From positions 1,170,001 to 1,202,000 of the forward strand of contig NZ_CP015137.1 of the NCBI RefSeq assembly GCF_001644705.1: a DNA stretch of 32,000 nt, in the 5' to 3' direction. This stretch comes from Dickeya solani IPO 2222. Its GTDB lineage: Bacteria; Pseudomonadota; Gammaproteobacteria; Enterobacterales; Enterobacteriaceae. Positions 1 to 32,000 of this stretch are shown in pieces; position 1 is the first letter of the stretch; every line of letters starts with the position of its first letter. The position numbers were made by a program, and so were the translations under genes. The notes under the pieces are model-generated. The model was not told the DNA's origin, made no database searches, and saw nothing but the letters and a program-made list of their open reading frames with translations.

Positions 1-1
1 C

Positions 2-598
2 ACGGTGCCGATCGTGGTCATCAACCGCCACCTGCCGATGGCGCCTGACCGCTGCGTCTGGTTCGAACAACAGCAGGCGGTGTTCCAGTTGATCGCTTAT
101 CTGGTGCAGCAAGGGCACCGCGAAATTGCCTGTATCACCGGGCCGATCAACACCCCGACCGCGCGCGCGCGTCTGGCGGGTTACCGGCAGGCGCTCGACC
201 ATCATCGTATCCCTTATGATCCGCTGCGGGTGGTCAACGGCGACAATCTGGTGCCCGGCGGCTATCAGGCGGTGCGCGAACTGCTGGCGCATGACGCCGG
301 TTTTTCCGCGATTTTCGCCAGCAACGACGATATGTGCATCGGCGCGATGAAAGCGCTGCTCGAAGCCGGTAAACGGCTGCCGCAAGACGTGTCGCTGTTC
401 GGCTTTGACGATATCCCCAGCGCCCCTTATCTGAACCCGGCGCTGTCCACGGTGTATTTGCCGATTGAAGAGATGATCAGCGCCGCCATCTCGCAGGCGC
501 TGAAATTGTCTGAAGGCGAAGCGGTCAAACCGATCGCCCCGTTTATCGGTGAATTGAAACGGCGTGCCTCGGTGGCGCAAGGGCCGCACGCGCGCTAA
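2..598 (+). CDS. LacI/GalR-family transcriptional regulator, C-terminal effector-binding domain (5' end outside window)
   Basis: The reading frame is open to the window edge. The core is typical of LacI-family sugar-binding domains (FASNDDMCIGAMKAL, SLFGFDDIP). It lies upstream of lysA/lysR, as galR does in E. coli, but orthology to GalR cannot be confirmed here. Confidence 0.75.
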   Translation, partial: TVPIVVINRHLPMAPDRCVWFEQQQAVFQLIAYLVQQGHREIACITGPINTPTARARLAGYRQALDHHRIPYDPLRVVNGDNLVPGGYQAVRELLAHDAGFSAIFASNDDMCIGAMKALLEAGKRLPQDVSLFGFDDIPSAPYLNPALSTVYLPIEEMISAAISQALKLSEGEAVKPIAPFIGELKRRASVAQGPHAR

Positions 599-613
599 AT
601 CGGCGCCGAGCGG

Positions 614-1876
614 TTACACCCGCTCCAGCGCCAGCAGTTCGTCCAGCGTCTGGCGACGGCGGATCAACCGCGGCTGTCCTTGTTCAAACAGCACTTCGGC
701 AATCAGCGGGCGGCTGTTGTAGTTGGAGGACATCGACGCACCGTAAGCGCCGGTGTCATGGAACACCAGATAATCGCCCACCTGCGCCGACGGCAGCGGC
801 AGCGTTTCCACCCCACCGCCCGCCTGTTGGGTAAATACATCGCCGGATTCGCACAGCGGGCCCGCCACCACGGTGTCACGCAGCGCGGACTGGCTTAGAT
901 CGCGCCCATCGCCCGGCAACAGGGTGATGTGATGGTAACTGCCGTACATCGCAGGGCGCATCAGGTCGCTGAACCCGGCGTCCACCAGCACAAAATGACG
1001 GCTGCCCATGTCTTTCACCGCGCACACCTGCGCCACCAGCACCCCGGACTCCGCCACCAGAAAACGCCCCGGCTCGATTTCCAGCGCCACCGGGTGCTCC
1101 AGATGCGCGGCGATCTGCTCCCGCGCCCGGTTCCACAGCCCATAATAGTGTTGAGTATCAATGCGCTCGCCGCCGTGACGATAGGGAATCGACAACCCGC
1201 CGCCGGCGGAAATCGCCTCCAGATCCTGCCCCACCGCCAGCACCTGCTGCACCATGGCGTCGCACACCTGCTCCAAATGCTTGTAATCAACGCCGGAGCC
1301 GATATGCATGTGGATGCCCACCAGCTTCAGGCGGTAACGGCTCAGCGCCTCCAGCGCCTGCGGCAAATCGGCATACCAGATACCATGTTTGCTGTTTTCG
1401 CCGCCGGTGTTGGTCTTCTGACTGTGGCCGTGGCCGAATCCCGGATTAATACGCAGCCACACCGGGTGACCCGGCGAACGCTCGCCCAGTTGATGCAGCA
1501 TGTCGATGGAACCGGCATTCACCGGAATATTCAGCTCCTGCACCCGTTGCAGCGTGGCATCATCCAGCACATCAGCGGTAAACACGATCTCATGCGCGTC
1601 GGTGCCTGGCTCAAACCCGGCCGCCAGCGCACGTTCAATTTCGCCCAGCGATACCGAATCCACTTTCACGCCCTGCTGGCGCATCAGCGTCAGAATATGC
1701 AGGTTGGAACAGGCTTTCTGCGCAAAACGGATGGTATCGAATTGGCGCAACTGACCGATGCGCTCAATGATAGTCTCGGCATCGTAGGCCCACAGCGGGC
1801 AGCCAAAGCGTTCCGGCAGCGCGCGCAGGCTCTGGACGTTCAGCGCATGGGAAAGGTCATTCAGATCGTGTGGCAT
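614..1876 (-). CDS. lysA: diaminopimelate decarboxylase
   Basis: The 420-aa product is the same length as E. coli LysA and collinear with it (RFAQKACSN, GVKVDSVSLGEIERALAAG, HSQKTNTGGENSKHGIW, CESGDVF, GAYGASMSSNYNSRPL). It is divergent from lysR. Confidence 0.97.
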   Translation of the reverse strand: MPHDLNDLSHALNVQSLRALPERFGCPLWAYDAETIIERIGQLRQFDTIRFAQKACSNLHILTLMRQQGVKVDSVSLGEIERALAAGFEPGTDAHEIVFTADVLDDATLQRVQELNIPVNAGSIDMLHQLGERSPGHPVWLRINPGFGHGHSQKTNTGGENSKHGIWYADLPQALEALSRYRLKLVGIHMHIGSGVDYKHLEQVCDAMVQQVLAVGQDLEAISAGGGLSIPYRHGGERIDTQHYYGLWNRAREQIAAHLEHPVALEIEPGRFLVAESGVLVAQVCAVKDMGSRHFVLVDAGFSDLMRPAMYGSYHHITLLPGDGRDLSQSALRDTVVAGPLCESGDVFTQQAGGGVETLPLPSAQVGDYLVFHDTGAYGASMSSNYNSRPLIAEVLFEQGQPRLIRRRQTLDELLALERV

Positions 1877-2000
1877 GGATATCGTACCGTGGCGTTATCA
1901 GATACCGAAATTGTGCTGGCCTGCAAGCTATAATACAAATATCCTTTTTCGCAGACTCTATTCATTTCTGATATGGCTTAGCTAAACAAAAGAGGGACGG

Positions 2001-2933
2001 ATGGCTGAGATTTCCCTGCGCCACATCGAGATCTTTCACGCGGTAATGACCACCGGCAACCTGACGGAAGCCGCCGCGCTGCTCAATACCTCGCAGCCGA
2101 CGGTGAGCCGCGAACTGGCGCGTTTTGAGCATCTGGTACAGATGCCGCTGTTCGAACGCCTGCGCGGGCGGTTGCACCCCACCGCGCAGGCGTTGCAATT
2201 GTTCGACGAAGTCCAGCACTCCTATTACGGGCTGGAGCGCATCATCAACGCCGCGCGTGATATTCGGCAGTTTCGGCAGGCGCCGCTGTCGGTGGCTTGT
2301 CTGCCGGTGTTCTCCCAGTCATTGCTGCCTGAAGTATGCCAGCCGCTGCTGGCACGCTACCCGGCGCTCAATCTGCACGTCATCCCGCAGGAATCGCCGC
2401 TGCTGGAAGAGTGGCTGTCGGCGCAGCGCCACGATCTGGGGCTGACGGAAAATCAGGTCACCCCCGCCGGCACCGAACGGCAAACGCTGATGGCGCTAAA
2501 TGAAGTCTGCGTACTGCCCATCGGCCACCCGCTGGCGCGCAAAACGGTGCTGACGCCGGAGGATTTCCGCGACCAGCCGTTTGTCAGCCTGTCCAGTACC
2601 GACAGTTACCGGCAGCTGCTGGACCAGCAATTTGAGCAGGCGAACGTCGCGCGGCGGCTGGTGCTGGACACCCACAGCGCCGCCTCGGTATGCGCGATGG
2701 TGCGCGCCGGAGTGGGGTTGTCGATCGTCAATCCGCTCACCGCGGTGGATTACGCCAGCAGCGGCGCGGTGGCGGTACGCCGTTTCAGCATCGAGGTGCC
2801 GTTTACCGTCAGCCTGATTCGTCCGCTGCACCGCCCGGCCTCGGCCTTGGTGGAGCAATTCACCGAACAGTTGCTCACCTTCGCCGAAAACTTTCCCGCG
2901 CGGTTGCAGCGCTGGCTGGCGCACAACATCTAA
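2001..2933 (+). CDS. lysR: LysR-type transcriptional activator of lysA
   Basis: The 310-aa product matches E. coli LysR at the N-terminal HTH (LRHIEIFHAVMTTGNLTEAA..TSQPTVSRELARFE) and throughout (CLPVFSQS, ESPLLEEWLSAQRHDLGLTE, HSAASVCAMVRAGVG). It is divergent from lysA. Confidence 0.95.
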   Translation: MAEISLRHIEIFHAVMTTGNLTEAAALLNTSQPTVSRELARFEHLVQMPLFERLRGRLHPTAQALQLFDEVQHSYYGLERIINAARDIRQFRQAPLSVACLPVFSQSLLPEVCQPLLARYPALNLHVIPQESPLLEEWLSAQRHDLGLTENQVTPAGTERQTLMALNEVCVLPIGHPLARKTVLTPEDFRDQPFVSLSSTDSYRQLLDQQFEQANVARRLVLDTHSAASVCAMVRAGVGLSIVNPLTAVDYASSGAVAVRRFSIEVPFTVSLIRPLHRPASALVEQFTEQLLTFAENFPARLQRWLAHNI

Positions 2934-3008
2934 TTAAAAGCCGGCTTGACAGCGGGAAGGCGCTTTCGTAACTTCAATCTAACATCAAAATTTAAAAATT
3001 GAGGCGAA

Positions 3009-4349
3009 ATGGCAAAACATCCAGTAGAACAAGCGCCTAAGCTTGATTTTACCTCTCCAGATTTCAATGAAATCTTCGCATACCTCAGTCACTATGGTAT
3101 GGCAGATGCGCAGGGACGCTACCTGCACTGGAATCAGCTAAAATGGCGGGTGCCGGGTAAAGATGCACGAAACATTTGGCTGGCGGTCAAATTTCACCGT
3201 TATAACGCTAGGAAAACAATCGGTTTACAGGACAAAGCAGACAACGAATTTCATTACTGCATACACGATTCGCTGGAACCAAAACTTCATCGCATCGTAC
3301 AGCTAGGAGCCGGAAAAATCGCCTCAATTGCCGGGACACAGGCATCGGATAATGTGAGGCAAAATTATCTGGTCTCGTCTTTGTTGATGGAGGAAGCCAT
3401 CACCAGCGCTCAACTGGAAGGTGCGGCGACGACCCGCGCTGATGCCAAGAAAATGCTGGAAGAGGAACTAACACCGGCAACGCCTGACGAGCGTATGATA
3501 TTAAACAATTATATGTTGTTAAGATTAGCGGACAGAAGAAAGAATGAGCCACTTACCCGTGACTTAATGTTGGAGTTTCACCGGGTTGCCACACAAGGCG
3601 TATCAGAGAACGATAATATTCCAGGCGAGTTTAGATGCAGTGACGATATTTATATTGGTAATGACGACAATCCACTATTCTACCCACCCAATCACCTACT
3701 GCTTGAAGATAGACTGGAAAAAATTTGCTCATTTGCAAATGATAAACACGATGGCGAGAATGGTTCAAAATTTATCCCACCGGTCATCAAAGCAATAATA
3801 CTTCATTTTTTAATGGGGTATGAGCACGCGTTCAGGGATGGGAACGGCCGTACCGCAAGAGCCATTTTTTATTGGTTTATGCTTAAAAATGGATACGATA
3901 TCTTTGAATATATCTCTATCAGCAAAGTTATCAAGGAACACGCCAGAGATTACGGCTTATCATACCTATATGTTCAGAAAGATTATGGAGATTTGACATA
4001 TTTTATCGACTTTCACCTTAAAGTTATATTAGAGGCATTTGAAGAGCTACAAGAATACTTAAAAATAAAAACAGAAGAGTTTTATGAGCTTGTCGCAATT
4101 CTTGAACACTCAAAATATAAAGAAAAATTAAATTTCATACAAAAAGACCTTATCAAAAAAGGGGTGAAAGAGCCTGGCAGGATATTTAAAGTCAAAGCAG
4201 TGCAAAACGTTTATGGCGTCAGCGAAAATACCGCCAGAAAATTATTACGGGAATTGGTGAATATGAATATATTTCTGCCAATATCCGTTGGAAGAACAAC
4301 GCATTTCATATCGCCCGCTGATTTAAGAGAAAGACTGAGCGTAAAATGA
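3009..4349 (+). CDS. Fic-domain protein (AMPylator-type), with an N-terminal inhibitory-helix motif and a probable C-terminal winged-helix domain
   Basis: It carries the canonical Fic motif HAFRDGNGRTAR (HxFx[D/E]GNGRxxR). The upstream motif SAQLEG fits the auto-inhibitory [S/T]xxxE[G/N] helix. A lysine-rich C-terminal tail follows. The RBS is TGAGG. The gene is visibly AT-rich relative to its flanks. Confidence 0.85.
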   Translation: MAKHPVEQAPKLDFTSPDFNEIFAYLSHYGMADAQGRYLHWNQLKWRVPGKDARNIWLAVKFHRYNARKTIGLQDKADNEFHYCIHDSLEPKLHRIVQLGAGKIASIAGTQASDNVRQNYLVSSLLMEEAITSAQLEGAATTRADAKKMLEEELTPATPDERMILNNYMLLRLADRRKNEPLTRDLMLEFHRVATQGVSENDNIPGEFRCSDDIYIGNDDNPLFYPPNHLLLEDRLEKICSFANDKHDGENGSKFIPPVIKAIILHFLMGYEHAFRDGNGRTARAIFYWFMLKNGYDIFEYISISKVIKEHARDYGLSYLYVQKDYGDLTYFIDFHLKVILEAFEELQEYLKIKTEEFYELVAILEHSKYKEKLNFIQKDLIKKGVKEPGRIFKVKAVQNVYGVSENTARKLLRELVNMNIFLPISVGRTTHFISPADLRERLSVK

Positions 4350-4367
4350 AAATGTTATGTTCTGGAA

Positions 4368-4390
4368 GGGCAGCTCACTGCCCTGTTTCT
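4368..4390 (+). terminator. hairpin terminator after the Fic gene
   Basis: GGGCAG-ctca-CTGCCC is followed by TGTTTCT, about 20 nt after the Fic stop codon. Confidence 0.5.
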
Positions 4391-4428
4391 CGTTAAGCAT
4401 TCCTTCACAACTGAACAATTTGCGTTGC

Positions 4429-4462
4429 AAAAAGGGGGGGGTAAGCAGGCGATCCCCCCTCC
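4429..4462 (-). terminator. Rho-independent terminator of the ABC operon
   Basis: On the minus strand, directly after the ATPase stop codon, a G-run/C-run hairpin (GGGGGG..CCCCCC) is followed by TTTTT. Confidence 0.7.
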
Positions 4463-4463
4463 T

Positions 4464-5456
4464 TTACGCCACCTCACGCAGCGCGCTGAGATCGATCTGC
4501 ACACCGACCCGGCTGCCGGTTGGGTGCAAATCGGTCACCGCACGGTTGAGCACGTCTACCGACAGCTCCACCTCGCTGATGCGTACCCGGTAGCGGATCA
4601 CGTTGCCCAGCAGGCTGTGACCGATGATTTCCCCGGCCAGCCCCTGCTCCGGCGTACACAACAGCACCGACTCCGGGCGCAGCGCCACCTGGCTGGAAAA
4701 ACGCCCGCCGGTCAGGCTCATCGCCTGTTCGGCACTCAGTAGGTTGTAACTGCCGATGAACCCGGCGGCAAACAGACTAGCGGGCTGGGTGTAGAGCGAT
4801 TCGGCATCGCCGTTCTGCACGATTTCGCCCTTGTTCATCAGCACGATACGGTCGGATAACGTCAACGCCTCTTCCTGATCGTGAGTCACGAAGATGGCGG
4901 TCAGATTCAGCTCCTGCTGGATGCGCCGGATCTGCTCGCGCAGGTGACGGCGAATACGGGCATCCAGCGCCGACAGCGGTTCATCCAGCAACAGCAGGCG
5001 TGGACGGGTCACCAGCGAGCGCGCCAGCGCCACGCGTTGACACTGGCCGCCGGACAACTGGTGCGGGTAGCGGCGGGCGTAGTCGCCCAGTTCCACCAAC
5101 GCCAGCACCTCCGCCACCCGCGCGCGAATCTCGCCGGCGGGCAATTTCTGCATTTTCAGACCGAACGCCACATTGCCTTCGACGGTCATATTGGGAAACA
5201 GCGCGTAGTTCTGGAACACCATGCCGATATCGCGCTTTTGCGGCGACAGCGGCACAATGTCGCGGCCCTGTAGCAGAATCTGGCCGCTGTCCACCGCCGT
5301 CAACCCGGCCAGACAGCGTAACAGCGTTGACTTGCCGCAGCCGCTCGGCCCCAGCAGCGTGACAAACTCGCCTTCGTCGGCCGAAAATTGAATGTCCTGA
5401 AACACCCTGGTCGGCCCGTAGTGTTTATTCAGATTGATGACGTCAAGGTAGGCCAT
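4464..5456 (-). CDS. ABC transporter ATP-binding protein (PotA/Fe3+-type importer ATPase)
   Basis: Walker A is GPSGCGKST, the ABC signature is LSGGQCQRVALAR and Walker B is LLLLDEPLSALD. A C-terminal regulatory domain follows. It is the last gene of a five-gene minus-strand operon. Confidence 0.93.
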   Translation of the reverse strand: MAYLDVINLNKHYGPTRVFQDIQFSADEGEFVTLLGPSGCGKSTLLRCLAGLTAVDSGQILLQGRDIVPLSPQKRDIGMVFQNYALFPNMTVEGNVAFGLKMQKLPAGEIRARVAEVLALVELGDYARRYPHQLSGGQCQRVALARSLVTRPRLLLLDEPLSALDARIRRHLREQIRRIQQELNLTAIFVTHDQEEALTLSDRIVLMNKGEIVQNGDAESLYTQPASLFAAGFIGSYNLLSAEQAMSLTGGRFSSQVALRPESVLLCTPEQGLAGEIIGHSLLGNVIRYRVRISEVELSVDVLNRAVTDLHPTGSRVGVQIDLSALREVA

Positions 5457-5489
5457 GTTCAGCGTGTCCCTTATTACTCATTGCTTGAT

Positions 5490-6272
5490 TCATTGATTGC
5501 GGTTAAGCGCGTTCGCCAGCCAGGTCACCAGCAGCACCACCAGAAAATAGGAGATCACCAGCGCGCTGGTAAAATGCCCGCTGTCATTGCGTTTGTTGTA
5601 CAGGTACACCTGCAAGGTTTCGTAGTTGGTGCCGGCCAGCAGATTGGCGAACACGAACTCGCCGATCAGGAATGAAAACGACAGCAGCACGGCAATCATC
5701 ACCCCTTTACGCAGGTTGGGCAGCACCACCCACAGCGCCGCCTGCCAGGTACTGGCGCCGAGCAGATGCGCCGCGTCCAGCAACTCCTGCAAGTTGATGG
5801 CCTGCATGTTGTTGGCGATGGCGCGGTAAATAAACGGCAGTGCGATGGTGAAATAGCAGCCGACCAGAATCCAGGGGGTGCCGGTCAGCGCCAGCGGTTC
5901 GGCGGAGTAAAGCTGCAGCAGCCCCACCGACGACACCACCGGCGGCACCGCGAACGGCAGCAGAATCAGTACGTTCATCAGCCCGTCCAGCTTCGGAAAT
6001 GCCCAGGCGATCACGAACATCGCCGGCAACACCAGCAGCAGCGAAAACAGTAATGCGCCGAAACAAATCAGCAGCGAGTGACCCAGCGCCACCAGAAAAC
6101 GGCTGTCGCTCCACAGTTGCGTAAACCATTTCAGGGTCAGCCCCTGCGGCAGAATGGTCGCGCCCCACTCGGTGGCAAGCGCATAACCCAGCGTCGCCAG
6201 CAACGGCAACATCAGAATCAGTAACACCAGCCACACCACCAGCAGGTGGTAACGGCGTTCAGCACGGGACAT
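5490..6272 (-). CDS. ABC transporter permease
   Basis: The product is polytopic with an EAA loop (LLDAAHLLGASTWQAALWVVLPNLRKG). I chose the ATG at 6272 because GGAGG lies 6 nt upstream and this start clears the stop codon of the upstream gene at 6293. The longer ORF starting at 6332 would overlap that gene. Confidence 0.88.
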   Translation of the reverse strand: MSRAERRYHLLVVWLVLLILMLPLLATLGYALATEWGATILPQGLTLKWFTQLWSDSRFLVALGHSLLICFGALLFSLLLVLPAMFVIAWAFPKLDGLMNVLILLPFAVPPVVSSVGLLQLYSAEPLALTGTPWILVGCYFTIALPFIYRAIANNMQAINLQELLDAAHLLGASTWQAALWVVLPNLRKGVMIAVLLSFSFLIGEFVFANLLAGTNYETLQVYLYNKRNDSGHFTSALVISYFLVVLLVTWLANALNRNQ

Positions 6273-6292
6273 GGCGGCCTCCGGCAACAGGA

Positions 6293-7135
6293 TTAGCGGG
6301 CAGCATGGAGATAACTCCGGCGTAGCAGCCATTGGTGAACCACGGTAATCAGCGCCATCAGCAGTACCAGCAGCATGGACAGCGCGCTGCCCAGGTTCGG
6401 ATCCAGCGAGATATCGCCGGATACCAGCGCCGCAATGCGGATCGGCACCACGTTGAAGTTACCGGTAGTGAGTGCGTAAATGGTGGCGTAGGCGCCCAAC
6501 GCATTCGCCAGCAGAATGACGAAGGTGCCGAGCAACGCCGGCGTCAGCACCGGAATGCCGATATGCAGCCAGTAACGCCAGCGGCTGGCGCCCAGCAGCG
6601 CCGCCGACTCCTGCCATTCGCTGCGCAGCCCGTCAAACGCCGGGTAGAGCAGCAGGATGCCGAGCGGGATCTGGAAATAGGTATAAATCAGGATCAACCC
6701 GTCACGGGAGTAGAGATTAAAGCCGTCGATCAGCCCATTCTGCTTGAGCAACAGGGTGATAAAACCGTTCAGCCCCAGCATGATCACGAAGGCGAACGCC
6801 AGCGGCACGCCGGCGAAATTGCTGGTCATATTGGCGAACGACATCACAAAGCGCCGCAGCCGCCCTTCCCCCAGCTGTTGCAGCGAGTAGCCACCGACCA
6901 GCGCGATGAAAAGGCCGTACAGGCTCGACCAGAACGAGATATCCAGCGAAAAGCGCATCGCCTGCAAATAAAACGGCGACGTCAGCAGGTCGCGGTAATT
7001 CGCCAGCCCCCAGGCGCTGTCCATGTCGCTGTAAAAACTGTTGATCGCCATCCACACCAGCGGGGCTATCTGAAACGCGATAAACACCGCCAAAAACGGC
7101 AGCAGAACCAGCGCCGCCAGCCATCGAGTCCTCAC
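6293..7135 (-). CDS. ABC transporter permease
   Basis: The product is polytopic with an EAA loop (ESAALLGASRWRYWLHIGIPVL). Its start overlaps the upstream gene's stop by 4 nt (7132-7135), which indicates translational coupling. Confidence 0.9.
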   Translation of the reverse strand: MRTRWLAALVLLPFLAVFIAFQIAPLVWMAINSFYSDMDSAWGLANYRDLLTSPFYLQAMRFSLDISFWSSLYGLFIALVGGYSLQQLGEGRLRRFVMSFANMTSNFAGVPLAFAFVIMLGLNGFITLLLKQNGLIDGFNLYSRDGLILIYTYFQIPLGILLLYPAFDGLRSEWQESAALLGASRWRYWLHIGIPVLTPALLGTFVILLANALGAYATIYALTTGNFNVVPIRIAALVSGDISLDPNLGSALSMLLVLLMALITVVHQWLLRRSYLHAAR

Positions 7136-7956
7136 GCCCGCCCCTCCGTGATACCTTTCACCAGCAGATCGCGGCTAACGGACTTGTCACACGTCACGCC
7201 AAGCAACTGGCACACCGTGCCGCACAGCTCGGTTTGCTGCGGCGCGGCATCCGGTTGCAGCGAGAAACTATCGCCGAATACGTACAGCGGCACCTGACGC
7301 TCTTCCGGCAAAATGCCACCGTGACTGCGGTCGTCGTTCATGCCGTGATCCGCCGTCACCAGCACCTGATACCCCTCCGCCAGCCAACGCGGCATCCAGT
7401 GCGACAGGTAACCGTCCGCCATACGCGCCTTGTTGCGGTACTGCGGGGTGGACAGGCCGTGCCGGTGACCGGCGTCGTCAATATTCATCGGGTGAATCAG
7501 CAGAAAGTCCGGCTGATAGCGCCGGCGCAGACTTTCCGCGTCTTCAAACAGATGGGAGTCGGGATAGCTGTCGTCATGGTAGAAGTGGCCGTACTGGATC
7601 GGCAGCGACGGCTCGACGGTATGACGATCGCGCGCCGCGTCAAACGGCGTGCGGTTGTACAACTCGCTGACCCAGTGATACGCCGCCGCCGCCGTGGTTA
7701 ATCCGGCATCGCGGGCGTAATGGAAAATGCTGCGCTCGCGGCTCAGCCGGTCGACGCCGTTGTGGATGATGCCGCTCTGCACCGGCGTTATACCGGTGAG
7801 AATGCACTCATACAACGGGCGCGACAGCGACGGCAGTTCACACTCCAGCTGGTAGAGGCAACCGCGCCCGGCGGCGCACTCTGCCTGCAGGTAGCCCATC
7901 GCCTCGCGCCCGACCTGAAAGCTCAGCCCGTCCAGTATCACCAGAATCGTTTTCAT
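7132..7956 (-). CDS. alkaline-phosphatase-superfamily phosphodiesterase (nucleotide pyrophosphatase/phosphodiesterase-like)
   Basis: NPP-family metal and nucleophile motifs are present: ILDGLS, LPSLSRPLYECILTG (nucleophile segment), DDAGHRHG and ADHGMNDDRSHGG. The protein has no signal peptide. The gene is embedded in the ABC operon. Confidence 0.8.
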   Translation of the reverse strand: MKTILVILDGLSFQVGREAMGYLQAECAAGRGCLYQLECELPSLSRPLYECILTGITPVQSGIIHNGVDRLSRERSIFHYARDAGLTTAAAAYHWVSELYNRTPFDAARDRHTVEPSLPIQYGHFYHDDSYPDSHLFEDAESLRRRYQPDFLLIHPMNIDDAGHRHGLSTPQYRNKARMADGYLSHWMPRWLAEGYQVLVTADHGMNDDRSHGGILPEERQVPLYVFGDSFSLQPDAAPQQTELCGTVCQLLGVTCDKSVSRDLLVKGITEGRA

Positions 7957-7977
7957 CCCACACTCCCGCCTGCGTCA

Positions 7978-9033
7978 TTACTGCTTCATGTTGATGATGA
8001 CGTTTTCCTGCCACAGACGCGGCAGCGCTTTCACTGTCTTGTCCCAGGCTTCAGCGTCAGCGATCGGATGCGCGTTCTTGTACTGTTCCTGCGGCAGCAG
8101 TTTGGCTTTCACGTCATCCGGCAGGGTGATGTGCTGGGCGCGGATCGGGCGGGCATAACCGCGCGCCAGATTGATCTGACCGGCATCGGAGAAGATGTAC
8201 TCACGCGCCAGTTTGGCGGCGTTCGGGTGTTTAGCGTATTTGTTGATGATGGTGGTATAGCCGGAGATCACCGAACCGTCAGACGGGATCAATACTTCGA
8301 AACGATCCTTGTTGATCTTGTCGCGGTAGTTCAGGCCGTTGAAATCCCACACCACGCCCACCTGTACTTCGCCTTTTTCGATATTGGCGATCGCCGGGTT
8401 GGTCAGGCCGAGGCGGCCTTCTTTCGCCAGTTTGGCGAAGAAATCCAGCGCCGGTTTCAGGTTCTTCTCGTTGCCGCCCAGCGCGAAACTGGCCGCCAGC
8501 ACGCCGCTGGACGCCTGAGACGCGGTGCCGACATCGCCGATGGTCACCACGTAGTTGCCTTTTTGCAGATCCGCCCAGCTATGCGGGATCTCTTTTACCT
8601 GCTGTTTATCGACGATAAACGCAATGGTGCCGGTGTAAGCCATCGCCCAGTGGCCGTCCTTGTCTTTCGCCCAGTCCGGCACCTGTTCCCAGGTGGTCGG
8701 CTTGTACGGCTGGCTCACGCCTTTTTGCACCGCCACCGGACCGAAAGCGACGCCCACGTCGCCGATATCCGCGCTGGCGTTCTCTTTCTCGGCGGCGAAC
8801 TTGGCGATCTCCTGCGCGGAAGACATGTCGGTATCGCTGTGTTTCAGGCCATATTTGGCGCTCAAATCGTCCCAGGTATCTTTCCAGTTGGCCCAGCTGT
8901 CCGGCATGCCGACGCTGTTAACTTCGCCTTCGGCACGGGCGGCTTTTTCCAGCGCCGCCAGATCCTGCGCCATGACGGCGGTCGAAAACAACGCGCTGCT
9001 GATTAACACAGAAGACAACAATTTTTTCATCAT
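7978..9033 (-). CDS. periplasmic substrate-binding protein of the ABC importer
   Basis: The signal peptide is MMKKLLSSVLISSALFSTAVMA|QD. I chose the ATG at 9033, which has GGAG 4 nt upstream. The fold looks PotD/iron-type. It is the first gene of the operon. Confidence 0.85.
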   Translation of the reverse strand: MMKKLLSSVLISSALFSTAVMAQDLAALEKAARAEGEVNSVGMPDSWANWKDTWDDLSAKYGLKHSDTDMSSAQEIAKFAAEKENASADIGDVGVAFGPVAVQKGVSQPYKPTTWEQVPDWAKDKDGHWAMAYTGTIAFIVDKQQVKEIPHSWADLQKGNYVVTIGDVGTASQASSGVLAASFALGGNEKNLKPALDFFAKLAKEGRLGLTNPAIANIEKGEVQVGVVWDFNGLNYRDKINKDRFEVLIPSDGSVISGYTTIINKYAKHPNAAKLAREYIFSDAGQINLARGYARPIRAQHITLPDDVKAKLLPQEQYKNAHPIADAEAWDKTVKALPRLWQENVIINMKQ

Positions 9034-9079
9034 TATGCTCCATAAGAGGGGGAGTGATACGCTGTTGGTCTGATACTCT

Positions 9080-9095
9080 GCTGGTCTAGTCCAGC
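9080..9095. promoter_or_regulatory. candidate HutC/GntR operator in the ABC operon promoter
   Basis: GCTGGTCTAGTCCAGC is an imperfect palindrome. Its core TGGTCTAGTCCA differs at one position from the TGGTCTAGACCA core known for HutC-subfamily operators (for example DasR dre sites). It lies 47 nt upstream of the binding-protein start, next to the divergent HutC-type regulator. A second TGGTCT half-site is at 9066-9071. Confidence 0.45.
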
Positions 9096-9297
9096 AATAA
9101 GTACGCCAATTCAGCACACGGCGATGAAGTTTTCATGTCGACAATATGACGAAAAGGTTTCAGCGCCAGTCCGCCAACGCCTGTGAGCGGCATCTGACGC
9201 CGGTCGGCTTGCGATTTGCATCATCCCGACAGACAGGCAACCTGATAGTCAAAAATCCCTGCTATGGTGCAGGCTGCACAACATCAAGGCTCTAACG

Positions 9298-10005
9298 ATG
9301 ATGAAAATACAACCGACCGCCGTCGCCCAGATTGCCGATGCGCTGATCGAACGGATTCGCCAGGGCGAATTCGCCAGTGGGCGGCTGCCGTCCGAGCGGG
9401 CGCTCAGCGAGCAGTTTTCCACCACCCGCATTACCCTGCGCGAAGCGCTCACCTTGCTGGAATCGCAGGGCATCATTTATCGGGAACTGCGGCGCGGTTG
9501 GTTCATCTCACCGCCGCGGCTTAGCTATAATCCGCTGCACAGAAGTCACTTTCATGAAATGGCGGAAAAACAGGGGCGTAAAGCCGCCACCGAGGTGCTG
9601 GACGCCGGCGTCGTCGCGGCGAACGCAGCGATCGCCCGTCATCTGGAACTGGAGGAAGGCGCGGATATCTACCGTATCCGCCGTTTGCGGCGCCTCGACG
9701 GGCGCGCGGTGCTGTACGTGGAACACTATTTGAACCCAGCCTGGTTTCCGGATTTACTGCGCAGCGACCTGACGCGCTCGCTCACCCAGCTTTACCAGTC
9801 GCAATACGACATTCGTTACGGCCGGGTACGTTTTACCATGCTGCCGACGCCGCTGCCGCCGGTCGCCGCCCCGGCGCTAAAACTCGCGCCCGGCAGCCCG
9901 GCGCTGTTCATCACCCGCATTAACCGCGATCAGCACGACCGCATCATCGACTGCGACTGCGAGTACTGGCGCTACGACGCGCTGTATATTGATGTGGAAG
10001 CGTGA
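9298..10005 (+). CDS. GntR-family regulator, HutC subfamily (wHTH plus UTRA effector domain)
   Basis: The N-terminus has the GntR HTH (LPSERALSEQFSTTRITLREALTLLESQGIIYR). The C-terminal roughly 150 aa looks UTRA-like. The gene is divergent from the ABC operon. Confidence 0.85.
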   Translation: MMKIQPTAVAQIADALIERIRQGEFASGRLPSERALSEQFSTTRITLREALTLLESQGIIYRELRRGWFISPPRLSYNPLHRSHFHEMAEKQGRKAATEVLDAGVVAANAAIARHLELEEGADIYRIRRLRRLDGRAVLYVEHYLNPAWFPDLLRSDLTRSLTQLYQSQYDIRYGRVRFTMLPTPLPPVAAPALKLAPGSPALFITRINRDQHDRIIDCDCEYWRYDALYIDVEA

Positions 10006-10068
10006 CGGCCTGCCAGAACTAGAGCAGGCGCGAGAACTCATCAGACGGAAAACTCATCAGACAGAAAA

Positions 10069-10525
10069 CTACAGCAGGCGGGAATCGAAATAGAACGGGA
10101 CTACCTGCAGCGTGGATAGCACCTGCTGCGCCTCTGGGTGTTCAGGGTTGAACAGCGCGTTCCATTCGCCGGTCAGCGTGCTGGGCACCTTCAGCACCAG
10201 ACTGACGCGCGACGCCAGCCACTCATCGCCGATCTGCCGGGTGGCGTCCGGCGGCGGATCCTGTTGCCAGTCAGCGGGCAACGCGTCCCGACTTAACTCC
10301 ATCACCAGCGTATCGGGCACCTCCACCGATAGCAGCGAAAACGCCGGCAGCATAGCCACGTCCCAGATGTACCAGCGTCTCCAGCAGGCACAACGCAATG
10401 GTGCCGCCCAGATAAACGCAGGGAACGCCCTTGCTGTTCCAACGCCCGCCGTACAGTTTCGCGCCCGCGCCATCAAACGCCTGTGACACAAACGTCTGCT
10501 TCACCAATCGGTAAAACGTCGCCAT
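10069..10525 (-). pseudogene. RES-domain toxin gene disrupted by a +1 frameshift
   Basis: The N-terminal part (MATFYRLV..GGRWNSKG..LLETLVHL) is in one frame and the C-terminal part (DVAMLPAFSLLSVEVPD..LKVPSTLTGEWNALFNPEH) is in another. The span is 457 nt, which is 152 codons plus 1 nt. The frames switch at the run CTGGGAC (CCC at 10362-10364 on the + strand). The ATG overlaps the antitoxin stop codon (TGATG). Confidence 0.8.
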
Positions 10526-10977
10526 CAACTGATGACGCCGTGGCCGATGCGGCCAATCAGATCCAGCACCGCTTCGGTGCCGGCCGGGGTTTTCAGCATC
10601 GCGGCCGGCGGTTGCCCACCCAGCGCCTTCGCCGGTTGATTCAGCCAATCGACCGCTTTGACATAATCGCGATCGAACAGCCGGGCGGCGGCGTCCAGCA
10701 CCCGGACGCTGGCGTAAATTCTGGCGCCCTGCTCCACCGACCAGGTTTTCTCCGGATGCTTGAGCCGGCGATGGTAAGTGCTGCGATCGACGCCGACCAG
10801 CCGCAACAAATAGCCTTCATCCAGTTGCGCCTTATTGGCGGCCTCACGGATGATGCTGACCGGCAAACCTTCGCTGATCTGTTCATGTGCTCGCACCAGC
10901 GAGGAAGACAGGGATAGAGCGGCTAAGATTCCCTCGTGCTCCTGTACACGGACGGTCGGCGTAAACAGCGATGTCAT
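10525..10977 (-). CDS. Xre-type antitoxin of RES toxins (DUF2384/ParS-like)
   Basis: The 150-aa product has the characteristic C-terminus (AVDWLNQPAKALGGQPPAAMLKTPAGTEAVLDLIGRIGHGV). The RBS is GGAGG. The gene is coupled to the RES ORF. Confidence 0.85.
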   Translation of the reverse strand: MTSLFTPTVRVQEHEGILAALSLSSSLVRAHEQISEGLPVSIIREAANKAQLDEGYLLRLVGVDRSTYHRRLKHPEKTWSVEQGARIYASVRVLDAAARLFDRDYVKAVDWLNQPAKALGGQPPAAMLKTPAGTEAVLDLIGRIGHGVIS

Positions 10978-10995
10978 GATCCCCTCCTGATCGGT

Positions 10996-11027
10996 TGCGG
11001 CTGCAACATCAGTTTATTGCAGCCGCA
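10996..11027. promoter_or_regulatory. perfect 11-bp inverted repeat upstream of the antitoxin (candidate autoregulatory operator)
   Basis: TGCGGCTGCAA-N10-TTGCAGCCGCA lies 19-50 nt upstream of the antitoxin ATG. Confidence 0.45.
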
Positions 11028-11125
11028 CAAAAAACGCAAAATCCGCCGCCAATCTCCCCAAAGCCAGCAAATCACGCTACTATGACGCCCCTTTATTTTC
11101 TGTCAGGCAGTGAGTTCGTATCGTG

Positions 11126-12139
11126 ATGAGTCCAGCCCCAACCGCTTTCGCCGCCGGCGTGTCCCAGACCTTCTGGCACGGCCGCTTCAGCGTTGCCCCC
11201 ATGTTGGATTGGACGGACCGCCATTGCCGCTACTTTCACCGGCTGCTGAGTCACAACGCGCTGTTGTACACCGAGATGGTGACCACCGGAGCGATTTTGC
11301 ACGGTAAGGGCGACTATCTGGCCTACAGCGACGACGAGCATCCGCTGGCGTTGCAGCTCGGCGGCAGCGACCCGGCGGCGCTGGCGCAGTGCGCCGTGCT
11401 GGCGGAACAGCGCGGCTATGACGAAATCAACCTCAACGTCGGCTGCCCGTCCGACCGCGTGCAAAACGGCCGTTTCGGCGCCTGCCTGATGGCGGAAGCG
11501 CAACTGGTGGCGGACTGCGTAACAGCGATGCGCGAACGCGTCAGCATTCCGGTGACGGTCAAAACCCGCATCGGCATCGACGATCAGGACAGCTACGCGT
11601 TTCTGTGCGATTTCATCCGCACCGTCTCCGAACAGGGCGGCTGCGATACCTTCATCGTACACGCCCGCAAAGCCTGGCTGTCCGGCCTTAGCCCGAAAGA
11701 AAACCGCGAGATCCCGCCGCTGGACTACCCGCGCGTCTACCAGCTCAAGCGTGATTTCCCGTCGCTAACGCTGGCTATTAACGGCGGCGTCAAAACGCTG
11801 GCCGAGGCGCAGCAGCATCTGCAACACGTGGATGGCGTGATGGTGGGCCGCGAGGCCTATCAAAACCCCGGTATGCTGGCGCAGGTCGATCGCGAGCTGT
11901 TTGGCGCGGACTCGGCTGCGCCGGATCAGGCCAGCGTGGTACAGGCAATGTACCCGTATATCGAGCACGAACTTTCCGCCGGCGCATCATTAGGCCACAT
12001 TACCCGCCATATGCTCGGCCTGTTTCAGGGCCTGCCCGGCGCTCGCCAGTGGCGGCGTTACCTGAGCGAAAATGCCCATAAACCCGGTGCGGATGCCGCC
12101 GTGGTGGAACGCGCGCTGGCGCTGGTTAAATTGGCCTAA
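11126..12139 (+). CDS. dusA: tRNA-dihydrouridine(20/20a) synthase
   Basis: The product is collinear with E. coli DusA ([81 protein letters not shown]). The start is ambiguous between GTG 11123 and ATG 11126. Confidence 0.95.
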
Positions 12140-12166
12140 AAAAAACCAATTATTGGTCTTTTTGAC
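12139..12166 (+). terminator. AT-rich hairpin after dusA
   Basis: AAAAAAAACCAAT-TATTGGTCTTTTT begins at the dusA stop codon. The A-run and T-run on either side suggest a bidirectional terminator. Confidence 0.45.
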
Positions 12167-12230
12167 CAATGCGTTATCTCCTCCTTCCTGACCGTCGCTG
12201 ATAAATCAATAAGTTATCAGCGGCGCATTC

Positions 12231-12246
12231 TGGCACGGTTCTTGTA
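12231..12246 (+). promoter_or_regulatory. sigma-54 (-24/-12) promoter for pspG
   Basis: TGGCAC-GGTTC-TTGT fits the consensus TGGCAC-N5-TTGC with one mismatch. It lies 85 nt upstream of the pspG ATG. In E. coli, pspG is sigma-54/PspF dependent. Confidence 0.6.
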
Positions 12247-12330
12247 ATACAGTTCTTGTCATAGTGATGTAGCACGCAGAACGATATTTTCCCCTGCGCA
12301 AGATACGGTTTAACGGCTAAGGAGCACACC

Positions 12331-12606
12331 ATGTTGGAAATTTTCTTCGTTATTGGCTTTTTTATCATGCTGCTGGTCACCGGCGTGTCGCTGCTGGGGG
12401 TGATGGCGGCGTTGTTTGTCGCGGCTCTGGTTATGCTGATTGGCGGGCTGTTTGCCGTGGCGATAAAAGTGCTGCCGTGGTTGCTGTTGGCCATCGTGGT
12501 GGTGTGGATGTGGCGCCGGTTTCAGGGCCGACCGGTAGCCAATATGCACCGCTACACCTACCGTAAAAAAGATGCCTGGCGTCACCGCCGGGGTAACGGG
12601 TGGTAA
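12331..12606 (+). CDS. pspG: phage shock protein G
   Basis: The sequence MLEIFFVIGFFIMLLVTGVSLLG..LPWLLLAIVVVW closely matches E. coli PspG. The RBS is TAAGGAG. The gene follows dusA as in E. coli. Confidence 0.9.
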   Translation: MLEIFFVIGFFIMLLVTGVSLLGVMAALFVAALVMLIGGLFAVAIKVLPWLLLAIVVVWMWRRFQGRPVANMHRYTYRKKDAWRHRRGNGW

Positions 12607-12624
12607 CGCCTGAAAAGTGACAAA

Positions 12625-12828
12625 TCAGAATGAAATACAGACATGGCAAGCTATGCCGTGCCTGATGCAAAATTGTGCGCCAGCAGATATTTTTTCCTTA
12701 TCGTGGCTGCTAGGATGTCGCTCACTGCCTGGTTCTCCCCTTTCCATTAAGGCGCGAGCCAGGCGCACGATTTCATCATCGTCAGGAAAATAATAGCTGC
12801 CCAGCGGCACCTTCATGGCGAGCACCAC
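12625..12828 (-). CDS. hypothetical small ORF downstream of the P450 (doubtful)
   Basis: It is on the same strand as the P450 and begins 6 nt after the previous small ORF. No clear RBS is present, it has a GTG start (with an internal ATG at 12816), and I recognise no family. Confidence 0.2.
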   Translation of the reverse strand: MVLAMKVPLGSYYFPDDDEIVRLARALMERGEPGSERHPSSHDKEKISAGAQFCIRHGIACHVCISF

Positions 12829-12834
12829 TGTACC

Positions 12835-13023
12835 CTACATACAGTTGATGAAATTAGCGTAATGGCAAAAGCCGTCCTGTGGAATAATGCCGACTCGTCG
12901 AGGGTCGGTATTATTACCCGGTTCTATCGCACCGCAGAGAAATCCCCCAGCCGTCACGACGTCTCCCTCGCCTGTCAGGGCAGCGCCATCTATCAAAAAC
13001 GCGGCGGCTTGATGCTGCACCAT
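12835..13023 (-). CDS. hypothetical 62-aa ORF translationally coupled to the P450
   Basis: Its ATG at 13023 overlaps the P450 TGA stop by 1 nt (TGATG). The product is MVQHQAAAFLIDGAALTGEGDVVTAGGFLCGAIEPG..GFCHYANFINCM. I recognise no family. Confidence 0.3.
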   Translation of the reverse strand: MVQHQAAAFLIDGAALTGEGDVVTAGGFLCGAIEPGNNTDPRRVGIIPQDGFCHYANFINCM

Positions 13024-14429
13024 CAAGCCTCATGTTGGGCTATATCGGGTTGACGCTGTTTATGTAGCCTCACGCGAAAACCGGTCGGGGTCACCGTGAA
13101 GGCAAAGCTTTCAATAACGTCCGACGCAGGTTGTTGCGCTTCAACACGAAATCCGCTGCACAGCGCGTGAAACCCCAGTTTGATTTCCATTAATGCCAGC
13201 GATCGTCCGGGGCACATGCGCGGCCCCCCGCCAAAGGGCTGAAGGTCGGAAAAAGACGCCTGCCCGCGCTCAAGCCACCGTTCAGGCATGAAATCACTCG
13301 GTTGGTGAAATAAAGTCTCTTCAAATCCGCTCGCGTGCAGCATCATCAACAGGGGCGTTCCCTTCTTGATAAGGAAACCGGCAATGACGGTGTCCTTAAC
13401 AGGCTCAAGATACAGCAGCGGAGCCACCGGTTTAAGCCGCATGGACTCATACATCACGGCGGTGAGCAACGGCATACGGGGCAAGGGCCACGGCAGACCG
13501 CGCCCTGAACCCTCAGCAACCTGACTGCACTCATCAACGACTTGCTCTTCCATCGAGGGTGAAGAGCAAAGCAGAAAACTCATCCAGGCAAGCGTATTCG
13601 CGGTCGTGTCTTCCCCCGCCAGCAATAGCGTAAATGCATTGGCCAGAATGTCTGCATCCGTCAGCGTCCCGTCTTTTTGCTGCTCGGCGAGCATGATTTG
13701 CAGCATATTTTCAGGAGTATCCAGTAGCAGAGGGTTCTGCCGGATTCGCTCCCGCTGATGATCAATAAAGCCGTTAAGGTGGTCGTAAATCAGGCTCAGG
13801 CTGGCGTCAAATTGCTTATCCCGCGCCCTCTTGATGTAACGCCACAAAGGAATGGGAGAACCGCAGCGTTCATTAATCACAGGAAACATGCGGCGTAGAC
13901 TTTGCGATAGCGGATTCTCCCCTTGCTCAAGGGTATTGATATCCTCGCCAAAGGCTAACAGCGACGTGATATCTACCGTATATCGCTTAAATTCCTCCAC
14001 CAGAGACACCACCTCCCCGGTTTCAGCCAATATCGAGAAACGTTCGGATAAACGGGCGGTAACCTTCCTGAGGCTGGGATAGAAATACTTCAGATGTGCA
14101 GGCTGAAACATCGGCTCCGTCAGTTTTCGCTGATGCATCCACCGTGCGCCCTCTGATGAGAAAACACCGTTCAATCCGACTTCCTGGAACACGGATTCAA
14201 TACTGCTTCTACGCCGAAACTCATCGGGACGGGCCTTCATTATGGTGCGAATCCATTCTGAATCGGCGATCACCATCGCCGACGCCAACCCCAGTCTTAA
14301 CCGGTAAAAAGGGCCATAGCGTTCCTTCCATTGCAACAACTGTAAGTGGACGTCATGCCGTTTTAAATAGTGCACATGTCCGAGGACGCCCCTGGCGGGC
14401 GGCATTGGCAGCTGTTTGATCGATCTCAT
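13023..14429 (-). CDS. cytochrome P450 monooxygenase
   Basis: The heme-thiolate loop is FGGGPRMCPGRSLA, the I-helix is LLLAGEDTTANTL, the K-helix ExxR is YESMRLKP, and PERW is present. I chose the ATG at 14429 (MRSIKQLPMPPARGVLGH, with AAGGAAGG upstream). The alternative start at 14519 would add 30 aa. Confidence 0.9.
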   Translation of the reverse strand: MRSIKQLPMPPARGVLGHVHYLKRHDVHLQLLQWKERYGPFYRLRLGLASAMVIADSEWIRTIMKARPDEFRRRSSIESVFQEVGLNGVFSSEGARWMHQRKLTEPMFQPAHLKYFYPSLRKVTARLSERFSILAETGEVVSLVEEFKRYTVDITSLLAFGEDINTLEQGENPLSQSLRRMFPVINERCGSPIPLWRYIKRARDKQFDASLSLIYDHLNGFIDHQRERIRQNPLLLDTPENMLQIMLAEQQKDGTLTDADILANAFTLLLAGEDTTANTLAWMSFLLCSSPSMEEQVVDECSQVAEGSGRGLPWPLPRMPLLTAVMYESMRLKPVAPLLYLEPVKDTVIAGFLIKKGTPLLMMLHASGFEETLFHQPSDFMPERWLERGQASFSDLQPFGGGPRMCPGRSLALMEIKLGFHALCSGFRVEAQQPASDVIESFAFTVTPTGFRVRLHKQRQPDIAQHEA

Positions 14430-14537
14430 ACGCGATACCCTTCCTTGCTCAGGTGATAAATGACCGGCGAAAAAGCAACTGTCGTGATCCCGAAGAGATA
14501 AGGAGATAAGGAATGGCAAGCAATGGCGCTGAAAATT

Positions 14538-14582
14538 ATGATGCTAAAAACTATGACACTAAAAACTACCTTACTAAAAAAT
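14538..14582. repeat. three tandem 15-nt units upstream of the P450
   Basis: The units are ATGATGCTAAAAACT, ATGACACTAAAAACT and ACCTTACTAAAAAAT. Confidence 0.7.
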
Positions 14583-14795
14583 AATGAAATTGTGCTTAAG
14601 CCCGGTTTACCGGGGCATGGTTTACGACGTTGTAGTTTATGACATTATAAAAAAAGCACGGCACAGAAGTCTGATCGCGTCTGAATCCACGCCCAGTCAC
14701 ATCCTACCGATCGGCAGATTAAAAAATAAACATTCCTTTGTGGCTTTTTTGTTAATAAGTAATACACCGGCAGGGGGAAAGGAGAAGGTTTGGCG

Positions 14796-14832
14796 GGTGC
14801 CTTCCCCCGTCTTTTCACTCGGGGAAGGCACC
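14796..14832 (-). terminator. 12-bp perfect hairpin after qor
   Basis: GGTGCCTTCCCC-N13-GGGGAAGGCACC lies about 25 nt past the qor stop codon. It has no clear U-tract. Confidence 0.5.
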
Positions 14833-14855
14833 TGTTCTGGCAGAGCACAGGTTAC

Positions 14856-15857
14856 TTAGCCATGAGAGCCGGAAGCGGGAATCAACAGGCATGACCCCTG
14901 CGTACTGCGGCTTTCCAGCGCGCGATGGGCGGACTGGGCGTCTTCCAGCGCAAACTTCTGGCTGTCCGGCACATCCACCTTGATGGCGCCGCTGGCGATC
15001 AGCGTGAACAGTTCACGGCTGGCCTGCTCCAGCTCCTGACGGGTAGTAATGTAACTGAACAGCGAGGGTCGGGTGACGTACAGCGACCCTTTCTGATTGA
15101 GGATGCCGAGATTCACCCCGGTCACCGGACCGGAAGCGTTGCCGAAACTGACCATCAGCCCGCGCCGCTTCAGGCAGTTGAGCGAGGCTTCCCAGGTATC
15201 TTTCCCCACCGAGTCATACACCACCGAGACTTTTTCTTCGTGGGTCAGCTCCAGCACCCGATGGACGATGTCTTCCTTGCGGTAGTTAATGGTGGCCCAG
15301 GCGCCCGCCTGTTTTGCCAGTTCCGCTTTATGATCAGAACCGACAGTGCCGATCAATTTCGCGCCCAGCGCTTTGGCCCACTGGCAAGCAATCAACCCGA
15401 CGCCGCCGGCGGCCGCGTGGAACAGAAACACCTCGCCCGGCTTCACGTCATAGGTTTGGCGCAGCAGGTAATACACCGTCAATCCCTTCAGGAATGAGGC
15501 CGCTGCCTGCTCGAAGCTGATGTCATCCGGCAGCAGCGCGACCTTGTCCGCCGGCACGTTATGCCGTTCGCTGTAGGCACCCAGCGCCGACTGGGCGTAC
15601 ACCACGCGGTCGCCTACCTTGAGATGTTTCACGTTTGCCCCGGCTTTCACCACCACTCCGGCCGCTTCGGTACCCAGACCGGAGGGAAACGACGGCGGCG
15701 AATACAGCCCGGAACGAAAATAGGTGTCGATAAAGTTAATACCGATGGCGCGGTTTTCCACCTGAACGTCGTTAAGACCCGGCTCGCGCGGCGTGTAATC
15801 CACATATTCCAGCACCCCCGGCCCGCCGTGGTCGCTGAACTGAATACGTTTTGCCAT
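14856..15857 (-). CDS. qor: NADPH:quinone oxidoreductase (zeta-crystallin family)
   Basis: The product is collinear with E. coli Qor (VENRAIGINFIDTYFRSGLY, FHAAAGGVGLIACQWAKALGAKLIGTVG, LMVSFGNASGPVTGVNLGILNQKGSLYVTRPSL). The gene is divergent from dnaB as in E. coli. Confidence 0.93.
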   Translation of the reverse strand: MAKRIQFSDHGGPGVLEYVDYTPREPGLNDVQVENRAIGINFIDTYFRSGLYSPPSFPSGLGTEAAGVVVKAGANVKHLKVGDRVVYAQSALGAYSERHNVPADKVALLPDDISFEQAAASFLKGLTVYYLLRQTYDVKPGEVFLFHAAAGGVGLIACQWAKALGAKLIGTVGSDHKAELAKQAGAWATINYRKEDIVHRVLELTHEEKVSVVYDSVGKDTWEASLNCLKRRGLMVSFGNASGPVTGVNLGILNQKGSLYVTRPSLFSYITTRQELEQASRELFTLIASGAIKVDVPDSQKFALEDAQSAHRALESRSTQGSCLLIPASGSHG

Positions 15858-15979
15858 GATGATCTCCTCGCTCTATCGTGTATGCCCGGTGATGTCATCG
15901 GACAATATGTCATTCCTGAGTTTAGGATATACAATGCTCCCACCCCTAAAGGTAAATCAACCGGTAAAGAACGCGTTTC

Positions 15980-17386
15980 ATGGCAGAAAAAAAACCAACC
16001 ACTAAATCGGCAGAATCCCGCGACCGTCAGGTAGAAGGGCTAAAACTTCCGCCCCATTCCATCGAAGCGGAACAGTCGGTGCTAGGGGGGCTGATGCTCG
16101 ACAACGAGCGTTGGGACAACGTCGCCGAGCGCGTCTCCGCCAACGACTTTTTCAACCGCGCCCACCGGCTGATCTTTAACGAGATGCAGCGCCTACTGGA
16201 AATGAGCAAGCCCATTGACCTGATCACCTTGTCAGAGTCGCTGGAGCAGAAAGGCGAGCTGGAGTCCGCCGGTGGTTTCGCCTATCTGGCGGAACTGGCG
16301 AAAAACACCCCCAGCGCCGCCAATATCGGCGCGTATGCCGACATCGTGCGCGAACGTGCAGTAGTGCGCGAAATGATCGCCGTCGCCAACGAAATCGCCG
16401 ACGCCGGTTACGACCCACAGGGCCGCAGCAGCGAAGACCTGCTGGATCTGGCCGAATCGCGCGTGTTTCAGATAGCGGAAAACCGCGCCAGCAAGGATGA
16501 AGGCCCCAAAAGCATCGACCGCATTCTGGAAGACACCGTCTCGCGCATCGAACAGCTTTATCAGCGCCCGCACGACGGCGTCACCGGCGTATCCAGCGGC
16601 TATCAGGATCTGGACAAAAAGACCGCCGGTTTGCAGAAATCGGATCTGATCATCGTGGCGGCGCGTCCCTCAATGGGGAAAACCACCTTCGCCATGAACC
16701 TGTGCGAAAACGCCGCCATGACGCAGGAAAAACCGGTGCTGATCTTCAGTCTGGAAATGCCCGGCGAGCAGATCATGATGCGTATGCTGGCGTCGCTGTC
16801 GCGCGTGGACCAGACCCGCATCCGTACCGGCCAGCTCGACGATGAGGACTGGGCGCGCATCTCCAGCACCATGGGATTACTGCTGGAAAAGCGCAACATG
16901 TACATCGACGACTCCTCCGGCTTGACGCCAACCGAAGTGCGTTCCCGCTCCCGCCGGGTATTCCGCGAGCACGATGGCCTGAGCCTGATCATGATCGACT
17001 ACCTGCAGTTGATGCGGGTGCCGTCGCTGTCTGATAACCGAACGCTGGAAATCGCCGAAATTTCCCGTTCGCTCAAAGCGTTGGCAAAAGAATTGCAAGT
17101 GCCGGTCATCGCCCTGTCGCAGCTCAACCGTAGTCTGGAACAGCGCGCCGATAAACGCCCGGTTAACTCGGACCTGCGCGAATCCGGCTCCATCGAGCAG
17201 GACGCCGACCTGATCATGTTTATCTACCGTGACGAGGTGTATCACGAAAACAGCGATCTGAAAGGCATCGCTGAAATCATTATAGGGAAGCAGCGTAACG
17301 GGCCGATCGGCTCCGTGCGCCTGACCTTTAACGGGCAGTGGTCGCGTTTCGATAATTACGCCGGGCCACAATATGATGATGAATAA
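15980..17386 (+). CDS. dnaB: replicative DNA helicase
   Basis: The 468-aa product is near-identical in blocks to E. coli DnaB (PPHSIEAEQSVLGGLMLDNERWD, ARPSMGKTTFAMN, SQLNRSLEQRADKRPVNSDLRESGSIEQDADLIMFIYRDEVY). Confidence 0.98.
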   Translation: MAEKKPTTKSAESRDRQVEGLKLPPHSIEAEQSVLGGLMLDNERWDNVAERVSANDFFNRAHRLIFNEMQRLLEMSKPIDLITLSESLEQKGELESAGGFAYLAELAKNTPSAANIGAYADIVRERAVVREMIAVANEIADAGYDPQGRSSEDLLDLAESRVFQIAENRASKDEGPKSIDRILEDTVSRIEQLYQRPHDGVTGVSSGYQDLDKKTAGLQKSDLIIVAARPSMGKTTFAMNLCENAAMTQEKPVLIFSLEMPGEQIMMRMLASLSRVDQTRIRTGQLDDEDWARISSTMGLLLEKRNMYIDDSSGLTPTEVRSRSRRVFREHDGLSLIMIDYLQLMRVPSLSDNRTLEIAEISRSLKALAKELQVPVIALSQLNRSLEQRADKRPVNSDLRESGSIEQDADLIMFIYRDEVYHENSDLKGIAEIIIGKQRNGPIGSVRLTFNGQWSRFDNYAGPQYDDE

Positions 17387-17459
17387 ACCACGATGATGAA
17401 TAGATCATGATGATAAATAAATCACAGTCGATGACGAATAAACGCACTAAGGACTCAGA

Positions 17460-18536
17460 ATGAAAACGGCAACCGCCGTCATTGATCGTCAGGCTTTGCG
17501 CCACAATCTGCAACGTATCCGGCAGATGGCGCCACAAAGCCGGCTGATCGCCGTAGTCAAAGCCAATGCTTACGGGCATGGTGCCGTGGAGGCCGCCCGC
17601 GCCTTTTCCGACGCCGACGGTTACGGCGTCTCCCGCCTCAGCGAAGCGCTGGCGCTGCGCGCCGCCGGTATCACCAAACCCATTCTACTGCTGGAAGGCT
17701 TCTTTGCCGCTGACGAGTTACCGCTGCTGGCCGAACACCAGTTGGAAACCGCCGTACACTGCGAAGAACAGCTGGCAGCGCTGGAACAGGCGCGCCTGCC
17801 GCACCCGCTGACGGTGTGGATGAAGCTCGACACCGGCATGCACCGTCTCGGCGTACTGCCGGAAAAAGCCGACGCTTTTTATGCCCGGTTGAGCACCTGT
17901 TCCAGCGTGGTGCAACCGGTCAACATCATGAGTCACTTTTGCCGCGCCGATGAACCACAAGCGGGCACCACGCAACGTCAGCTCGACTGTTTCGACGCCT
18001 TTGTGCAAGACAAGCCGGGCCGCCAGTCCATCGCCGCCTCCGGCGGGATTCTGCTGTGGCCGCAGGCCCACCGCGATCAGATCCGCCCCGGCATTATCCA
18101 GTACGGCGTCTCGCCGCTGGCGCAGGGCGACGCCAGCCAGTGGCAGCTCAAACCGGCGATGACCCTGACCTCGCACCTGATTGCGGTGCGCGACCACCAC
18201 ACCGACGAGCCGGTGGGTTACGGCAGCACCTGGACCAGCCCGCGCGATACCCGGCTGGGGGTGATCGCGATGGGCTACGGCGACGGCTATCCGCGCGACG
18301 CCAAAAGCGGCACACCGGTGTGGATCAACGGCCGCGAAGTCCCGCTGTCCGGCCGGGTCTCGATGGATATGATTACCGTCGATCTGGGGCCAAACGCGCA
18401 GGATAAGGTCGGCGATGAGGTGATTTTGTGGGGCGGTCCGCTGCCGGTGGAAAAAGTCGCCGCCCACAGCGGCATCAGCGCTTATGAACTGATTACCCGC
18501 CTGACCGGCCGTACCCGGCTGGAGTACATCGGCTAA
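17460..18536 (+). CDS. alr: alanine racemase (biosynthetic)
   Basis: The PLP-lysine motif [10 protein letters not shown] is present, along with [13 protein letters not shown] and GYGDGYPR. The product is collinear with E. coli Alr and the gene follows dnaB. Confidence 0.95.
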
Positions 18537-18576
18537 CCCCCCGTTTGTTGTTCAACGCATAGCCTTACCCATACGC

Positions 18577-18618
18577 AAAAAGCCCGAACCCCAGATCATC
18601 CGAGGTTCGGGCTTTCTC
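18577..18618 (+). terminator. Rho-independent terminator after alr
   Basis: AGCCCGAACC-N13-GGTTCGGGCT is followed by TTCTC and preceded by AAAA. Confidence 0.7.
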
Positions 18619-18687
18619 GCTCACCGCTGAAGATGTCAGCAGCCAAAAAAGCAGCGATTAAGCAATCAGCGATTAATCAATCAGCGA

Positions 18688-18936
18688 TTAGTTGTACAGT
18701 TCAGCAACACCGCGAATCTGGTCATCACCGATAGCGGAGATGATGCGGAAAGATTTGGCGCCAGCGGCATCGGCTTTGGCAGACAGTTGAGCCTGCAAAT
18801 CGTCCAGGCTACGGCCAGTAGCGGAAACAGTGCCCAGGTCACGGCTTTGTACCGATTGCACTTCAGTGGCAGCCAGCGTGCCGAAAGAGATAGTGGCCAG
18901 AGCGACAGCAGCAATAACAGTTTTGATCGATTTCAT
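18688..18936 (-). CDS. DUF1471 (YhcN/BhsA/McbA-family) small secreted stress protein
   Basis: The signal peptide is MKSIKTVIAAVALATISFGTLAA. The C-terminus is typical of the family (SLDDLQAQLSAKADAAGAKSFRIIS..GVAELYN). I chose the ATG at 18936, which has GAGG upstream. Confidence 0.8.
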   Translation of the reverse strand: MKSIKTVIAAVALATISFGTLAATEVQSVQSRDLGTVSATGRSLDDLQAQLSAKADAAGAKSFRIISAIGDDQIRGVAELYN

Positions 18937-19060
18937 GGTAAGCCTCTTCACGTTAATCAGGTCGAGAAGGCGTGGCTGCCTTCGATGTGAAGCAGGATAG
19001 CGCTGTTAGCGGGCTGTTAAAATCTAGTTAATTTGCCGACAACGCTCAAAAAAATTGAAT

Positions 19061-19102
19061 AAAAAAAGCACCAAAAGATAAGCAAAAACTATCTCGTGGT
19101 GC
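19061..19102 (-). terminator. Rho-independent terminator after the pheC-like gene
   Basis: On the minus strand, GCACCA..(inner AGATA/TATCT)..TGGTGC is followed by TTTTTTT. Confidence 0.65.
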
Positions 19103-19179
19103 GCAATGACGGGATATTACCCCAACCTATACCTATAATGATACTGATTTACGTTGATTTACATGAAAACAGCAAACTT

Positions 19180-19947
19180 TTATTCTGCTTTACCCAACCA
19201 TTCAGAAATTATCTTCCGGTATTCTCCGGTCGATTTAGCCAAATGCAGCCATTGATCCACATACAGCTTCCAGCTCATGTCGTCACGCGGCAGCATATAG
19301 GCTTTCTCGCCATACTGCATCGGCGAGGACGGATTGACCGCACACAGTTGCGGATAGCGTTTCTGCTGGAACAGCGCCTCAGACGCGTCCGTGATCATCA
19401 CGTCCGCCTGCTTGTCCACCAGTTGCTGGAAGATGGTCACGTTGTCATGCAGCGCCAGACGGGCGTTAGGCAAATGGGCGTGAACAAACGCCTCATTGGT
19501 GCCGCCCGCCGGTTCGATCACCCGCACCGACGGCTGATTGATCTGTGCTATCGTCTGGTACTTAGCTTTGTCGTCGCAGCGCACCAGCGGGATCTTGCCA
19601 TCCACGTCCAACGTGCTGGAGAAGAACGCTTTTTTCTGACGCTCCAGCGTCACGGAAATCCCGCCCATGGCGATATCGCACTTGCCGGACTGAAAATCCG
19701 GCATCAGGGTTTTCCAGCTGGTTTTTACCCACTCCACTTTCACGCCCAGGCTTTTAGCCAGCGATTGCGCCATAGCGATATCGATCCCTTCGTAGTCGCC
19801 ATCGGCGCGCAGCGATGTGTACGGCTTATAATCGCCGGTGGTGCAAACCTTCAGCACCCCTTGCTCCTGCACCTGATCAAGATGAGACGCAGCGCTGGCG
19901 CCGCCGGCCAGCCCCAGTAACAGAATGAGTGAAAACCGTTTTTTCAT
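19180..19947 (-). CDS. pheC: periplasmic cyclohexadienyl (prephenate/arogenate) dehydratase-like protein, family-3 solute-binding fold
   Basis: The signal peptide is MKKRFSLILLLGLAGGASA. The blocks TTGDYKPY, TSWKTLMPDF, DIAMGGISVTLERQ, GGTNE, DNVTIFQQLVDKQADVMITD, EKAYMLPRD and YVDQWLH match my recollection of Pseudomonas PheC. I chose the ATG at 19947, which has AGGA upstream. Confidence 0.7.
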   Translation of the reverse strand: MKKRFSLILLLGLAGGASAASHLDQVQEQGVLKVCTTGDYKPYTSLRADGDYEGIDIAMAQSLAKSLGVKVEWVKTSWKTLMPDFQSGKCDIAMGGISVTLERQKKAFFSSTLDVDGKIPLVRCDDKAKYQTIAQINQPSVRVIEPAGGTNEAFVHAHLPNARLALHDNVTIFQQLVDKQADVMITDASEALFQQKRYPQLCAVNPSSPMQYGEKAYMLPRDDMSWKLYVDQWLHLAKSTGEYRKIISEWLGKAE

Positions 19948-20040
19948 GAGAGTTCCTTGCAAGCCTGTCAGGCAAAAGCGCCACTGTAGCATGCCGTTTC
20001 TGCCGCTGCCGGTTTTGACCCTTTTTTTTCGGCAGCTCAT

Positions 20041-20148
20041 AACTAATTGATTTTTAATGACGAAAATATTCGACTTTAAAAAAGGGTTTTCCAGGAAAAA
20101 TCCAGATTTCCCTTTAAAAATCAGTTAATAGACGATAAATTGCTACGT
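20041..20148 (+). promoter_or_regulatory. AT-rich CRISPR leader
   Basis: This roughly 110-nt AT-rich stretch lies immediately 5' of repeat 1 in the transcribed orientation of I-F repeats. It contains the palindrome TTTTCCAGGAAAA (20087-20099). Confidence 0.55.
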
Positions 20149-20356
20149 GTTCACTGCCGTGTAGGCAGCTTAGAAAAAGAAAGACAGGTAAAGAAGGTAT
20201 TATCTGGCGTTCACTGCCGTGTAGGCAGCTTAGAAAGGCAAAGCCGGTAAGCTCCGCCGAACCCGCAAGTTCACTGCCGTGTAGGCAGCTTAGAAAAGAT
20301 TGATTTTTGCGTCCAAGCGCTGACGTCGGTTCACTGCCGCACAGGCAGAGATTGAT
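20149..20356 (+). CRISPR. type I-F CRISPR mini-array: 3 full repeats, 3 spacers, and a truncated or aberrant 4th repeat
   Basis: The repeat GTTCACTGCCGTGTAGGCAGCTTAGAAA occurs at 20149, 20209 and 20269. The three 32-nt spacers are at 20177-20208, 20237-20268 and 20297-20328. The 4th unit (20329-20356) is GTTCACTGCCGCACAGGCAGAGATTGAT, which keeps the hairpin but lacks the CTTAGAAA handle. Confidence 0.95.
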
Positions 20357-20357
20357 T

Positions 20358-20665
20358 GGTTTGCTGGCGTTAAAAACTACGCTGAGGTGGGCGACTTCGC
20401 CGGATGCACGGCATGGATGCCGTGCAAGCCCATTCCGCGTTGGGAACGCGTAATGGGCGGTCCGAACAGCGAAGGCACCGCGTAGCGGCGTAGTTTAGCC
20501 TCCAGCCAGTGGTCAAGGAGAGGTGGCACCTGAACCTCTCCTTGTCGTGCGTGCAATGAAATGGCAGAGAAACGCTATTGTTTATCCCGCACGAAACATC
20601 CCACAGTGCTGACACTTCCGCTAATAAAGAACAACCCTGCTGTTTGTCAACAGCCCCTCGCAGCA
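20358..20665. repeat. structured intergenic element, copy 1 (paralog of 30530-30866, inverted)
   Basis: The reverse complement aligns with 30530-30866. The shared blocks are GCACGCACGACAAGGAGAGG, CCTCTCCTTGACCACTGGCTG, GCCTTCGCTGTTCGG and GGCGAAGTCGCC. Intervening helices differ by compensatory changes. No reading frame is shared. Confidence 0.8.
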
Positions 20666-20676
20666 GCGATTAACCC

Positions 20677-22050
20677 TTATTCCGCCGTCAGTGCCGACAC
20701 CGCCCCTTTTCGCTTTTTGATGGCATAGCCAGCGGCCAGCGCCAACAGCCAGAACGGAATCAGCCACACGGAAATCTGAATGCCCGGCGTCATCGCCATG
20801 ATCACCAGAATCCCGGCCAGAAACAGCAGGCACAGTATGTTGGTGAGCGGGTAGCCCAGGCTTTTGAAACGGGTGGTTTGCTGTGTGCGCTGTTTGGCCT
20901 GACGGAATTTCAGATGGGTGATGCTGATCATCGCCCAGTTAATCACCAGTGCAGACACCACCAACGCCATCAGCAGTTCAAACGCTTTGCCCGGCATCAG
21001 GTAGTTGAGCAGCACGCACAGCGCCGTCGCCAACGCCGAAACGCCAAGCGACAGCAGCGGAATGCCGCGGCGATTGACCGTCAGCAGCGCGCGCGGCGCG
21101 TTGCCCTGCTGCGCCAGCCCGAACAACATCCGGCTGTTGCAGTACACACAGCTGTTGTAGACCGACAGCGCGGCGGACAGCACCACCAGATTCAGCACGT
21201 TCGCCACCAGATTGCTATCCAGCGCATGGAAAATCAGCACGAACGGGCTGCCGCCTTCCACCACCTTCTGCCACGGATACAACGACAGCAGCACCGCCAG
21301 TGCCCCCACATAAAACAGCAGAATACGGTAAATCACCTGATTGGTGGCACGCGGAATGCTCTTCTGCGGGTCATCCGCTTCGGCCGCCGTAATCCCCACC
21401 AGTTCCAGCCCGCCAAAGGAAAACATGATCACCGCCATCGCCATCACCATGCCGCTGACGCCGTTCGGGAAGAAACCGCCGTGCTGCCACAGGTTGGCGA
21501 CGCTGGCGTCCGGCCCGCCGGTACCGCTCAACAACAGATAACCGCCAAACACGATCATGCCGATAATCGCCGTCACCTTAATAATGGAGAACCAGAATTC
21601 CAGTTCGCCGTAGACCTTGACGTTACTCAGGTTGATGGCATTAATGGCGACAAAAAACACCGCCGCCGATACCCAGGTCGGCACCGCCGGCCACCAGTAC
21701 TGGATGTAGATGCCCACCGCGCTCAGTTCCGCCATGCTCACCAGCACATACAGCACCCAATAATTCCAGCCGGACATAAACCCGGCAAAATTACCCCAGT
21801 ATTGATTGGCGAAATGGCTGAACGAACCGGCCACCGGCTCCTCCACCACCATTTCACCCAACTGACGCATAATAAAAAAAGCAATCACGCCGGCGATGGC
21901 GTAACCAAGCAGGACCGACGGCCCGGCCATGCGAATCGTCTGTGCGATACCGAGAAACAAACCGGTGCCCACCGCCCCGCCCAGCGCAATAAGCTGGATA
22001 TGCCGGTTCTTCAGCCCCCGTTTCAACTGGCTGTTTTGCTGTGTGTCCAT
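20677..22050 (-). CDS. aroP: aromatic amino acid:H+ symporter (AroP/PheP family, APC superfamily)
   Basis: The 457-aa product is the same length as E. coli AroP and collinear with it (LKRGLKNRHIQLIALGGAVGTGLFLG, MRQLGEMVVEEPVAGSFSHFA, FSFGGLELVGITAAEADDP, SVYNSCVYCNSRMLFGL). I cannot separate AroP from PheP by eye. Confidence 0.85.
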   Translation of the reverse strand: MDTQQNSQLKRGLKNRHIQLIALGGAVGTGLFLGIAQTIRMAGPSVLLGYAIAGVIAFFIMRQLGEMVVEEPVAGSFSHFANQYWGNFAGFMSGWNYWVLYVLVSMAELSAVGIYIQYWWPAVPTWVSAAVFFVAINAINLSNVKVYGELEFWFSIIKVTAIIGMIVFGGYLLLSGTGGPDASVANLWQHGGFFPNGVSGMVMAMAVIMFSFGGLELVGITAAEADDPQKSIPRATNQVIYRILLFYVGALAVLLSLYPWQKVVEGGSPFVLIFHALDSNLVANVLNLVVLSAALSVYNSCVYCNSRMLFGLAQQGNAPRALLTVNRRGIPLLSLGVSALATALCVLLNYLMPGKAFELLMALVVSALVINWAMISITHLKFRQAKQRTQQTTRFKSLGYPLTNILCLLFLAGILVIMAMTPGIQISVWLIPFWLLALAAGYAIKKRKGAVSALTAE

Positions 22051-22421
22051 CCCCTTCCCCCAGAAAAATGGTTTAATTCATTTTAAGTAATCACACACAG
22101 AGCAATTATCAGGCCAACCACGGTCATCGCCGATCGCCACCGCGTGTTTAAGAGACTTAACAATATGAATCGATTTAAAAAAAAGTTTCAGATTCACATT
22201 TCATGCAACAAAGACGCCATCACGTTGATTTAGTGTAAAAATCATTCAAAATCTGCATGCAACCGACAAATAACCTGACCGGCATACACTAAAATGAACC
22301 AGGATGGTGCAGCCGGTCAGATGGAAAAACGCGCTGGCAGCATAAGATGGCAAACAACGAACTTCCGGAAGCAAAAAAAGCTGATAGTCTGTAGGTTTTG
22401 TGCTTCTGGCAAGGCAGGGCT

Positions 22422-22898
22422 ATGTACAACATTGATGATTTCGATCTGAAGATCCTCACACTGCTGCAGGCAAATGGACGCCTTACCAATCAGGAACTCA
22501 GCGATCTGGTTGGGCTGTCTGCCTCACAGTGCTCTCGTCGTCGTATTGCCCTTGAACAGGCGCAACTGATTCTCGGGTATCACGCCCGGCTGGCGCCGGA
22601 TGCGGTCGGGCTGGAAGTGATGGGCCTGATTGAAGTACGGCTTATCAATCACACTCAGGAGTGTGTAGACAGCTTTCACCAGATGTTGGGCGAAGTCGAC
22701 GCCATTATCGACGCCTACAAAACCACCGGCGACGCGGATTACATGCTAAAAGTGGCGGTGGCGGACCTGCACGGCCTGAGCGCGCTGATCAGCCAGATTC
22801 TGGCGCGCAACAAAAGCGTGGCGCACCTGAAAACCTCAGTAGTGCTCAACCGCCTGAAAGAGAACGGGCTGATGGCGCCGGCGACCGCATCGCCCTAA
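22422..22898 (+). CDS. Lrp/AsnC-family transcriptional regulator
   Basis: The sequence MYNIDDFDLKILTLLQANGRLTNQELSDLVGLSASQCSRRR carries the HTH and is followed by a RAM/ACT-like domain. I chose the ATG at 22422. Confidence 0.85.
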   Translation: MYNIDDFDLKILTLLQANGRLTNQELSDLVGLSASQCSRRRIALEQAQLILGYHARLAPDAVGLEVMGLIEVRLINHTQECVDSFHQMLGEVDAIIDAYKTTGDADYMLKVAVADLHGLSALISQILARNKSVAHLKTSVVLNRLKENGLMAPATASP

Positions 22899-23149
22899 AT
22901 TGGTGCGAACACTGCTTCCACATGGTGCAGGAATGCATAATCCTTGCACCATAACCAAAATAAACACACAACATCATCAACAAAAACCAAATAAACGCAC
23001 AAGATACGCATAAAAAATTCATCCTGTGCATTCAATACGTTAATCCTCTCGCCGTACAGAAAACCTTCAAACGATGTATGCTGTCATAACGACTGGTGTG
23101 CTTCTTGCTTGAAAAGACAGGTATTCCTTCTTTTATCGGGCGCTTTTTC

Positions 23150-23764
23150 ATGGATAACGTCATTACACCACAACCGGTTTCCCATACGCTGCTGGAAGAT
23201 ATTCTGGCGCTACTCATCGGCACCCTGATGGTGTCGTTTGGCGTTATTCTGCTGCGTCAGGCTGGCGCGCTGACCGGCGGCACCGCCGGGATGGCGTTTT
23301 TGCTGCATTACGCCACCCACATCTCGTTCGGCACCGCGTTCTTCCTGATCAATCTGCCGTTTTATTACCTCGCCATCCGGCGTATGGGCTGGGCATTCAC
23401 CGTCAAAACCTTCTGCGCTGTGGCGATGGTGTCGCTGTTTTCCGACCTGCACCCGTTATTCATCCACTTTGACCGCCTGCAGCCGATTTACGCCACCCTG
23501 TTTGGCAACCTGATTATGGGGCTGGGGTTCATTGTGCTGTTCCGCCACCGCGCCAGTCTGGGCGGGGTGAATATTCTGGCGCTCTATTTACAGGACAAAA
23601 GTGGAATCCGTGCCGGAAAATTCCAGATGGCGGTGGATGTAACCATTGTGCTGACTTCACTGTTCGTGGTAAGCATACCGATGCTGATCGCGTCCATGCT
23701 GGGCGCGGCGGCGCTGAATCTGATTATCGCCATGAATCATCGACCTGGCCGTTATACAGCCTAA
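23150..23764 (+). CDS. YitT-family (DUF161-type) integral membrane protein
   Basis: The product has five or six TM helices, with [14 protein letters not shown] and [10 protein letters not shown] motifs typical of the YitT/UPF0750 family. I chose the ATG at 23150. It lies downstream of the Lrp-like regulator on the same strand. Confidence 0.65.
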
Positions 23765-23813
23765 GCCCTGCGCAAACAGCTTGACCCTTTATATCTCAGG
23801 AGAGTTACCGACC

Positions 23814-25007
23814 GTGTTCCAGAATGTTGACGCCTACGCTGGCGACCCTATCCTGTCCCTGATGGAGCAATTCAAGCAGGATCCCCGTACTGATAAAGTG
23901 AACCTCAGCATCGGGTTGTATTACGACGGACAGGGCGTCATTCCCCAGTTACAGGCGGTCAACGCCGCAGAAACACAGATGCAGGCCGAGCCGCAGCAGG
24001 CGTCGGTTTACCTGCCGATGGAAGGACTTAACGCTTACCGCAACGCGGTGCAAACTCTGCTGTTTGGCGAACACCATCCGGCGTTAACCTCACAGCGCAT
24101 CGCCACTATCCAGACGCTGGGCGGTTCCGGCGCGCTGAAAGTGGGCGCGGACTTTCTAAAACGTTATTTCCCGGATTCCGAAGTTTGGGTCAGCGACCCG
24201 ACCTGGGAAAACCATATCGCTATTTTCTCCGGTGCGGGTTTTCAGGTACACACCTACCCGTACTTTGACGCCGACACGCTGGGTGTCAACGTGGACGGTA
24301 TGATCAGCGCCCTGAAACAGCTGCCGCCGCGTAGCATTGTGCTGCTGCACCCGTGCTGCCATAACCCGACCGGATCAGACCTGACCCACGCCGAGTGGGA
24401 CCGCGTTATCGAAGTGCTGATCAAAGGCGAGCTGGTGCCGTTCCTCGATATCGCCTACCAGGGTTTTGGTGGCGGCATGGACGACGACGCTTACGCCATC
24501 CGCGCTATCGCCGGGGCTGGTCTGCCTGCGCTGGTCAGCAATTCGTTTTCCAAAATCTTCTCGCTGTATGGCGAACGCGTGGGCGGGTTATCGGTCGTGT
24601 GCGAAGATCAGGAAGCGGCGAACCGCGTGCTCGGCCAGTTGAAAGCCACCGTGCGCCGCAACTACTCCAGCCCGCCGAACTTCGGCGCACAGGTGGTATC
24701 GCGCGTGCTGAACGATAGCGCGCTCAACGCCAGCTGGCATGCGGAAGTGGAAGCCATGCGCCTGCGAATTCTGGAAATGCGCCAGACGCTGGTGGACGAA
24801 CTGAAAAAAGCGCTGCCGAACCGCAACGTCGACTACCTGCTGACCCAGCGCGGTATGTTTAGCTACACCGGCTTTAGCGCCGCACAGGTGGACCGCCTGC
24901 GGGAAGAGTTCGGCGTCTACCTGATCGCCAGCGGCCGCATCTGCGTCGCCGGTTTAAACCATCACAACGTACAGCGCGTGGCTGCCGCCTTCGCTGCCGT
25001 ACAGTAA
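23814..25007 (+). CDS. tyrB: aromatic-amino-acid aminotransferase
   Basis: From the GTG at 23814 the product is 397 aa, the same length as E. coli TyrB and collinear with it ([39 protein letters not shown] with the PLP lysine, [24 protein letters not shown]). Confidence 0.95.
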
Positions 25008-25036
25008 GTTATTCCTTTCACTTTTTTACGCCTTTT

Positions 25037-25068
25037 CCCCCTGCCGGTAACGGTTGGGGGATTTTTTC
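25037..25068 (+). terminator. Rho-independent terminator after tyrB
   Basis: CCCCC-N14-GGGGG is followed by ATTTTTTCT. Confidence 0.8.
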
Positions 25069-25147
25069 TGCCTGAGCGGCACCCAACGAATCGACCACTC
25101 CAACAACAACGCACGAATCTTTCTAAGCTGCCGCACAGGCAGCATCC
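25060..25147 (-). CRISPR. detached tail of the I-F array: repeat 3' part, a 32-nt spacer, and a degenerate terminal repeat
   Basis: The minus strand first reads GGATG-CTGCCTGTGCGGCAG-CTTAGAAA (25147-25120). A 32-nt stretch follows, GATTCGTGCGTTGTTGTTGGAGTGGTCGATTC (25119-25088). Then comes GTTGGGTGCCGCTCAGGCAGAAAAAATC (25087-25060), which is identical to the repeat at 17 of 28 positions. Confidence 0.7.
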
Positions 25148-25165
25148 CTCCCCAACCGGGGAGGG
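25146..25165 (-). terminator. GC hairpin just after the MCP stop codon
   Basis: CCCTCCCC-GGTT-GGGGAGGG lies 9 nt after the stop codon. It has no U-tract. Confidence 0.4.
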
Positions 25166-25174
25166 AAACGTTGG

Positions 25175-26866
25175 TCAGAACGACGTCCAGTCGTCATTGG
25201 TGCCGGCGGTGGTGGCGGCACGTTTTTCGGTTACGCTCGGGCGAGCAGAAGGCAAGGCGTGAGATAACGCCGCGGGCTGTCGGACCGACGACGGCGCGCC
25301 GTTGCCGCCCTGTGGCGTCAGGCGGAAAGCGCTGACCGCTTCGGCCAGCAGCGACGCCTGTGACTGCAGCGACAGCGCGGCGGATGCCGACTCTTCCACC
25401 AGCGCCGCATTCTGCTGGGTGGTGGTGTCAATTTGCCCGACCGCGATGTTGATCTGGCTGATGCCGTCGCTCTGCTCATGGCTGGCCTGCGAGATCTCGT
25501 TGATAATGCTGTGCACATCTTTAACGTGACCGGTCAGGCCATCCATGGTGGATTCGGCGGTGTCCACCAATTGCATCCCTTCCTGAATCTTGTCCACCGA
25601 ATCGTCGATCAGTTCCTTGATCTCTTTGGCCGCCGTGGCGCTGCGCTGCGCCAGCGAACGCACCTCGCCCGCCACCACCGCGAAACCGCGCCCTTGCTCG
25701 CCGGCGCGCGCGGCTTCCACCGCGGCGTTCAACGCCAGAATGTTGGTCTGGAACGCGATGCCGTCGATAACACCGATGATTTCAGCCATACGCATCGAGG
25801 CTTCACGAATACCCCGCATCTTACTGGTGACCGACAGCATCACTTCGCCGCTACGGTGCGCGGCCGACGACGCCTGATTGGCGATCGACGTAGCCTGATG
25901 GGTGTTTTCCGCGGTGTTTTTGATGGTCGACACCAGTTCTTCCATCGACGCCGCCGTCTGCTCCAGCGAACTGGCCTGTTCTTCGGTGCGGGATGAGAGA
26001 TCCTGATTACCTGCGGCGATTTGCGAGGCGGCGGTGGAAATGGCCTCCGCACCGTCGCGCACCTGGCCGACGATCTGGCGCAGGCTGGCGTTCATGTTAT
26101 CCAGCGCCTGCAACAGTAATCCGGCTTCATCCTTGCGGTTGGAAGAAATCTGCGAGGTAAGATCACCTTGCGATACGCGATCGGCCATGATCAGCGCCTG
26201 CTGGATCGGCTGGGTGACGCTACGGGTGATCGCCATCGCCACCCAGACGCTGAGCACCACGCCAATACCCAGAATCGCCAGCAGGACCAGACGAATATCG
26301 TGATAAGTGGCCGACATGGCGTCAACCGTGCTCATCATCGCGTTGTCCTGATAATCCACCAGCTGGCGCACCGCATTGCGGTATTCCCGTTGCGCCGGGT
26401 TGAGACGCTGATTAAATTCATTCAGCGCCTCTTCCCGATTGTTGGCTTTCACCAGCGCAATGACTTTTTGCCCGGACTCCAGAAACTTGGCCCGAATACG
26501 GCGAATATCACCGATAAGCTGCTGGTTCTTCGCATCGTTGGATTCATTGGCATGTTTTTCCAGCGCATCCATCAGCCGGGTAATTTCCTTCGATATCGGG
26601 GGAATTTGGTCAGACACCGCTTTGATACGGTCATCGCCCGACACCAACAGCAGTTGCTGAAAAACCCGCACGCCTTCATTCACATTATCTATCAGGGTGT
26701 TGGCATCAACGGTTTGAGGGTAAATCTCCTGCACGATATCACGTGCGCTATCATGAAAACTCGATAGCTTGGTTATCGATAATATGCCTACAACGACCAG
26801 CATGACGGCCAGAACAGCAAAGCCGGCCCCCAAACGATACCCGATTCGCCAATCAGATAAACGCAT
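25175..26866 (-). CDS. methyl-accepting chemotaxis protein (four-helix-bundle sensor, HAMP, MA domain)
   Basis: The architecture is TM1, a periplasmic domain, TM2, HAMP and a highly conserved signalling hairpin (IAFQTNILALNAAVEAARAGEQGRGFAVVAGEVRSLAQRSA). The C-terminal DWTSF resembles the xWxxF CheR/CheB tether pentapeptide. Confidence 0.93.
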   Translation of the reverse strand: MRLSDWRIGYRLGAGFAVLAVMLVVVGILSITKLSSFHDSARDIVQEIYPQTVDANTLIDNVNEGVRVFQQLLLVSGDDRIKAVSDQIPPISKEITRLMDALEKHANESNDAKNQQLIGDIRRIRAKFLESGQKVIALVKANNREEALNEFNQRLNPAQREYRNAVRQLVDYQDNAMMSTVDAMSATYHDIRLVLLAILGIGVVLSVWVAMAITRSVTQPIQQALIMADRVSQGDLTSQISSNRKDEAGLLLQALDNMNASLRQIVGQVRDGAEAISTAASQIAAGNQDLSSRTEEQASSLEQTAASMEELVSTIKNTAENTHQATSIANQASSAAHRSGEVMLSVTSKMRGIREASMRMAEIIGVIDGIAFQTNILALNAAVEAARAGEQGRGFAVVAGEVRSLAQRSATAAKEIKELIDDSVDKIQEGMQLVDTAESTMDGLTGHVKDVHSIINEISQASHEQSDGISQINIAVGQIDTTTQQNAALVEESASAALSLQSQASLLAEAVSAFRLTPQGGNGAPSSVRQPAALSHALPSARPSVTEKRAATTAGTNDDWTSF

Positions 26867-26903
26867 ACTCAGCTCCTCACTCCTTTATTAAGAACAAAAT
26901 GTC

Positions 26904-27040
26904 ATATCCCGCCATACTTCACGTTGCAGGCGCGTTGGCTTTCTTACTCGGCCCATAAATGGGCCTCGCCCTAGGTGCCGCTGCAAACAGCGTTCAAAAC
27001 GCGAACGTTTTGTCCTGCAACTCGAATTAATTTGGGTATA
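26904..27040. repeat. ERIC/IRU-like intergenic repeat
   Basis: The ends CATACTTCACGTTGCAGG and CCTGCAACTCGAATTAATTTGGGTATA match the conserved termini of enterobacterial ERIC elements and form terminal inverted repeats. The element is about 137 bp long. Confidence 0.7.
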
Positions 27041-27975
27041 AGCATGACTTCCTCAGGGGCAAAACACAGAGCCGCGGCTAAAGCAGGCATCGCATCCGTT
27101 ACTGTCAATAATCGTGATAAAAGCAAAGCAACAACCAGACTGATACATCAGCCAGCCATCACGATGAAATACTTCTCATCCCCTTTTCAGGCGACAAAAA
27201 TCATTTCCTTTCCACAGTGTGTAAGACAAAAACATTATAAAAAAAGAGATTCAAAAATAGTGCGAGACTAAGGCCGGACGCGGGATAGTCTTCACCGGTC
27301 GCCATTACATGCACTCTGCCCTGCTCCCTGGCCTACTATCGGCACCTCATTCTATCAACCTTTATGATTCGATCGATAAAAACATTCAAATAATGACTAT
27401 AAATAGCTATAAACTATCGATTTTCCGATATCGATCGGAAATAACCACAAAAAAGACATACTCTTATCAAGGTTAAATCACATCGGCAGCGAGGTGTTAA
27501 CAAGAGGCAACAACCGCGCCGGTTAAAAAGCAAGGGGGGAGAAGAAGAGAGACCTGACTATTTTTCATCAGTAAAAATAATCAGTTACAAAAAATCGTTG
27601 CGAATAGCGATCGCGGCAAACGGCTCGCCTGAGTTAAAAAATAGGGCAACCAGGCAGGTTTTCTTATTACCCACTGTTGAGAAAATCAGAGCAAAAAAAA
27701 TAAAAAATGAAATTAATACTAAGCTAATCAAAATCGGTGGGATATGATAACAATTCTTATATCCGACATCCTCACTCAACAATAGACTTTATTAAAACAC
27801 GGTTTCTTTCTCTATTCCTGTTTCTGCTAAAAATTTCCCGTAACGCTGGTTGACACTATTTTGAACCTTGACTAATACTTAATCATTAAGGCTGATATTC
27901 TGCCTTAATTGGGAAATAAATTAATTGCACATTTTGTGCAACCAGAAATGGTAATAATCCGGTAAATATAACTAA

Positions 27976-29586
27976 ATGCGAATAAAAAAACTGATAAAAA
28001 TAAACCTTTTGCATTTAATCCTGTTTATTTCTCTTGCCAGCATGTTCGTCACGCTTTTGAATAGCTATTTAACCTTTTATAACGTTCAAAAGAAATTACT
28101 TATTGAGCAGGCAGTTAAGGTGAACTCAAGCTATTCATCCAAATTATCCGTAACCGTGGATAATTTTTTCTCTATGTCAGAAGAGCAACTGTCTTACAGC
28201 GCCAAATTGATCGCCAGCCATATCCAGTCCGGCAATTTACGGCAATTACAAGCCGAGCTGCAACGCATTCACCAGTTAAGCCATGCATTCAACTCAATGG
28301 TGGTCGTGACGGAAAATGGCCAGATCATTGCAGCCTCGCCGACGTCACTAAATTTGACCGGTATCACACTGACCTCTAACCGACATCTCACCACACTGAG
28401 AGAGAAGCGATTTTTTATCAGCGCACCCTATACCTCGCTGAGTGGTAATTATATTATTTTTATTTCCTACCCTATCGCAGATGATGCCGGTAATTATCTC
28501 GGTTATATCGGCGGCTCGCTATATCTTAATAGTCGACGTATTCTGAATGAATTCATGAATACGCAATTCAGTAATGACAGTTTTAATACTTATGTGATTG
28601 ATAAAGAAGGCACCATTATTTACCACCGCGACATCGGTCAGATTGGCAAAAAATTCAACGATTCGCATATTCTGAGTTCAATCGCCAATCAGGATAAAGG
28701 CAGCTTTATGATGCCGGACGAACAAGGGATCCTGTCACCGGCGTCGTTTATCCGCACACAAAAGTCAGGCTGGATTATCATCACCCAGCAGTCGTTCCAT
28801 TCTCTTGAGGAAGCACTGAACGACGTGATGCTCAGCGTTCTGAAGCAGGGAACGCCGCTGGGCATCCTCACCCTGCTGGCGCTCAGCATTCTGGCCTATT
28901 ACATCTCCAAGCCGCTGCGCCAGTTGGCTAAATCAGCCAGCAGCATGGATCAGCTTGGCGTCATCAGCAAAATCCGCGCCGTCAAAGCCTGGTATCTGGA
29001 AGCCGAACAGTTAAAGCGGGTCTTGCTGATGGGCACCGTATTGTTGCACAAACGCATTGGCCGCCTCAGTTCGGAAGCCCATACCGACCCGCTTTCCGGC
29101 ATGCTGAACCGACGGGGCATGCAGGAAAGCATGGAAGAGATCCGCAGCGAATATAAGAAAGTCTCGGTGATCGCCATTGATATCGATCATTTCAAAGTGA
29201 TCAATGACTCGTTTGGACACGACGTCGGTGACGAGGTGATCCGCAAACTGAGTCAGCAAATCCGTAAAAACTTCCGCAAGACCGACCTGGTCTGTCGCAT
29301 TGGCGGCGAAGAATTCCTGATTCTGCTGCCTAGCGCGGATATTCACGTCGCCACGGTGATCGCCGAACGGCTACGCAACAACGTCGCGAACACCGTCTAT
29401 ATGCCGGGTTCGCGTCACCATCAGGTCACCATTTCAGTTGGCGTGACGACGTTTAACCCACAGAAGTCGGCGCTGGACATCGCCATCAAAACGGCGGATA
29501 ACGCGCTGTACAAAGCCAAAAATGGCGGCCGTAACCGGGTGGTGGTGGAATACCTCTCTGACGATATTTCTCTGGCACAACATTAA
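27976..29586 (+). CDS. membrane diguanylate cyclase with a periplasmic Cache-like sensor and a GGDEF domain
   Basis: The architecture is TM, a roughly 270-aa periplasmic domain, TM, then a GGDEF domain. The active site is RIGGEEF and an RxxD I-site (RKTD) lies 5 residues upstream. DPLSGMLNRRG and ADNALYKAKNGGRNR are also present. The gene is AT-rich. Confidence 0.9.
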   Translation: MRIKKLIKINLLHLILFISLASMFVTLLNSYLTFYNVQKKLLIEQAVKVNSSYSSKLSVTVDNFFSMSEEQLSYSAKLIASHIQSGNLRQLQAELQRIHQLSHAFNSMVVVTENGQIIAASPTSLNLTGITLTSNRHLTTLREKRFFISAPYTSLSGNYIIFISYPIADDAGNYLGYIGGSLYLNSRRILNEFMNTQFSNDSFNTYVIDKEGTIIYHRDIGQIGKKFNDSHILSSIANQDKGSFMMPDEQGILSPASFIRTQKSGWIIITQQSFHSLEEALNDVMLSVLKQGTPLGILTLLALSILAYYISKPLRQLAKSASSMDQLGVISKIRAVKAWYLEAEQLKRVLLMGTVLLHKRIGRLSSEAHTDPLSGMLNRRGMQESMEEIRSEYKKVSVIAIDIDHFKVINDSFGHDVGDEVIRKLSQQIRKNFRKTDLVCRIGGEEFLILLPSADIHVATVIAERLRNNVANTVYMPGSRHHQVTISVGVTTFNPQKSALDIAIKTADNALYKAKNGGRNRVVVEYLSDDISLAQH

Positions 29587-29660
29587 CCGCGCCCAACCTC
29601 TGTGCCGCGGCGCGGTTCCTCCGTCTGCCGAAAGGCGGACTGTGCGCCCGGTCCGGGCGT
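29585..29660 (+). terminator. cluster of three GC-rich hairpins after the cyclase gene (REP-like or terminator)
   Basis: The first hairpin is AACCGCGCC-N15-GGCGCGGTT. The second is GTCTGCC-GAAA-GGCGGAC. The third is CGCCC-GGTCC-GGGCG. None has a U-tract. Confidence 0.35.
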
Positions 29661-29815
29661 ATCCGCTTAATAGTGAGACCCTGTCTAATGTTATAGATTC
29701 GTGTATCAGAGCAAAGAATCGGACTTTCAACGACAATGGCAGACTGTCAAAAAACCAAACTTTTTTGTACCGGGTTATTGGTATCATTTTGTTTGTCTTA
29801 TTTATTTTTGTTTAA

Positions 29816-30046
29816 CATCCAGAATGCGATATTGCCCGGCACGTCACGGTGAGTATTGGCGGTTGTACCTTCGAGTATCGGCAATCGCCGGATTTTGTCA
29901 TGGCGATCGAAACGGCGGATAAATTACTGTATCAGTCCAAGCAGGCGGGGAAAGATAGAGCCACCCTGCGCACGCTGGCGCAGGACACTAACGAACCAGA
30001 ATCATTCGTGCCCGCTTTACCGCCGGCGGAACACGAGAAACGGTAA
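29816..30046 (+). pseudogene. 3' remnant of a second GGDEF-domain gene
   Basis: The frame reads ..ARHVTVSIGGCTFEYRQSPDFVMAIETADKLLYQSKQAGKDRA.., which is the last roughly 45 residues of a GGDEF domain plus a tail. An in-frame stop lies immediately upstream at 29813, and no N-terminal domain is present. Confidence 0.7.
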
Positions 30047-30062
30047 TAACGAAACAGCAGAA

Positions 30063-30482
30063 TTACTCACCCTGCAGCGTCGCCACCAGCGAACGGCTGC
30101 CGCCGTGGTTGCGGTGTTCACACAGGTAAATCCCCTGCCAGGTGCCGACGTGCAGCCGACCGTTACGCACCGGCAACATCAGGCTGCTACCCAACAGGCT
30201 GCTTTTCAGGTGCGCCGGCATGTCGTCGCTGCCTTCGTAGGTATGGCGGTAATAAGGCTCGTCTTCCGGCACCAGATGGTTAAAGGCGCTTTCGAAATCC
30301 AGCCGTACCGTTGGATCGGCGTTTTCATTGAGCGTCAGCGAGGCCGAGGTGTGGCAGATAAACACATGCAGCAACCCCACCCTGACCTCGCGCAGATCCG
30401 TCACCTGCGCCAGCACTTCATCAGTAATCAAATGAAAGCCGCGGGAACGGGGTTTCAGCCGAATATCGTATTGTTGCCACAT
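30063..30482 (-). CDS. yjbQ: YjbQ-family protein (UPF0047; secondary thiamine-phosphate synthase-like)
   Basis: [67 protein letters not shown] is collinear with E. coli YjbQ. I chose the ATG at 30482, which has AGGAG upstream. Confidence 0.9.
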
Positions 30483-30521
30483 CTCGCGTCTCCTGTGGTG
30501 GTGAATCATTGCCAGAGGATG

Positions 30522-30547
30522 CCATAAAAAAGCGCGGCAAGCCGCGA
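30522..30547 (-). terminator. Rho-independent terminator (minus strand) between the structured element and yjbQ
   Basis: The minus strand reads GCGCGGCTTGCCGCGC followed by TTTTTTAT. Confidence 0.65.
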
Positions 30548-30866
30548 TAAGGCTGTAAACAAACAGACTTGTTGTTTCGTATAGACGGATTTATGCCAAA
30601 ACGGTAAAAAGTTTCGTGCGTAATAAAATTGATGATTCCTTTGCAGCATCATCGCACGCACGACAAGGAGAGGCTCAAACGCCGCCTCTCCTTGACCACT
30701 GGCTGAGGGCTAAACTGTGCCGCTAGCGCGGTACCTTCGGCATCCGCCTTCGCTGTTCGGGCCGCCCGTGACGTGCTCCCGGCACGGCACGGGCTTTCGC
30801 CGCGTCCATGCGGCTCACCCGGCGAAGTCGCCTGCCTCAGCACAGTTTTTGACGCCAAAACACCCC
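30530..30866. repeat. structured intergenic element, copy 2 (paralog of 20358-20665)
   Basis: See copy 1 for the alignment. The + strand here corresponds to the minus strand of copy 1. The 15-mer GCGCGGCAAGCCGCG occurs at its left end and just beyond its right end (30532-30546 and 30902-30916). Confidence 0.8.
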
Positions 30867-30944
30867 GTCATCTTGCACTGATAAGGTTTGTCAGTAGTCT
30901 GGCGCGGCAAGCCGCGCTTAACAACAACCCCTGGTTTGGAAGGC

Positions 30945-32000
30945 TTAACCACGTTCCAGAATCGGCTTCAGGAAACGGGCGGTGTGGGATTTCTCGCACT
31001 GCGCCACCGTTTCCGGCGTGCCGGAAACCAGAATCTCGCCGCCGCCGCTGCCGCCTTCCGGCCCCAGATCCACGATCCAGTCCGCGGTCTTGATCACGTC
31101 CAGATTGTGTTCGATTACCACAATGGTGTTGCCCTGATCGCGCAACTGATGCAGTACCGCCAGCAATTGCTGGATATCGGCGAAGTGCAGGCCGGTAGTA
31201 GGCTCGTCCAGAATATAGAGCGTCTGCCCGGTGCCGCGTTTCGACAGCTCACGCGCCAGTTTCACGCGCTGCGCCTCACCGCCAGACAAGGTGGTGGCCG
31301 ACTGCCCCAACCGGATGTAGGACAAACCAACATCGATCAGCGTTTGCAGTTTACGCGCCAGCGCCGGAATGGCGTCGAAGAACTCGCGTGCTTCCTCGAT
31401 AGTCATCTCCAGCACTTCATGGATGCTCTTGCCCTTGTATTTGATCTCCAGCGTCTCGCGGTTATAACGTTTGCCTTTGCATTGATCGCAGGGGACGTAA
31501 ATATCCGGCAGGAAGTGCATTTCCACCTTGATCACGCCATCGCCCTGACAGGCTTCGCAACGCCCGCCGCGCACGTTAAAGCTGAAACGGCCGGGGTTAT
31601 AACCGCGGCTACGCGCTTCCGGCACGCCGGCGAACAACTCGCGGATCGGCGTGAACACGCCGGTGTAAGTGGCCGGGTTGGATCGCGGCGTACGACCGAT
31701 CGGGCTTTGATCGATGTCGATCACCTTGTCGAAATGCTCCAGCCCCTGAATATCGCGGTACGCCGCCGGTTCGTTCAGCTCGCCGCCGTTGAGCTGGCGC
31801 TGGGCGATCGGGAACAGGGTATCGTTGATCAGCGTCGATTTGCCGGAACCGGACACCCCGGTAATACAGGTGAACAGCCCGACCGGCAGGGTCAGGGTGA
31901 CGTCTTTCAGGTTGTTGCCACGTGCGCCAATCAGCTTGAGGACTTTGCCTGGATCCGCCGGTATGCGCTGCGCCGGGATCTCGATTTTACGCGCGCCGCT
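30945..32000 (-). CDS. uvrA: excinuclease ABC subunit A, C-terminal 351 aa (5' end outside window)
   Basis: The frame is open to the window edge. The second ABC module is present ([37 protein letters not shown]), as is the zinc finger [14 protein letters not shown]. The C-terminus is [11 protein letters not shown], as in E. coli UvrA. Confidence 0.97.

Follow-up and report, generated by a model that had tools for sequence, protein, structure and literature searches.

A MITE-like element family of Dickeya that inserts next to terminators and carries a folded core under selection

ERIC/IRU and REP/BIME sequences, the Correia elements of Neisseria and the pneumococcal BOX elements are small dispersed repeats of transcribed intergenic DNA that folds as RNA. 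The bcr repeats of the Bacillus cereus group are also dispersed; some of them are MITE-like, and some are reported to have a conserved RNA structure with compensatory changes. To our knowledge, neither terminator targeting nor hairpin duplication has been described for bcr repeats. Among the class C group II introns, Di.ze.I1 of Dickeya targets sites 3' of terminator stem-loops (PMC3522654). Members of the IS1202 family generate duplications of 15-17 or 27-28 bp, fixed per subgroup, and have TGT ends; a subgroup targets palindromic XerCD sites in fixed orientation, and copies without duplication are common (bioRxiv 10.1101/2022.12.17.520857).

Here we describe an element of Dickeya that resembles the ERIC, BIME, Correia and BOX repeats in that it has no ORF, is present in multiple copies, lies in intergenic DNA, often between convergent genes, forms hairpins and is probably co-transcribed. 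It differs from them in being longer, with several helices and a long-range closing helix instead of one palindrome, in carrying optional modules and invariant loop motifs, in a target duplication that is hairpin-sized and not TA or a few bp, in a core that is strongly selected at orthologous loci, and in having no similarity in E. coli genomes. With the bcr repeats it shares compensatory changes that suggest an RNA role, but taxon and sequence are unrelated. We read it, with a probability of roughly 0.6, as a terminator-adjacent, ORF-less mobile family of Dickeya that is transcribed as 3'UTR and has a selected core, which is probably RNA.

The stretch of Dickeya solani IPO 2222 that was analysed (32,000 nt, contig NZ_CP015137.1, positions 1,170,001 to 1,202,000; here called the window) contains two copies. 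A preliminary description had paired 20358-20665 on the plus strand with the reverse complement of 30530-30866. This duplication was borne out: the two stretches were about 80% identical, differed by the reported indels of 13 nt and 1 nt, and were returned by a repeat finder as two inverted arms. The boundaries had to be moved, however. Family alignment placed copy 2 at 30551-30901 on the minus strand, with a 5' end 35 nt beyond the earlier range, and copy 1 at about 20349-20655, so that it does not end at 20665. A search with the family HMM found no further or degenerate copies in the window. There was no sign of an inversion of the 10-kb segment between the inverted copies; gene order was the same in species without copy 2. 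The copies and the sites that they adjoin are as follows.

20349 to 20655, plus strand: copy 1, an ancient copy with about 25 nt missing near its 5' end (HMM positions 24-350 align to 20344-20655)
20329 to 20348, plus strand: degenerate terminal type I-F CRISPR repeat GTTCACTGCCGCACAGGCAG, whose hairpin abuts the 5' end of copy 1 (CRISPR-DR4, 27 bits, below the gathering threshold)
30551 to 30901, minus strand: copy 2, complete, 351 nt, CAGACTACTGACAAAC ... GTTTGTTTACAGCC (family alignment and HMM, positions 2-350), with the uvrA stop codon on one side and yjbQ on the other, on the same strand as uvrA
30902 to 30921, minus strand: upstream target copy, the uvrA terminator stem-loop TTAAGCGCGGCTTGCCGCGC without T-tract (direct repeat; the empty site has TTTTTT)
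30526 to 30550, minus strand: downstream target copy, TTATCGCGGCTTGCCGCGC plus TTTTTT, an intact terminator-like site

One genome per bacterial species was scanned for the conserved 20-mer AGCCAGTGGTCAAGGAGAGG. The scan yielded 24 stretches. Of the 21 genuine copies among them, Dickeya undicola 2B12 contributed 11 and D. oryzae ZYY5 contributed 10; three stretches, in unrelated MAGs, were rejected as chance matches. No genomes of the D. solani clade were returned, though these carry the 20-mer. A hairpin-pattern search added 14 copies in one metagenome assembly. The sequence is hence not a two-copy element. It belongs to a dispersed family, of which three Dickeya genomes contain at least 10-14 copies each, and even these counts are lower bounds because some copies have a T-to-A change inside the 20-mer.

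Searches elsewhere were negative. Copy 1 gave no blastn match (distant mode) in plasmids, in all complete E. coli genomes or in phages, and the conserved 20-mer was absent from viral contigs. As the preliminary description had anticipated, neither copy belonged to an RNA family in Rfam 15 at the gathering threshold or with E up to 10; only CRISPR-DR4 was found in the window, and the best other matches, with E values of 0.7-9, scored far below gathering. A tRNA/tmRNA search of the element found none. The papers searched on Dickeya MITEs, repeats and structured 3'UTR elements yielded no description of the family, which is apparently undescribed. An assignment to REP/BIME was rejected, since those are imperfect palindromes of 20-40 nt in alternating clusters with hundreds of copies, whereas the Dickeya element is a single 350-nt unit with a complex fold and tens of copies.

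The element measures about 350 nt, and copies that contain an optional hairpin module reach 420-433 nt (observed range 343-433 nt, basic copy 345-351 nt). A poorly conserved 5' tail of about 55 nt, starting with (C)AGACTGCTGACAAAC, leads into a highly conserved core of about 200 nt. The hairpin H9 with its hypervariable tip follows, then a poorly conserved 3' tail and the terminal hairpin GGCTGTT-TGTC-AACAGCC. The ends are CAGAC.../...CAGCC, in longer form CAGACTGCTGACAAAC / GTTTGTCAACAGCC. The module, 73 nt with three hairpins, sits inside the H5 loop in 13 of the 40 aligned copies; two further copies have a 68-nt module of similar design in another placement. At five loci the 73-nt module is present in one and absent from the other of otherwise near-identical orthologs, as would result from either gene conversion or repeated deletion.

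The preliminary description had reported no terminal inverted repeats. In the family consensus, however, (C)AGACTGCTGACAAAC agrees with the reverse complement of GGCTGTTGACAAAC at 12 of 14 positions. In single copies the agreement is weak (7-13 of 16 positions, with a mean of 9.4 compared with 7.7±1.1 for shuffled sequences), and the 3' arm also forms a hairpin on its own. At the level of the consensus, then, the inverted repeats are real, but weak. They were overlooked earlier because copy 2 had been begun too late and copy 1 is missing about 25 nt close to the 5' end.

The spacer between uvrA and yjbQ exists with and without the element. It is empty in D. oryzae, in D. lacustris, in a further Dickeya genome and in four assemblies with a D. 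dadantii-type YjbQ; there it is about 83-92 nt long and contains a single terminator, GTTAAGCGCGGC(T/G/A)(T/G)GCCGCGCTTTTTT. It is filled in the window, in eight assemblies with an identical YjbQ and in two with a D. dadantii-type YjbQ, including strain 3937. Empty and filled alleles therefore occur among assemblies with the same YjbQ protein, indicating a polymorphic insertion. In the filled alleles, the element lies exactly between the stem of the uvrA terminator and the T-tract, in the order TTAAGCGCGGCTTGCCGCGC, element, TTATCGCGGCTTGCCGCGC, TTTTTT, and the hairpin, present once in the empty allele, is found on both sides. The duplication amounts to about 15-20 bp, depending on whether TTA is counted to the element. 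For copy 2 in the window, the direct repeat is exact over 15 nt, a score reached in 0 of 200 shuffles, and a terminator scan placed the downstream target copy at 30546-30533 with the tail CTTTTTTATG.

The family accordingly combines small size, absence of a transposase gene, dispersed polymorphic copies and a target duplication relative to an empty site, as in MITEs. The earlier verdict that the element does not look like a MITE has to be given up, because imperfect inverted repeats and a target-site duplication with its empty site were both found. The preliminary description had also listed, as a refutation, a high-copy mobile repeat with target-site duplications and no transcript; of these features, we found the multiple copies and the duplication, which is proven by the empty site. 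The length of the duplication is unusual for a MITE, and most copies have none. We conclude that this is a terminator-targeting MITE-like element with a folded core under selection, set apart from MITEs and from ERIC, BIME, Correia and BOX sequences by its fold, by selection and by the hairpin-sized duplication.

Evidence from other loci varied in strength. The copy L022 is flanked by a 22-bp duplication, again a hairpin, with a score reached in 0 of 200 shuffles, and L048 by a possible 14-bp duplication, which is marginal. When about 32 copies were inspected for decayed duplications by Smith-Waterman alignment, only copy 2 of the window and L022 were significant, and about 29 showed none. For five spacers, D. 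undicola and D. oryzae each carry a copy. At three of these five (L019/L020, L023/L007 and L010/L006), the two copies have opposite orientation and belong to different subfamilies, and are therefore independent insertions into the same convergent-gene spacers.

About one third of the copies visibly abut a clean stem-loop (L002, L012, L014, L017, L022, L047, L048 and both window copies). In a crude comparison of folding energies, the upstream flanks of all copies did not differ from GC-rich coding controls. For this reason we do not claim that the element is always next to a hairpin; we regard hairpin targeting as firm only at loci with a duplication or an empty site.

Since the duplication has the size of the target hairpin, the enzyme might cut an extruded hairpin or cruciform at both feet, in a staggered manner. 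We know of no described bacterial transposon family with hairpin-feet cutting and a hairpin-sized duplication. The IS1202 family differs from the Dickeya element in this respect: the Dickeya duplication varies in length with the target hairpin (about 15-20 and 22 bp), the ends of the element are CAGAC.../...CAGCC, and no transposase was found. A derivation from IS1202 was rejected because TGT ends are missing and the duplications do not follow the fixed classes (5-6, 15-17 and 27-28 bp). Neither a transposase nor a parent autonomous element with the same ends was present in the 66 loci.

The target raises the question of a relation to class C group II introns, which the Dickeya element resembles in insertion just after terminator stem-loops, in sense orientation, and as a structured RNA of a few hundred nucleotides. 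A non-autonomous retroelement derived from such an intron, or mobilised by it, would explain the type of target and the orientation, and ORF-less class C ribozymes are of about the same length as the element. However, there was no Intron_gpII or D1-D4 match in Rfam with E up to 10. A 34-nt domain V with catalytic triad and GNRA loop is missing (H9 is bulged, with a tip of at least 20 nt), and inspection of the alignment revealed no GUGYG...AY ends. Retrohoming makes neither target duplications nor inverted repeats, both of which are present here. We therefore regard an intron origin as very improbable.

Equally, the empty and filled alleles with exact duplications are those of an insertion and not of ordinary sRNA genes, or of a small-protein or toxin-antitoxin locus, that had been duplicated by recombination and is itself immobile. 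The strong conservation of the core would suit such a locus, as would a short frame, VVKERRRLSLSLSCVR, which in 16 of 20 copies runs to a conserved TGA. This frame, however, overlaps H8, varies only with the loop and has no constant start, and longer frames do not survive the indels of 13, 68 and 73 nt. In all six frames of 20 full copies, no convincing conserved ORF was found. A sigma-70-like promoter was likewise missing from both window copies. Taken with the insertion alleles, this makes an immobile gene a most improbable explanation, and we return to the terminator-adjacent mobile family with a folded core.

The structure of the element was built by hand and then scored on 23 and subsequently on 40 copies. 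The helices and hairpins in the two window copies are located as follows.

20374 to 20496, plus strand: core of copy 1, closed by H1 (20374-20381 with 20489-20496) and containing H3 (20406-20425), H4/H5 (20428-20458) and H7 (20478-20488), from covariation by helix
20514 to 20593, plus strand: H8 (20514-20544, CAAGGAGAGGT/ACCTCTCCTTG) and H9 (20550-20593, hypervariable tip) of copy 1
20638 to 20655, plus strand: 3'-terminal hairpin of copy 1, TGCTGTT TGTC AACAGCC, identical with the 3' inverted repeat (terminator scan, H10 covariation)
30712 to 30848, minus strand: core of copy 2, closed by H1 (30841-30848 with 30712-30719) and containing H3 (30797-30816), H4/H5 (30764-30794) and H7 (30720-30731)
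30615 to 30694, minus strand: H8 (30664-30694) and H9 (30615-30658) of copy 2
30551 to 30568, minus strand: 3'-terminal hairpin of copy 2, GTCTGTT TGTT TACAGCC, identical with the 3' inverted repeat

That the element is structured, as originally proposed from two copies, was upheld with both sets, in which covariation was well over both controls. Among the 40 copies, standard pairs occupied 95.3% of cells, compared with 91.3% after shuffling and 31-46% with slid partners. In 20 pairs both partners had changed; shuffled alignments gave 10.0±2.0 such pairs (0 of 500 reached 20) and slid partners at most 5, although the shuffle comparison is indicative only because relatedness among copies is ignored. 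Compensated pairs were found in each of H1, H3, H4/H5, H7, H8 and the terminal hairpin (H10); the apical pair of H8, for example, is C-G in 23 copies and U-A in 17. We note that gene conversion between copies could spread whole helix variants.

All four helices of the preliminary description reappear in this structure. The first is H4 (GCCCATT/AATGGGC in copy 1, GCCCGTG/CACGGGC in copy 2), the second H5 (CGCGT/ACGCG and CGTGC/GCACG), the third H3 (GCACGGC/GCCGTGC and GCCGC/GCGGC), and the fourth the long-range helix H1 (AAACTACG/CGTAGTTT and AAACTGTG/CACAGTTT). The conserved hairpin CAAGGAGAGG..CCTCTCCTTG is also present in both window copies, but its loops are not simply unrelated, as had been stated, because the first loop position covaries with the last. 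A conserved local hairpin GGCG-ACUU-CGCC, on the other hand, did not survive, since its outer pairs vary without compensation. An RNAalifold alternative with GAAC/GTTT and CCGGCG/CGCCGG was rejected too. It conflicts with H1, which has three compensated pairs, whereas CCGGCG/CGCCGG has none and four uncompensated mismatches. By inspection, no consistent covariation supported an RNA helix between the 5' end and the 3' end.

The core helices are not symmetrical with respect to strand. Read on the given strand, they contain 41 G-U pairs against 6 A-C mismatches. H3 has tandem G-A/A-G pairs in 17 copies, replaced by Watson-Crick pairs in 4, and several loops are GNRA or GNA on this strand. This strand bias, the G-A pairs and the GNRA-like loops suggest that RNA rather than single-stranded DNA is the folding molecule.

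We then compared the core with its surroundings at the locus of copy 1, which lies beside an amino-acid permease gene. The permease of the window is 100% identical to a protein assigned to D. solani. Among D. solani, D. zeae, D. chrysanthemi and D. lacustris, the core at the permease locus is 95-99% identical. In the same species, the whole permease gene is 82-90% identical, and its four-fold degenerate sites are 55-81% identical. The 3' tail of the element at this locus is 53-73% identical in five of the six species pairs, and 92% identical between D. zeae and D. lacustris. Two further orthologous pairs, L001/L011 and L003/L015, have cores with 95-98% identity but flanks with 85-86%. Core identity far over that of nearby neutral sites indicates that the core is selected in place. 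Conversion from other copies does not explain it, because the orthologs at the permease locus carry helix variants that are absent from other members. The ends decay and the core is kept, which is, to judge by these alignments, unlike a decaying MITE. Such strong conservation in place argues that the element is more than inert mobile DNA.

These data bear on the possibility that the element is an ordinary MITE or palindromic repeat, with hairpins that act as DNA only, as a transposition substrate or as gyrase/IHF sites as in BIMEs, and with no RNA role. Inverted repeats, duplications, multiple copies and the absence of an ORF would all be expected of such a repeat, and the position between convergent genes is like that of REP/BIME. 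Moreover, both strands fold about equally well (z = -4.0 and -4.8), and the 3'-terminal hairpin has no bias for G-U over A-C (6 versus 7). However, selection for mobility cannot hold resident copies at 95-99% while ends and neutral sites diverge. The 41:6 ratio in the core helices and the restriction of tandem G-A pairs and GNRA-like loops to one strand also argue against it, all the more as, in about three quarters of the loci, this strand coincides with the sense strand of the gene upstream. We consider a role as DNA only to be unlikely, and prefer a mobile family with a selected core that probably acts as RNA.

The locus of copy 1 also gives an indication of age. A small type I-F array was found by Rfam at 20149-20296, and the degenerate repeat constitutes its fourth repeat. 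Copy 1 begins directly after the hairpin of this repeat, downstream of the array in the reading direction of the repeats (the strand of the CRISPR-DR4 matches), and 21 nt separate its other end from the stop codon of the permease gene, which is convergent. D. zeae, D. chrysanthemi and D. lacustris have the same junction of repeat and element, with the same approximately 25 nt missing, downstream of their permease ortholog; in D. lacustris, cas6f adjoins the array. Copy 1 is therefore older than the divergence of these species. It follows that such an element can have a degenerate terminal CRISPR repeat as its neighbour over long evolutionary time.

About three quarters of the copies follow a co-oriented gene, starting 0-61 nt past its stop codon, and often fill the space between convergent genes. 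When distinct loci were tallied, about 17 were co-oriented with the upstream gene and about 6 were opposite. No promoter was detected in the window copies, so the copies are probably read as 3'UTR. Terminator-like sites are at the expected places in both window copies; at copy 1, the terminal hairpin read on the minus strand is terminator-like for the permease gene (20653-20637, tail GGTTGTTCTT).

These observations suggest the following course of events. The element, having no ORF, is presumably moved by an enzyme encoded elsewhere. At uvrA, it inserted between stem and T-tract with duplication of the hairpin. It would then be transcribed by read-through from the upstream gene, as the 3'UTR of that gene, and termination would be restored by the duplicated terminator or, for the convergent gene, by the end hairpin of the element. 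With termination restored, insertion should do little harm. After insertion, the ends would decay, while selection would keep the core because the RNA has some role.

Our best guess for this role is that of a protein binder, most plausibly of CsrA/RsmA through GGA loops. CsrA/RsmA sites classically present GGA in hairpin loops. In soft-rot bacteria RsmA has a central place, and virulence is under the control of the RsmA/rsmB system. All H3 loops (36 of 36) and all H5 loops (26 of 26) contain GGA, and so do the loops of the two GGA-bearing hairpins of the 73-nt module in 13 of 13 and 12 of 13 cases, although the bases around it in the loop vary. With about 30 nt between the H3 loop and the H5 loop, this is the two-site loop GGA pattern expected of a CsrA/RsmA-binding RNA, and the module loop CAGGGAUG equals the CsrA SELEX core CARGGAUG. 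Overall, GGA is not enriched (about 4 per element), and the CsrA idea rests on loop position.

The predicted sites thus have the arrangement known from CsrB/RsmB and from CsrA sites in mRNAs, namely GGA in short hairpin loops about 30 nt apart. CsrB/RsmB sponge RNAs contain about 10-20 GGA loops, whereas the Dickeya element has 2-3, lies within predicted 3'UTRs and is mobile. Binding of CsrA/RsmA by the core is therefore the leading functional guess, though a doubtful one even so. It leaves the rest of the conserved core (H1, H7, H8 and the junctions) unexplained. A stronger proposal, that the element is a mobile RNA cassette (a 3'UTR module binding RsmA/CsrA, or a processed small RNA) and at the same time inserts by a new hairpin-feet chemistry, appears unlikely as a whole. 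If the cassette reading were true, transposition would rewire post-transcriptional control in a plant pathogen.

Should the broader picture of a terminator-adjacent mobile family with a selected core hold, the payload of a mobile element would be a selected RNA fold and not a gene. Entry would occur at the one site that is transcribed without damage, the junction of terminator stem and T-tract. The family would then offer a natural system for the conversion of mobile DNA into regulatory RNA, a new class of 3'UTR elements in important plant pathogens, and possibly a new mode of target recognition with a hairpin-sized duplication. For annotation, the 350-nt blocks account for many "long" convergent intergenic regions.

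Finally, we considered whether the element could be a guide RNA (bridge RNA, seekRNA or omega RNA) left by an IS110/IS1111 or IS200/IS605 element after loss of the protein gene. A structured core of about 200 nt with hypervariable segments would fit, and in D. dadantii 3937 an IS110-family IS lies inside one copy. However, the hypervariable segments match their own flanks no better than those of other copies, so that a guide-RNA role is not supported. No DEDD or TnpB gene lies beside any copy, there was no Rfam match, and the IS110/IS1111 and IS200/IS605 families do not make long duplications. A guide RNA is for these reasons extremely unlikely, and the IS110-family insertion is better understood from the side of the mobile family, as an event that befell one of its copies. 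The IS is inserted exactly at the loop/stem junction of H8 in the uvrA-yjbQ element; it interrupts H8, so the element is a target of the IS and not its parent. The supplements of the D. dadantii transcriptome map list only the yjbQ start site and the IS-bearing uvrA-yjbQ gap for this region. Like REPs, the Dickeya element is thus a landing site for a site-specific IS, here of the IS110 family, and it accounts for at least one insertion hot spot of this family.

The uvrA-yjbQ spacer, which holds copy 2 of the element in D. solani IPO 2222, was compared between sites lacking and carrying the element in the D. dadantii group (L-numbers denote fetched genomic loci with their own coordinates).

L062-L065, 3417-3501: uvrA-yjbQ site, empty vs filled, compared with L061 and L066

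Empty and filled sites were both found among assemblies that have one YjbQ protein in common, and the insertion is therefore polymorphic among close relatives. Orthologous copies also differ in optional hairpin modules, which are placed in the alignment of element copies (A3) as follows.

A3 columns 158-233: 73-nt module of three hairpins (L003, L008, L012, L016, L017, L019, L045, L046, L048, L049, L053, L057, L066)
A3 columns 293-360: 68-nt module (L014, L020)

The 68-nt module is similar in design to the 73-nt module and occupies a different position in the element. Modules are gained or lost while the remainder of the copy stays almost identical, as in the uvrA copy of D. solani vs D. dadantii 3937, and likewise in the pairs L017/L056, L024/L049 and L008/L055 and at the permease locus, the site of copy 1.

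In D. dadantii 3937, the uvrA-yjbQ copy is itself interrupted.

L066 2086-3307 (CP002038.1): IS110-family insertion sequence within the element; equivalent point in the window, ~30674/30675

The insertion sequence encodes a DEDD transposase of 329 aa on the minus strand, and lies exactly at the junction between the loop and the 3' stem of hairpin H8. Its 5' non-coding end contains AAGGAGAG, which resembles the target. This insertion sequence seems to use the element family as a specific landing site.

Three further observations concern the permease locus.

Window 20149-20357: orphan type I-F CRISPR array beside copy 1, four repeats, the first three canonical and the last degenerate
L044 3183-3500: permease locus of D. 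chrysanthemi, 5' half of the element replaced by CRISPR repeats (one strain)
L042/L041 3175-3620: permease locus of D. dianthicola

The D. dianthicola locus lacks the element and has instead another hairpin together with one repeat remnant; in another strain of this species a Mu-like prophage (Mor, GemA) occupies the locus. In the window, spacer 3 begins with AGATTGATT (20297-20305), and the identical 9 nt directly follow the terminal repeat (20349-20357), which hints that a repeat was duplicated long ago together with the start of the element.

At another site, copies are present in opposite orientations.

L023 4411-4440 and downstream flank, compared with L007: TTATCTGCACGATA, adjoining the D. 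undicola copy at its 3' end

When reverse-complemented, this stretch equals the 5' end of the D. oryzae copy (L007), which occupies the same site in the opposite orientation. The stretch may have been left behind by a previous insertion or by a nested event.

A scan of one genome per bacterial species with a conserved 20-mer of the element also returned L013, L018 and L021, from Verrucomicrobiota, Nitrospirales and Bermanella MAGs. These were rejected as family members, being chance 20-mer matches with similarity over only ~20-40 nt.

Separately, a 42-nt direct repeat (74% identity; window 29478-29519 and 29899-29940) lies around the point where the GGDEF gene ends and the region near yjbQ starts.

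Follow-up and report, generated by a model that had tools for sequence, protein, structure and literature searches.

The uvrA-yjbQ region and the two related elements of the window

The window analysed here, a stretch of 32,000 nucleotides from Dickeya solani IPO 2222 (contig NZ_CP015137.1, positions 1,170,001 to 1,202,000), contains, as an earlier note on this DNA had described, two related elements in inverted orientation (copy 1, 20358-20614 on the plus strand; copy 2, 30594-30864). They are 75-78% identical across their core. The setting given in the note is also confirmed: copy 1 points the same way as a type I-F CRISPR array, and copy 2 the same way as uvrA, a gene call backed by UvrA Pfam domains in the identical loci L031-L038. 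The boundaries of copy 2 were set by comparing empty with occupied uvrA-yjbQ sites. The region has the following features:

30945-32000, minus strand: 3' part of uvrA, the upstream, co-oriented gene (stop codon 30945-30947)
30902-30921, minus strand: upstream target duplicate TTAAGCGCGGCTTGCCGCGC, the uvrA terminator stem-loop, now apart from its T-run
30550-30901, minus strand: element copy 2, about 351 nt, ends uncertain by 1-4 nt, from a profile match and alignment with 30+ copies
30886-30901, minus strand: 5' terminal inverted repeat CAGACTACTGACAAAC of copy 2, about 16 bp
30701-30856, minus strand: long-range helices H1-H4, closing a multi-branch domain around hairpins 5-7
30799-30814, minus strand: hairpin 5, with a 5-bp stem and loop AUGGAC
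30764-30794, minus strand: hairpin 6, with an interrupted 11-bp stem and loop CGGGAG
30662-30696, minus strand: hairpin 8, with invariant stem AAGGAGAGG / CCUCUCCUU and a covarying apical pair
30615-30658, minus strand: hairpin 9 (GUGCGUGCGAUGA ... CGCACGAAAC), containing majority G-U pairs
30550-30564, minus strand: 3' terminal inverted repeat GTTTGTTTACAGCCT of copy 2, degenerate relative to the family consensus GTTTGTCAACAGCCT
30526-30549, minus strand: downstream target duplicate TATCGCGGCTTGCCGCGC plus T6, the sole terminator-like site of the region
30063-30482, minus strand: yjbQ, downstream and co-oriented, with its true start at 30482
20349-20655, plus strand: element copy 1, 5'-truncated and without the 5' terminal inverted repeat, of a CRISPR-adjacent subfamily
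20149-20356, plus strand: orphan type I-F CRISPR array with 3 repeats and, joined to copy 1, a degenerate terminal repeat

Copy 2 is a Dickeya-specific long form of a YPAL/RU-2-type MITE, a class known from Yersinia as palindromic sequences (De Gregorio et al. 2006; Delihas 2007, 2008). Terminal inverted repeats, a target duplication, a length below 600 bp, non-coding content and many copies were all found, as is general for MITEs. The family repeats (CAGACTGCTGACAAAC ... GTTTGTCAACAGCCT; in short notation AGRCTGYTGACAAAC ... GTTTGTCARCAGCCT) match those of the 168-nt Yersinia MITE YPAL/RU-2, and the consensus ends read (TT)CAGRCTGYTGACAAAC at the 5' side and GTTTGTCAACAGCCT(CAA) at the 3' side. 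The 12-mer CTGYTGACAAAC, present in inverted orientation at both ends of copies, exactly matches the 5' end of Y. pestis RU-2/YPAL. The 5' end of one Dickeya copy (L027) matches RU-2 at 16/16 positions, and the reverse complement of the RU-2 3' end is TGAGGTTATTGACAAAG.

Insertion at the uvrA terminator and the dispersed family

Loci L031-L039 have an occupied uvrA-yjbQ site and L040-L046 an empty one. D. solani-type genomes carry the insertion, as does one D. dadantii-type strain; other D. dadantii strains, D. oryzae and further Dickeya strains lack it. The filled or empty state of the site offers a simple marker separating Dickeya lineages. Comparison of the two states places copy 2 precisely where the stem-loop of the uvrA intrinsic terminator gives way to its T-run, flanked by a target duplication of about 20 bp (15 bp perfect) that includes the entire terminator stem-loop. 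In the empty sites L040-L045 the target sequence TTAAGCGCGGCTTGCCGCGC is single, with TTTTTT directly after it. These empty sites show that a target-site duplication underlies both the 15-mer GCGCGGCAAGCCGCG, which had been reported at 30532 and 30902 and has exactly these two occurrences in the window (0.06 expected), and the canonical terminator that the earlier note had assigned to the element at 30547-30522. A terminator does lie there on the minus strand (stem 30546-30533 followed by T6), and is the only terminator-like site in 30400-31000, but it is that of uvrA, duplicated upon insertion. A recently mobile, terminator-targeting repeat explains in this way why a "terminator" flanks the element, why the 15-mer recurs and why the strand looked ambiguous.

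Target duplications of varied length were also identified elsewhere, including a 22-bp hairpin duplication around L027, a 7-bp duplication around L055, one of about 14 bp at L023/L063, and a 19-bp hairpin duplication flanking a YPAL-like copy on an IncN plasmid. In a positional test, perfect hairpins occurred just upstream of the 5' end in 5 of 22 copies, compared with 2.3% of random windows (p = 1e-4); by folding energy, with the MFE of 34-nt flanks compared to that of random windows, there was no significant enrichment (p = 0.23). Copies occupy gene 3' ends, in most cases where the neighbouring genes converge; of the 24 scorable copies, about 18 have a co-oriented long ORF upstream. A transposase acting in trans would presumably attack at the base of palindromes, so that the duplication would equal the palindrome and its length would differ from site to site. 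No transposase or autonomous partner was found in the loci examined or by terminal-repeat search, and a scan of about 337 kb of Dickeya DNA for these repeats found no larger element bounded by them that could represent an autonomous IS.

The family comprises 14-16 copies per genome in three Dickeya genomes, and recurrence at about 15 per genome in at least three genomes places the features of the element far beyond chance. Its central hairpin has 30 exact matches in D. oryzae ZYY5 and D. undicola 2B12, and a metagenome scan yielded 72 matches, 57 of them unrelated palindromes and 15 true copies, all from the single metagenome-derived assembly JAAIGF01. Lengths range from 343 to 490 nt, with a basic form of about 350 nt and forms of 420-490 nt carrying optional modules, and all 47 copies from the window, the Dickeya genomes and the JAAIGF01 assembly are of MITE size. 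Among the searches run, the Dickeya form was found only in Dickeya: as a blastn query it matched neither plasmids nor phages, nor any of 5,426 E. coli genomes, whereas RU-2 as a query finds YPAL-like copies on plasmids. We found no published description of a Dickeya MITE, sRNA or CRISPR trailer matching the element in the literature.

Several other element classes were considered and rejected. A bacterial class C group II intron has no family match at E <= 10, and terminal inverted repeats and target duplication are absent from introns; an IS200/IS605-type or IS110 bridge-RNA element is likewise at odds with terminal inverted repeats, target duplication and varied targets, and no model matched. 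The idea that the sequestered AAGGAG precedes a type I toxin gene or another small ORF was also dismissed. The only frame there is a TTG frame of 9 codons, and frames further downstream lack conservation. Core lengths are spread over all three classes modulo 3, which indicates that there is no conserved reading frame.

Fold, expression and a putative RsmA/CsrA docking site

The structured, conserved unit described in the earlier note is borne out by a covarying multi-hairpin fold, in which 99% of cells are paired and 20 pairs carry compensatory changes across a 29-copy alignment. We counted 80 compensatory cells against 20.8 +/- 3.7 in shuffles (0/500 reach this number) and at most 6 in slid controls. 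Compensatory changes affect 3 of 5 pairs in hairpin 5 (GC/CG/AU) and 7 of 11 in hairpin 6, while the apical pair of hairpin 8 is C-G in 17 copies and U-A in 12. The AAGGAG previously placed in a conserved stem is indeed there, as AAGGAGAGG sits in the perfect 11-bp stem of hairpin 8 (30664-30674 with 30684-30694). An elaborate fold kept by compensatory changes is unusual for a MITE. Furthermore, orthologous copies are more conserved than their own flanks in 9/9 comparisons; since module A has been gained or lost between orthologues, gene conversion is indicated, which could explain high conservation without selection at each site.

The strand had been left ambiguous, and both strands do fold well (z from -3.5 to -5), with similar RNAalifold energies (-189 vs -177). 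Three pairs with a G-U majority on the minus strand (U-G in 29/29 copies; U-G in 17, C-G in 8 and U-A in 2; G-U in 21, G-C in 6 and A-U in 2), together with the orientation of insertion, nonetheless support the strand co-oriented with uvrA as the informative one (minus for copy 2, plus for copy 1). In the helices predicted for both strands, 21 cells are G-U and 16 are A-C, too even a split to be decisive. The plus-strand T5 stretch 'GCACAGTTTTT' (30840-30850), earlier taken to resemble a terminator, does not qualify as one; it is the complement of an A-run (30844-30848) within H1-H4 that forms the conserved long-range helix AAAAC/GUUU.

No sigma-70-like promoter was predicted in 30400-31000 on either strand, contrary to the suggestion of an sRNA that begins shortly after the uvrA stop codon; the most likely predicted route of expression is consequently minus-strand read-through out of uvrA. 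The upstream duplicate of the uvrA hairpin has lost its U-tract and, with no promoter predicted, uvrA transcription would be expected to enter the element and to stop at the regenerated terminator (30546-30526), making the element a structured extension of the uvrA 3' UTR. Several other copies (L002, L024) lie behind terminators that retain their T-run, so read-through is not guaranteed family-wide.

On this strand, GGA is displayed in hairpin loops of both copies where the earlier note had located it: in cAUGGAc (GGA 30805-30807) and cCGGGAg (GGA 30777-30779) of copy 2, and in cAUGGAu and uUGGGAa of copy 1. Each of the two loops retains GGA in 28/29 copies (for hairpin 6, in the apical region) while neighbouring loop bases vary, and the GGA loops are also kept, with changed stems, in the four YPAL-type sequences examined from Yersinia and plasmids. 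In long-form copies the hairpin 6 loop is the site of the optional module A, which contributes the loops uuGGGAAc and cAGGGAUg. Conserved GGA loops thus number two per copy and four in long forms with module A, far fewer than in CsrB/RsmB, as had been noted; the mean count per copy is 5.3 GGA in total, compared with 3.7 TCC. GGA in hairpin loops is the known recognition signature of CsrA/RsmA, and a spacing of about 30 nt between loops suits one CsrA dimer. Because GGA is kept in both loops among the Dickeya copies and in the YPAL-type sequences, docking of RsmA/CsrA on the element is plausible from sequence, and the twin hairpins, about 30 nt apart, would form a putative docking site for one RsmA (CsrA) dimer. 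Whether binding would alter host mRNA stability or add to RsmA titration is the least certain step, and such an effect seems to us rather doubtful. Taken as a whole, the explanation of copy 2 (30550-30901, minus strand) as a non-autonomous transposable element of the YPAL/RU-2 kind, which inserted at the uvrA terminator, would be reached by read-through and may offer GGA loops for docking, is probable.

The minus-strand GGA-loop hairpins and a terminator at the right place would also suit a stand-alone CsrA/RsmA-sequestering sRNA gene, transcribed from a promoter of its own shortly after the uvrA stop codon and ending at a terminator of its own (30547-30522). In addition to the host origin of that terminator and the lack of a predicted promoter, no GacA/UvrY box (TGTAAG-N6-CTTACA) lies within 5 kb of copy 2 or near either copy, and there are only two conserved GGA loops. 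An Rfam search of the window returned nothing above gathering score except CRISPR repeats, and over copy 2 no Csr/Rsm family at E <= 10; copy 2 and a long-form copy gave only noise at that cut-off. The very weak resemblance of module A to RsmY in L011 (11.8 bits, E = 2.1, threshold 57 bits) is the one match in its favour, and membership in the CsrB/RsmB family is not supported by sequence. About 15 dispersed copies per genome with terminal inverted repeats and target duplications refute the two-copy sRNA gene of the earlier note, and a gene of this kind is highly improbable. Equally remote is an origin as a type I-F array trailer module, acting for example in pre-crRNA end formation or processing, with the other copies as dispersed derivatives. 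Copy 1 and three other Dickeya copies do abut a degenerate terminal I-F repeat with the same junction and orientation. In several Dickeya species, one subfamily makes up the conserved trailer of type I-F arrays. However, only 5 of the 32 compared copies are of this type (four abut an array, and L017 has lost the array and its 5' half). These 5 belong to a single derived subfamily with truncated 5' ends, consistent with one fusion followed by divergence of the arrays. At copy 2 both ends are complete, the target is duplicated and no repeat lies nearby, none of those checked among the 15 copies of the JAAIGF01 genome lies beside a repeat, and Yersinia YPAL is not described as CRISPR-linked (PMC2229807).

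A host function at the level of DNA or termination, as proposed for REP/BIME, would have the element insulate convergent or adjacent transcription units or bind nucleoid proteins, with RNA-protein recognition irrelevant. The location of copies at gene 3' ends, mostly between convergent genes, and the regeneration of a terminator upon insertion are consistent with such a role. So is the 3'-terminal hairpin, which on the opposite strand precedes a T-rich tract and there has a terminator-like score. This account is nevertheless improbable, for it leaves unexplained both an elaborate 250-nt multi-helix fold with compensatory changes and the invariant GGA loops, and at copy 2 the downstream yjbQ is co-oriented, leaving no convergent transcription to stop. 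A purely selfish MITE, in which the fold and GGA loops serve transposition (a transposase might, for instance, recognize single-stranded or cruciform DNA, or an RNA) or are kept uniform by gene conversion, with no RsmA binding and no effect on uvrA, draws on the same mobility evidence as the explanation favoured here; the gain and loss of module A points to conversion between copies, the G-U to A-C balance does not decide against it, and MITE transcripts generally fold stably (PMC2229807). We nonetheless regard it as rather unlikely, given that GGA is invariant while adjacent loop bases and stems change in Dickeya copies and distant YPAL-type elements alike, that three majority G-U pairs occur on one strand only, that insertion is orientation-specific relative to upstream genes, and that extra modules add more GGA hairpins.

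Extending the favoured explanation of a terminator-inserted MITE with RsmA docking, YPAL-type MITEs, including the long Dickeya form, might represent mobile CsrA/RsmA-docking modules that graft GGA-hairpin RNA onto the 3' ends of about 15 host transcripts in each genome, a generalization that we offer tentatively and consider unlikely at present. Fixed-orientation insertion at terminator palindromes, with a terminator regenerated behind, would attach twin GGA hairpins (quadruple with module A) to host transcripts and also to type I-F CRISPR array trailer transcripts. If true, these transcripts would join the Csr/Rsm network, either by acting as a distributed sponge or because the fate of mRNA and pre-crRNA would depend on RsmA. 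Csr/Rsm controls virulence in such plant and animal pathogens and, if RsmA binds, a transposable element would be spreading post-transcriptional regulatory sites in their genomes.

Comparison with known systems

ERIC/RU-1 and Correia (NEMIS) elements resemble the Dickeya element as small non-coding repeats co-transcribed into mRNAs, where they alter mRNA stability or processing via RNase E or RNase III. In contrast, they duplicate TA and fold as a single long hairpin made of their terminal inverted repeats, with neither hairpin-sized duplications nor twin GGA loops. The short hairpins presenting A(N)GGA in their loops recall CsrB, CsrC, RsmB, RsmY and RsmZ; these sponge RNAs carry about 7-22 such loops compared with the 2-4 conserved in the element, which is multi-copy, mobile and without its own promoter or GacA/UvrY box.

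Hairpin-base insertion at transcription terminators is shared with IS1272/TnSha1 of the IS1182 family, which inserts at the base of terminator hairpins without primary-sequence specificity (PMC4923244). Those elements encode their own transposase, insert in both orientations, and delete part of the hairpin without making a duplication. An IS1182-family partner, an idea raised by the long hairpin duplications, was accordingly rejected, as IS1272/TnSha1 deletes where the Dickeya element duplicates, leaving an analogy only; no IS1182-type gene linked to the Dickeya element was found. In a published survey table, IS1182 is listed for other plant pathogens, and the entries for D. dadantii and D. 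solani are apparently empty (column assignment inferred).

With YPAL/RU-2 the correspondence covers both sequence and behaviour. Both have the 5' terminal sequence TTCAGACTGCTGACAAAC, letter for letter, and their 3' ends, in inverted form, are homologous. For YPAL, duplications of 3-26 bp, targets spanning or beside dyad symmetry, filled and empty sites, and co-transcription with upstream genes have been described (PMC2229807). Dickeya copies show duplications of similarly variable length (7-22 bp), targets spanning or adjoining dyad symmetry, and filled and empty sites among close relatives, and are intergenic and co-oriented with upstream genes, with which they may be co-transcribed. The Dickeya element differs in its length (343-490 nt vs 167-168 nt), which lies outside that of YPAL, in its larger multi-branch fold, invariant AAGGAGAGG hairpin and two optional modules, and in the fusion of one subfamily to CRISPR array trailers. 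Global alignment with RU-2 is convincing at the ends only and not in the interior, and any homology other than that of the ends and the layout of twin hairpins would be conjectural. At twice the size of YPAL and with its elaborate fold, the Dickeya form goes beyond the descriptions found in the literature, as do the GGA hairpins that it shares with YPAL-type elements and the subfamily that forms CRISPR trailers. Both nevertheless carry two adjacent hairpins with GGA in the loop, and this pair is the one feature common to the Dickeya form and the YPAL-type elements examined from Yersinia, IncN and other plasmids, Pantoea and Enterobacter.

Copy 2 and the uvrA terminator

We identify copy 2 of the structured element, located in the uvrA-yjbQ spacer, as a MITE (a small non-autonomous transposable element) of the YPAL/RU-2 type inserted in the uvrA terminator. 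The features concerned are the following (window coordinates).

20349-20655 (+): copy 1, CRISPR-adjacent; core at 20358-20614 (+)
27976-29586 (+): dCache/GGDEF diguanylate cyclase gene
30482: start of yjbQ (ATG, 139 aa)
30546-30526 (-): hairpin followed by T6
30550-30901 (-): copy 2; core at 30594-30864

The window carries, in order, dnaB, alr, a substrate-binding protein gene, an orphan type I-F CRISPR array, aroP-like, lrp-like, tyrB, a chemoreceptor gene, the GGDEF gene, yjbQ and uvrA. D. solani-type assemblies encode an identical YjbQ; a mechanical ORF list places its start at 30509, and the ATG at 30482 is backed by an AGGAGA ribosome-binding site and an exact protein look-up. The adjoining GGDEF gene is called at 470-536 aa or split in two across otherwise near-identical D. 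solani-type assemblies (L031-L038), which suggests frameshifts or assembly errors. The core of the element, ~270 nt long, occurs in two inverted copies that are 75-78% identical. These flank ~10 kb (20656-30549, aroP-like through yjbQ), which homologous recombination between copies 1 and 2 could invert.

Spacers between uvrA and yjbQ in other Dickeya strains, obtained via YjbQ homologues, include both empty and occupied sites. Without the element, the spacer measures 82-91 nt (D. dadantii-type loci L040-L042, D. oryzae L043/L044, and L045/L046 from another Dickeya lineage) and reads ...GTTGTTAAGCGCGGCTTGCCGCGCTTTTTTAT..., a single intrinsic terminator. The occupied state is shared by the window, the eight identical D. 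solani-type loci L031-L038 and L039, a single D. dadantii-type strain; here the spacer reads ...TTAAGCGCGGCTTGCCGCGC, then the element from CAGACTACTGACAAAC to GTTTGTTTACAGCC(T), then T(T/C)ATC(G/A)CGGCTTGCCGCGC TTTTTT. Comparison of the two states shows that insertion took place precisely where the stem of the terminator meets the T-run, with ~20 bp, including the entire stem-loop, duplicated at the site (15 bp perfectly).

The earlier note had described the copy pair as a possible CsrA/RsmA-binding RNA of ambiguous strand, and its observation is confirmed, with every listed detail present: GGA in two minus-strand hairpin loops (30805-30807 and 30777-30779), AAGGAGAGG in a conserved and perfect stem, a minus-strand hairpin with T6, and the 15-mer GCGCGGCAAGCCGCG at 30532 and 30902 (2 occurrences vs 0.06 expected). 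What changes is their interpretation. The "canonical terminator" is not the element's own but, from the empty and occupied spacers, a target-site duplication of the uvrA terminator, which also accounts for the two occurrences of the 15-mer. The plus-strand T5, GCACAGTTTTT, is present at 30846-30850, but receives no terminator score and complements the A-run of the conserved helix AAAAC/GUUU(A).

A dispersed family in Dickeya

An alignment of 32 copies defined the forms, modules and terminal inverted repeats (TIRs) of the family. The short form spans ~345-355 nt. Two optional internal inserts with a common motif, AACAGCGTTTACGCTGGCCCG, were distinguished: module A (73-85 nt, in the hairpin 6 apical loop; carried by loci L003, L005, L010-L013, L018 and L023-L025) and module B (~68 nt; L007, L011 and L020). 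The TIRs are (TT)CAGRCTGYTGACAAAC at the 5' end and GTTTGTCAACAGCCT(CAA) at the 3' end; a 12-mer, CTGYTGACAAAC, lies inverted at the element ends and otherwise has only three one-mismatch chance matches in the 337 kb of fetched DNA. Core lengths cover all three modulo-3 classes, so there is no conserved reading frame.

Scanning species-representative genomes for the central hairpin identified at least 30 loci; among the matches listed, D. oryzae ZYY5 had 14 and D. undicola 2B12 had 16, and D. solani was absent. A metagenome scan returned 72 matches, 15 of them true family members, all from the metagenome-derived assembly JAAIGF01. The other 57 (among L047-L118) were rejected as unrelated palindromes; these take the form TCAAGGAGAGG-N7-11-CCTCTCCTTG(A), many being palindromic on both strands, and come from metagenomes of varied origin, human skin and fermentation samples among them. 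The element had no match in Rfam, PLSDB plasmids, 5,426 E. coli genomes or phages. The family is therefore a dispersed repeat of ~15 copies per genome rather than a pair of genes, and is confined to Dickeya within the databases searched.

Duplicated flanks were also found at other copies: a 22-bp hairpin at L027, an imperfect palindrome of ~14 bp at L023/L063 and 7 bp at L055; many copies show no recognisable target duplication. In 5/22 copies a perfect hairpin (stem of 6 bp or more) ends no further than 12 nt from the element 5' end, compared with 2.3% of random windows (p = 1e-4). In ~18 of 24 scorable copies the closest long ORF upstream runs in the direction of the element and stops within ~50 nt, by a crude ORF heuristic and with orthologous copies non-independent. 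Read on the opposite strand, the element's 3'-terminal hairpin is followed by a T-rich tract and has a terminator-like score (window 20637-20653 (-); L027 3590-3607 (+)), and the element may also stop transcription from a convergent downstream gene.

Orthologous copies are 88-99% identical as against 79-95% for either 500-nt flank, the element being more conserved in 9/9 comparisons (D. oryzae, D. undicola, JAAIGF01); these flanks are mostly coding. Homogenisation by conversion, instead of selection at each site, is a live alternative explanation of this conservation: in closely related genomes one orthologous copy may carry module A and its counterpart lack it (L024/L097, L030/L072, L013/L087), and the copies therefore exchange sequence. 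This variation implies gene conversion, or mobility of module A itself.

Four loci join a CRISPR array to the element.

Window 20149-20356 (+): orphan type I-F array, 3 spacers, with copy 1 at 20349-20655
L004 ~5836-6307: orthologous D. oryzae array
L022 6084-7382: D. undicola array, at least 16 repeats
L029 1160-2171: separate D. undicola array, 11 repeats

The array in the window ends in a degenerate repeat, GTTCACTGCCGCACAGGCAG followed by AGATTGAT, of which the last 8 nt and everything beyond belong to copy 1; roughly the initial 30 nt of this copy, with the 5' TIR, are missing. This junction recurs downstream of the D. oryzae array and after the two D. undicola arrays, which have different repeat variants. 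CRISPR-adjacent copies share derived characters and form their own subfamily, for which the most economical reading would be a single old repeat-element fusion, after which the arrays diverged. The last spacer (20297-20328) begins AGATTGATT...TTTGC, like the sequence directly after the terminal repeat (20349-20395), an indication that the junction was duplicated long ago and that this spacer was not acquired in the normal way.

Fold, strand and GGA-loop hairpins

The RNAalifold consensus of 29 copies comprises 69 pairs in 9 helices, with 99.0% of cells paired. Changes on both sides occur at 20 pairs, for example at pair 112-123 of hairpin 5 (GC 16, CG 12, AU 1), pair 140-223 of hairpin 6 (CG 18, UA 10) and the top pair of the AAGGAGAGG hairpin (CG 17, UA 12). 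Such cells number 80, against 20.8 +/- 3.7 in column shuffles (0/500) and at most 6 with partners slid by 1-3 columns, and argue that the predicted fold is real. Folding energies did not separate the strands, and within the helices predicted on both of them G-U (21 cells) and A-C (16 cells) are nearly balanced. Three pairs have a G-U majority on the uvrA-sense strand, alternating with Watson-Crick pairs (U-G 29/29; U-G 17, C-G 8, U-A 2; G-U 21, G-C 6, A-U 2), and no pair of the consensus fold has an A-C majority. These G-U-majority pairs, along with the constant orientation of the element with respect to upstream genes and terminators, favour the minus strand in copy 2 and the plus strand in copy 1.

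Promoter prediction gave no sigma-70-like site on the two strands of 30400-31000, near copy 1 or around two other copies, no GacA/UvrY box was found, and the uvrA hairpin has lost its U-tract in the upstream duplicate. The simplest route of expression would thus be uvrA read-through that stops at the regenerated terminator. Some other copies lie behind terminators that retain the T-run, so read-through need not hold across the family.

A short hairpin with GGA in its loop is the recognition signature of CsrA/RsmA, for which the SELEX consensus is RUACARGGAUGU, and one CsrA dimer spans a pair of sites ~10-60 nt apart. The hairpin 5 loop is A(N)GGA(Y) in 28/29 copies, and at least one GGA occurs in the hairpin 6 apical loop, also in 28/29. 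Short forms of the latter follow NNNGGAR (CCGGGAG, TTGGGAA, TCAGGAA, CCTGGAG, TCTGGAA, TAAGGAA, CCAGGAG, CTGGGAG), and GGA is thus invariant amid variable neighbours. Module A contributes two further hairpins, with loops uuGGGAAc and cAGGGAUg. At the level of motifs, these loops support the idea that the element could bind CsrA/RsmA, and the hairpins appear to be a conserved, possibly functional feature. A stand-alone CsrA sponge with its own terminator is not upheld, as there is no promoter of its own and the terminator is borrowed from uvrA. Membership of the CsrB/RsmB class was rejected on every testable point, these two included: there is no covariance-model match and only 2-4 GGA loops are conserved. 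No link between CsrA and MITEs was found in the literature searched.

Comparison with YPAL/RU-2

A literal literature search with the TIR sequence led to the published 168-nt RU-2 (= YPAL) of Y. pestis CO92 (Delihas 2007, PMC2759123). Its start, TTCAGACTGCTGACAAAC, is identical to the 5' end of the Dickeya element, and its end, ...CTTTGTCAATAACCTCA, is homologous to the 3' end. As summarised in a review by Delihas (PMC2229807), De Gregorio et al. 2006 describe YPAL target duplications of 3 to 26 bp, targets that span or adjoin dyad symmetry, filled and empty sites that tell Y. pestis from Y. pseudotuberculosis, and co-transcription with upstream genes, whose transcript stability YPAL may affect. 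This is the behaviour reconstructed independently for the Dickeya element. No autonomous partner was present in the 337 kb of fetched DNA or named in the YPAL literature examined.

YPAL-like copies of 164 nt were also identified on IncN and other plasmids, mostly conjugative, of Klebsiella, E. coli, Citrobacter and Shigella (L119 4001-4164, NZ_CP058862.1, IncN, and 15 further plasmid records; identity to Y. pestis RU-2 74-75%). The L119 copy, the sole one fetched, is unannotated and flanked by a duplicated 19-nt hairpin, CAGGGGCcatATGCCCCTG / CAGGGGCaaaATGCCCCTG. Partial YPAL-core matches (L120 1501-1588, Pantoea vagans pPV989-508; L121 1501-1575, an Enterobacter chuandaensis plasmid) retain the two GGA-loop hairpins and the GUAAAG/CUUUAC closing helix, with compensatory changes in the stems.

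Y. pestis YPAL likewise carries a pair of small neighbouring hairpins, cgccAAGGAUggcg and uacAUGGAUgua; in its relatives from plasmids, Pantoea and Enterobacter, both loops still show GGA while the stems differ (CGCGCC/GGCGCG vs CGCGTC/GACGCG; UACA/UGUA vs GUAC/GUAC vs GCC/GGC). A YPAL-type superfamily might spread RsmA/CsrA docking modules to gene 3' ends and CRISPR trailers, a possibility we regard as rather unlikely. Unlike its ends, the internal sequence of the Dickeya element gives no alignment with YPAL, and the whole element is double the length of YPAL; on these two differences we file it as a new long variant with YPAL ends and insertion mechanism, rather than a plain YPAL copy.
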